Below are positions 1 through 64,000 of a DNA stretch of 64,000 bases, in pieces. The position numbers and the translations under genes are program-made. Below the pieces are notes generated by a model. The model was given only the letters and a program-made list of their open reading frames with translations, searched no databases and had not been told where the DNA came from. The DNA lies in NCBI GenBank assembly GCA_965645245.1, contig OZ287070.1:1426001-1490000 (forward strand), given 5' to 3'. Each line of letters begins with the position of its first letter. Within the stretch, counting starts at the first letter, position 1. Source of the DNA: Massalongia carnosa (Eukaryota).

Positions 1-422
1 CGAAGCTTTCTTGTCTTCTCGTTTACCCATCCCTTTCTGCACGCAATGCATTTGTGATAATCCATGGTGCCCATGATTCGTTGAATGGTTTTGCCACTGC
101 AGTCTAGGCCTACTTCGAAGCCCAATTGCTCCCATGTAAGAGCGCGCGCCTCCATACCTTCTTCTTCCAATAGCCGTTCCATTTCTCTAATCAATTTAGG
201 CGTAACAATTTTGTGACGCCCACGAGCTTCAGAAACATCGGAATTATTATGATGACGGCGTGATGAGGCTCCTTCACGCAGGTATGCATAGCCCCTCGTA
301 CGTTCCACATCAAATGTGCGAAAAACATCCTCTTTGTGATAAGAAATGCCTTGCTTTTCGCAAAATTCAACGGCTCCCTGAATTTTAGCTTTGGTAGGAG
401 TCTCGATATGTTTAGAATTCAT
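1..422 (-). CDS. N-terminal part of a Tc1/mariner-like transposase, cut by the window edge; element end probably near 535
   Basis: Manual translation from ATG at 422 is open to the edge: MNSKHIETPTKAKIQGAVEFCEKQG...LTWEQLGFEVGLDCSGKTIQRIMGTMDYHKCIACRKGWV. This resembles the HTH region of fungal Tc1-like transposases. The catalytic domain is outside the window. Confidence 0.65.
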   Translation of the reverse strand, partial: MNSKHIETPTKAKIQGAVEFCEKQGISYHKEDVFRTFDVERTRGYAYLREGASSRRHHNNSDVSEARGRHKIVTPKLIREMERLLEEEGMEARALTWEQLGFEVGLDCSGKTIQRIMGTMDYHKCIACRKGWVNEKTRKL

Positions 423-1194
423 AATAATGATAATTATCCCATCAAAATCGTATGTAAATTGCTTGTGTTTTGGTGGGGAGTTGAGCCCGGTTAAATTTTG
501 GTGTAGTTTTTTTTTTGTCCCCCGCGTGCCTAGTACTAGGGATAGCATCTTCAGACACACGTTATCCATGTTCAGTCTAGAAGTCATGCTTGCTGTCATG
601 AGTCCAAGTCTCAACTCTTTCTTATTTGTTTGTTGACGTCTCATCAATCTTAACCCTTTGTTGTTATTGAGCGTACCTTGCTGGCGGTGCCAAATTTATT
701 GGGCTTAGTGTCTTCTTTCTTTTCATATCTACAGGTAGGGTTCGTTGTTTCTTTCTCTTCAAATATCACCCCACCCAACTCCGTACTCCATATTTTCATC
801 AATCTTTTATCACTTTACCATCAATCACTCTATAATCAACTCTCAAGTCGAGGTCTAAATAACCTCGGAGTGTTGTTCCGGTTTCTGCCCGTTCATCGCG
901 GGCCAAGCGGTCCCACCCGGCCGTTTCTCCCCCTCCTCGCCCCCGCCGCCCTACCACTCCTGGTCCGCAGGACCATGTTTTCCTGGGTGTCGTGGTTTCC
1001 CCCGCCGCGCCACCCGTTTCCGCCCCAGTTCGTGGCGGTTCCCCTCTGCCTCCCCCTTTTCCGCTCCTCTACCCGCCCATTTGGGTGGGGCCTACCCCGG
1101 AGGTAAGCGTTTGCCTCCGGTATGCCAAGCAGACCCTTGGGGGCGACCCTGTCGCCTGTGAGTAGTCCGAGGAGTCGGGGAAGTGTGGGGAGTG

Positions 1195-1407
1195 TGTAAG
1201 AACCACTATCCAGGGAAGACGAATAGTAGTCAGCTACCTAAGAGACTAAGCATGAAGAAGAGAAATCTATCTACAAAGAAGAATGTGAAATCTATATGCC
1301 CGTTTGCCCTTCTTCTCGAAGTTTCCATCCGGCTCTAGAAGCTTATCTCCGAAGCTTCGGTCGGAAAGAGCCGTTGGATTTAGCGCTCCCACACCCGAGT
1401 CCTGACA
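1195..1407 (-). repeat. G1 3' LTR
   Basis: Direct repeat of 6692-6904, preceded on the minus strand by the polypurine tract. Confidence 0.97.
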
Positions 1408-1444
1408 CTACCCCCCCTCTTGGTTAGCGAGCTCCTGATCGCTG

Positions 1445-4400
1445 TCATGTGATTAGCTTCGGTCGCGGCTTCTTTGGATATTTCCGATGATATTCTTCCA
1501 CAGTTTCTTTTGAATTCGCAAAATCTTCGGCCGGATACCATGTGTTATCCGGTGGGTAATTGCTCCATTTTACCTTGTATTGTAGCTTCTTGTTGAAAGT
1601 TCTTGAATCCAAAATATCATCAATTTCAAATTCTTCCTCGTTGTCAATAATTACTGGTGGTGGAGGCGGGGGTATTTGTCCGGGCAATGGGTCTTTACTT
1701 GCTGGTCGGAGTAATGATGAATGGAAAACATCGTGTATTTTCATCGATGCTGGAAGATCTAACTTATAGCTATTCCCCAAAGCTTTTAATATCTTGTACG
1801 GTCCGATCATCTTATGATCTAGCTTTTTCGAAGGCCTTTCCGTTTTGATATTTTTGGTTGATAGCCAAACTTCATCTCCTTCTTTATAGGTTGGTGCCTC
1901 CTCCCGATGATTGTCCGCGAATCTCTTCTGACTTTCTTGGCTTCGTACTAGGTTTTCTTTTCCGAATTCCCAGATTTTCTCCATTGCTTGGCCGATATTT
2001 TTTGCTCGAGTTTTCAATATTCTTTCTCTGGCCGATCCGGTAGATGCGTCAATCGGATAGAAGCTCATCCTCGGTTCAAACCCATAGTTGACCTGAAATG
2101 GAGATAATCCACTTGAAGCTGAGACACAGGCATTTGATGCGAACTCGGCCATCGATAGCCACTCTGTCCAGTCATCTTGCTGATAATTGACATAGGTTCT
2201 CAGATATCGCTCCATTTCTTGATTGGATATTTCGCTTTGACCGTCGGTCTCGGGATGGAATGCGGTTGATAACTTGGCTTTTATTCCCAGCATTACGCAT
2301 AGCGATTTCCATACTAGCGATACGAATTGAGGTCCCCTATCTGAGATTATCGTGGTCGGTAGGCCATGCAATTTCCATACATGTTTTATTAGCATTCGGG
2401 CCGTCTCTTCGGCAGTTGTCCCTTCTTCGTCCGTGGTGCATGGAATGTAATGATGCATCTTGGAAAATCGGTCTACTACCATTAATATTGCATTATGACC
2501 TTTGCTTTCAGGTAGGCCAGTTACGAAATCCATTGATATATCTGTCCAGGGCCGGTCTGGTATAGGTAGCGGATTTAATAGTCCGGAATAACCGTCCCTT
2601 GGAGCTTTTGCTCTTTTGCATGTATGACAATTTCGAATGTATTGTTCTATGGTCCCTTTCATCTTTGGCCAAAAAAAGAATTTCTTCATCATCTCGTAGG
2701 TCCGCTTTATTCCCGGATGGCCAACGGCTGGTTGATCGTGAACTTCCTGTATCAGCTTCATTCTCTTTTCTTCGGGGACAAATAGTTTGGCATTATTCTC
2801 GAGCGGATCTTTCGACTTTTCCGCGTTGATCTCGTTCATTTCAAACCCCATTTCCTTTTGGATTTGAGGGTCTAGGCTTTTGAGAGGTAAGATTATCTGA
2901 TGTTGATGCCTTTGCCTGTCATCTTCCTCTGATTCGGGCCTGTCTCCTGGTCTTCTAGTTAGTGCATCTGCCTTTGTATGGAATTTTCCAGCTTGGTATG
3001 TGATGACAAAATTGAAATCGGCCAGAAATTCAGCCCATCTGGCCTGTCGCCTATTTAGCTTTTTGGTTGTCATGAAATATTCCAAGCTTTTGTGGTCGGT
3101 CAACACTTTGATTGGGAGCTCGGTGGATTGCAGCTCAGGCCTCCATTGTTCGAAACATTTGATTATTGCAAGCAATTCTTTATCGTATATTTCATAATTG
3201 CATTCGGCTGGCAACAGGCTCTTTGAAAAGAAGGCTACTGGTCTGATAAGTCCATCTTCACCTCTTTGCGATAATACTCCGGCTGACACATAATCAGATG
3301 AATCCGATTCCACGAACGTTTCTCGGCTTGGGCTGAAATGCGCGAGGACCGGGGCCTCGGTCACCCGTCTTTTCAATTCGGAAAAAGCTGCTTGGCAGGC
3401 TGGGGTCCAATTGAATGGTTCGTCTTTTCGAGTTAGATGTACGAGGGGTTTGGCTATTTTGGAGAAGTCTTTGATAAAACGTCTATAAAAGTTGATAAAT
3501 CCTAGAAAGGCCTGCACCTGTTTAAGATGCCTAGGGATGGCCCATTCGACGACTGCCTCAATTTTGGTAGGGTCCATCTTGATCCCATTCCGCCCGACTA
3601 CCACTCCTAGGAACTTTGTTTCGGTCACATGGAATTCGCATTTATCCACATCAGCCTGAATACCAGCTTCTCGAAGCTTTTGTAGAACTTTTCGAACATG
3701 TTTTCGGTGGTCAGTCATAGTTTCACTATAAACCAAGAGATCGTCCAGATAGGCTATTAGGAATTCGTCTAGATATTCTAAGAAGGTATCGTTGATGAAG
3801 TTCTGAAACGTAGCAGGGCCGTTGGTCAGTCCGAAGGGTAATACTAGAGATTTATATGACCCAAATCGCGTGCGGAAGGTTGTGAGATCTTCGTCCTTTT
3901 CGGTTTTCATCCTAAGTCGGTTAAAGGCATGTCGAATATCTATTCTTGTCAAAAATCTAGCCCTGGCCAATCGAGACATTATCTCAGATATCAGAGGTAG
4001 GGGATATCGATTTTTTTTGGTGATTTCGTTTAGCTTTCGATAATCGACGCAGAACCGAAGTCCTCCACTCGGTTTCTTGGCGAATAGTATCGGCGAGGCA
4101 AAAGGGGCCGAGCTGGCTGTAATAAATCCTTTCTTCAGATTTTCTTCCAAATATCTCTTGACCAGTAGGAGTTCTCCCTCTGACATATTATATAGCGGGG
4201 CATGCCCGGGTCCTTTACCTTCTAGCAATTCGATGGTATGGTCATGCTTTCTATGAGGGGGCAGTTCATCAGCTTTTTCCTTAGAGAAAACATCAAGAAA
4301 ATCGTGATACTCGGGGGGGACTATGGTCTTAGGATCGGTGATTGGCTTTTCTCCCTTGGCTAGTTCAAAGTTGATATCTCTCAGCGAGACTGCAAATATC

Positions 4401-5145
4401 TCGACATCCTTTTGTTTCGTTAATACATTAAATGGGTCTGCACCTATCATCGCTATATCCAGGGCTTCTTCGCTCTCGGCGTCTTTTCTCCAAGACTTTT
4501 GCTTCAAGATATCTTCCTTTCTTGATCTTCGAACTGAAATCGGGTTCGAGTTGCTATGATTCTTTTCATCGGGTTCGTCTCTTTTCAATATCTTCTTTGG
4601 TTGGAATATAGGCGTGGTGTCCTTTGTTGAGCCCGGTTCTTCTCTCCTGATTGGCGACGATGGGAAAGGCCTTTCAGGGGCACCTAGATGATTGCAATGA
4701 TCGGGACGAAAAGAAATCGAATTCGTATGCCCATGATAGCTAACACCATGTTTTCGCATCCAAGGCTTGCCAAGAATAATCGTTCGTTGGCCCAGCTCGG
4801 TGATCAACATTGGTGTTGAGCTCTCGGTATGATTTCCAATTTTCAGAGATGGATAAATGGCCTGGGTAATAGGCTTGCCTTTTCTTCCATCATATGCCTT
4901 TATCTCTTTCCGTCTATTTAACGTCACCGGTGAGATATTAGCCTTTTCACATATTTCCTGCGCAGTTAGTCTATCAACAAAACAATAACCAGTAGATCCA
5001 GTATCAATCATCGCTCTCGTATTAAATTTATTTCCTACGATACAATCTTCCATTACTGGATGGTCATCGAATAAATCATCCTCCATAAAGAAAGATGTGA
5101 TAACCAACTCATCTACCCCCGCCGCGTCTATGACGGAGGTGCGTC
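1445..5145 (-). CDS. pol: G1 Pol (protease, RT, RNase H, integrase, chromodomain), probably expressed by -1 frameshift from gag
   Basis: Motifs MIDTGS, LRFCVDYRKLN, YLDD, ESDSSD/DHKSL, HHCC (HDQPAVGH...CHTC), MDFVTGLP/SDRG/E and chromodomain FEIDDILDSR...YKVKW. The frame is open upstream to the slippery site at 5146-5152. Confidence 0.95.
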
Positions 5146-6423
5146 TTTTCCCGAATCTTCTGCTTCTGCGCTCATCTCGCTAACCCGTCCCTTTCTAGGC
5201 TGAGGGCAGTCTTTGGCCATATGCCCGGTCAGATCGCAGTTAAAACATCTTCCTTCCTTCATTCTTTTCTCCATGATTGGATCGGGATGGGGGGCTCGGG
5301 CCATAAAGGGCGTTGAAGATCGGCTGCTGGTGGCGGAAGGCATTGCGGGAGTACGGGTTAATGCGGGGGTGGAGGCCTTTACGATGGAGGTGGTCCCACC
5401 GGCCGTGCTTGCGATAGGTACTGAGGGGCCAACAAAGTTCTTTCGATAGCCTTTCGTCTTGGTCTCAACCTCGCGGATGGTCTGATCAGTATGCATGCAT
5501 AGGCGTGCGAATTCATACAAATCGGTGGCCTTGTAGGCCTCGACGGCTAGCATCTTCTGGAGCTCAAAGTTCATCTTGTTGCGGAGCTCATTCAGTAGGG
5601 TCTTTTCGGAATATTCAAGTTCGTTGGCTAAGCGTTGGAATTCTGACCAGAAGGCATGGAATTCTCGATATTTACCCACTTGTTTAAGGTCGCGGAATTC
5701 TCGCAGTGCTGTTTGTTCCTTGTGAGGGTCACCATATACTCGGTTTAAATCATCGAAAATCTCTTCAGCAGTGGTAAATGGTTTGGTAGACTCCTTTCTA
5801 AATCTAGAGGCTATATGCTTAACTGCCTCACCACCAACCCGAGTCCGTACGTATGCCTTTTTCATGGCCTCGGTAGGGTACCAATCCGCATTGCCTTCTA
5901 GCTTATTTCGCATGCTAGATAGCCAGTCCTCGAAGTTGTCGTCTTTATTATTTTCGAGAATGGGTGGGTCAGGAAGCTTGGAAGATTTGCCAACTCCTTC
6001 GGGGGCAGGTGTTGACGCGGTAGTGGTCGTGTGTGTATGCACATTCTCGGCCGATACGGTGCTTGCGGACGATATGTTGGTGTTTTGAAGAAATTGGATT
6101 ATCACCTTAGCTTTATCCAATTCCTCTTGGGCCGAGTCCCGCTCATCGCGAAGGGTCCGGGCTATCTCTAACGTTTCATTGAATCTTTCGGCCACCTTGT
6201 TCAATAGGTGGGTCTTCGTTCGGGACTCCGTCTTCAACTCAGTTATCATTTCCACCACCCGCTGGGGGTCCTGGCGGACAAATTCATTCAGTCTATCCAC
6301 GGAGTCGATGCTATATGGGGAGTCATCATCGATAATATTAGGGACAATGGACTCACGTCGGCCCTCCATGGGTTCGTCCATAGTGAGCCTACTCCTTCGA
6401 GGCTCGCTGATTACTCGGGGCAT
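5128..6423 (-). CDS. gag: G1 Gag (431 aa) with CCHC zinc knuckle
   Basis: ORF with capsid-like LPDPPIL...FEDW region and knuckle CFNCDLTGHMAKDC. Confidence 0.95.
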   Translation of the reverse strand: MPRVISEPRRSRLTMDEPMEGRRESIVPNIIDDDSPYSIDSVDRLNEFVRQDPQRVVEMITELKTESRTKTHLLNKVAERFNETLEIARTLRDERDSAQEELDKAKVIIQFLQNTNISSASTVSAENVHTHTTTTASTPAPEGVGKSSKLPDPPILENNKDDNFEDWLSSMRNKLEGNADWYPTEAMKKAYVRTRVGGEAVKHIASRFRKESTKPFTTAEEIFDDLNRVYGDPHKEQTALREFRDLKQVGKYREFHAFWSEFQRLANELEYSEKTLLNELRNKMNFELQKMLAVEAYKATDLYEFARLCMHTDQTIREVETKTKGYRKNFVGPSVPIASTAGGTTSIVKASTPALTRTPAMPSATSSRSSTPFMARAPHPDPIMEKRMKEGRCFNCDLTGHMAKDCPQPRKGRVSEMSAEAEDSGKDAPPS

Positions 6424-6691
6424 TTCTTCTTTCTTTCTTGGGGGTGTTCTTATCTTGTGATCTTCTATTCGATGGCCGAGAAATCCTGGTTTCTACGATC
6501 CTGGGTTCTGGTTCTTCTGGGTCTGAGTTCTTCTTTTGATTCTGGTAATTCTGGTGGCCTAGAAATCCTTGCTTCTAAGGTCCTATGATCTGGTTCTAGT
6601 CTAAGTTCCGGGTTCTTCTTCTAATTTTCCTGGTTGAACGGTTTAATATCGTGTTCAGGATAGCAAGGGTTAAAGAAGATGCTTAGTCTAA

Positions 6692-6904
6692 TGTAAGAAC
6701 CACTATCCAGGGAAGACGAATAGTAGTCAGCTACCTAAGAGACTAAGCATGAAGAAGAGAAATCTATCTACAAAGAAGAATTTGAAATCTATATGCCCGT
6801 TTGCCCTTCTTCTCGAAGTTTCCATCCGGCTCTAGAAGCTTATCTCCGAAGCTTCGGTCGGAAAGAGCCGTTGGATTTAGCGCTCCCACACCCGAGTCCT
6901 GACA
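6692..6904 (-). repeat. G1 5' LTR
   Basis: Direct repeat of 1195-1407 with one mismatch (GAATGTGAAA vs GAATTTGAAA). Confidence 0.97.
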
Positions 6905-7204
6905 GAGTGTCGCCGGAAGAAGGATAAATCTTTTCCGGTAGGTGGAGTCTGTTATGGAAAATTTGCTCTAATTTGGGTAGGTTCCAGTCAATTTCCGCTG
7001 CTCGGTGGCTCATCTCTTGGTGGCGGTCTAGTGTCGAATTAATTTAATTATTTTTTGACACTTTTAGGCCAGATTAGAGGTTGGACCCCCTCCAGGGGAG
7101 GATATTTTGGTGGATTGAAAAGGCAATAAAGGGGTGAGAGAAGGTGGTTATGGTGTGGTAGATAGCAGTCTGATCCTGGATCATTCGACTCCAATAGAAA
7201 TGGT

Positions 7205-8512
7205 TCATGCCTTCGATTTTCTTTTCTTTCTCGTAGGAGTTCTGGACGGTTTTTCCGGATATTGATTATGATAGGAATTTGTCAGGGGAGGGCTGGAGAG
7301 ATACAAGACTCTATCTTGCAGAACGGATATCTAGATATGCTAAAACTAGAAGTTGAGAATAATACACAAGACGTCCGATGAAGAGCTCTAAACACCTGGG
7401 AAACCACATAGACTTTATAGCCATGGCTTTCAACTCTCCTATTCTCGACTTGCCCCGTCTCTGTTCCTGTACTAATTTCCTTAACATGATTGCTTTGACC
7501 TATCCCGCCTTTATCTGTGCTGAAGCACTCTCAGTCATAAGCCTGGATAGTGGAGACGTTGAGATTGGATGCGGATTGTAGGAGATTGATAGTGCGCTGA
7601 GGGCGGCAGAAGAACGCCTGAGCACGATGGATGACAGCAATGGGCCCTGTTAAATACTAACCCGATCAGGACAAGCGGGAGGGTGCGAAGCGATTCCGTG
7701 ACAGAATTAATTAATTCCTATGATCCTTCCATGTCTTCTACGGATAACCATTGATTATCCGTATCAGGAAATCCCATCCATTTCACTAGATATTTGAGTT
7801 TTCCATAGTGAATTCTACTATCCAGTACCTGTTCTACCTCCTATTGTTCTTCCCCTTCTACTTCTATAGGTAGAGGCGGTTCAGATATTTTGTTCGGGTT
7901 ATATCTATAAGGTTCCAATAGGGAAACATGGAACATATTATTAATACCCTTTAATAACGGAGAAAGTTGGAGTTTGTAGGCCTGTTTTCCTATAGGAGAG
8001 ACAATTTCGTATAGCCCGTAATATTTGTAGTCTAGTTTTTTGGACAGACGAGTAGATTTAATATTTTTTGCGTTTAGGGGGACTTTATCACCCACATTAT
8101 ACGTCTTGGGAATATACTTCTGATCATAATATTTAGCCTGGGTACTTGAAGCTGTTTGTAATAATTTCTCCAGGTGTTTTCTTTTGTCCATTATGTCAGT
8201 AGCCAGGACGCGTGTAGCAGGAACCTTGGACACCTTTTCAGTCAGAATTTCGTCTTCCCATTTGGGCGCTTCTCCAAATATAGCTTCGAAAGGGGTCATT
8301 TTTATGACATATTATTATAAGCGAATTCTGCTAAGGGTAACCAGTAAGTCTAATTATCCTGTTGATAATTGACGTAGTATCGTAGATATTGTTTTAGTGT
8401 CTGATTTTGTCTCTCGGTTTGACAATCCGTTTGTGGATGAAAGGCTGTACTATAACTGAGTCGAATTCTCAAATGATAAAAGAAATGAGACCAGTACTTT
8501 AAGGTGAATAAA
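7205..8512 (-). pseudogene. G0 integrase C-terminal half plus chromodomain, with stops and split by solo LTR A
   Basis: KKLDYKYYGLYEI, FHVSLLEPY, EEQ*EVEQVLDSR...KWMG; the frame resumes after the LTR as NSYHNQYPEKP and ends at TGA 7205-7207. Confidence 0.85.
7280..7703 (-). mobile_element. Solo LTR A (424 bp)
   Basis: TGTCA...TGACA termini; TSD GAATT (7275-7279 and 7704-7708); TATAAA on the minus strand at 7414-7419; clearly homologous to 61594-62081. Confidence 0.93.
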
Positions 8513-8708
8513 TGTTGAGCTGAATTTATGATAACAATGAGCTCTATGATGAGTTTATATTTACGTCAGAAGAATATCTCTTGATAGTGAAATCGATGAT
8601 TGATTTATTGATGGATTTACGATGAATCCTCTAAGCCTAAATTTACAAGAAGAGAATTTTGTATGAGCTTATCTCACTTGTTACATAATCTCTGCCGTTA
8701 GTCCGACA
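8513..8708 (-). repeat. Copia 3' LTR
   Basis: Direct repeat of 20095-20290; the pol stop codon (8698-8700) lies just inside it. Confidence 0.95.
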
Positions 8709-11700
8709 CACCCCCTTGATGAAGGTCTTCTTTCACTTGAATGAGAATAGAATCTTCATCAACTTTTTCAATTTCTAGGCCTAGTAGTCGTAAGAAGTCT
8801 TTGTGACGCTGGGGCGGAAGGGCCTTGGTTAATCTATCAGCTAGAATATTAGTAGTAGAGACCCATTCTATTTTGATTTTTTCCAATAGCTATCTCTTGA
8901 CGTAGCCAATGTTTGTTGATATCGACGTGCCTTAATTTGGTAATAAGCCTATTGGTGGTAAGCGCTCGCATGGTCTGCATATTATCGCATTGAATGCTAG
9001 CTATTTGGGTTAGATAAAAGTTAATGGATTGAAAAAATCGAGTCCACCATATCAACTCTTTCCCTGCAGCTGATATAGCTAGCAATTCAGCCTCAGTTGA
9101 GCTAGTAGTCACAGTGCGTTGCTTTGATGCTTTCCAGTCTATCATACCATTGTACAATTTGAAAGCATAGCCTTGAGAGCTATATCGAGTGCTCGTATCG
9201 TCAGCGAATGAAGCATCGCTGCTGGCCAGGAAGATGGTATGTGAGTTGACTAGCGAGCTGAATACGATGGCTAGGTGTTTAGTGTACGCTAGATATTTAA
9301 TGGTGCGGTTTGCGCAGTCAATATGAAGCTTTGATGGGTTGGTTAGAAATTCTGACAATTTGGAAGCGGCATGAGCCACATCGGGTCTAGTGATGACTGC
9401 GGCGAAATTCAAAGACCCTACTCGCTATTGGTATGAATGGATTTCTTGGGGCGTAGCTATAGAAAGGTTTTTAGTAAGCTCTTCTTGGGGTAGTGGTGCA
9501 CTTGTAGCTCTTTTGGTGAAGTCAGTGTTGATGCCAATGTTGAATTTGGCAATTAGCTTTTCAATATAGGAGCTTTTGGCATAGCTATAATTTCCTATTT
9601 GCTCTGTCCCGGGTGATATGTATTCCTAAAAACCATTCAAGTGGACCCAAATATCGCATCTCATACCTTTGAAATAGTAGAGTTTGGAATTGATCCACTT
9701 GCCTGGTATATTTATGATCATATAAGATCACAATATTATCAACGAAAAAGAACAGCAAGATGTGGGTATCTTGGCTGATAAAAAGACAGTCCACCCCCGA
9801 GATTGGTTCAAACCCCATATTAATTAGTGCTTTTGATAAGTTCCGAAACCATAGGGCCGGTGACTGCTTTAGGCCGTACAATGCGCGCAGTAGAAGCAAT
9901 AGAAATTTGCCTTTTTCCGAATTTGAACCTGGCCACCCATCAGGTAATTTGCAATAGGTTGGCTCATCTATGGGGCTATTTGCGAAGGCGTTTACTGCAT
10001 CATACTGACGGGTTTCAAGGTCAAATGCGGCTAGTATTGCCATCAGCGCCCTAAAGATTCTTGCTGCAAGTGTAGCCGCAAATGTATCTTGCTCGGTGCG
10101 TTGTAGATCACCTCTAGCGCATAGCCTTGATTTGTATTTGGCTAGATAGCCCTTTTCATCGAATTTGTATTTGAATACCCACATAGTTGGTATGGGAATT
10201 TTGCCGACTGTAACTGCTGATTCGTAACTCACCTCGGTCCAAGTCTTCTTGGAAATTAGCGCCTTGATTTCTATCTCCATAGCTAGCTTGAAACCCTCTG
10301 CATGCGGGTGTTTCAGCATCTGGCGATAGTGTTCTGGCTCGTTGGGTAAGCTATCTCTATGAAAGTGATTGATTTTGGGATGATGTTGATCGCTTTTAAG
10401 CTCTTGATGATTAGAAGCATATGAACTTGCCTTGATATGTGCTGAGAAAGCGGCATGATATGAGTCCAATTCACCATTACATGCCTGTGTTAGTGCTGTT
10501 GAGTACGCTTCTTTGCGCTGATCTCGGGTTCGTCGTCTTCCCACCCCCTCAGGTAAGATATTTTGAATATCGAAGTTGGAGTTGACTTCTTTAGGAGCTC
10601 TGTTAGTGATAGTACTACTGCTTGTGGTGGTGGAAATAGAATCAGAATCAGATGGGGCTGGTGTTGGTAAGTAGGATCTCTCCTTCTCCTTTGGTGAAGA
10701 GGAAATTTTGTCAGTACATCCCCCTTTTATTCCTTCCTCTTCATCCGATTCTATCTCAGTGATTAGTGTTACAGGATCCAAGCTATTTGCCTCGTAAGTC
10801 ATTTCAAGCATTGGCTCTTTGATTGCCTGCAATAAATCAATATCGCGAGCATCATAGCCGGTGCTATCATCAAACATTACATCTCTGGTACGAATCACCT
10901 TACGCTGGCTAGGAATCCATATGCGAAAGATGTTTCTTGCTTCGTAGCCAATCAAATGGCCTATGTGGGCTCGCTCCTGCATCTTTTCTTTGCGCGGTAG
11001 ATTTTTGTTCAAGGTGTAGGCCTTGCACCCGTACTGATGAAGATGGCTTAGATCGGGTGCATTTCCGATGACTAACTCATATGGAGTTTTCCATTGATGC
11101 TTCTTCATCGGGGTGCGATTAGCGATATAGCCTGCAGTGCGTACGATTTCCGGCCATAAATAGATAGTAGGCCGGCGTCGATTCTCATGGTCCCTGCTTT
11201 CATTGCTAGAATTCCACCTTTTCTTTCCGAATGGCCATTTTGCTCTGGCGTATCAGGAGTGGACGATTCGTACGTTATGCCTTTATCAATCAGTAGATCA
11301 TTGAAATCATTTCCCAATGATCTTTCTCCATCCGATCGGAAAAACACTACTTTAGCATTGAAGCGGGTCTCAATAAGATTGATTGCTTCGCGCACTATCC
11401 GTGATGCCTCACCTTTGCGACCGTGGGTAAATACCATATTAAAATCTGTTGCATGGCATGCAAAGTGCGATACCCATTCATCTTTATTCATCGCTGGGTT
11501 TAGCTGCATGAGATCATATGTGATGCGATAAAATGGTGCATTAGATGACTCCGCATTGTCTGAGGATCTAGAGACTAGGCGATGGGCTTTTGACAGCGCG
11601 CATGGCTCACACTCGTTGGTTTTGGGCACCTTACCTTCATTATCTTGATTGGATATTTTTACTCCCCTAGTTGATGATTCAAGATGTTGAATAACTTCAA

Positions 11701-12631
11701 TCGATGCGTGTGCTAGCATTTGATGCCATTCGTAGGCCGTTGCAACTTTGGAAGCTGTTGCTTTGAAAGCTGTTGCAACTTTATTGTTAGCTACTTCAGT
11801 CTTTTGAGCTGGAAAAGCGCATACTTGATTGTCTGAGGTGTTGTCTTCTGGCAGGTAGTGCCCGTTATATCGCTTTACATTTGCCACTGTCATTCCTTCC
11901 CTATGCAGGTGAAGTTTCCAGTTATCAAAGTAAAGCCCTTTAATATAGAGCAAGTCCTGAGAGACTAGATTGGTCATGAAGTTGGACACATATGCTACAT
12001 TAAGTAGTGTCATGCTTTGCGGTCCGGTAGGGGTTGGTACAGTGATTTTTATTGTGCCATAGCTCTCTATTGCGAGGCGTTGGGTGCCCGCAATAAGATA
12101 TTCCCCTACTGCTTTCTTTTGGAGTGTGTATCTGGATTTCATGGTGCTATTGCAAACGTGGCTATTTGATCCGTTATCCAATATCCATGAATCTCTGATA
12201 GTGTACCTATCTGCTGAGAATGATGAGGTTTTTATTGATGTAAACGCTCCTATCTTCTTTTCCTGATTAGCGTTGGTGGTGGTCTTACTCTTTATTGAAT
12301 ATGATTTTGATCGTTGAAGGGATTTTTCTACCCTTGCTTTCACTTGTTGGTTTTTCATTGCCTCTTCCACGATAGCCTCTGTTTGAGCCTTTGGGGTCCA
12401 ATTGACAGGTCTTTTCTCTGGCACCAGATAGTAGCAGTCGCTATACCAATGTACAGAACCACATAGACACTTATTGGGTGATTTCTGCCCATTAAATGTT
12501 GCGCCAGATGCATCAGATTGTCCTTCCTTCCCCTTTTTCTCAGCCGCAAATGCAGAATGGGTGTTGTTGTCCTTTGCTTTTTGCGACTGATGCAGGCGGA
12601 TAAGACGGCGAAATTTTTCGATCAACAGATC
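8698..12631 (-). pseudogene. Copia gag-pol, downstream part (knuckle, protease, integrase, RT, RNase H), with frameshifts and stops
   Basis: CLCGSVHWYSDC, WILDNGS, EWHQMLAH...CEPC, RSDGE/PEQNGHSE, LYGLKQS, FVDN (the catalytic DD pair reads DN), SDASFADD/TEAEL; broken into four ORFs. Confidence 0.92.
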
Positions 12632-13115
12632 TGTAATAGGGTAGGCCTAGTATGCGTTCGTTGAACGTAAGACTGGCCTATGTGGCTATGTGGGATACGT
12701 ACAGCCAAAACAACCACCAAGACAATAAGGTCCCGCCTAACCCAGTTAGGCATAGTGTGGGGACTTAACTTATTATGGAGGTGTTTTCGTAGTACACGAA
12801 GTATCCCCTCGCCTCGCCTCACCTCCCCTAGCTCACCTGCCTAGTCTTATCTACCCGTGTCTTTGGGTATCCGAAGTATTTCGGAGTCCGAAAATACCAG
12901 GTAGTATGGGCAAGGTATGGAAGAAGAGCTTAGGTTATGGATTGTCCTATCCTATATAGATCAATGATCAAGCACTTTAAAAGGGTAGCATTTAGTCTAC
13001 CCTTTGACCCGACCCAACCTATTTGTACCTCTATTGTGACCATCACGTTGTGTAGCCCCTGTGGATCCCATCTTCCAGTAGTGAATGCCTGCTGGGAGAA
13101 GGTCTCCCCGTTTCA
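12632..13115 (+). repeat. G2 5' LTR
   Basis: TGTAAT...TTTCA; direct repeat of 18802-19276. Confidence 0.96.
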
Positions 13116-13289
13116 ATTCTAATTGCTCTATATATCTCCGGATTAGCACGATCCGGTGGGCGCAATAAGGGTGCTGCTTTTTACCGCTTTCGCCATCCAG
13201 CACCATTTGGCCTTTCGTCGTTCAGGCCAAACTTCCTCATCGATTCTTCCATGGCCACCCGCAGCCAGTCCGCTGCAATTAGGGCCTCA

Positions 13290-14502
13290 ATGGATCCTTC
13301 TCTCCTCGGCACCTCCGGTGCTTCAGCTAAATTCAGCCAATGCATCTGGTGCTCCGCCGTCTAGTGGCCCACTTCCTGTCGGCCCGCACGGCTCCTCCCG
13401 TCCTTCCTCTGGCACGTCAGCTACCACAGTGACTCTGACTGCCGAGCAATGGGCTGCTATCCAGTCTACCCTGGACCAAATCAACCAGGGCCAGGGCCGA
13501 ACTCCCTCTCGGTCTGCTCGCCGATCTCGATCGGCCCCACGATCTCCTCGGGCACCCCAGTCGCCTGAGAGGTCATCCAGGCGGAATAGTCATCATACCC
13601 GCCGGGACTCTCGCTCTCGCTCGCCCGGCCATTACCATCGCCGCCGGTCACCTTCGCGTGACTACTCAAACCGCCGTTATGACGGCGCTTCTCGTCCCTT
13701 ACTGAAGCCCAAGGTTCCTGACATATACAAGGGAAGTAGTCACAAGGAGCTGCATGAGTTCGCTCGTCAGTGTCACGAGTACTTCAAGACTGCACGGGCG
13801 CATCCCGACGATTCTTCCTCCGTCTCTTTCGCGGCTTCCTTTCTTCGCGGAGAGACTATTAGCCATGTATAGTCAGAATACGTCAAGACATTGCCGCTTG
13901 ATTACGACCCACCCTGGGCCGAATTCTTAAAGGTCCTCCGGGATGACCTTGGCAACGAGAAGACCTTCGTGAACAAAACCTGGGGAAAGTTCTTTAGTTT
14001 TGTTCAGCGCCCTGGAGACAACGTACGCACATTTAGCGTACAGCTTCAACAATTGTGCTCCGTTCTTCAGGAGTATGACCTTCATTTCCCCCGCGAGTCC
14101 GACATGATTCGCCGCGCTCGAGATGCTCTGCGTCCTGAGATTAAGTCAGCCCTTTACAACATGGTTGACAATGCGAGCACCTACTCGCAATTCGTCGCTC
14201 TCGCAATGCAGGCCGAGGCATCCGTTAATATGCACACCTCGACCAAGAACTCCTCACATCGCGACTCTCGTCGCGATAAGTCAAGGGATGCCTCGCAAAC
14301 TCGATCGTCGAAGACTCAGGGTAAGAATCACAGACGTGGCAAGGGTAACAACAAGCCTACCGAATCTTCCGGCACCTCTGCCAACAAGACGCCTGCCACT
14401 GGCGCCAACGCAGAGCCTCCTGCCGAAGTCACCTGCTATAGATGCGGTGAAAAAGGGCATATCTCTACCCACTGCACCAATCCTCCCAAGCCAAAAAACT
14501 AG
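13290..14502 (+). pseudogene. gag: G2 gag with a premature TAG at 13870-13872 and a probable 1-nt frameshift near 13330
   Basis: Arg/Ser-rich N-terminus, KPKVPDIYKG, FAASFLRG, knuckle CYRCGEKGHISTHC. The start codon is inferred. Confidence 0.85.
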
Positions 14503-17500
14503 CTGTCGCCGGCGTTACTTCCGAACCGGTGACTGACCCTAGGGAGGCAATTGCCAAGCATGCGCCCCGTTTGCAAAGAGAACCCTATATGTTGTACGAC
14601 ATCCAGATGGTGAAGGATCTTTCTAGTCGGAAAGCCTTGATCGATTCTGGTAGCGAAGTCAATGCTATCGCTCCAGAGTTGGTTCGATCTTTAGGTCTTC
14701 CGACCCTGCATACCAATTGGGGTGCGGCTACGATAGATGGCTCTCGGTTGACTACCCATGGCATGGTGTTAGCCAAATTCTCTGTTGATGACAAGCTCGA
14801 ACGAACTCGCTGGTTCGAGGAGACTTTTCTAATAGCAAACGTCTCTCATGATGTTGTGTTGGGGATGCCTTTTCTGAAACTCGGCAACCCGGACGTCCAC
14901 TTCGCTGAAGGGTCTCTCACTTGGAGAGATTATTCTGTCTCGACTTCTTTGCCGACCGAAAGGCGCATTGAGTTAGTTGAGCCGGAGACCTTCGCAGAGG
15001 ATGCTCGGGATGATAAGTCCGCTTGCTTTGTCGTACAAGTAGCCGCCATTCTTGATGCGTTGGACGACGCTAGGCGCGTGAACCTACAGGCTATTTCGAC
15101 TACGGAGGAGATCAAGCTCCCTGTGGAATACGCCGATTATGAAGGGGTATTCTCTGCGGAGAAAGCTGACGAGTTGCCGTCGCTGACCCCGGATGATCAC
15201 AGAATCGTCCTAGAGGAGGGCAAGTCGCATCCTCATGGGCCTATCTATAGCCTCGGTCCCACGGAGTTAGAAGCTCTAAGGGGTTATATCGAAGTTAACC
15301 TCAATAACGGGTTCATCAGACCGTCGACTTCTCCTGCGGGGGCGCCTATCCTCTTTATTAGGAAGCCCAGCGGAGGATTGCGGCTATGCGTCGACTACAG
15401 GGGTCTCAACAATATAACGATTAATAACCGTTACCCCCTGCCGTTAGTAGGCGAGGCCCTAGATAGGCTCGGCCGAGCGAAGGAGTATACCCAGCTTGAT
15501 CTCATCCATGCGTACCATAGGGTGCGAATAGCAAAGGGAGACGAGTGGAAGACTGCCTTTCGAACTCGCTATGGCCATTTCGAATATCAGGTTATGCCCT
15601 TTGGGCTTTCCAATGCACCAGCGACGTTTCAAGCTTTGATTAACAAGGTACTCGCTGAAAAACTTGATGTTTTTTGCATTGTCTATTTAGACGATATTCT
15701 CATTTACACTGAAGAGACTGGTTCAGCGCACACTGATGCGGTTAAGTGGGTGGTTGAACAGTTACGAAAGCACGGCCTGTATGCCAATTTGCAGAAGTGT
15801 CGTTTCAGTCAGAAAGAGGTTCGCTTTCTTGGGTATATTATTTCACCTGAAGGTATTCGGATGGAGAATGATAGGATAGAGAGCGTGCGCAGCTGGCCTA
15901 GACCCCAGTGCGTTCGCGATATTCAAGTCTTTATAGGCTTTGCCAATTTTTACCGCCGGTTCATCAAGGGGTTCAGTAAGATCGCTAGGCCTTTGACCGC
16001 GATGCTGAAGACGACGGGCCCTAAGATGCCGAAATCGGACTCGTTTCTGACTGCTGAGGCGTTAGTAGCGTTCGATCAACTGAAGGGGGCCTTTGTCACG
16101 GCCCCAGTCCTCAGGCATTTCGATACGGAGCGACATATACGCGTGGAGACTGATTCATCTGGGTATGCCATCGGTGGGATACTATCACAAAAGGACGATG
16201 AGAGTCATTGGCATCCAGTAGCCTACTTTTCTAGGAAGATGATTCCCGCGGAGCGTAATTATGAAACGCATGACGCGGAGTTGCTGGCCATTGTCGAGGC
16301 TTTTAGGCATTGGAGGCATTATCTCGAAGGCAGCACTCATGAAGTCCTAGTTCTCACCGACCACAACAACCTAAAACGGTTCATGGATACCAAACGACTC
16401 GGCGGACGCCAGATCCGTTGGGCGCAGGAGCTCTCCCAGTATAACTTTCGGATTGACTATCGTCAGGGTTCTCACAACCCCGCAGACGCCTTATCTCGCC
16501 CCGCCCAGGCTGAGGCGGATGACGATGAGTTAATAGTTGAGAATAAACAGATATTGCACCGCTTGCAGGATTCTTTGCTGTTGAACGAGCCCGTGACCAT
16601 TTGGGCCTGCAAGGCATTAAGCCAACCTAAGAAGCCCCGCGAGCGTGACTACTCGCAGGGGTATAGGAAAATAATGTTAGAGGTGATTATCTGTGGGACT
16701 GCGGTGGTCCCGGACCTCGTCAAGTCATGGGCTGTTATAAGGGCAGTCGTGGCTGAAGAGGGTCCCTACACTGCAATCGGTTCATTACTTCCACGTCTCC
16801 CTGAGTTGCTTGCGGAAGACAAGGGCGCCCAGGCTGTACGAAAGAGGCTAGCTACCTCCGAAGTTAATGCGTTTTCTGGTGTTTCGGGCGAGCCCTGGAA
16901 GGAGTCCGGGGATGTCTTATATTATGAAGGCAAGCCTTATATCCCCGAGACGTTACGAACTGAGCTAATGGCGCGCCATCATGATGACCCCTTGGCGGGG
17001 CCTTTAGGCATTGAAAAGACCCAGGAGTTGCTGACTCGGAAATACCACTGGGACACTATCAAGGTGGACGTTGAAAAGTACGTGGATGCGTGTGACGTAT
17101 GCATGAGGTCGAAGTCGCAGCGGCATAAGCTGTATGGGAGTCTCCAGTCCCTGCCGATTCCCTCGCATAAGTGGAAAGACATTACGATGGACTTCGTTAC
17201 AGGGCTCCCGCGCAGTTGCGACTGGCGTGGAGTAGGATATGACTCCATCCTCGTCATTGTTGACTGCCTGGCGAAGATGGTCCATTAAGAAGCAGTGATG
17301 AAAACGCTGACGGCTGAAGGCCTCGCGGAAGTAATTATTGATTCGGTCGTGAGATACCATGGGCTCCCTGACTCTATAGTTACAGACCGTGGCTCCCTGT
17401 TCACATCGCAGTTCTGGCCCTCGCTGTGCTATTTTGTTAGCATTAAGAGGCGTCTCAGCACGGCTTTTCACCCACAAACTGACGGCCATACAGAGCTTCA

Positions 17501-18317
17501 GAATAGCACGTTGGAGGCGTACCTCCGGTCCTTTGTCTCATTCGAGCAGGACAACTGGGTGCAGTATCTGCCCATGGCTGAGTTCGCCTTCAATAACTCC
17601 AAGCACTCTAGCACCGGGTTGACTCCTTTCGAGTTGAATTGCGGTTATCATCCGCGGATGGGCTATGAGGATGAGCTGGATCCCCGTTCGCGGTCTAGGG
17701 CGGCGGGGGCTGAGGTCGCGGAACTCAAAGAGCTTATGGACCTGTGCAAGGCAAACCTTAGAGGTGCACAAGAGTCTCAAGCTCGCTACCATAACAAGGC
17801 TACAAAGGATCGTGTGTACAGCCCCGGCGAGTCAGTTTGGTTGGATGGCAAGCACTTTAACACAAAGAGGAATAGGAAGCTTGGACACAAGTTCCTAGGT
17901 CCATTCATGGTTATTGAGCCGATTGGCAAGCAAGCCTAGCGCATCCAACTGCCGCCGCGTTGGCGAATCCACGATGTCTTTCATGTGTCTCTTCTGGAGA
18001 AGAATGGCACTAAGAAGGGGGGAGTCGATAAAGAATTAGCGGAGCAGATAGAGTTCAATGAAAATGAACCAAAGGAGTACGAGGTCGAGAGTATTCAAGA
18101 TTCGGCTGTCTATGCTAGGGAGTCGGAGGACGGGAGACCTGTAGGGCTTTATTATCTAATCCATTGGAAAGGATACCCTGAGTCTGAGGATAGCTGGGAA
18201 CCGTATGCGGCCATCAAGCATTTACGCAAGATGGTGAGGTTATTCCATAGGATAATCCTTCAAAATCCACCGCAAGCGGAAGCCCAGTCGATTCAGGTCC
18301 TCCACGTCCTCCTCTAG
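14500..18317 (+). pseudogene. pol: G2 pol (PR, RT, RH, IN, chromodomain) with stops at 17286-17288 and 17937-17939
   Basis: LIDSGS, LRLCVDYRGLN, YLDD, ETDSSG, MDFVTGLP, TDRGSLF, YEVESIQD...YLIHWKGY. Confidence 0.93.
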
Positions 18318-18801
18318 CGAAGAAATCGACGTACTCCGCGCTGCAGCCGGACTCCCCGCCTGGCCCTGTCGATGAGGCTTTGCCTTTAACCTCGCAAGTG
18401 GGGGTCGACTTGGTAACACCGCTGCGTCTAGGACGTCCCAAGAGGGGTCGTCGGCAGTTAGGTATAGATGACGCTGGCGCGGCTGGGACGGTCCATACGC
18501 GCAAGAAGCCGCGAGTCAAGTCCTAAGGGACAGGCGAAGAAGTCCAATGCTGCGGCATTGGCAGTGAGTATGTAAGTCGGTGCCTAATGGCCGGAAGGGG
18601 CTGCATACTCAAAAGGGGACCGTCGGCGCAGTGGATCATTCGGCTAGGCCGTACCCGTCATGACAGCGATGCCTTTTTGCCTCTGTCCCAAAGGGTCAGA
18701 GGGTTTTTATGGAGTTGTCTAGGTACGCACCCTAGGTCGTCATGAGGCTATCTTTTGCAGTGCATGTCTCGGATGGGACTCGACCATAGGAGGGAGGCAG
18801 T

Positions 18802-19276
18802 TGTAATAGGGTAGGCCTAGTATGCGTTCGTTGAACGTAAGACTGGCCTACGTGGCTATGTGGGATACGTACAGCCAAAACAACCACCAAGACAATAAGG
18901 TCCCGCCTAACCCAGTTAGGCATAGTGTGGGGACTTAACTTATTATGGAGGTGTTCACGAAGTATCCCCTCGCCTCGCCTCACCTCCCCTAGCTCACCTG
19001 CCTAGTCTTATCTACCCGTGTCTTTCGGTATCCGAAGTATTTCGGAGTCCGAAAATACCAGGTAGTATGGGCAAGGTATGGAAGAAGAGCTTAGGTTATG
19101 GATTGTCCTATCCTATATAGATCAATGATCAAGCACTTTAAAAGGGTAGCATTTAGTCTACCCTTTGACCCGACCCAACCTATTTGTACCTCTATTGTGA
19201 CCATCACGTTGTGTAGCCCCTGTGGATCCCATCTTCCAGTAGTGAATGCCTGCTGGGAGAAGGTCTCCCCGTTTCA
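18802..19276 (+). repeat. G2 3' LTR
   Basis: Follows the PPT; repeat of 12632-13115. Confidence 0.96.
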
Positions 19277-19929
19277 AGATCAAGGTCCTGAGGCTTATCA
19301 TCCTCCAAAGCCATGAGATAACTGGCAGCGAATATTGGTTCTTTTGAATGAATCGCCATAAGAAAATCTCTGAGCGGCCGATTCCCGATTGCTTCACCGA
19401 TTTTATATGATACAGCCTCGCTACAGACCAATTGCCATTCTTCCAACCACGCTTCAATGTCCTGCTTTCCAGGCCCCTTGCATAGCTTATGATACTTTGT
19501 TTCAATATCTAGCGCACGAGCCGAATCGCTGGGTGCAAGTCTTCGTTTTAGTGCTATGAGATGGTCCCATGGATGCGATTCCACTTTTTGAATGTAAGTG
19601 GCATTCGCTATCGAGAGAGTTTCTTGAATATATGTTAACAAGTCGATGAAGGCCTTTTGTTGCCGTTCATAATTGACCAATAGTCCTTTGTATTCCTGAA
19701 CATGAGCCCTATGTAGCTCATACCCCTCCTTGTCAAAGTGTGCGGTCTCTGTTGGGAGAGTATATGTGGGTTCAACTGGTTTTAGAATGTGAATTGGCTT
19801 GATAGGCTCTTCTGGGTTGACTAACTCCCATATTCCATTGGTGATGGCCCGATTCCGCACGAAAGAGTACCAGGTATCCCAATCCGCTGGTTTGGCTAGG
19901 ATAATCTTTCTTGGGGTAGTAGGGTTCAT
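19277..19929 (-). pseudogene. Copia gag N-terminal part
   Basis: MNPTTPRKIILAKPADWDTW...; removing G2 and one TSD copy gives DLDLLIEKFRR, in frame with ORF 11105-12625. Confidence 0.9.
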
Positions 19930-20094
19930 CTTGACGGCTTTATTTGTTAATTCAATTGAATTGAATTTGATTGGCTTGCGAGCTTAAGAAGTCTAATGCA
20001 AATTGAATGTGCGATTAGCAAATTTTCCTCGGTTTACCTTTGTAGGAGAAAATTCTTATTCATATGACGATGGAATTGCTTCCGGGCTCATAAC

Positions 20095-20290
20095 TGTTGA
20101 GCTGAATGTATGATAACAATGAGCTCTATGATGAGTTTATATTTACGTCAGAGGAATATCTCTTGATAGTGAAATCGATGATTGATTTATTGATGGATTT
20201 ATGATGAATCCTCTAAGCCTAAATTTACAAGAAGAGAATTTTGTATGAGCTTGTCTCGCTTGTTACATAATCTCTGCCGTTAGTCCGACA
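20095..20290 (-). repeat. Copia 5' LTR, followed by PBS GTTATGAGCCC (20084-20094)
   Basis: Direct repeat of 8513-8708. Confidence 0.95.
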
Positions 20291-20295
20291 ATAAA

Positions 20296-22381
20296 CTACC
20301 CCTATCCGAGACAATAGACACTGGCATACTGAATTTGGTAAATATTTCTTCCACTAGGACGTCAGCCATGATTTCAGCATTCCAGTCCTTTCGTGCGGGA
20401 ATATATCGAGAATATTTGGTATACCGATCCACCATGACAAGAATCGCATCATAAGCCACGGTTCAGCGGAGACTCGGGAGCAGATCCGTTATGAAGTCCA
20501 TCGTCCAATTTTGTCTAGGCCCTTTTGGTACAGGTAGGGATTCTAATAATCCGAAGGGCTTATGTCTGGACGATTTGACTTGATGACAACGAGTACACGT
20601 TTCCACATAATGCTTGATATTCTTGACCATTTCGGGCCAATAATATTTCCTCTGGATCAATTCCAACGTTCTGGATAACCAAAGTAGCCCGCATTGGGAT
20701 CATCATGATTCTGCCGCAAAAGTTCAGCACGTAATAGACCAGGGGGAATATACCACCTATTGTTCCTGCATAGGATATTATCCTTCATGTTCCATCGGGT
20801 TTTTTCTAGGTCTCCTTCTACTTCGCCCTCCGACTCCCGCCCGTCTCGGAGCTGAGAGCCTGACGAGTCTTCGTTACCCCCCGATTTATCCTCGACGCGT
20901 CATGTAGTCGTCCTATAGAATTCCGCCCCTCATCCATCGACGATGCGATGGAGGGCCGTTTCTTCTGCACTAGTTGATCAGGCTCTTGCAGAATTTGTAA
21001 AACGGTGCGTAGTTCTATTGGGGCGGCCCCAAACGCCGAGTCTTTCTCAGAGACATTTTTTATCTCATCTCGAGAAATTTCAAACTTCTCATCCGAAGTT
21101 TCCACGAGTTTGAGTTCAACTGATTTTAAATTAATCAATTTCTCGTGTAACTGAGAGGTATCGGAACTACTTCCTGATTTTTTCCCCTTAGTTCTTCCAA
21201 CAACCGCAAGAATTTCAGGAATTTCGACAATTTCAGCCGAATCAATTCCAATTCCTTCAGTGGTTTGTTGGGCCTGCGCAGTACTCCGACAATTTTTGTC
21301 GACAACGGGTGGACTCATCAAATTGTGACGAAGCGAGATAGTGAATAGATTTCTACAATTGCGCCACCTGTCCTCCAGACCAAAAGGCACAATACTTAGT
21401 CCGCAGACCAAGCTCTATGCTACTATAACTGGGACTCCTGCTATGTTCGCTGTAGGTCCTGCCGTCCGTACCACGCTTGGTCGAACCGTTACAAAAATTA
21501 CGATTTGCCCCGTCTGATAATTCATTTATAGTAGATTCCCAATCCATAGCATCGTCAGCTACTTGAGTTTCATCATTCACAAGGGCTATTGTCTAATTTG
21601 ACGTAATGAGCTCCTCTATCCCACCCCGATTCCCCTCCGAGACGCCCCCGAATCTTCCAGGAATTATAGCTCCTGCTTGATGAGACAAGTCGTGCCTTTC
21701 TTCCATATAATCCGGGCGTCTAGAGGGTCTATCGGCTGGATTATGACGACCTGGACGATATTCAATGACGAGATCAAGACTAGAAAGTCTTTCCCACCAT
21801 CTCGCCTCTCGTCTAGATAAATTTTTGGTAGTAAGAAAGGTACGAAGATTACAATGATCGGTTATTACCCGAATCGAATGTATCGCCCCCTCAAGATAAT
21901 GTCTCAACTCCTTACATGCTTCAACAATGGCTAACATTTCTGTTTCGCCAACACCGTAGTTTAATTCGGCTGCATGCATTTTTCTTGACCAAAAAGCAAT
22001 AGGATGCCACTATCCCGTCGATTCAACCAATTGTGATAAAATAGCTGAAATCGCGACTCCGGACGCGTCCGTCTCTAATTGTATTTTCCGCTTAGGGTCA
22101 AAATGCAATAACATAGGAGCGGTGGTAAAAGCATGCTTGAGACGACGAAATGATTCTCTTGCTTCTTCGGTGAATGAGAATTTAATATCGAACTTTCCTT
22201 TCTTTCCCCCTTTTAGTAGCGTCATTAAGGCGGCCACAATGCGCGAGAATTCGTTGATAAATCGCCTATAGAAATTTGCAAACCCGAGAAATACTTGAAC
22301 ATCTCGATGATTTTTAGGTTCAGGCCAATCTATAATCGTCGCCACCCGAGACGAGTCCATAGATACCGTATTATCTGGCAA
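20296..22381 (-). pseudogene. G0 pol fragment: RT end, RNase H, long linker, integrase N-terminus
   Basis: VQVFLGFANFYRRFI, LETDASG, EMLAIVEA, HDDPNAG...CTRC, WTMDFITDL; multiple stops and frameshifts. Confidence 0.88.
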
Positions 22382-22384
22382 ATA

Positions 22385-24175
22385 AGACTCTAGTTTTATA
22401 GGGGGGTGGTCAACCCGAGGGTCATTTGGAACGGGGTCTTATAAGCAGGGTCTTATAAACAGGTATGATCTTATAAGGGAGTAGATCTTAGTAAGCAGGG
22501 GAAAAACACGAAGACGCGCATCGAGTTTGGCCCGCGTTGGAGGTATCCCAGTTACGTATAACCTCATCATTTTATCCACCTTTATCATCTTTTCATTGAT
22601 TTATTTCATGGCTCCCTCGCACGTCCAGAATTCTATGCAGGCTCAAAACCAGCCTCGTCCTGGGCCTAATTCAAAGTCCACCAGTCTTCGCATCTTGCAT
22701 TCAGCCCGACTTCCCAAGAAAGCGTTTATGCAGTCTTCAATGCCTAGCATGCCCGGTTGTTCCAATGCTAATGCTTCTATCATTAAACAATTTCGTCTGC
22801 ATCGAGAGGTGGCCGATCATCCTACACTTCGCGATATTTCTGACGACGAACATGATGCTCCTCGACATCGAGTATCCTACACCAGAGAGCAGAAACTAGC
22901 TGCTATTAGCTATGCTCAAACTACCTGGAAGTCTCAGAAGGATAGAAGTATGAAGCTTATCAGTAAATATGCTGCAGCCAACAATCTTGGAATTACTACC
23001 ACGATGCTTAGAAAGTGGATTGAAAGTAGTTCGAGTATCGCCGCTCAACCTAAAGGTAAACGAAAAGACAGCAAAGCTATGGGTGTATGTAAAGAGCCTG
23101 AGCTTGAAAGGCGACTTTTGGAGTTATTCATGGAAGCCCGTAACTCTGGACGTAAAATCAATAAACGTTGGTTTGTTCGTCAGGGTCGTCAGGTGTATGG
23201 TCAATTATATCCTCATCGAGTGACTAAAGCATCCGGAAGAATGACTGAGTATGCCGAGTTCAAATTCTCTAATGATTAGTTTCGTGGATTCAGACGAAGG
23301 TGTGGTATAGCTGTCAGAAATCCTACCAAAAAAGCTCAGCAGGTGAATAATCAAATGTTAATTTTTTTGATGATATTGAACTAACGGCATTCGGTTCATA
23401 TCAGAGTCCCGAGAACTTTCGCGATATTATCCAGTTGTGGTTACAATTTAATCGTCGCAATTCTCAACCGCTTTTGGGTCAAATTCCTTTGCATGGAGGA
23501 GGAAGATTTCGTCTTTGCGATATCGGCAATATGGATCAGACTCCTATTGCTTACGAGTTCCTGCAGGGTCAATGCTACGATTTTAAAGGTGCCAAAACTG
23601 TATGGATTAAAACCCATCGGTCTGGATGGGACAAAAGACAAGCCACTTTGATGATTTATGTTTCTGCTGACGGCATTAATCGACGCAAACCTCTTCTCAT
23701 ATTTTAAGGCCAAGATAGCACAAAATGCAGTCGAATTAAGAAAGAGATGACGTAGTACGCCTCGGGAGTAGTAGTTCAATGGGATCCAAAGGCCTACCAC
23801 AATGGAAAAGTCATGTGTCGATGGCTAAAACAGCAGTATAAATACGCTACTCTAGGACTTCATAACGCTAATACACGGCGTTTTTATCATTAGATGTGTT
23901 TGCGGGACAAGAAACCCGAAGAGGTAAATAGCTGAGCATTTTGTTTTCAAGCTGCTCATGTTTGCTAACAAATTTTAGGTTAAACAAGCCTTAAAGATTT
24001 AAACGTCACAGCATCATTTATTCCTTCCGGCTGCACCGGGTTTATTCAAGTTCTAGACGTCGCCATTAATAAACCTTTCAAGAATCGAATATCGGGGCTA
24101 GCCGACATTCATTACGATAAGCACTTCGAGAAATGGAATAAAGGCTCATACACGTTAGGAGATCGACGAATTATG
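22385..24175 (+). pseudogene. pogo/Tc5-like DNA transposon remnant: left end plus intron-containing transposase pseudogene (ATG 22608), right end missing
   Basis: SYTREQKL HTH, CENP-B-like LERRL...F.FS..W, DDD-like motifs NMDQTP / SLDVFAG / IQVLDVAINKPFK; introns 23343-23404 and 23924-23978; subterminal TCTTATAAGCA-type repeats at ~22430-22500; several stops. Confidence 0.8.
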
Positions 24176-24315
24176 GAAGAATAACTTACTCTTCTTTGTA
24201 TGATCAAATACTGTCGATATCACGATTACAATAAAGATCATATTTCAAACTGCTATCCCATGTGAAGGATAGTCATATATTTAATAGTGGAAACAAACAT
24301 CGATATCCAAGGGCG

Positions 24316-25795
24316 ATGATGAATTCACTTAATCAGCAAAACGCGTTTTTGAATGAACATAGCGAAAAGAAGGAAAGCTTGCGTGAGAAATCCAAGGAGT
24401 ATCTTGATCGTGTGGGCACTGTGGGTGACCCGGTGGCGTTACAGTTGCTGAAAAATTCAGCGGAGCTTTTGCAAGCGCAAAAGCAGATCGACGACGAAGT
24501 TGCAAAGGCGCCCAATATCCTCAATGACACTCTACAATCTATTCAACAAACACTGACACGCATAGAACAGAAGGATACAACTCCCCAAAGCTACGCCGCT
24601 GCCGCCACGGGGCGAGGTCGTGATGGACCCGCACCCCCAGCGAAGAAAAATGTCAAGTCCCAACCGACTTCAAAGGACAAAACACCTACACCGAAGGAAG
24701 CGCGACGCGCTCGAGAAATCACTGTTCACATAACGGAGAATGCAGATAAGGAAAAAATAAAGCTGATGCCAACCAAAGAGCTGGTAGAAACATTGCAAAA
24801 TGGAGCGGAAGGAATACGAGGAGTGTCGCGCTTGTTAAATGGCGACATAAGGATTCACACGGAGTCATTGGAGGCAAAGAAAATTCTGCAGGAAAAGACC
24901 GACTGGACCCGCATGATGGCCGCCTCCGCAGCGGTGAATACTCGTACCTTCACTGTAAGGGCAAATGGAATCAGGGTGGAAAACATCAAGGTGGCCAATC
25001 AATTAACTGCTATCGCGTACCTGCAGGCCGCCAACGCACGCCTGTATCCTGACCTCAAGATCATCAAAGTAGCTTGGTCAGTCAAGGCCATCAGGGAGAA
25101 GAAAGCATACTCCACGCTACACATGGAGGTCGCTACCGCCGAGATGGCCAACCGGCTCATCACCGAGGGTCTGATGGAGGACTACGAAATAAAAGACTGT
25201 GAGCGTTTTACACGCGGTTGCACCATGACCCAATGCTTCAATTGTCAGAAATATGGCCACATAGGTAGATCATGTCGCAATCCCGCCGCTTGTGGTCACT
25301 GTGCCGGTGGACATCAAAGTAAAGAATGCAACTTGGAGACAACGGGGCAATACCGTCGATGTGCCGTATGCGGAGAGAAGGGACACGAGGCGTGGTCTAC
25401 AGCATGCAAAATCAGAAAGGCTGAAAAGCGAAAAACTGAAATTGCTATGCAAAACCGCGCTCCACTATACACAATCGAGTCACAATCGCCCTCATTCCAG
25501 TTTCACGGAGCGCCGACACTCGCAGCTACACAAACGAACGAAATTCGACAACATGGAAGATTGTGAACGGCAAGAAAAGAAAAATGCACAACGCGGGGCT
25601 CTCAGCCGATTTATCACCGGGCTTCCCCGAGGAGAGCAAGTATCAACCTGGGCTAATATAGGCATTATGAATCCTGAAAACATGATCAAAGCCTTAGCAA
25701 AACCAGCGCTAGGTAGACCCCGCGCAGAATCCGTAGTAACGACAGGTACCCAGGCCACCCCAGTCACAGTGGTCGAAACCATGGAAATCCTATGA
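24316..25795 (+). pseudogene. LINE ORF1 (gag-like), with probable frameshifts near its 3' end
   Basis: CFNCQKYGHIGRSC, CGHCAGGHQSKEC, CAVCGEKGHEAWSTAC; main frame stops at 25566, and a downstream frame ends at a TGA overlapping the ORF2 ATG. Confidence 0.8.
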
Positions 25796-28700
25796 GGGAC
25801 ACAAAATCCCTCTCGATATTGCAGTATAATGTCAGAAATGACAGAGTGAGTACTATGATACCCCTCTTAGCAGACACAAACACCCAGGACTATGATATCA
25901 TTGCAATACAGGAGCCGTGGCGCAACCCATCCGCCCCCACATCGCTCAGTTCACATCAAAGTGGCTTTCACCTTATATACCGCCCAGGAGGCGACACCAG
26001 AGTGTGCTTCTATATCAACGATTCAATAGACACTGACAGCTGGGAAGTAGAATTTCCCTCGGCCGACATGTGCACGCTAAAAATAGAAACATGCACCGAA
26101 GGCGTAGCGGAGGTGATCAATATACACAACGTATACAATCCCTCCCCTGCCTCCTATTCGTCCACTGACAGCCCCTCCACTCTATCGACCGCTCGGAGCA
26201 TGCTAACCCAAGGCGTGCATCATATCCTGATTGGTGATTTCAATCTGCATCATCCATTTTGGAACGGTCCTTCAAGACCCACACAACATGCTCCAGCTGA
26301 TCAATTGTTAGATATCATCGATGAATTCAATCTCTCGCTAACATTGCCGAAAGGCACCGTAACATGGGAAGCAAGAAACACGTTTAGCACGATCGATCTA
26401 GTTTTCATGTCAGAATATCTAGTTGAAAGACTTGAACACTGCATGACCAGACCAGAATTAAATCAATCGTCCGATCACGACCGATATCAACCCGCATCCT
26501 ACTCGGTAGTGAGTCGCAACCAAAAAGTAAACGCAGGGCATGGAAACTTCTAAATTTGGAAAAATTAAGGGAAGCCGAGCGCCACGCACCTCCACCGACG
26601 TCTCCCTGCACACCTGCCGAGATCGATACGTACACAGAATCGATTCAAAAATTCCTACAAAATGTCATCAATGCAGCCGTTCCATGGGCGAAACCTAGCG
26701 AATATGCTAAGCCTTTCTGGACAGAAGAATGCAATATTGCCACCAAAGCCACACGAAAATTACGCCGCATATGGTCTGACACACGCGATCCAGCGGACTG
26801 GTCCAACTACATGAAATCTAATGACAAGAAACAGAAAATTATCCAAAAAGCAAATAGGTCAAGTTTTCGTCAAGAGATCAGTAAGGCTACCGAAACGCCT
26901 CAGGGTCTGTGGCGGCTAGCGAAATGGGCCAAAGACAAAAGTCACTCAGCTAAAGAAGTACCCAAAATGCCGACTTTAAAGTTCAATGATCAAATAGCAG
27001 ACACGTTTGATGAGAAAGCCGAAATGCTGAAAAGCATTTTCTTTCCCGCACCACCACCGGCCGACTTAAGCGATATAGAAGGATCCTTCTATCCAGCATC
27101 GCCGCACTGTCCAATGATCATCACCAGGTCAGAAGTGTCGAAGGCACTGCATCGGCTCAAGTCCGATAAAGCACCGGGTCCTGACGGCATATCTAATAGA
27201 GTACTCAAGGCATGCGCGGAAAAACTTGTTGAACTATTAACACCTCTGTTTCAGGCGTGCGTTACACTTTCGTACCATCCCCGAGCCTTCAAAATGGCAA
27301 ACACAATAGCATTAAGAAAAATAGACAAAGGGAATTACACCACTCCAAAGGCTTACCGACCAATTGCATTACTCAACACGCTCAGCAAAGTAATGGAATC
27401 TATCATAGGATCAAAAATAACCTATTTAGCGGAAACACATCGGCTCCTACCCGACACACAGATGGGAGCGAGAAAGGGCAGATCTACAGAATCAGCTCTG
27501 GAGTTGTTAACCGAACAGGTTCACACGATTTGGGGACAAGGAAAAGATAAAGTAGCCACACTTTTAAGCATGGACGTTGCCGGCGCGTTTGATACAGTTT
27601 CACATCAAAGACTAACGCATTATCTACGTAAAAGAAAAATCCCGAAATGGATTACTGATTGGTTAAACAGCTTTTTAAATGATCGTAGCACAACTCTAGC
27701 TATAAATCGAAAAGCGACCGGACGATTCGCGGTGAGAACTGGCATACCACAGGGCTCCCCTCTCTCATCCATCCTTTATCTATTCTATAATGCAGACCTA
27801 TTGGAAATATGTGAGCGACCAGGCACAAACACAAGTGCCATAGGATTTGTAGACGATGCCAATATTTTGGCATACGGAAAAAGCACTGAAGAGAATTGCA
27901 AGACTCTGGAGTCAATACACAGACAATGCGAAAAGTGGGCTTCCCGACACGGATCTCTATTCGCTCCGACGAAGTACGAACTCATTCACTTGTCTAGAAA
28001 TCCCAAAAGATTCAATATGGCTGCATCTATCAACATTGCAAGCACCGAAATTGAACCAAAAACGGACATTAGAGTCTTAGGCTTGCAAATTGACACCAAA
28101 TTGAAATGGGGACCGCACGTTCGCAAAACGCAAAAGAAAATGGTTAAACAATCCATGGCATTGACAAAAATCTCCACATCGACTTGGGGTGCCACCTTCA
28201 CCAAAGCAAGGCAAGTTTACAGCGCCGTAGTGCGTCCGGTCATGACATACGGGTCAACCGTATGGCACATGCCCAAAGAAGTCAAAAAGTCAAAAACGTC
28301 AACGAGCAAGCTCTCCGTTATGCAAAACAACTGCCTTCGCACCATAGCCGGTGCCTTTAAAGCCACTCCCATTCCAGTTCTTGAAGCAGAGACATACATA
28401 GCACCCATAGATGTACACCTCGACACGCTACAGGCGCAGGCCAGACATCGACTTCGAGCTGGAGGTCAATCGAAGGTCATTTCTTCCGCATGCAGCAAAA
28501 TAGTTAATAAACTCCGAGGCAAGGCAGGTCGCAAACGCCTTCAAAAATCCACTCCGGGAGAGCTGAAGCACATCTGGGCCAAAAACCTACTGATCGACGC
28601 AAAAATCGTTCAACCACCTAAAGCACACCCACCATGGTCCGACCCCTCCCCAGCGCATCTCCGCGAAGTCTCCGTAGCAGCGTTGGCTCGTCAAAAACAA

Positions 28701-29150
28701 ATGCAGACAATTAAATCACGACAGCTGAAAGTCTGGAACGACTTGTGGAGCGCATATCAAAATCGCGTCGCCGAACCCTCCATAGCGCAATCAGTCCCAC
28801 TGAGCAAAAAACGACTGAAAATACACACGCTGCTAAAAAAGGCAGAAAGCGCCCTGACAACACAGATCCGCACCGGTAAGATCGGTCTAGCTGACTTCCT
28901 CTACCAGCGACGGGTCCCCGCCGTCACCTCACCGGCCTGCCCATGTGGCTGGCACAGACAAACTCCAGAACACGTAATTATGTTCTGTAGACTTATTGAC
29001 AATAGAGAACAGATGTTTCGCGCCGCTGGCACGAACAACTATCAACAGCTGACCGAAACATCAAAAACTCTAAAGATATTAACTACTTGGCTAATGAAAA
29101 CAGGTCTACTGACCCAATTCTCACTGGCATCTACACTATTGTACAATTGA
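25792..29150 (+). pseudogene. LINE ORF2 (AP endonuclease + reverse transcriptase + C-terminal CCHC), one frameshift near 26480
   Basis: ILQYN, IAIQEP, GDFNLHH, SDH, KAPGPDG, YRPIALL, GIPQGSPLS, FVDD, CPCGWHRQTPEHVIMFC; no RNase H visible. Confidence 0.92.
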
Positions 29151-29344
29151 CAGTAGTTTCACTTCTCTTTTCCTTCTTATCTCACAAGGCGTCACAGTTC
29201 TCACATGATTTTCGCTCTGCGTCTCCTGTCCGACGTCGACCCGGTGTCACATCGGACAGGTATCAAGGGTATTGTAATTGAAGCTCTGCTGGCATAGTAA
29301 AAAGCTCACTTTTGAAACGATTGATATTTCTATCTACCTATCTA

Positions 29345-29695
29345 AGGACCGTGTTTATATAGATAGAAAAACATGCCGAAAACCGTTCTCCCTATGACTC
29401 ACCTTCCTGCTTCCTAGAAATCTAAGATTGGTGATTGACTCATATCCAATTTATGACTCGATGGGAATGTTCATAGAAGTTTTGCGGTGCTTCTCGAGGT
29501 CGTTATGTGTTGCCTAATGTTCTTACCAACGCACTAATCCCAATGCGGTACTATGTGACTCTGAACACTTTACTAGGCATCAGCCGGGTGACTTTGCACA
29601 TTACAACAAAGGGATATGGTTTTTACACCTGAAAAAGGGTTTCCATGTAACATAACTTAGATAGCTTTGCCCGCACCGGCCTACGGCCGGTGACA
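29345..29695 (-). mobile_element. Probable truncated LTR (U3 part)
   Basis: Minus strand begins TGTCACCGGCCGTAGGCCGGTG and has CTATATAAA just before the LINE tail; the other end and TSD are absent. Confidence 0.4.
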
Positions 29696-29996
29696 TATCG
29701 GAGTATGAATACATCATCATCATCATAACGTTTGAACTGATAAAATTTCTGCTTACTAATCATCATTTCTTGATGACTAATTTTCAGGATTTTCAGAATT
29801 TTCAAATGTGTTTAAAACGTCTAAAAAACATGTTTAAAAATGACATAAAAAATCGACCGGGTCGAACGGGTCAAACGGGTTAACCCGGGAACGGTTCCCT
29901 AACCCAGCGGGTTGAGCCCTACAGGTTCCCCAACCCGGTAGCGGGTCGGGTTCGACTAGTCAAAACCCGACCCAACCCGACCCGTTGCGCGGCGTA
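29696..29996. mobile_element. Terminal fragment of a hAT-like DNA transposon
   Basis: Dense subterminal CGGGT/ACCCG repeats at ~29855-29985 ending in ...CCCGTTGCGCGGCGTA, the same terminus as the adjacent MITE. Superfamily inferred from repeat architecture only. Confidence 0.6.
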
Positions 29997-29998
29997 TC

Positions 29999-30140
29999 TA
30001 CGCCGCCCAACGGGTTGGGTTTTCGCCACAAAATTGCTTTTTCGCCACCGGGTTTTTCTCTGAAACTCACCAAAAATCATAGGGTTCGCCACAGACAGGT
30101 TAGGTTTTCACTGGAGAAACCCAACCCGTTGCGCGGCGTA
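29999..30140. mobile_element. 142-bp MITE
   Basis: 24-bp terminal inverted repeats TACGCCGC(C/G)CAACGGGTTGGGTTT with 1 mismatch; no credible coding capacity. Confidence 0.88.
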
Positions 30141-30180
30141 TCTCGATCCTTTTCGATTTCTTCTCGTCTTCTTCTTCTAT

Positions 30181-30628
30181 TGTCAAGGACTGGGCAGGGG
30201 ATTGAACTAATGTTCCTAGGAATTGGATTGGGTGATCAAGATGTCTTTATTAATAAGGCTATAGCTAGGTGATGGATTGCTATACAAGACGTCGGACAAG
30301 GAGTCAACTATCTAATTAACTTGTCCTTCCTTTTATACTTGTCTCGAACCCCTTTGCATGAAGATTCGATCAGTGTTCATCTCCCCCTATTAGGAGACGT
30401 ACGGCACGAAGTTTTGACGAGGTCTTTGACGATAAAAGGTGGAGATGAGGTTCTCCTGTCGTTGGTACGCTTTGATGGTGATGGTACAGCTTTGACCTGA
30501 AGCCGTTGAGAGGGGTCTAAACTCGATTTAGTTAATGAGATTCTGACTAAGCTGAATAGAGGAACGGGAGCTTAGTCAGATTCATCTGCGGGATTGATTC
30601 TGGATCGGGTTGGTTCGATTTCATGACA
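30181..30628 (-). mobile_element. Solo LTR B (448 bp)
   Basis: TGTCA...TGACA termini; TSD TCTAT (30176-30180 and 30629-30633); TATAAAA on the minus strand at 30331-30337. Confidence 0.9.
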
Positions 30629-30633
30629 TCTAT

Positions 30634-30963
30634 GAAATAGTTTATAATTCTGAACAAGCAGATGATTCCTCTGCTTTGCGTGTGTAATCTCGAACGAATT
30701 TAATTGTTGAATGTTCATGTATAGATGATGATGATGATAATAATCGTTAATTTATCAGTTATTAATATAGAATTTTATTTATTTATTTAAAGATATCAAC
30801 AAGATTTGTAAATACAACGTTATAAAATTAGTAAGCTTTCGCGTTAAATTTACGAAAATCATCGATTTAGTCAAACGAATTTTAGTCAAAATCCGTAAAG
30901 GTTACGGATTTCGACTGATCGGGTCCAATCTCAGGCGAAAATTCCACCCGTTACGCGAGGTTA
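30634..30963. mobile_element. AT-rich decayed end of a second hAT-like element
   Basis: Ends CCACCCGTTACGCGAGGTTA, resembling the CCCGTTGCGCGGCGTA terminus; only one end is visible. Confidence 0.4.
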
Positions 30964-31005
30964 CATAGTCGATATTCCGTCATTTAGAAACAGTCATATT
31001 AAATC

Positions 31006-31905
31006 ATGTCCTCATTAACCCTGCCCAACATTTTTTCCTCAGCTTTGCTGTCTTCAATCCAGAGGCAACCAAAACTGCCGCGGGACTCATGGTACTTCAT
31101 CGCCGGTGTGACTTTGTCCGTTCTAAACCGACCCGATGAAATACCCAAAGTATTCAATCACGCCTTGACGAGAGGCGGAGACCGCGCTGAAGCCCCCCCA
31201 AGATACGATGAACAATTGCGGATTGTACGCAAAATGAGAGAGGCTTTGATTAAGGCTGCCCCCATTGGAGGTTTGCCGAAGGTATGTATGTCTATTCACT
31301 TTGATTCCTTTCGAACCTCTGGAAACTAAACTATCTTTGTCATATAAGACAATCAATGCCCTCCTCGCGCTTAAAACCGTCACACCCGCAATCCTACTTG
31401 ACAATCCCGTGACTCATTCTCCAACATCGAGAGCGGCGGAGATTCAGGAAATCCACCCTTCGACTATCCTGCATCGGGGCGAGGTATTTTTTGATAAGCT
31501 CTACGGCAAAGTGTCCAAACGGGTTATGGATCAGATGAATTTTTGTGGTACCGAAGACCTCGGCGTTACAGCCCGTCTGATATATGGGTATATATTGAGT
31601 AATACAAGCGTCCTTACTGCCAATGAAAGCAGTTTTGTTATCCTTGCAGGCCTTATACCGCAAGATGTGGGTAGTGCAACCTGCCATGTAATCCGAATTG
31701 GAAGGACTCTATTAATCATTTGGAGTAGGTGAATCCTCAGCTGAAAGGGCATCTCCAAGGTGCGTTGAATACCGGTGCTACGGTTGAGGAAGTGAAGGCT
31801 GTGCGCGAGATTGTGATTCGCATCTGCAAAGCCTCGGGCATGACAACAATTGGTGGATCTGTTCCGGCTGGCTGGGGTTGGAGAGACCCCGTCGCTAATC
31901 TGTAG
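31006..31905 (+). CDS. AhpD/carboxymuconolactone decarboxylase-like protein, putatively peroxisomal; exons 31006-31281, 31349-31666, 31729-31905
   Basis: MREALIKAAPIGGLPK-TINAL, LIPQD-VNPQLKGHLQGALNTGATVEEV; GT-AG introns keep the frame; C-terminus ANL is PTS1-like. Confidence 0.8.
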
Positions 31906-34900
31906 CTTGTACTATGTAAATGCGAAATTAGCGGAATTGCCCCAACCTTCAGAAATCCGTCCTGGTAAATTTGGACTAAGTTTAAGCAGTTGTCTCGTCT
32001 TCCCATACTCTTGAATCAGACTTGATATTTGGAACCACTGCCGATATGAGGCCACTCTTCCACAGTTGTGCTCGGTACAAATTTTAATTACGTATCTTCG
32101 TTATACAACAGCTTATGATGAAATTTAATGTGTTAACTTCGCTCAAACAGGCCTTTGTTTCCACTCAGGTCCTTCTAAGACGTGGTTCATTGGTTTCTTC
32201 GATTTGCTGTTGCAACTCTGATACGCTCTTTTGATTTCGAAGTCCACTTAATCATCTGCTGGGTATCCAAACATATATGCCTGATAATAGAGGGCATTAT
32301 TCGTACGCGTATTTCATCAGGGAATAAGTCCGACAGCATGAAGAGAAAATATGATTAGCAATTATTCAAGAGATTGAGAAAAATAGAAATTCCTAGCGCA
32401 CATGAGATTATCACAAATGTTATCAATGAGAGCTTGGAAAGGCTTTAGCTTGAGAGGCCTTCTCGATTGTCCGTAGCAAACATCAATTGAATTCGTTCAA
32501 GATAGTCAGTGTATTGATGTAATGGTGTTGCCTATCAATGTTTCCTTCTGATGTCACTATACATACACTATAGGTTAATTTTTTTTATGACAGCAATGTA
32601 GAAACCAATACGCAATGATACGTGAATCTTTTGATTTGAAGTACCAAAGTAATATCAGCATCATAACTGGTTTCATTCAAATGACTCTATAAATTGTACT
32701 CTACCTGTCAAATCATGGTTATTCTTAGTTCGCAGAATTTGCGAAAATTGCAACGCAGTCTAAGATCATTTTGCAATCGCCTCATAGTCAGTTGACTATG
32801 ATGATTGGACATGGGAGTCTTAGTTCCATCTCAAACGGTATATTCTTTCCTTGTTAGAACTTCTCTAACGAATAGTTCGAAGGCATGCTTCATAGAAATG
32901 CTAAGGTATCCCTGAGCTGGTAAATACAATAGACGATGAAGAGTGTAAGCTTCGCTGCAACATGCAAATGCCATTTCGTGTCAGTCGATAGCAATTCTTC
33001 GCAACATTCAGGGATGTTGCTGCAGGGCAATGAACAAATCGATGGTCCGTTCTGCCACAAGATTGCGAACTGATGAGAAAGCTTGGGATTGGTAAATTCC
33101 GTACAGAGTCTGAGGAAAGACAAGATCGGAGTACATTGATGACGCTATTTGTTCATGCCATTAAGGCGGTGAGCTAGCAGTGTCGGCAACCCCGAAGCAG
33201 CTATGTGTTTTCAAACGTGGAGGTGGAATGATGCTAGCGTACTAAATCTCTGTTTGCTCCAATCACAATCATCTTTTCAAAGGTACGTACCTGATTAGTT
33301 TATTAGGAACTGTAATCGAAGGCTTCTTTTACAATAAACTATTCGTACGGGCTTACCGACGGTAAGTCACATAACCCTGCAAATGGTTGAGCACTACTCC
33401 TGCCTAATAGTTTAGGCTTGCCAACAACAGGCCAATGAACAGCAAGGAACCGCGATGAGAAACCCAAACCTTCCATGAACCCGGTGAGTTTCCGACCGAT
33501 GCACCTCCGCCTTGATAACATGATAACCCGTGGCTTACAAACTGGTTGTCACCCCGTACAATAACTATTACTCTACGTATCGGCTTATTTAAGATTCAAC
33601 GATTGGTATCTTTCCTCTACCGTAACAGTTACAGGTCCAAGTGGATTCGGTTTCTTGCGGGGGTTAACTTAGATATGAAGGATATCACCGTGGAGCGAAT
33701 CAAACACCATTCAAGCACATCTGCGTAAGTGAGTTGAAACAGAAGCGTATTACGTGCATTATAGCCGGCACCCGACCAGCAGTAACGTACCTAGTACCAG
33801 ATCTCGTCGATCTTCCCAGCCCTATTGTTAAAGGAAAACACAGGGCGGACCCAGGGGGAGGGTATCGGGTTAAGGTTTCGCACACGTGGAAGATCATTAC
33901 CTCCCTGATCCAATGGGGGCGAGAAGGTAAGTCCAAAACCAAAAGTAGGGAGCACTGTTGTGCCTCCGCTGATTGGACTAATCAAGGAAATCATGCATCC
34001 TCGTCGCCGAAAGCCTTGTGAACCTGATCGCTTTCAACCGCCTCTAAGACATGTGAAACTGAAAGCCTACGGCAAAGCCGTTTGATCAGCAGATATCATG
34101 TTGATGCGCCTATAACAGAAATGAAGCTATCTCGCAGACAAAATCATTACATCCAAAATTTAATATGCTATGTTCTGCAAACCACGCGTGTAGAACGTCA
34201 ATCACGTGGAGTGGGCAAGCGTGGTTAAGACTTGAACAGCAGGGAAGACGATAAGAGAAGAGAGATAAACTTGGCACACATAATCTAATTTTTGGTAGGC
34301 GCCGCGAGTAGGCTTCGCTGCAGAGTGATTGTACATTTGTACTCCATACTCTCATTTATAACCTCGTACTCCACGAGTCAAACGCGTTCCGAAGCCAAAA
34401 ACACCAATTCTCTCACACACCGTCTCTCGAAAAATTAATTCTTCGAGCTATCAAAGGCAAAGATAGCATAGACAATGCTCAAGTCCTTGGCATTTTTCTC
34501 AAGATTCGGAACAATTATACATGTGACGCATCTAGACTTTTGATCGTATGTATAGAGTACAGAGCACGTATCAGGAATTTCTACCGTGGCGGAGCCTTGT
34601 TACAGAGTACTAACACCTGCATACTCTGTAGAGAAGGTTTCTGACTGCGGTCAGTCCCGACCGCCAACGCTAGGCTGGTTCCCGAAATAGTGGTCAAGGA
34701 TGGAAATCATACGATCCGTCAGCCTTGCTGCACGCTTTTTGACGCTTGATTCGTGGATTAAATAAGCTCTGCTAACCCAAATAGGGCTGAAAACCGAAAG
34801 CCGGACGCTTTAGGTAAAGACCCGTAAATAAGGATCTTATGGGAAGTAAGGCATTCTCGACTCACCGCTCTCAATGAAAGGCAGTCCAGAACGAACCGTT

Positions 34901-35914
34901 TGAGAATTTACATGCTTAGTTTGGGACTGCATCATCCGAACGTCATGTCAGTAGACAGATGCACACACTGAGTGCTTCCGAATGCTGTTGAGCTCTTGGT
35001 TTACTGTGAAGGGCATCTTTTCAATGCAACTCTAAGAGTGATCAGTGCCGACAAAACTCAGGTGAGGGTTTTGTTCCGTCAGGTACGGAGTACGGGGTAC
35101 TCGCTATCACAATCAGATCATGCCTCCAAAGCGGGGGAGGGGCAAGCAGACGATTTTGATTGGTTCGCTAACTGTCGTTCTCATCGGTGTTATGTCCATT
35201 TTAGGCCGCAATCCCCCTACTCAATATATCCCTGCATGCATAGGGCAGAGGCCCTTGTCATCTATTTCCATACTGCACGAAGAAGAGAGAGGTACATGCT
35301 CTGATGCTTCACATATCAACGCAACAATATTCTGTAATTATAAATTTTACGCTACCTAAACTTACGCAACCAATCCATCAGTGTCCACCAGAAAACGCGC
35401 ACTAAAGAACCCAGAGTCTACATCTGAGTAATACTAATAACAATATAGGCTTAACTTCTTCTTATATTACTCCTCACTCCATTCTTGCTACACATTCCTC
35501 CTTTCGATTATGATTGTTACTTACACCTTACTACGCAACAACCTCACTCCTCTATTTGCGACCCAACTTAATATGCATCCACTTGGTTCACGGTTCTCAT
35601 AATTATCAAGCATTCCCCCCCATTTCCGCTCCCACTTCCAACATCGGTCCTTCAAAAGCAGTATAGATCCTTTCGCCAGCTTCGAGTACCTGAAACGGTC
35701 CCTATCCATCGATAACTCGCTGACATCAATACTTGTTGAATATTTCTCCTGCGCTGCCCTGAGTTCTGTTCGCAACCAAGGGCTCTTGGTATGTTCCCAC
35801 TTATGTCTAACTTTGGGCTTATGCAATAGCTAAACTAACGCTGTAACAGTCCCTGTGGAGTAGACTTTCAGCGTATCTTGCCTCGCCTCAGGGCGCCTTT
35901 GTGACACGTGGGGT

Positions 35915-38702
35915 ATGGCTTTAGTCCACGACAGCTTCAGTGATTTCGTGCTTTTCCCCAAAGATAACTCACATTTCGAAATGCTTGAATTGAGGCAAGA
36001 GGAAGGGTTTGAGAACGCGCATTACATACCTACAGCTGCTATGCACCACCATTTTTCCGAACTGGCAAACCCCACATATGATGCGTACCCTTCGACGTCT
36101 CCTTTCTCTTATGACCTTTCTGGGATTCAAAACCAGTATGCCGCCTTAAACTTTGTCTTTGACACTCCAAAGGAGAATGAAAGGGTTACTCAACAGCGAT
36201 TTACACCATCCGGGTCTCCTTCGCCATCCGTGACCCAATCTTTCGATCATCCCCCATCGATTCTCTCATCTACTTCGGGTGCTTCGGCACAGAGCACCCC
36301 CTCGTCGGCCGTTGGGTCCCCTTACTCCCACGAGACCAACCATGTTCCCGCTCAAGAGCTCTGGATGGAGTCACATCAGGGTTTGGGTATTGCGCCTGGA
36401 ATTGCCCACTGTGAAGGTTATGGAAATGACATGTACTCCTTAACTAACATTGAAAATGACTTGACCTTCAACGGAGACAAGTTCTCAAATAGCTTCGTCG
36501 GTAAGTCCCAGATGGTTTTTTCAACCTCTTCTGCTAGCTCCGCTTCTATGCCTGCTTCAGCTTCATCATGTATTTCTTCACAAACCTTCAAACCTGCATT
36601 GACCGCCTTGCCGCTCACGCTCGACACATCTCTTGTGCTCAAAGATGGCATACTCAACTCGATCCGTGAAGAGGCCAACGGCAAGATTGATACGTTAATT
36701 ACCGCAACAATATCTCCGTTTCCAACAAGCTTGATTGAGACCTCGCCGAGACAGTTTCGCAATACGCGCTTCGTTCATCCATCTTCCCGCGCTCAAAGCT
36801 CGTTCAAGTCACCAAAAACCCCAGCCTCAGCTTCAAGCATGTCTCCGTTCGCTTCCCGCAAACCCCCACAAGCTTGGGTTCACGACTATAACCCGCAAGA
36901 AACTTTCATGGGTGCTTCTAGTGATTCAATGGCTCCAGAAAACCCGACGCCATCAGCCCATCACACCCACCCACATGAAGGGTCAATCACCCCTGCCTGT
37001 ACCCAAGCTCATCCATTCCGGACCTTTCATCATGCCCAGTCCCATTTCTTCAGCCAAAGCAGCAGCAGTTTCATTGCTCCGCTCGAGTCATCTTGTTGGT
37101 TTTCCTTAGCTGCTTATTCCTTTATATTTTTCCTTTCATCAGGTTTCTCTTTCAGATTATTGTGATTTAAACGTCGTTAGGTTTCGTTATCTCACGGACC
37201 AAAAGCTGATAACAAGGCCCATAGATCCTTCTCTTATCCAACCCTTCGATACCCCAACTGCCCACCATACATCAGCAGCGGCTTTCCCCGGCGTGATTCA
37301 GGCATTTCACCTTCCCTCGCAAATGATTCACCCACCGTCGCCAGTTTTATCGGATGCGTCAAGCCATGACTCTCACAGGCCAAGCTCTACGAGGTTTAGG
37401 AGTGGTAATACATCTCCTTACCTGCGAACCGCTGGGTACCAGCCATATCCTACCGCTTCTGAGGCTCGTCGACTTTCTATCGCATCGACACATTCCCGAA
37501 ATTCTCAGGAGAGCCCTAGATCGTCGAGCATGGGGTTTGACGATGAGAGTAAGGAGAGGGGTCGATGCCCTAACCCCGATTGTGGGCGGCTCTTTAAGGA
37601 TCTGAAGGCTCACATGTTAACCCACCAACCCGAAAGGCCGGAAAAATGCCCAATTGTAATTTGCGAGTACCACCAGAAGGGGTTTGCCCGCAAGTATGAT
37701 AAAAACAGGCATACCTTAACCCATTATAAAGGTACGATGGTGTGCGGGTTTTGCCCTGGCTCGGGTTCCGCGGCGGAGAAGAGCTTTAATCGTGCCGACG
37801 TTTTCAAGCGCCATTTAACCTCAGTTCATGGTGTAGAGCAAACTCCGCCGAACAGTCGCAAGAAAAGCCCTACCACATCCTCATCCAAGAAAATGTCCGG
37901 CTATTCACATGATGCAACCGGCAAATGCTCTACTTGCTCGGCAATGTTCAACAATGCGCAGGAGTTTTACGAACACTTGGACGATTGCGTCCTTCGCGTT
38001 GTACAGCAAGAAGAACCAAGCGAATCAATCAATGAACAACGCTTGGCGGAGGTAGCCAATGATCAAGCCGTACAAGATACCCTCGACCGCCTTCTCCCCC
38101 CGCGCGGGTTAGACTGTTCTACGCGAAATAATGCATCCTTTGACGAGGAGGATGAGGAAGACGAAGGTGAAGGCCCTAAAGATGAAGGAAACGACGTAAC
38201 CTGGACTGCATCAGTTACCACCAATCTTCGCTCAGGCAAGGGCACGATCAAATCCAGTCGAGGGAGTTCAAGTTGACAATTAACACATCCCCAAGGTGTC
38301 GGTTCGCACGTTGGGGGTGGCAACGGTATTTCAAAGCCTGGCCGGGGTCCCTTTGGTGGGAGAGGGCGCGGCATGACATATTCCAAAGGCGGAGTTCCTT
38401 TGACCGGCAAGGGCCGGAAGAAAAGAAAGCATTATCCACTCTCGTGGGGCTGCTCTGCAGAAAAGATGAAGATGAAAAAACGAGTGCTGTGTGTTTATGA
38501 CGGGCCACGAAGGCTTTGGAAAGATGACATGATGCTCGACAGCGAATTTGAAGTGCGAATGCGGCTAGGAGATGGCAAATCCTATGTCACCGATCTCGAC
38601 GTGGAAACTGTAAAGAGAGCGGATGCACTACATAATGCCACTGAGGAAGAGAAGGGTCCCTGGATTGAAGATGGAGTGGACATTGAAAAATTGATGTCGT
38701 GA
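35915..38702 (+). CDS. C2H2 zinc-finger transcription factor; exon 35915-36500 (or to 37094), then 37225 onward; internal TGA at 38274-38276 followed by an in-frame C-terminal block
   Basis: Fingers CPNPDCGRLFKDLKAHMLTH, CPIVICEYH...HTLTH, CGFC...FKRHLTSVH and CSTC...HLDDC; splicing yields FVDPSLI; 5'UTR intron 35789-35849. Confidence 0.88.
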
Positions 38703-39425
38703 GAGTTTGTTATGGGCTTCATAACTGTGCCATTTTTGTATCCCTGCATATTTGATATGAGCGAGTCTTTTTTGGGAACCAGATCATGATGCATCATCGA
38801 CTAGGATCGTCTCATGGCCACCACGAAGAGAATGAAGAAACCCATCTAGGGATGTAATCCAGACCAATACGCGATGCGACTGCGGTGGACTGTGTATTTT
38901 AGACGTTCAAGATATCGATATTTGCAGTGCAGGCCATACGCAAAGCGATATAGAATCACAGTTTCTTTGAAAGAAATGCTTGAATGTAACTGTATCTTTC
39001 TACTTCGTCAAAGTTACTTTGTTAGATTAAGAATGCGTTGAAAAAATGACTTAATCATTGAGAAGTAAAAGATTTCTAGTATGTAACATGATTGTGCTGG
39101 AATCCTGTTGCTTTTTTTACTTTTGTGAACTAGAAAGACCGCTCACGATCACAACTCCATACAGAGAATTCCCTGTAAGTTACTATGTATCTACCTGAGT
39201 GAAGGATTTGCTGTGTCTCATTCATCGAAAGCGATCTAGTTTACAGAATATCGAGTGAGCATTATCGTCTAATCCCACGAAAAGTCGCGTTTATTCCGCC
39301 TTCGCGCTTGGGTCATATACTACGAAATACAGATAGTTGAGCAAGGTGTCCAGCACCCAGCCAGTATCAGCATATCATTCACTCCCTACAAGAGCGATTT
39401 TTCATTACCTATTCCTTCATTTGTC

Positions 39426-41092
39426 ATGATTCGACAGGACTTCAACCATCTGGATCCTAAACGAAGAAACGTAACCGATCATAAGAAGAAGCAGTTTGCA
39501 GCTCCCACATACGAGCAGCAGGAATACCCCCATCGGCTGAATCTTTACGACCTCCCCCCGGTCGCTGAGATCACCCTGGAACAGTTTGAACAATGGGCAA
39601 TCAACAGATTAAGAAGTATCTCACTCACTGTTGGGCTGTAAACTAAACTACGGAACCGCGCTGATGATGAAGTTCCAGTCCTCGCTGAGATCGAGGCTTG
39701 CTCATTTCGCAACAAGAACCCCGCCGAGACCGCGGCACACATTAATCCCCTTCTGCAGAAATGGCTGCCTCTTTCCTCAAACTCTTCGTCTTCCATTGGT
39801 CATAAGGATGACAAGCTGCGGCTTGAACGCCAGAAGGACCACTATTCACATTACATTCTCCGCCTAGCGTTCTCGTCGACCGAAGATCTGCGTCGGCGCT
39901 TCCTGCGGGTGGAAGGCGCACTTTTCAGGTTGCGTTTTCAATCAGACGACGCGAGAGAACGTCAAGCCTTTGTTGAGTCTCTTCGTATGAAGTGGGAAGT
40001 GGTGTCTGACGGGGAGAAACGCGAATTAGGGCTTGAGCTGCTAAATGCAACCCCAGGCTTAAGAAAGCACGACTTGGAGGAGGGAAGCTGGTTCAAGGTC
40101 GATTTCGAGACAGTCCCGGAACTAGTGGAGAGCCGAAAGGTCTTCCTTAGAGGGGGCAAAGCATATGTGCCTGTGAAAGAGCAGCTAAGCGTTGTGCTGG
40201 CTGAATTTGGGGGAAAACTTGATAAAGGGCTAGAAGTACGGGAGTTCTCTTCCCGAAAACACCCTCAAATGTTAGGCATGCCTTAGCTAACGTTTTGGCG
40301 TAGATCACAGCTCGGGCGCTCCCTCGCCTGGATGAAGACGATCGCTTAACGCCCATACTAAATCACCTTTCCAAAAACTTCGCAACTCCCGATTCGACGA
40401 TTTCGGACTCCGATTCAGCCCTTTCGGGTGCACCTATCAATGCTTCATCAATTGACAGTCTGTCCCCTCATTTCCCGCTGTGTATGCGTAACTTGCACAT
40501 GACGCTGCGCAAGAATAGCCATTTGAAGCATTATGGACGTCTCCAGTACACTCTTTTCCTCAAAGGCATTGGGCTATCATTGGAGGACTGCCTGATTTTC
40601 TGGCGCCAGTCTTTCAAACTCGTCACGGACGACACCTTCAACAAAGAGTACCGTTACAACGTACGGCACGCATATGGTGACGTCGGTGGAGATGCCACCC
40701 GGCGGGGGCGGGGCTATTCGCCATTTTCTTGCCAGAAGATCCTTACTGAACACCCGCCCGGGAGCGAGGAGAGTCACGGGTGCCCGTACCGTCATTTCAG
40801 CGTCGAGAATCTCACCAGCTTGCTGCAGGCGACCGGCGTTAACGATCGGGATGTAATGCGAGGGGTCAAGGATGACGTGGAGAAGAAAAGATTCCATATC
40901 GCCTGCAACCGGGTCTTCGAATGGGCGCACAAGAGCGATCTCGCCCGCGTAAGGGAGGATGGCTCGTGGGGGACGGCCGAGCTCGACACGATCGTGCATC
41001 CCAACACCTATTTCAAGAGGAGTTATCTGTTGCGCTCGGGGGCCAGCGCGAGATCCCGCGAGAGCGAGCCTGATGGAATGGATTTGATGTGA
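39426..41092 (+). CDS. PRI2: DNA primase large subunit; introns 39616-39678 and 40236-40303
   Basis: EITLEQFEQWAINRL, KDHYSHYILRLAF, HFPLCM, HLKHYGRLQYTLFLKGIG, YSPFSC...HGCPY (Fe-S cysteines), HPNTYF. Confidence 0.95.
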
Positions 41093-41962
41093 TTTTTTTT
41101 TGGAGAAGCGCGACGTTATATTGGGGGTTTATCATGACAAGAGAATCACCCCCCCTTATGTATGATTACACTAAACTCCTCAGATCTTTCGAACCTCATT
41201 ATCAACATCAAAATACTCTCTCACGCATATTCGTTCGTTTCAACTCCCCCCGGTTTTTTTAAAACCAGACGCCTAAAACAAAACGAAAAGAACCCTCTAG
41301 AGCTTAAAATGCAAAAAATTCCAAGATTTCCCCCTCCTCCTGCATCATCATCGACAAATTCAATAAAACACATAACCTGTTCCTGAACGGTCCAGAATCC
41401 AACTCTTTCACACATGCGAATTCCTTTTTCCCTCTCCCTCCCTCCGTCCCTCCCTCCGTTCTTTAGCAAATAAGAGAAAAAGAAGAAAAAGAAAGGAAAA
41501 AAATCCGTCCGTCTGTTGTTTTGCGTAGGAAACGAATAACTTCTGTCTTTAAAATATAAACTAGCCCCGTTTTCGTTGAACGGGAAGCTCTTGGTTCGGG
41601 ATGTGGATGTGGAGGATTTGTTTTTGGGAAGAGGGTTATGTAAGTAACTAGGAGGGGCATATCTAACTATATAAATAATACCTGCCCTGCCCTGCCCTTG
41701 TCCTGCCTATGAGATTCTCTTTTTCGCAAAAGGAAAGTGAGTACCCGAACCGGAAAACATGATGATGATGCCAAGGGGATGGGAAAGGGGTTCGGCGAAT
41801 TTTAATGATTCGCGGATCTTGGTTGGATTGCCTGTAGGTATTTGTAGGGTTTGGGGATTGGGAATGCACACCCATATCGTGGAGAGAGCTACCCCCCCAT
41901 GAGCGAATGATGTTTGTTGGCTTTGCTCTTCTCTTGCCTTACCTTGAACAAATACGGCACGC

Positions 41963-44321
41963 TCATAATCGCCGGGCATCCTGCGCTCGGGAGGGTGGAG
42001 TGATCTCGTTGTCGGCGACGCTGGAGTCACCGTCGCTACCGCCGGTTTCGTCCCCATCGCCGTCCGGATCATCAAAAAACACCGCGCTTTGGCGCTTGAA
42101 CTCCTCCATGGCGGTTGAGCGTCGACTCGGAGATTCTCGCTCCGGCTGCTCATCCGCGGAGGACGAGTCTGCATCGGTCCTCAGCGCCTGTCCTCGCAGA
42201 TGAAAACTCTCGTCGTCCCTGACCGTCGTCCCCTCACCGTCCGGTTCGCCTTTCTTCCCCAACAGCAAGCCTTCTTCAATCAAACGCTCGATCTTCATGC
42301 GATTCGCAATAAACAGTAGTTTGGGAAACGTTGATTGTTGGCCAATCTGCAGCATTCGAGCCAGCCGTTTGGGGTTAGGGTCCGAAAGAATGGAATAAAA
42401 GTCGCTGAGTCGACTTTTCGGCCATATCGTAATGGTGCCACTGAACTGCTGAAGCCAGATGCCCGACCAATCTTGCCCCAAGGGCCGGGGCAGTAACTCC
42501 AAATGTTTCAGGATTTTCAGCCACTTTTGGAGATCCAGCTTAAGGAACTGCTCCACCGCACTTCCCAAATACCCGCCCCGCCATCCCCTCCCTAACGAGT
42601 AGGTTTTAGTCACTTGGACCATGGAAATTGGAACTAGAAGGCGTACCTCGACGATGCGTTACAGGCCGTCCGACAGCCCCGCGTGACGAGAAGAAAAAAA
42701 GCGAAATGTGAGGATTAACCTGACTGACTATGCTAAAGTTTACGTTGAAATGAAGGTTCAGCGCTTTCAGAGGAATATCAGTACGAAGGCTTAACGAGTC
42801 AGTGACCATGTAAAAACAGCGAAAGGGAGGGATTGGGACCTTCCGTCTTTCCACTTGGCACCGAATGAGTACGGCGATAATGTACCGTCAACTCTCTTCA
42901 TCATCAACACTACCTAAACCTCTTTTTAGCGCATAGGCACTGGCGTTGAGCGATGATGGACGTTTGATATACCGGCTGCAAGATCCCAGGAACGGCGGCA
43001 CTAGCAACAACGCTGGACCATATCACACAATCGGGAGCAGTGAGATAATTCATAAGGATGGTGGGAGAATGAGGGTCGGAAGGAACGCACGTCACGTTCA
43101 AGATTCGACCTGTTCGCTCGTAGGCCTCACTTCTTTAGTTAGTGGATGAATCGAATATGGAGATGTTGTGAATTTTCCAAAACAACCTTACCGAAATGTA
43201 GTACTCCCGCGACAAAACCAGCTACATTTGCGGGCCCATGCAATGGAATCAAAACGTGCCCCAGTGCGCCACCAGCGAGGACCCCAGATCAGAACCGACT
43301 CTTCGCAGGCGGTGATGCGATGAGCCAGAGCCGGCACAAGGAGCTTCTTGAGCTCTTCGTTAGTTCGTGTGGCAACCAAGGCAGCAACAAGCGCGCCACC
43401 AGAAGTCCCGGTGATAACGTCCGGTAGGAGAGAAGCATCGAGAAGCGCCTTTACCACTCCAAAATGATACCAAGCGAACGAGGCACCACCAGACAAACAG
43501 AGTGCCGTTCGGCCAAAGTTCGTGTGAAGGTGCCGGGACAGAGTGAACTTTTCCGTTATCCGGAGATTGGAGGACCGCAAGAGAAAATCCAAAGAGGCCT
43601 GCAATTCATCGACGAAAGCTTGAGCCAAACGCTTGGTGCCATAGTATGTCTCGCTGTAAAGCCTTGGGTTTTCTACCCCTACAAAGTTGTTTTTGACGCA
43701 AGCCTCTACCAGACTCCTAAGAGTCTCCACAGCTTGCCTAGCCTCGGGGCCGTCGCTGTTCTCTTCCCATATCGCTCTTGCTCTTGTTGCCTTGAGCTGC
43801 TCATTGACTTTTGTAACGCTCGTGTGATCGTAATATGCGTAATCGTCAGTCTCCTTCCATTTCTCATTGCCCAAATGCGCATCGAGATCGATTGCCGCAG
43901 ACTTCCATTCGTCGAAGTTGGTCTTTGAGCGCAATTGGCTCCGCAGCGTTTGACGTTTCCCTCGCCAAGTTACCAAATGTTCATACCCCCAAATATACCA
44001 CCTCGTGATCACATAAAAGAAGCCCAACGATATAATCCATGCGAATACCAGCAACAACAGCGGCCATTTTAAAATGGTATATACAAAGCCCTCCCGCGTT
44101 TCGTCTCGTCTCTTGGGTTTTTGCTTACGATTGCGGAGTCCGGACGGACGGGGCACACGTTGCTTGATAGGTTTCCAATCGTTGAGGGCTACCACTGCGG
44201 ATGAGTCCGGAGCATTCAACGCTTTCGCAAATGCAGCAAGATCAGAGGCCTCAATAAACTCATGGTCAAAATCTGGGATCGTTGAGGGATCGAAAGCAGC
44301 TTTCGGAAACCCATTCATCAT
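41963..44321 (-). CDS. Patatin-like phospholipase / triacylglycerol lipase (TGL3/4/5-like family), 5 exons
   Basis: FGRTALCLSGGA, catalytic GTSGG, WKDGSLRTDIP, IVSQVNPH; introns near 43190-43130, 42970-42915, 42838-42790 and 42645-42595. Confidence 0.92.
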
Positions 44322-45375
44322 GACCAACCATGTCAGCCCAGCCGTACTGTGTTGGAAGTACTGGGACCAGAGAGTGTTTTATCAGACCTAATAGAATGGA
44401 AATTCATGTGTTTAATGCAGACTACTTGGTAGCCATCCTGACGTGCAGAGTACTCCGTGCTCCAGCAGAAACGTCCAACAAGGTCGGCCGACAGCGTGAC
44501 GTCATTCACGCGAACATGATAAGATTAGATGGATTAGATTAGATAGTGAACAATCTCAGTTAGCGAAATGGATCGATGTGCGCTTGTCGAGACAATCGTG
44601 CTAAGCTACTTTCGGAATGGAAGGGCATCCCTCTCTACTCCGTCCTCGGTAATGCTGCCGTTTCATAGTCATTACCTCGTCTGAGGGGTTAATTTGCTAG
44701 CATTTCATTTTTGGTGGAAGCAGTCGATCTATCCCCGACTTCGCTGATAGGGCGGTTGCAACCGCTTCGAAACTTCCAGCCAGTCACCGCGACAGAGCTT
44801 GAACGTAGACAGATATTTTGCACCCTGAGTCATCTGCTTTGACATGATGCCAAAGCCAAGCAAAGCCAAGTGAGCCAACAACACTGTATGTTGGGTCGGT
44901 TCGATTGGTATTCTGTAGAGGCCTTCCGACAAACGGTGTGACGGAGATGGTCTTAGGGGCATTGTAGGTAGGCAGGTATCCTAGTCAGCGTACTTTATGC
45001 ATAACTGCCTCCGATGACGCCATGCAACTACTAGCTTACTGTTGGGTAGCTGGGAAGATACTCGGTGGGGTAGGTCGGTGCTCATTCCCATCCCTCATTG
45101 TGGCATACAAGTCATCAATTCTTTACCATGGAGGATGCAGACTGATTAGAAGGACTTGATGTCAGACTTAATAGTTAGAGTCTCACCTTGTTGCTCTTCC
45201 GGCTTTCGAGGCAGCATGCAATCTTGGTTGAGATGGTTGAATGATCGGTTTCACAGGCCCCGTGATAGGTATCATTGAAAGTGGTTGTTCCGGTTCCGAG
45301 CGAGCGGTGAGCAGGTTGAATGGTTGAGTGGTCGAATGGTCGAATGGTGATTGAATGGGCTGTATGACAACCTCA

Positions 45376-45490
45376 TCTCTCCCTCCTCTCTCCCTCCCTC
45401 TCTCCCTCCCTCTCTCCTTCCCTCTCTCCCTCCCTCTCTCCTCCCTCTCTCCCTCCCTCTCTCCCTCTCTTTATCTCTTTTTCTCTCTTC
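45376..45490. repeat. Polypyrimidine (CCCT/CTCT)n simple repeat
   Basis: About 115 nt of almost pure C/T with repeated CTCCCTCCCTCT units. Confidence 0.9.
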
Positions 45491-46622
45491 GCGCTTTGTG
45501 ATCCCGGCGGTGGGAGAAATGAATGGGAATTGGCGGACCTCACGGTTCACATGATCTTGGCACTATGTTGCGAATTCCACTGGTGTTCCTTTAGTGCACG
45601 AAGAATTGTGCGCTAGTTTCATGGTTTGTTGCCAAGACGTTCGTCGGCTTTGCCCCTCCATCCAATCACAACCAATCACACTTATACGCAATCGACTACC
45701 TACAGGCTACCGACTACCAACCGACCACCAACCGACTACCTCCAGACTACTTGCCATATCTGTACCTACCTTACAGAGTATTCTGTACTCTGTACCAAGA
45801 ACTCCTCTGTCTTCTTTTCCCCTCCCGTGCTAAATCTCTCTGATTGTCAATGAATGAATTCCTCAGAGGATTAGCTCATGGTCACTCGTATAACTAATTG
45901 GTGTACTCGGTACGGAGAATGTCCAGAGCCTAGTGAAGCTTATCTTGTGTCTTCGACCTAACTCCCCTCCCCAATATATACTCCCTACTGTTACGCTCCA
46001 CCTCAACGCCAGCGTCTTACTCGTTTCTTCCCCAACTCGCTGTTGTTCGCTGCAAACCCCTCTCACACCCGCACTTCCTGTGCAGCACTGCACGCTCATA
46101 CGCACGCTGCAGACTGCGGTGGCCAAGTACAGTGTACCATAGAGCGTTTCCTTATCTCCAGGAATGAGCGATCTCGGTCGTAGTGTCAAGAAGCCGGTCA
46201 GAGTTTAGCTTTCCTGCAAACTACAACGAGTCTGCATATCGGGCCCCTGGTCCAAACCACTGTCCCTAATTGGTTTTGCCCATCTGGTTTCCCGTCTCCA
46301 TTTTTCATATGACCATTGACAAGACCACCTGGAAAAGACCGTTCGTTTCTTACCGATCTCATTCCGCTCCATTGGCTAGTCTTCCTACTGCGACGAAGAT
46401 TCTATATGCTTACAAAGAACCGCAGCTTTTAAACAACATCGGAGAGTCTTCAGTCTCCTGCTTTTTCAGCTGCAGGCTTGAGTCGAAGCGAATATTGGCC
46501 ACTATCAGCGCTGAAGTCCAAGGCAAAACCTCTTCGTCAGAAAGCTTTGGGCGCTCTTCAGGCACACTTTTCTGGTTGTCTATAAAACACTGGTCTTCTA
46601 CGGGCCTCATGTATTGTTCATC

Positions 46623-49187
46623 ATGGCTTCCGAGGACGGTCAAACATTCATCAAGGTGAGAGGAAAGGAGGTAGTGCTAATGATGGCTACCAAACACCCC
46701 CCCTCCCTCCCCCAGTCAGTCGAGAGCTAAAACAATCCATAGAACTTAGCGCATTTTGTGCGAACGCATGAGAAAGCACTTGCCAATGCTTTGCAGATGC
46801 GGCGACAAGTTCCTAAAAATGGACAGACAACTACTCAGTACAGAGAGATCCCGCCGACTCAGAGTGGTACATATCAGAGCTCCTCACCCACAGCTGCAAC
46901 CTCGAACTCCTTCGCAGCCGCTCTTTCCTTAGGTACCCTTAACTTCGCGTCACCAAGCATCAAATCTGCAAAGCTCACGCTTACGCCACATCATTTGTTC
47001 TATTTATTATCCCGTTTTGAGGAGATGGGGATATTGATTGGACCGATGAACGTACGGTTGGAGAATATTCATACAGAGACATCGCCAGCAAACTACGTTT
47101 CATTTCTAAGCCAGTCACAACGTTCCAAGGGTCGGAGTGACCGAGACTCGGTTCATTCCGTGTCAAGTGTCCGGAGCGTGATGTCTGGCATGTCCGCTTT
47201 GTGGTCAAATTTTGGAATTTCTTCATCAAGTCATGCTGCGAAGAACGAGAAGAACAAGGCCCAAATGACAGTAGATTTGAAGTATCTATATTCTGCTTTC
47301 ACCAAAATACCCTGTTTGCGACTTGCACCGGACCGAAAAGCTCGCCTGATTGGAGGTTATGAGGAATTTCCCTTTGACACCGCGGTACCACTACTTGCGT
47401 TCAAGAATCTAAGTGCTTTGGAAGTTTGCGATGTAGACTTTCGACAGTTTTTTGGCTGGGATAGGTTGTCCGAGCAACTTCGTTCACTCTCACTTAAGCG
47501 CGCTAACGTGGAAGACCCATCCGATCTATTCACCGGGATCGTACTTGATGATATGGATAAGCGACGTAGACGCTCATCAAAAGCTCAAAGTTCTCCCATA
47601 CTCTCCTGGCCTTTGAGCCCTTCGGCTCGTTATAGCGACGTGAGACGTTTCGATTCCGCTCCCAGCTCACCAGTCGTTGACGACAAGCCCGCCCAGAGCA
47701 CTAGCCCCCAAACTAGCCATTTGCTTCATGGCGACGCTGAAGGGCCACCATCACAACAAAGACCGCGAAATAAGAGCATATCTCCAAGCCGGCCTCCAAG
47801 CTCGAGGCAAGAGAACTCTTCTCGGCATGTTAGAGGTAGTGCTCCAAAAGTGAAGCGCTCTGGATCAGGCAGTTCAAACTCGAGTTCCCATTCAGGCGGA
47901 CAATACCGTACCGGGAGTTCTTCAAATATACTCATATTAGGGATACTACCTGCTTCGAAGTGGAGGTTTTTGAGGCATCTTAGCTTAGCAGATAACGCGT
48001 TGACATCGATGACTCATTCCAGCCTGGCCCCGCTGGCCAACACTTTACATTCGCTAGATCTATCCTCAAACCTCTTCTCCGAAATACCCGATAATCTAGC
48101 CACCTTAACAGCATTACGAGCCTTGAATCTCTCGAATTGCATGATCGAATCGCTACATTCGTTGTTACGAAATCCCTTACCGGCCATCACAGCTTTGAAC
48201 CTCCGAGCAAACCGACTGGCGTCGATTGCGGGCGTCGAGCGACTCCTTTCCCTCGAACGTCTAGACCTTCGTGAAAATAGGATACAAGACCCGATGGAGG
48301 CAGCAAGACTTACAAGCATTCCAAATATGCGAGAGTTATGGGTCACCAGTAATCCGATGGTCAAAACTCATAGCACTTATAGGGTGGTAATTTTCAACCT
48401 CTTCCGGACCACCCCGGGCTTTGTCGAAGATATCATCTTGGATGCCTCTGGACCTGGGTACAGCGAACGCAGGCAACTCAAAGAACGTGTTTCTGAGCCA
48501 GAAAGCGTGCCGGTTGTCAAGGCTGTAAATGTTCTAGTCCCTGAATGGGGCCTCGCAAACGATGACCAGTCTCTCGCGCCACAATTGAATGGCCCTGAAA
48601 CCTTCACAAGTGAAGGGTTACTTCGCCCAGTACCTCAATTTACACAGAGCGAGCTTGTCCTGAGTTCCAACCGACGAAGGAGAGGACAGAGGCGAAGAAT
48701 TGTAGACCTTTCTAGGGAGGATAGCCCTACTCTTGCCCACGGCGATGGCACATCAACAATAACGCCCGCAGCAGCACTCACCCCTGTCAGAAACAGTCCG
48801 CCGGATAAGAATCCACGAGAACTTACAGACGATTCGTCTGCGTCACCTCAAGGACCGGCCAATCTATCTTCCTCGCGACCGACTAAGCTAACATCGTCTC
48901 CATGGGTGCGTAGCTCTCCGGAGCTTTCAAATCAAGCTCGTTATTTTGCGACAGATTTGGAAAACCTGAATCTTTGCGGGGAGACATATCGGCAAAGAGC
49001 GGAGGCCTTGAAAAGTGAGATTGGTTCTAATTGGTTGAGTGTATTGAGCGAGGAAGGATGGAGTGATCATAGCAAAGCCAAAGTTTCCGCCCCGAATTTC
49101 GGAAGCATCGATGTCAGACGCCCTGAGTTGGCTTCTCTTCAGAACTCCAGCCAGAGAATCATTGGTGGAAGCCGTACTTTGGGATAA
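46623..49187 (+). CDS. Leucine-rich repeat protein; exons 46623-46655 and 46743-49187
   Basis: MASEDGQTFIK-NLAHFVRTHEKALANA; LRRs LRHLSLADNAL, LHSLDLSSNLF, LRALNLSNCMI, LERLDLRENRI. Confidence 0.88.
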
Positions 49188-50803
49188 GCACGTTTTGCAT
49201 CTATGTGACTTTTCTGAAGGAAAGGAAACCCTGGCGCGCAGGTGATGGGCGACTCCGTCCGCTTGACGAATTATGATGACCCTACAACACGAAAACTTGT
49301 ATTATATTGGACCACTTTCATTCCCTATGCGAGAAGCCATGATGATAAGTATACGAATTTCCCCAAACTTAACGACTCTTTTCTTATCTGTCTCTGCTCA
49401 GCTGGCGTGCATTTATTTGGTACCATGGCACGCTGTCTTCGTCTTGTAGATTTGATTAAAGCCGACGCGGGTGGTAATTTTTCGATGGGGTTAGACGTGT
49501 ATAATAAGCGTGGGCGGTCTTCACAGTATTTGCATTTGGAGGGTTACCTTTTCAGGATCGGCCAATACTTCCAGCCTGGCGCTGCCTTCTTTTATTTCAG
49601 GTTCTTGTCAAAGCTATTTGGTGAACGGCAGAGTAGACGGAGGGATAATAATGGATAGGTTTGGTCTTATAGATGACCGGAGCTTCCTACCGAGATTCTT
49701 CGGGAGTTATACAGTTCCATGATACTTGGGGAGAATTCTGACGATTAACCGCCGTGGATTGCACATACGTTTGGGGTGTAGATCGTTGGGTGATTTGATA
49801 TGATTTTTTATTTCCATCGAGGTACTCTGTACACGGTGGTGAGGTGGGTTTGCAGTCCCCATTTGTGCCCTTTCATCGCGCAGCACATAGGTACAGAGTA
49901 CATCCCCTCGTGCCCAGATACCTCAAAGGTACTCTGGTCACGCTAAGTCCTGATCCGGCCTAAAGGTAAGAAACAGTCGCGCTAAAAGTGCCAAGCACGA
50001 AAGGTATGCTTTCCGTTTTGCCCAAAAACTCCAACTCCACAAGGGTCTACTGTAACTCCACAACCGCGACGACGACGACGACGACTTTGTGATAATCCCC
50101 CAGACGCGAATATCAACCGCTTCAACTTGCTCAACTCAACCCGATTACCAACTGTGTAACCAACAAGATCGCTGCTTTTGTGAGCGGGCTGATGCACTTT
50201 GTACTTCTTTCTTCAGCTAACAGAATCTCCCTGGGACTAAGGATGCAGTAACTTCAACGTTAGAAAACATTGGAGGCTCAACCTGCTCTGTTCAGCTGCG
50301 AACACTTCTGTCAACAAAACTCTCGTTCAGCCTCCCCCCTCGACTATCTTGCTGCAACACTTTGTCACATGCGATCTTTAGATCTTGCGCACGCACTCTG
50401 ACAGACCCTTTCCTGGGTTGACCGGGATCTACCACTTGCGCAGCCCAATCAACTCCTACCCTGGGCGTACACAATAACCCGTCGGTTAGTATATTCTAGA
50501 GTTGCGCCAAATCACTAAGGCTACGCTCTGGGAAAGCCAAATCGCTCTTTCCAGGTAAGTGCCCAAGATATTAGCAGACCGTTTATTTGCCCCTCCCCAA
50601 ATCAAATCCAACACGGGCAGTTGAAGCGTGCTCAAGCGCGTTCAGCTATTCTATTCAGCCTAGCTGACTGTTAACAAAGTGATATTCAAAGGAAGCAAGG
50701 TGACTCCTAGCCAGGATTCAGCGCAGTAAAGCCACGAGGGGTAGCCGAGGCTTGTGCTCAGGGTCTTAAGTCGACTATTCCCTCTAACCATTGGGTACAC
50801 GAA

Positions 50804-52022
<1,219 letters not shown>

Positions 52023-52970
52023 TTGTACCAACACGATCTTTCGGTGTGCAGCAGGTTCGGGCGGAGATAGAATCCTCATCAATCCACAACACGCCGGACC
52101 ACCCTCGACCGAAGACACGAAAATCTTAGCTACGGCCCCTACGACATTCTCATACCGTTTTCATTCCTCGAGTGAACCGCCTCTCCGCCATTTTCTCCGA
52201 GACTCTCTCTCTCTCTTTCTCTCTCATACTACACTACCCTCACGCCGGCGACGATGGTGGTGGATTTTAGAGATCAGACGGAAAATAGCCATTTGGGCTA
52301 GGGGGTTCGGCTAGTGTTGTTTTGCGTTTTTTGCTCTCTATCGGGCGGTGGTGGAGGAGGAGAATGGGGGGAAGCGGGGGCGAGCGGATGTGCCCACGGT
52401 TTCTTTTCAGACACGTAGTGTATTTTTGTCACTTTGGTGGCAACACACAAGATCGGGCTTAGTTGCGTTCAAAGACTTATCGTTCTTTCTGTCAAGCAGC
52501 AAAGCACAATGCGCGCGACTCCTTCCTTGTGAACGCTTCCACCGGCTTTCGAACCCCAACCCCCCTTTCTTGGACCAGAAAAACAGCCAAACGTCCATCT
52601 ACTCTGTGTCCCCCCAACGTATATGTATGCCATCATCGACACAAAGAAGGCATCCATCACCACCCGGGGGGGTTTCCGGACAGTAAATTAACGATAAAAT
52701 AGATGAACACACACACGCACGGCAGGTTCGGGTTGTCGGAACCAAGCGATTGATTAATTGATTTTGGGTACGCGATATAAGTGCCCCTTCTGTAGGGGTC
52801 GCTTTGCTAACTTTTCTAAAAAAAAAAAATTTAAAAAATCGTGGTGTTTCTTTTTCCATAAATCCTCGACGTGTCCGGTAGGTAAGTAGTAGCTACAACC
52901 CCCGTCCCCCATCCACCCTCCACCCCCATTCATTGCTCCTTTCTTCAGCTGAGTCCATTCTTGACGAAAA

Positions 52971-54044
<1,074 letters not shown>

Positions 54045-54716
54045 TTTGGGGCTCTTGAATTTTGTACGCAGGCGTGAACGGTTGAGGGTCAAGTCTTCGA
54101 GAGAGTTTGAGGATATATATGCCGGTAAAAGGAAGCGAAGCGTGAGTTAGTTGTATCTTCAAAGGAGTGATATGAGCTTTACAGTGTTAAGTCATCAGTG
54201 AAGGGTGGCTAGAAACATCTTTCGTCTGGATCAACGTTTATAACCAGATATATGACAGGTGGCGACCGGCCCGCAAAGCCTAATTATGTAATACTTACCT
54301 GCTTCCTGCGCCGCCTGGGCATGGAGGTAAACGGGGTGAATCTACATCACAGGATCTCCCGTCATCATAATGCGAGTATGGGTGCGATAGCATCGTTACT
54401 GAAATCATTAAAACAGTGAGAAGTGACGCCAACAAACAAACGAATGCGTTGATACCGCCCAACTATGCCTTGTGAATTCCCAGCACTCCATAAAGAAATT
54501 CGTACATCATTTTCGTACCACTCTCCAAGCCGAGTGTACTACTTCCTAATCCGGGGTATATCGAAAGAAAGCACAATTAGTAGACATAGGGTAGATCTGC
54601 CAATGATATGCAAATGCAAGGTCTCAACGTTTGATAAACAAATGAATGTCCCAAGGTATGTACAAGATATGTGAGACAGTGAAAGGATCAACAGGAAGCA
54701 TGAGCATGCCGAACAA

Positions 54717-57104
54717 TCAAACGGAAAGGACAAGCACCGTTTTTTGCCCATATTCTCTCATTTTGTTGGCCATCTCTAAGCCCAATTCTTTCATCCTCTC
54801 CGCGCCCTTCCCAGGCTGGCACTTACGTTCCTTCTCTTGGCCCGCATAACGGCAGTGCTGCCGCCATAACTTTTCCTTCCGTCGTTGCCTTCTGCACTCA
54901 AGCCCTTTGATAATCTCGATCGGCCCACGGGTATGAACATCGGGCTTTGGCGGCAAGAGTCTATCGGATGGGGTATCCGATCCATATTGGCTAGCTTGCC
55001 GATGTTGGTGCCAAAAAGGATTGGGGGTTCGTGGCAACGATGTTGTACGGGTGAGATGTGGGCGTTGAGCAAGGTATGGCATCGGCATGCCCTGAGATTT
55101 GTGCTGTGGTGATATGCAGGAGGTCCTCCGGGTGGAAGGAGGAGATTTAAGTTTCTGACGTACAGCAGGAGGAGACCTCAAATGTCCAGGGGATTGCCCG
55201 AAAAGCCGGCGCGGAGGAGGGGACCTAGATATCATATTGCGCCTCGGTGGAGCCGGAGAGCGTAACCGTTTGGGAGAAGGAACAGGCGATTTACCCATTT
55301 TCTTCGAAGTTTTTCTTTTGCTCTTCGTAGTCTGCTCTTCTTCATCCGAGTTATCGGGCCGGCCCATGACCCACGTGGGATCATCGCTAGGTTGTAGCCC
55401 GTCGTCGTCTTCGTCATCGTCATCTTCTTCGGCTTCAGGATCTGATGTCGGAAAGCTTGGGTCAATATCTTGAGGTATAACCTTATGCTTCGAGCGCCGT
55501 CGTTCCTCTAAACAGGACATATAAGCTGCCTCAAGAGGCCGATCTTCATCAAGGGTTCCACAGACAAAATCAGTACTATCCGGAAGATCCGGAGTACCTG
55601 GACGCATTTTCGGAGGTTTCTGAGATCGTCGGCTTTTTTGAGTTCGCCTTGTACCAGCATCGTAGCTTAAGCCTTTCTCTTTGACGTCTTGGCTATTGAT
55701 CATCGATTCTATTGAAGACTCGGATGGAAACCTTTGCTTCATCGGACGTATATGTTCAATATGGTCCACGGAGGTAGCAGCTGTGGTCAAGCCTGGAGTC
55801 CAAAATTGATACTGCGAGCCATGATCGCTGTCATCATCGGAATCAGCGAATCCACCTTCGTCGTCGGTCTCATTTCCTCCATCCGAAGCGTCTTCGTCGC
55901 TATCCAGATTAACATCATCATCATCCTCGATGTTGATCAGGTCGTCCAGAGATTCTCCAGAGATCTCCGCATCCTCTTGAAGGGCTTCTTCTTCAGCTTC
56001 TTCGGCCAGTTTTCTGATTGCGTTTTCCTTCCATAAAGTGTCATTGACCGTAATTTTTTGCCGATAAGCTGTCTGTTCATGTATCCACTCATCGTCTTTA
56101 TTGAAAGATCCGGCAAACTCGTGAAACCTAGTGGCTTCAGACAACTCTAGGTCTTTGTGGTTGAAGATCACAGGCTTCCTTGGCGGAACATTTTCCGAGG
56201 TGCTCTCTTTCGGGCTGCCTTTGATCGTTGACCCTGAATCACGATGTTCGCGATGTGCGGTATGGTGGATTGGTGAATCAGCACCTGGTGGTGGAGGCCG
56301 AAAACTCTTCAATGGCTCAGCTGGTTGCCTGAGTTGCTCAACTTTTCTAGCTTCTGAAGGAGACTTCGTGGGACAAGCGAATCTCAACATGCATGGGCGC
56401 CTGGGTGGATTTGTGGATTGTTGCACATCCGTCTGTAAAGTGGCAGGCTTCGACTGAGGTGTATTCGCCAGAGCCGCCTCGCGGCCACATGCGAAAGTTA
56501 TGCAACGCCGCCGTCCTAGGCCTTCCTCCACACTTTTTCCGGTCGGCTTCGCTACCGACTTTTCTGTGTCCTTAGCATCCCTATGAAAGCTCGCTGCGTT
56601 TTTATTAATCTCTATATTCTGGCCGGCAATGTTGTTTAGGGTAGGTATAGCCAATTCAGGGACGTTGTTAGTAGGTAGAGGAGGGCTTGGGGTCGTGGTG
56701 CGCGCTGGACTTAATAATCCTCCATCACTTGTGAGCAAAGGCAGCGTGTCTGTGTCAGACCATGGCGTCAGATCTGGAGTCGTGAGCAATGCCTGGGTAA
56801 GAAGCGATAATTTTACATTTTTCTGAAGGATCGATATTTTTGTAGAGCTACTTAGAGGCAGTAGAGTCTGCCTGCTAGAAGTGGGGAGGCGTTGAAAATG
56901 GAGGTGCTCGTCCGGGGGCTCATCAACGTCCCCAGCTGCTTCCTCGTCGCCCACACCGGGCCTCTCGCAGGATAAGCGAAAGCCATCTGAACATTGGACA
57001 TCCTGCGCGGTAGACATATAACTCGGTTGCTGACGGCGGGCCATATCAGATGGAAGCTCAAGTAAAGGATAACCGTGGGTGACGTCGAAGATATTATGGG
57101 TCAC
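54717..57104 (-). CDS. Conserved fungal acidic/proline-rich protein (DUF2457-like); true start uncertain, first ATG at 57044
   Basis: Long single ORF with RFHEFA, ENAIRKLAEEAEEEA, LPDSTDFVCGTLDEDRPLE, PQDIDPSFP. The family label is from memory of the motif. Confidence 0.75.
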   Translation of the reverse strand: MTHNIFDVTHGYPLLELPSDMARRQQPSYMSTAQDVQCSDGFRLSCERPGVGDEEAAGDVDEPPDEHLHFQRLPTSSRQTLLPLSSSTKISILQKNVKLSLLTQALLTTPDLTPWSDTDTLPLLTSDGGLLSPARTTTPSPPLPTNNVPELAIPTLNNIAGQNIEINKNAASFHRDAKDTEKSVAKPTGKSVEEGLGRRRCITFACGREAALANTPQSKPATLQTDVQQSTNPPRRPCMLRFACPTKSPSEARKVEQLRQPAEPLKSFRPPPPGADSPIHHTAHREHRDSGSTIKGSPKESTSENVPPRKPVIFNHKDLELSEATRFHEFAGSFNKDDEWIHEQTAYRQKITVNDTLWKENAIRKLAEEAEEEALQEDAEISGESLDDLINIEDDDDVNLDSDEDASDGGNETDDEGGFADSDDDSDHGSQYQFWTPGLTTAATSVDHIEHIRPMKQRFPSESSIESMINSQDVKEKGLSYDAGTRRTQKSRRSQKPPKMRPGTPDLPDSTDFVCGTLDEDRPLEAAYMSCLEERRRSKHKVIPQDIDPSFPTSDPEAEEDDDDEDDDGLQPSDDPTWVMGRPDNSDEEEQTTKSKRKTSKKMGKSPVPSPKRLRSPAPPRRNMISRSPPPRRLFGQSPGHLRSPPAVRQKLKSPPSTRRTSCISPQHKSQGMPMPYLAQRPHLTRTTSLPRTPNPFWHQHRQASQYGSDTPSDRLLPPKPDVHTRGPIEIIKGLECRRQRRKEKLWRQHCRYAGQEKERKCQPGKGAERMKELGLEMANKMREYGQKTVLVLSV

Positions 57105-59730
57105 GGACGAAAGAGTCCAAATCAGAGAGATTTGCGAGAGAGCAAAGGAAGTTCAGTCTCATTCGGTTTCGCGATCATTCAAGAGAAATAGCTAACGATG
57201 ACAATTGTGAATAAGAATGATTTGACCAATTCTATCAAAGACCAGAGTGGTTGGAGCACCGATAGTTTGGGTTGGAGAGACGTCAAGACCAGAATGCCGA
57301 CTGATACAGTGAAGCTGGTGTCCCTCAGGACCGTGACGCTATAAGAGTAGATCAAACATTGCAAAGGTTTCGAGCAGGAGCACTCGAGATGCGACGCTCA
57401 AAGCAAGGCGTGCCAGCAAAACAGGTCCTAGGCGGCAAAAAAAACCCAGCAAACGCTGGCAGTTTTACCAGAGCCCCAACTTGATCGATGTATGATATTG
57501 ATGAGGCAACTGGTCTTTATTGAAACAAAAATGCGTGGCGAAAGAGTCCCGGACAATAGACGGTCCAACAGTCGTGAGACTCAAAGCTATTTGAAAGTAG
57601 GCTAGTCGTCATAGAATGTTTTGAGAAAGCAAGAGGTCAGACAGATTGTAGATGATAAATAGTTATGGCAACATGAGGAATGACGGTTTTATCACAAGCT
57701 TTGCAGTATCTGCTGTGGGGAAGGAAAAGATAGGGAAAGTGGGAGAGGGCGGGCTTTTGAGCTGAATTACGAGTTGGCTTCCATAATACAAACTACACGC
57801 CCCGAGGCTCGGGATTCGCCTTACAAACAGTGTAAAATACCGATCTACTCGATACTCGTATCGTGGAATAACTCTGTACACTTCGTTTCAAAACATCGGA
57901 GATTTACATAAGTTACATTCATGCATGATGCATCAATATCTGTATTCCGTTGGTTGTAACCTTAAATGCTGTACTGAGTACCGAGTCGGAGTATGTACTC
58001 TAGACACAGTTAGGACTAGTCACTTTGTATGTACATTACCCTCTCCCTTTACTTGAGAGTACTCCGTCCAGTGTACCCTGTATGGAGAAAGTAACTCAGG
58101 TGATCAATTACTACACTATTCAATTCCCGTGACCTCCCTAAAACTGAGAATATTTTTCTATATAGGGTGCCTATTCGTCTTTTACCCATTCATTGCATAC
58201 ATCCGGCCATCGGAGACGAAAGTACGTAACTTATGGCGGGGTGGCGGTGAGTGAAAAAATACCATATTCAATGCTTCGAGAACACGGTGTAAACATGAAT
58301 AATTACGCAATTGTCACCAAGCAGAGTACATAGTTAGGGAAAACTCCGTAGCCCTTGCATTGGTAGCATTGAGAGGCTTCTTTGATATGTAATGATACGA
58401 ACATAATGCAACGTAACAGGAATCTCGGCCACAGGAATAGTTCAGTTGCTTGAAACTTTCTGTCAAATTTTCGCCTATATATCATCATAGTTGACCTGCT
58501 TCCATAATTGATAGATAGAAAGGTTTCATCATAAGCCCCATTTTCTACCATACACTTCCAGACTTTATACTCAATACACTTTACCTATTCAGCCTTTGTC
58601 TTACTTATCGCCTCCTTGGTAAAACTTATGCATTTTTATTAATCCCGTTTATTACCCTTCAGGCATCTCATTCACCTTATCAAAATCGAGGAAGACGCTA
58701 ATGGGTCGATTTTAATTTAATAGCTAAGCAAGAATAAAAAGATAGGACCGGGGTGGAGAGAAAAGTGTATAGAAAGAAATATCTAAACTTGTTTTTGGCT
58801 CGACTTGGTGAGTCGATAAGAAAGTTAAGTATCTACAACCCGAAATGAGCCAAGGGACACTTTTGCTAAAACCACTAGAGACATTTCGAAAAGTAATATA
58901 TCTGCGGCTGCAAGTTTGAAAAGGGTCAGCAGTTAAGACCGTAGCTCTATGCGTGCAGAAACCTAAATACGTCAGTCTCGGCTGATCAGGTGTCTTAATC
59001 TACCTTTTGCTACAACGTTTGGAGAAAAGCGAGTTGTCTGAATATTTAAACTGCCTGCTCGTCCTCAGCTTCAGCAGCAGTTCTCAGTGGTGGATGGTCC
59101 GCCACATATATGTTCGATAGGACGAGTAGAAAATCACATGGGATGTAATAGATGCAAGACCTACTCGTATTCACCCCATTTGCAACACACCCCCATTTGC
59201 AACACGCTAGTTAGTAAGCACCCCACCAAAATCCGAAAAACCTTTACCTTTCAGCTTCGCATGCCACCAAAATTGCTAGTAATTGCAAGCCAACTGATGA
59301 AGTCGGTTCGGAATAATCTGAACATTTATTGACCTTAAATATAACCCAATGGCTGCATCAAAAGAACTGGAATTGAGCTTTGTATGTACGTTTAAACCTC
59401 ATCTTTTCACTCCCCCTCCTTTTCCACCCCACTTTCCAGCTGTCTGACAGCAGCAGACTGTCCTAATAACTTTCCCTTGACCAATCAATGTCCTCTAATC
59501 AACGAGGTCTTCCAGTTTGAGCTTCGAAAAAGCGATACTGTTGATCAAGAAGGCGTTGCTTGTGTTGGATCGGAGGGAATTTTTTAAGGATAGGTCCTGA
59601 AGTCCCATCAACATCATTTGACAGATAAACTCAGGGCAAATGAACTTGTGAAAGGACTATTTATACGTACAGAGACTTTTTATTGGCTAGGAGGAGGAGG
59701 ATCATGCGTACGAGGCGAGTTTCTAGTTCT

Positions 59731-61575
59731 TTAATCAAGCCTTTGCGACGGCTTTATTGTCCTACCACTTCGACTGATGCGCATTTCTTTCATTCTATTC
59801 GCCTCCGGCCCAATCATGAAAGTCTTTTTTGGCAATGAATTTCCTCTTGATCGCTTCTTGATAGGACTGGGCGAGAGAAGTATGATTGAACCCGAAGGCG
59901 GAGGAAGCATCGGAGGCCTTTGAAGAGCTTTCTTGATGGGACTGCGTTGTTTTGACTCCATGAATAAATCGGGACTGAGTTTGTTGAAAGATTTCACCAA
60001 AAGATTGAACTCTTTGGTCATTTGTTTATCAATCTTTTCCTTTTCTTTGCTAGCTAGCTTTTGCTCTCGTTCCTCGAGAACCTCCGAATTCATGATTCTA
60101 GCAGTACCATAATGTCCCTTCGCTCGATTTGCTCTTTCGTGTTTACGACGAGCAGCTACAAGAAGTTCTTCGTTTGTAATCCTGAGAAGATGACTGCTTG
60201 CCAACGCGGATTTGCAGGCCTTTCCAAGCTTGTCGAGAATCAATTGATTTGAGTCATTGTCAGTCAATTGCTCCATCAAATTATTGACTTGATCAGCATT
60301 TGCTGGAGTAAATGCCACTGAAACAGAGACATCATTTGAACTCGTGACTGTCATTTTCGGAGGCGTAGAAGGATGAGGTGGACTAGGAAGTTTTTGAAGA
60401 ACTATAGCAGGATTGAATGAAAACAACCCACTTTTGGACCAGGCATGCTGAATATTTTGAGTGGATAAAGCTCTGTTTCGAGCCTTTTGATAAAGAAGCA
60501 GAAAGTCTGCTTTATCAATTGAATAACCAACTCCTAGTCTAGTATACTTCTCCAGTTCCACCCGATAGGCCGTAGACAATGGATGAAAAACACCAACGTC
60601 TAAAGGCTGAAGCATGTCCGTTGAATGAGAAGGAAGACATAAAAGAATGATGTCTTTTTCCTTACAAAACTGAATCGCTTCTGAAGTAAGATGAGAAGCA
60701 TGTCCATCGAGAATAAGAAGACGATAGCGACCTTTTAAACGGCTTCGTGTTTCCGGTTCAAAACAGTGCTTTAACCAATCCAGACCGATTTCATTGTTTG
60801 TCCATCCATTCTCACTCAGAGCAATGTGACCACCTTCTTTGATAAATGAACGCCAGGCCTTTTGCTGTTGTTTACCTTTGAAAATAACCCATGGTTTAAG
60901 AACCGCTCCATCAGCAGATACACATTCGATCAGAGAAACCCATTCTCTATTACCGCATTGAGTCAATAATGCTGGTCGATCATGCTTAGAGCAAATTACT
61001 CTGAGCTTGCCCACTAGTCCCATAGCAAATCCTTTTTCATCCATATTGTAGCAGTCCTCCTCATTGAATTTGTATTGATTAAAATTCTTTGCGTACAGCT
61101 GAAACCATTGATTGAGCATTTCCGCATTATGCATTAAAGCTCTTTCCTTGTCCAATGCCTGACAAAACACAGTATCCAACTCTTTATGACGGGATAAAAA
61201 TTTGCTCACCCAATTGATACCCAAATCGTTGCGATCGTCTCGCTTTATCAGCATTTCTAACGCCATAAAGCGAAGTTGTGTTACACGAGGAGGCCAGCCC
61301 CATGCCTCCATTTGTATTGTCCAGTCCACGAGAGCGGATTCCTCCTCCGGAAGTAATCGCTGCTGCAATAGAGCAGCTTCTTTATGAGTTTTCGTTTCTG
61401 CAAGTCGTCTAGTAAGGGTGGAATGAATGATACCATGCTTACGGGCGATTTTTCGAACGGATGGCTTGTCTTCGAAAGCTTTGGGACCGGCTTCCCAGTC
61501 ATTAAATGACTCTCTATAAGCAGCAATAGCAAGCTGAATGCGCTCCTCTTTGGGCAGTTCGTCTGCTGAGTTCAT
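59731..61575 (-). CDS. Fot1/pogo transposase (614 aa), intact
   Basis: HTH SVRKIARKHGI, CENP-B-type EESALVDW...GINWVSKFL, DDD triad NMDEKG / LILDGHASH / LQPLDVG; no stops. Confidence 0.95.
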   Translation of the reverse strand: MNSADELPKEERIQLAIAAYRESFNDWEAGPKAFEDKPSVRKIARKHGIIHSTLTRRLAETKTHKEAALLQQRLLPEEESALVDWTIQMEAWGWPPRVTQLRFMALEMLIKRDDRNDLGINWVSKFLSRHKELDTVFCQALDKERALMHNAEMLNQWFQLYAKNFNQYKFNEEDCYNMDEKGFAMGLVGKLRVICSKHDRPALLTQCGNREWVSLIECVSADGAVLKPWVIFKGKQQQKAWRSFIKEGGHIALSENGWTNNEIGLDWLKHCFEPETRSRLKGRYRLLILDGHASHLTSEAIQFCKEKDIILLCLPSHSTDMLQPLDVGVFHPLSTAYRVELEKYTRLGVGYSIDKADFLLLYQKARNRALSTQNIQHAWSKSGLFSFNPAIVLQKLPSPPHPSTPPKMTVTSSNDVSVSVAFTPANADQVNNLMEQLTDNDSNQLILDKLGKACKSALASSHLLRITNEELLVAARRKHERANRAKGHYGTARIMNSEVLEEREQKLASKEKEKIDKQMTKEFNLLVKSFNKLSPDLFMESKQRSPIKKALQRPPMLPPPSGSIILLSPSPIKKRSRGNSLPKKTFMIGPEANRMKEMRISRSGRTIKPSQRLD

Positions 61576-61593
61576 AATGAATTAATTGAGTTG

Positions 61594-62081
61594 TGTCACG
61601 GACAAGGTCCAGATAGGGAGATATGCAAGAGTTACTATTAGAAAGCTAGGTCTAGGGATAGTATACAAGACGTCCGATGAAGAGCTCCAAACACCTGAGA
61701 AACCACATAGCTTTTATAGCCATGGCTTCCAACTCCCCTATTCTTGACTTGCCCTCATCTCTGTTCGTTCTAATTTCCTAACCATGATCGCTTTGACCTG
61801 TTCCGCCTTTCTCCATGCCGAAGCAATCTCTCTCTGCTGGGCAATCCCAGTCGTAGGCTTGGATAGTGGAGACGTTGAGATTGGATTCGGGATGTAGGAG
61901 TTTGGGAGTGCACTGAAGGCAGCGGAAGAAGGTCTGAACACATGGGGTGAGGTTTTCAGGATAGTTCGGAATAACGAGCCACGGTTCTATTCAACATGCA
62001 GGGCAGGTTTCACGGCAAGAGAGCCTGTTAAATACTAACCCGATCAGGAAACGTGGGAGGGTGCGAGGTAATTCCATGACA
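61594..62081 (-). mobile_element. Solo LTR C (488 bp) inside the DNA transposon's 5' region
   Basis: TGTCA...TGACA termini and long collinear similarity with solo LTR A; flanks AGTTG and ATGCA do not match. Confidence 0.9.
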
Positions 62082-63028
62082 ATGCAGATAGAAGAGGGAG
62101 AAATGAAAAAAATTTGATATACCGGAGTTAGCGGACTTTAATGCGGGTGCTTACTAACTAGCGTGTTGCAAATGGGGGTGAATACGAGTAGTTCCGTCTT
62201 TGAAAGCAGTCTGGGATGACGAAAACGACATCTAGGCATTAGCTAGCCTGGGGTGATGGAGTACACACAGGGCTTGGCCATGTAAAAACCCAAGACGGCG
62301 GATAATTTAAGAGGGATATACTTTGAAAAAGATAGCACAGAGCGGAGTTTCTCGTAGCATCCTTTGTATGCACGCAATCCTGACTTCCTCAACAAAAATA
62401 TACGCATAACTCAGAAACGCCTGTAAATCGCAAAAGTCAACTTGTTTAATGTGAAAATCTGCATTATGTATGATGAGCGAGCTCGCTACCATGGATCAGT
62501 AGTCAAAAAGTATTTTACAGTAAGAAAGTAAGGAGCAAATACGGTTAAGAAATCATTGCCTGAGCTTAATCATACTATTCTCCATAAAGTATAGAAAAAT
62601 AGTGTAATAGGAGAACATGTATCCAGTTTTTTTACCTCCTGAACCGCTTTGCCAGCTTCAGGACGCAGCTAATTCATGCATACATCTAGTATTGGGCTGT
62701 AGGGAGTACAGAGTAGGTTCTGTACGTTAAAGATGTTTTCAGGACGCAAAACCTCCGATTGATAGTTAGCTGGGTTTACTCTCCTCAAATTCTTAGAAGG
62801 CGTACGTTGGGCAAAGTTTAGATCTAAGGAAGGTGCATCAAGATATATGATGAAAGAAGGGTTTCTATATCAGTTTCAAAAATCACGTGTTTAGGTAGGT
62901 AGCACTTGGCCCCAAAGCGAAGTAGTGTGCTAGCGTGTATCTGTGATCACATGATATCCTTTTTCACGTCTTTGGGAATTTGGATTATCGTCAGTCTATG
63001 TCGCTCGAAAAGTTTACTCAACTCCAAT

Positions 63029-63925
63029 ATGAACTCTTTACGTATAGTAGCGCGAGCAGCGTCACGTATTCAGCCCCTGACTTTATCAGTGCGTATTCAG
63101 CGCAGAAGTTATGCTGACGCTGTATCGGATAAGATCCAGCTTACGCTGGCTCTACCTCATCAGGTACTTTGCCAGCTTCCAGAGATCCTTAGGGGAATGC
63201 CATGACTCGGCTGATCTAATCTGAATAACAGTCTATTTACAAATCTAAGGACGTGTAAGTTTCAACGTCAAACTGCATTAATCCATGGACCCGCCCCCCA
63301 TCCCCCCCAAAAGTCGTCGCAACTAATCGGGGCTGGAATGAGTAGAGTACAGGTCAATATCGCGGCTGAATCTGGAGAGATGGGTGTTCTCGCCAATCAT
63401 GTCCCCTCTATAGAGCAATTGAAGCCCGGTTTGGTTGAAATAATCGAGGAAAGTGGCGCTAGCAAACAGTTCTTCTGTACGTTTATACCCTCATACGTCT
63501 CAGCTGTCACCTCTGTATGACTGTGACGAGGATATGTCTTTAGCCTTCCAGACGGCTATGGACTCCATGAAATATCTACTGATCCGAAGAGTTCATCCTT
63601 TAGTATCTGGAGGATTCGCCATCGTACAACCAGGTTCCAAGCTTAGCATTAATGCGGTCGAGGGATTTCCACTTGAGGACTTTAGCGCAGATGTAAGCTT
63701 ATTCTAGAAGTCTCTAATTAACTGAGCTAAGAGGTTCATCCCACAGGCGGTGCGATCACAGATCACAGAGGCTCAAAAGATAGCTGGGGGAGGTGGTAGC
63801 GAGCAAGACGTTGCCGAAGCCAAGGTTGAGCTCGAGGTAAATACCATATACTAAGATTTGCTTGCTCTGAGCGAGAGAGCTAACAAATATAGGTATTGGA
63901 AAGTTTGCAAGCATCGCTCAAGTAG
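63029..63925 (+). CDS. ATP16: Mitochondrial ATP synthase F1 delta subunit; exons 63029-63163, 63232-63254, 63346-63476, 63604-63692, 63747-63836, 63893-63925
   Basis: Presequence ending RRSYADA, QVNIAAESGEMGVLANHVPSIEQLKPG, SGGFAIVQPGS, AEAKVELEVLESLQ. Confidence 0.96.
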
Positions 63926-64000
63926 GAGTTGCTAGTATATATCTAGACCTGATTGTATATCATGGGATCATACAGATGATTGCTGAAAAGCCCTTACTTG

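Follow-up and report, generated by a model that had tools for sequence, protein, structure and literature searches.

A probable readthrough stop codon ahead of the conserved C-terminal block of a fungal C2H2 transcription factor

The window analysed here is a stretch of 64,000 nucleotides from Massalongia carnosa (contig OZ287070.1), and it holds a C2H2 gene that is interrupted by a TGA at 38274-38276. CAA TTA comes next, and the same frame then stays open for 141 codons (38277-38699), which we call the tail. We believe this internal UGA is a programmed readthrough site, with a probability of roughly 0.8 judging from the comparative sequence data. The coordinates that the first-pass annotation gave for the TGA, the CAA TTA and the 141-codon extension hold. 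It had also suggested that the gene makes a short and a long isoform by readthrough and/or by retention of a weak intron, and here the two halves part ways. Readthrough is favored by a UGA-CAA-YYA motif that is invariant in 36 of 36 sequences, by a covarying hairpin and by purifying selection on the tail. The intron is disfavored, as its donor and acceptor are not conserved.

The mechanism we propose is a simple one. The mRNA would keep the in-frame UGA at 38274-38276. Most ribosomes would stop there and release a 743-aa protein that has the zinc fingers and lacks the tail. In a fraction of cases a near-cognate tRNA would decode the UGA, presumably inserting Trp, Arg or Cys, and translation would go on for 141 codons, which would give an 885-aa protein. 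This long form would gain the RKKRK basic patch and the ZfpA_C block. Two cis signals would drive the leak: the CAA-UUA hexanucleotide (CAR-YYA, TMV type I) and a hairpin of 13 bp.

Table 1. Features of the gene, in positions of the window
Feature	Position	Strand	Remarks
CDS exon 1, C2H2 (ZfpA-family) gene	35915..37094	+	ATG 35915; ORF begins MALVHDSF; last codon split after one base
Intron 1	37095..37224	+	GTTGGT...CATAG, 130 nt, phase 1
CDS exon 2, part before the internal stop	37225..38273	+	zinc fingers at about 37566-37988; completes the 743-aa short isoform
Candidate GC-AG intron of the first-pass annotation	38236..38295	+	interpreted here as coding sequence with a recoding signal
Internal in-frame UGA, proposed leaky (readthrough) stop	38274-38276	+	present in contigs of X1, X3, X4
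CAA TTA, CAR-YYA readthrough context	38277..38282	+	directly after TGA
Proposed readthrough extension, 141 codons, with ZfpA_C (PF28332) block	38277..38699	+	long isoform 885 aa
Predicted RNA hairpin	38286..38319	+	arms 38286-38294/38311-38319 and 38296-38299/38306-38309, loop 38300-38305
Basic patch RKKRK within GKGRKKRKHYP	38415..38429	+	NLS-like by pattern only
Terminal stop (TGA), long isoform	38700..38702	+	

The structure of the gene follows its orthologues. The exon 1 product can be aligned to full-length orthologues over their N-terminal parts, and removal of intron 1 gives ...LESS-Y-PSLIQ, which matches the orthologue models; the same junction is also spliced out in two cDNA-like contigs, L013 and L014. 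With 21 sequences aligned, the zinc-finger Cys/His columns (C114 to C254 of P0002) are nearly invariant. A Pfam search of the gene product gave the zf-C2H2 profile 22.1 bits against a cut-off of 25.2 and a weak match to Rua1_C. The tail matched no Pfam family at E up to 1 in the local Pfam profiles. It aligns at 52-82% identity with 52 relatives. The first-pass annotation suggested that orthologues carry this block in the same polypeptide, and they do: 945 longer proteins match the tail block, PF28332 is precomputed on 120 of the 120 that were listed, and in the aligned full-length models the ZfpA_C block sits C-terminal to the zinc fingers. We take the predicted product to be a probable C2H2 transcription factor of the Pezizomycotina that belongs to the ZfpA_C family (PF28332). 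An identity as SltA, ACE1 or Sda1 was dropped, since no named member was found among the 240 homologues listed.

The basic-patch stretch is also conserved; R397, R400, K401, Y403 and P404 of P0002 are invariant in the 21 aligned sequences, and we take RKKRK to be a putative NLS. An AlphaFold2 model of the tail built from 53 sequences has a mean pLDDT of 59.4, with a core at 70-80, and it had no Foldseek match in the PDB at E <= 0.001.

The stop is not a base-call error. The first-pass annotation had asked for raw reads on this point; what was compared across the stop is DNA contigs, from X1, X3 and X4, and the TGA is identical in contigs of two independent studies. Those of X1 and X3, which come from one study that is possibly the source, are identical across the stop. 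The 26-kb contig of X4 comes from another study and has 12 differences in 3201 nt, none of them at the stop. The DNA contigs of a fourth run, X5, leave 38154-38474 uncovered. Nor has UGA been reassigned, since the gene and most of its relatives also end normally in TGA.

The stop and its context are conserved. A stop stands at the same aligned codon in 38 of 72 related metagenome loci, far more than chance would give; this count, from 79 loci, leaves out L034, L052 (split in two pieces), L064, L072, L076, L077 and L079, where no match spans the site. By best named hit the stop-bearing loci are Dothideomycete-like (26) or Lecanoromycete-like (12), and eight Eurotiomycete-like loci lack the stop. 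All 36 distinct stop-bearing sequences read TGA at this codon, followed by CAA and then YYA; the sequences are related, so that counts of this kind, and the shuffle controls given below, overstate independence. The YYA codon is TCA in 17 sequences, TTA in 12, CTA in 6 and CCA in 1, and the residue varies between L, S and P. Background codon use is 46% CAA for Gln, 11.8% TTA plus CTA for Leu and 17% TCA for Ser. Both halves of the gene share one frame in every stop-bearing locus, with indels in multiples of three, and each of the 36 sequences is free of a second in-frame stop across about 480 codons.

The constraint reaches beyond the hexanucleotide. Variation at third positions, measured as entropy, drops sharply between the stop and about +17 codons, and over the same interval dS is 0-0.5 versus 0.1-2.7 in the flanks, lying below both flanks in every pair. 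Within this interval a predicted hairpin of 13 bp begins 9 nt 3' of the stop (-22.4 kcal/mol, z -3.4, none of 200 shuffles as stable), and it ranks with the most stable 50-nt windows in the gene. When the sequences are aligned on it, 90.1% of cells are paired, versus 42-55% when the structure is slid along the alignment, and none of 500 shuffles reaches the observed value. Compensatory changes are found at 7 of 12 hairpin pairs. The window and six of the seven relatives that were folded give the same fold; in the seventh, L017, another hairpin occupies that place. The mean energy at the site is -23.7 kcal/mol in 34 stop-bearing loci versus -11.7 in 32 stop-less loci. There are blemishes: L045 and L059 have weak structure at the hairpin position, and the stem of L037 contains an A-C mismatch. 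A search of Rfam found no match at E <= 1 within 38150-38450. Covariation supports the predicted hairpin.

Loci that have lost the stop tell the same story. In L041 the stop column reads GGT, and both the YYA and the hairpin are missing. In L008 a deletion of nine codons takes out the stop together with the 5' arm. In both, the predicted signals go missing where the stop goes missing. Among proteins, the closest relatives show W (P0004) or G (P0008) at this codon; they are known as protein only, and TGG and GGA would be single-base neighbors of TGA.

The most serious competitor is that splicing takes the stop out of the mRNA, through the 60-nt GC-AG intron at 38236-38295 or through some other frame-preserving intron, constitutive or regulated. 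The elements that the first-pass annotation named for this intron are all present: CAG|GCAAGG (GC at 38236-38237), ATTAAC at 38279-38284 and the AG at 38294-38295 do bound a 60-nt segment whose removal preserves the frame, and TTAAC/TTGAC could pass for a branch motif. Many public models of relatives also put an intron here, for example SGK|GV.SH. The splice sites, however, are not kept. The proposed donor in 34 aligned sequences is GC in 27, GT in 3, GA in 2, GG in 1 and CT in 1, which we read as third-position wobble of a Gly codon, and the proposed acceptor AG is found in only 12 of the 34. Strain X4 has CGG in place of CAG ahead of the donor. In the window the acceptor AG falls within the conserved hairpin, in its 5' arm. 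The segment 5' of the stop behaves like coding sequence, varying mostly at third positions with indels of 3n in every locus. The junctions in the public models differ even between close species, and this looks like gene predictors dodging a stop.

Two cDNA-like contigs bear on this. One of them, L014, lacks exactly two GT..AG introns of its genomic relative L040 (90-94% identical) and keeps TGA CAA TTA. The other, L013, has the spliced Y-P junction and also keeps the TGA. The stop stays in the spliced transcripts of these two Dothideomycete-like relatives, as does the equivalent of segment 38236-38295. L013 and L014 are assemblies, which drop minor isoforms, and they come from relatives, so a minor spliced form could still exist. 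Taken together we consider it unlikely that an intron removes the stop, and the GC-AG intron of the first-pass annotation in particular is not supported.

Another way to make the long protein without ribosomal readthrough is A-to-I editing of the mRNA, which would turn UGA into UGG (Trp), perhaps in a stage-specific manner. Fusarium and Neurospora are established cases of stop codons being edited to UGG, according to the parts of PMC13123824 that we drew on, and the closest relative, P0004, has Trp at the stop codon. The same parts of that paper describe fungal editing in Sordariomycetes, with a preference for UAG codons whose A lies in a hairpin loop. In our case all 36 sequences have TGA as the codon, its A lies 9 nt 5' of the hairpin, and the lineages are Dothideomycete-like or Lecanoromycete-like. 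Editing would also leave the invariance of CAA-YYA unexplained, and the cDNA-like contigs read TGA. The first-pass annotation had called this a less likely third route, and the poor fit to codon, loop and lineage (PMC13123824, in part) bears it out; in our opinion editing is very improbable.

We give equally little credence to the idea that the UGA is a true terminator, with a tail that is either untranslated (a recent truncation or pseudogene) or produced on its own, through re-initiation or from a separate transcript. Of the 150 representative proteins listed, at least 11 end at the stop position, so annotators often treat the stop as terminal. Selection on the tail argues otherwise. Its dN/dS is 0.05-0.13 between stop-bearing species pairs, equal to that of the part upstream of the stop. 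L038 and L039 differ in the tail by 19 synonymous changes and no non-synonymous ones. None of the 36 sequences has a stop or a frameshift in the tail. From these comparisons the tail is evidently under purifying selection in the lineages that bear the stop. A recent truncation also fits poorly with the distribution of the stop, which must be old since it is common to two fungal classes. Separate production of the tail is opposed by the lack of a conserved ATG ahead of GRKKRKHYP.SWGC (the GMT of the window is GLT in most relatives) and by the tail frame, which is always that of the zinc-finger part. The last alternative, that the UGA codes for selenocysteine, draws on the stop being always UGA with a hairpin just downstream, and we dismiss it as the least probable of all: stop-less relatives show W, G or a deletion at this codon, not Cys, and the Dikarya are not known to have selenocysteine machinery.

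If programmed readthrough is the right reading, it matters for several reasons. Among the cellular genes of fungi, the known cases of programmed readthrough mostly add short peroxisomal tails. In this gene an entire conserved transcription-factor domain would lie behind a leaky stop, with a signal kept in two fungal classes that include lichen formers and many plant-associated species. This would be a testable route to two forms of one fungal regulator. Public annotations disagree about the gene, some models ending at the stop and others inserting inconsistent introns, and we attribute this disagreement to a leaky stop in the reading frame; a simple rule could correct them. In the literature that we searched, which took in few subscription journals, we found no report of readthrough in the ZfpA_C family.

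What the tail does is a matter for speculation, and our guess is that it controls nuclear import or activity. One can go further and propose that the UGA-CAA-YYA-hairpin cassette is an ancient regulated switch. Its rate might be set by the state of release factor or tRNA, by stress or by development, which would tune the share of protein carrying the basic patch and the ZfpA_C block, and hence nuclear import or activity. We hold this idea only tentatively and would not bet on it. Were it true, fungal transcription factors would here have their first recoding site of deep conservation, common to most Dothideomycetes and Lecanoromycetes, and dozens of public ZfpA_C gene models would be wrong.

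The namesake of PF28332 is ZfpA of Aspergillus fumigatus (PMC10434176, PMC10174577, each used in part), which is likewise a C2H2 factor and shares the name of its C-terminal family. ZfpA-GFP goes from the cytoplasm to the nucleus under azole stress, as described in the parts of PMC10434176 that we used, so localisation is regulated in the ZfpA family. Those parts mention no internal stop in ZfpA. The Drosophila POU/Oct readthrough (PMC8417969, in part) also yields a longer transcription-factor isoform, but in an animal gene with an unrelated protein and an unrelated signal. Another known case is the UGA-CUA readthrough of fungi and animals that adds a peroxisomal targeting signal (PMC4207609, in the parts used). 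There a cellular UGA is read through to extend the C-terminus, and the longer isoform acquires a new property, as is proposed here. Those genes encode metabolic enzymes with a short tail, whereas here the signal is CAA-YYA plus a hairpin, the extension is a domain of 141 residues and the protein is a transcription factor.

Our signal resembles two viral types without being either. The type I stop-CAR-YYA of tobamoviruses (Skuzeski 1991, reviewed in PMC3542737) is matched by CAA-YYA in 36 of 36 sequences. The sections of that review on which we rely state that natural CAR-YYA cases are mostly UAG and that CARYYA also stimulates readthrough of UGA. Our case is unlike type I in that the gene is a cellular fungal one and the stop is UGA, not UAG; a conserved hairpin also follows, which classical type I does not need. 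Type II (alphaviruses and a coltivirus; again PMC3542737 in part) joins UGA-CGG or UGA-CUA to an extended stem-loop about 8 nt on, and about 8 nt after the stop is where stimulatory 3' structures typically start. The UGA and the stem-loop at 9 nt here are like type II; the codon after the stop is not, being CAA in 36 of 36 and never CGG or CUA, and the stem, at 13 bp in the window, is a compact one. We believe the site is best seen as a natural hybrid signal for recoding research, one that would place a type I hexanucleotide on a UGA and add a 3' hairpin.

We favour the view that the putative ZfpA-family C2H2 regulator in the window is extended by programmed UGA readthrough, with a short protein of 743 aa and a long one of 885 aa suggested by comparison with relatives. 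As the first-pass annotation claimed, the exon-2 frame meets a TGA followed by CAA TTA and stays open beyond it (see the table). The internal stop is genuine and not a sequencing error, since contigs from three runs in two studies all have the TGA. Those of X1 and X3 match the window without difference (one study, possibly the window's source), and a 26-kb contig of X4, from the other study, shows 12 differences over 3201 nt, all of them outside the stop. Contigs of X5 do not reach the site. These contigs are DNA because intron 1 is present in them. X4 has GT in place of AC at the adjacent positions 38403-38404, which gives Val, the family consensus residue (VPLVGKG), instead of the Thr found in the window (PLTGKG); the window allele is therefore derived. 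The intron 1 donor is unusual, and its position is conserved family-wide (phase 1, inside the Y of SS-Y-PSLIQ).

Features of the window around the internal stop (window positions; a slash marks a splice boundary)
Feature	Position	Strand	Remarks
Two-exon fungal gene	from ATG 35915	+	from the window sequence
Exon 1	35915-37094	+	begins at ATG 35915
Intron 1	37095-37224	+	GTTGGT...CATAG
Exon 2	from 37225	+	frame reaches the internal TGA
Candidate GC-AG segment	38236-38295	+	60 nt, in frame; CAG/GCAAGG with GC 38236-38237, ATTAAC 38279-38284, AG 38294-38295
Internal stop	38274-38276	+	TGA, then CAA TTA
Hairpin	38286-38319	+	begins 9 nt past the stop; -22.4 kcal/mol, z -3.4
Basic patch RKKRK	38415-38429	+	invariant, in the extension
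Final stop	38700-38702	+	TGA; frame open for 141 codons past the internal TGA
DNA primase large subunit, next gene downstream	39642-41089	+	PF04104 (E 9e-68 for 40304-41089, 4e-09 for 39642-40283); split by at least one intron

A single scan of metagenome contigs gave 79 loci, 72 of which have one tblastn match that covers the site; counting the window, the stop lies at the same aligned codon in 39 of 73 sequences. By best named hit, which is a crude assignment, the loci with the stop are 26 Dothideomycete-like and 12 Lecanoromycete-like, and those without it are Leotiomycete-like (14), Eurotiomycete-like (8), Sordariomycete-like (6) and others (6). All 36 distinct stop-bearing sequences have TGA, then CAA, then YYA (TCA 17, TTA 12, CTA 6, CCA 1); in the rest of these genes the share of CAA among Gln codons is 46%, that of TTA plus CTA among Leu codons 11.8% and that of TCA among Ser codons 17%. 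The YYA bases are kept although the encoded residue varies between L, S and P, and none of the 36 has a further in-frame stop over about 480 codons. The accessible text of PMC3542737 gives UAG-CAR-YYA as the type I readthrough signal of tobamovirus and CARYYA as effective on UGA too, and the proposal that CAA-TTA is a leaky context fits this pattern.

The same source has readthrough-stimulating structures usually beginning about 8 nt past the stop. An RNAalifold prediction from 34 sequences places a stem just past it. In the 12-pair structure 90.1% of cells are paired, versus 42-55% once the partner has been shifted by 1-3 columns, and 7 of the 12 pairs have changes on both sides; where G-C pairing (CGR...GYC) prevails in most relatives, the window has A-U pairing (CAA...GUU). 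No shuffle out of 500 reaches the observed values, a significance inflated by the kinship of the sequences. The window's architecture also folds in L013, L038, L016, L007 and L057. The 50 nt past the stop average -23.7 kcal/mol in 34 stop-bearing loci (median rank 1% within their own gene; L045 and L059 are weak exceptions), versus -11.7 kcal/mol for the homologous stretch in 32 loci without the stop. Third-position entropy, 1.0-1.8 bits ahead of the stop, drops to 0-0.7 bits between the stop and codon +8 (except +6) and is low again at about +12 to +17; dS is 0-0.5 in the first 18 codons past the stop versus 0.1-2.7 in the flanks, below both flanks in every pair. Stop loss goes together with loss of the signals in two loci: L041 has GGT at the stop codon, GTC in place of YYA and no hairpin, and in L008 a nine-codon deletion has taken away the stop together with the 5' arm. 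Two Pleosporales-like loci (L017:3509-3570, L045:3503-3560) keep TGA CAA TYA ACC, but the HPRGV...HVGGG stretch usual elsewhere is gone from both; at the usual distance from the stop L017 carries a different hairpin (GGUGGUGC...GCACCACC), and L045 only a weak one at the usual place.

The tail itself appears to be translated. Its dN/dS between stop-bearing pairs is 0.05-0.13, the same as in the zinc-finger part; synonymous and non-synonymous differences number 19 and 0 in L038/L039, and 55 and 15 in L057/L058. Both halves share one frame in all stop-bearing loci, intervening indels being multiples of three, and the aligned sequences have no conserved ATG ahead of the GRKKRKHYP.SWGC stretch. Upstream, the zf-C2H2 match is weak (22.1 bits, under the Pfam cut-off of 25.2), and the Cys/His columns are almost invariant across 21 aligned sequences. 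The 141-residue tail matches 945 longer proteins; precomputed PF28332, named ZfpA_C in the Atlas after the Aspergillus fumigatus factor ZfpA, is in all 120 of the matches listed, and lies C-terminal to the same zinc fingers in aligned full-length models. An identity as SltA, ACE1 or Sda1 was dropped, the names of 240 homologues listed giving no support. An AlphaFold2 model of the tail (beta-hairpins and a helix) is of moderate confidence (pLDDT 59.4, core 70-80), and a PDB search with it found no match. Readthrough would add the RKKRK patch and the ZfpA_C block to the protein. Given that patch and the regulated localisation of ZfpA, whose GFP fusion enters nuclei on azole stress (accessible part of PMC10434176), we infer that the tail may control nuclear import or activity.

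The strongest alternative is that the GC-AG segment is an intron whose removal splices out the stop. Its elements lie where the first-pass annotation placed them, but relatives do not keep them consistently: the donor bases are GC in 27 of 34 sequences (GT 3, GA 2, GG 1, CT 1), a variation that reads as wobble of a Gly codon, and the acceptor AG is present in 12 of 34. X4 has G at -2 of the donor (CGG/GC), and the window's AG lies inside the hairpin stem. Spliced transcript contigs of two relatives also retain the segment. Compared with its genomic relative L040 (90-94% identical), L014 lacks exactly two segments, and because both have intron marks (GT start, AG end, CTAAC-type branch site) the contig represents a spliced transcript; its sequence runs ...GCG TGA CAA TTA GCA CAT CCC... 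with no gap. L013 likewise has a spliced ...F-Y-P-T-L-I-Q junction, where genomic contigs have ...SSC...[intron]...DP.LIQ, and keeps TGA CAA TTA. The window's own GC...AG pair stays a small possibility, because L013 and L014 come from relatives and assemblies may miss minor isoforms. Ahead of its main exon L040 has another canonical intron (L040:1314-1415), which the transcript-like L014 lacks.

The points at which named public models bypass the stop are inconsistent (SGK/GV, TYG/V, .../HPRGV and others), and at least 11 of 150 representative proteins listed end at it; in either case gene predictors seem to have worked around an in-frame stop. Among P0005-P0118 and P0127-P0195 models end at the TGA or jump it via introns, and the junctions of these introns are not the same even in close species. 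A large number of the public models of this family are probably mis-annotated.

A-to-I editing of the stop, the third route once proposed, fares poorly. In fungi, stop-loss editing has a preference for UAG within a hairpin loop and has been described in Sordariomycetes (accessible part of PMC13123824), but here the codon is always UGA and lies upstream of the hairpin, the stop-bearing lineages belong to other classes, and transcript contigs read A. Selenocysteine at the UGA is unlikely because at the stop column the closest protein relatives among the matches listed carry W (P0004) or G (P0008), not C; to our knowledge the Dikarya lack selenocysteine machinery. Reassignment of TGA is ruled out, since the long ORF also ends at TGA.

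Readthrough is a mechanism of a known kind, and no account of it in the ZfpA_C family was found in the literature searched. The novelty lies in the gene family, in the combination of UGA, CAA-YYA and hairpin, and in how deeply it is conserved. The window gene shares a C-terminal family name with ZfpA of A. fumigatus, whose localisation is regulated, and its orthology to ZfpA is only putative. The known fungal cases found, in sources available in part, are editing and UGA-CUA readthrough giving peroxisomal tails (PMC4207609); the latter use UGA-CUA, whereas this gene uses UGA with CAA-YYA and a hairpin. The tobamovirus signal, as far as the source describes it, has UAG where the stop here is always UGA, and CAR-YYA is common to both.
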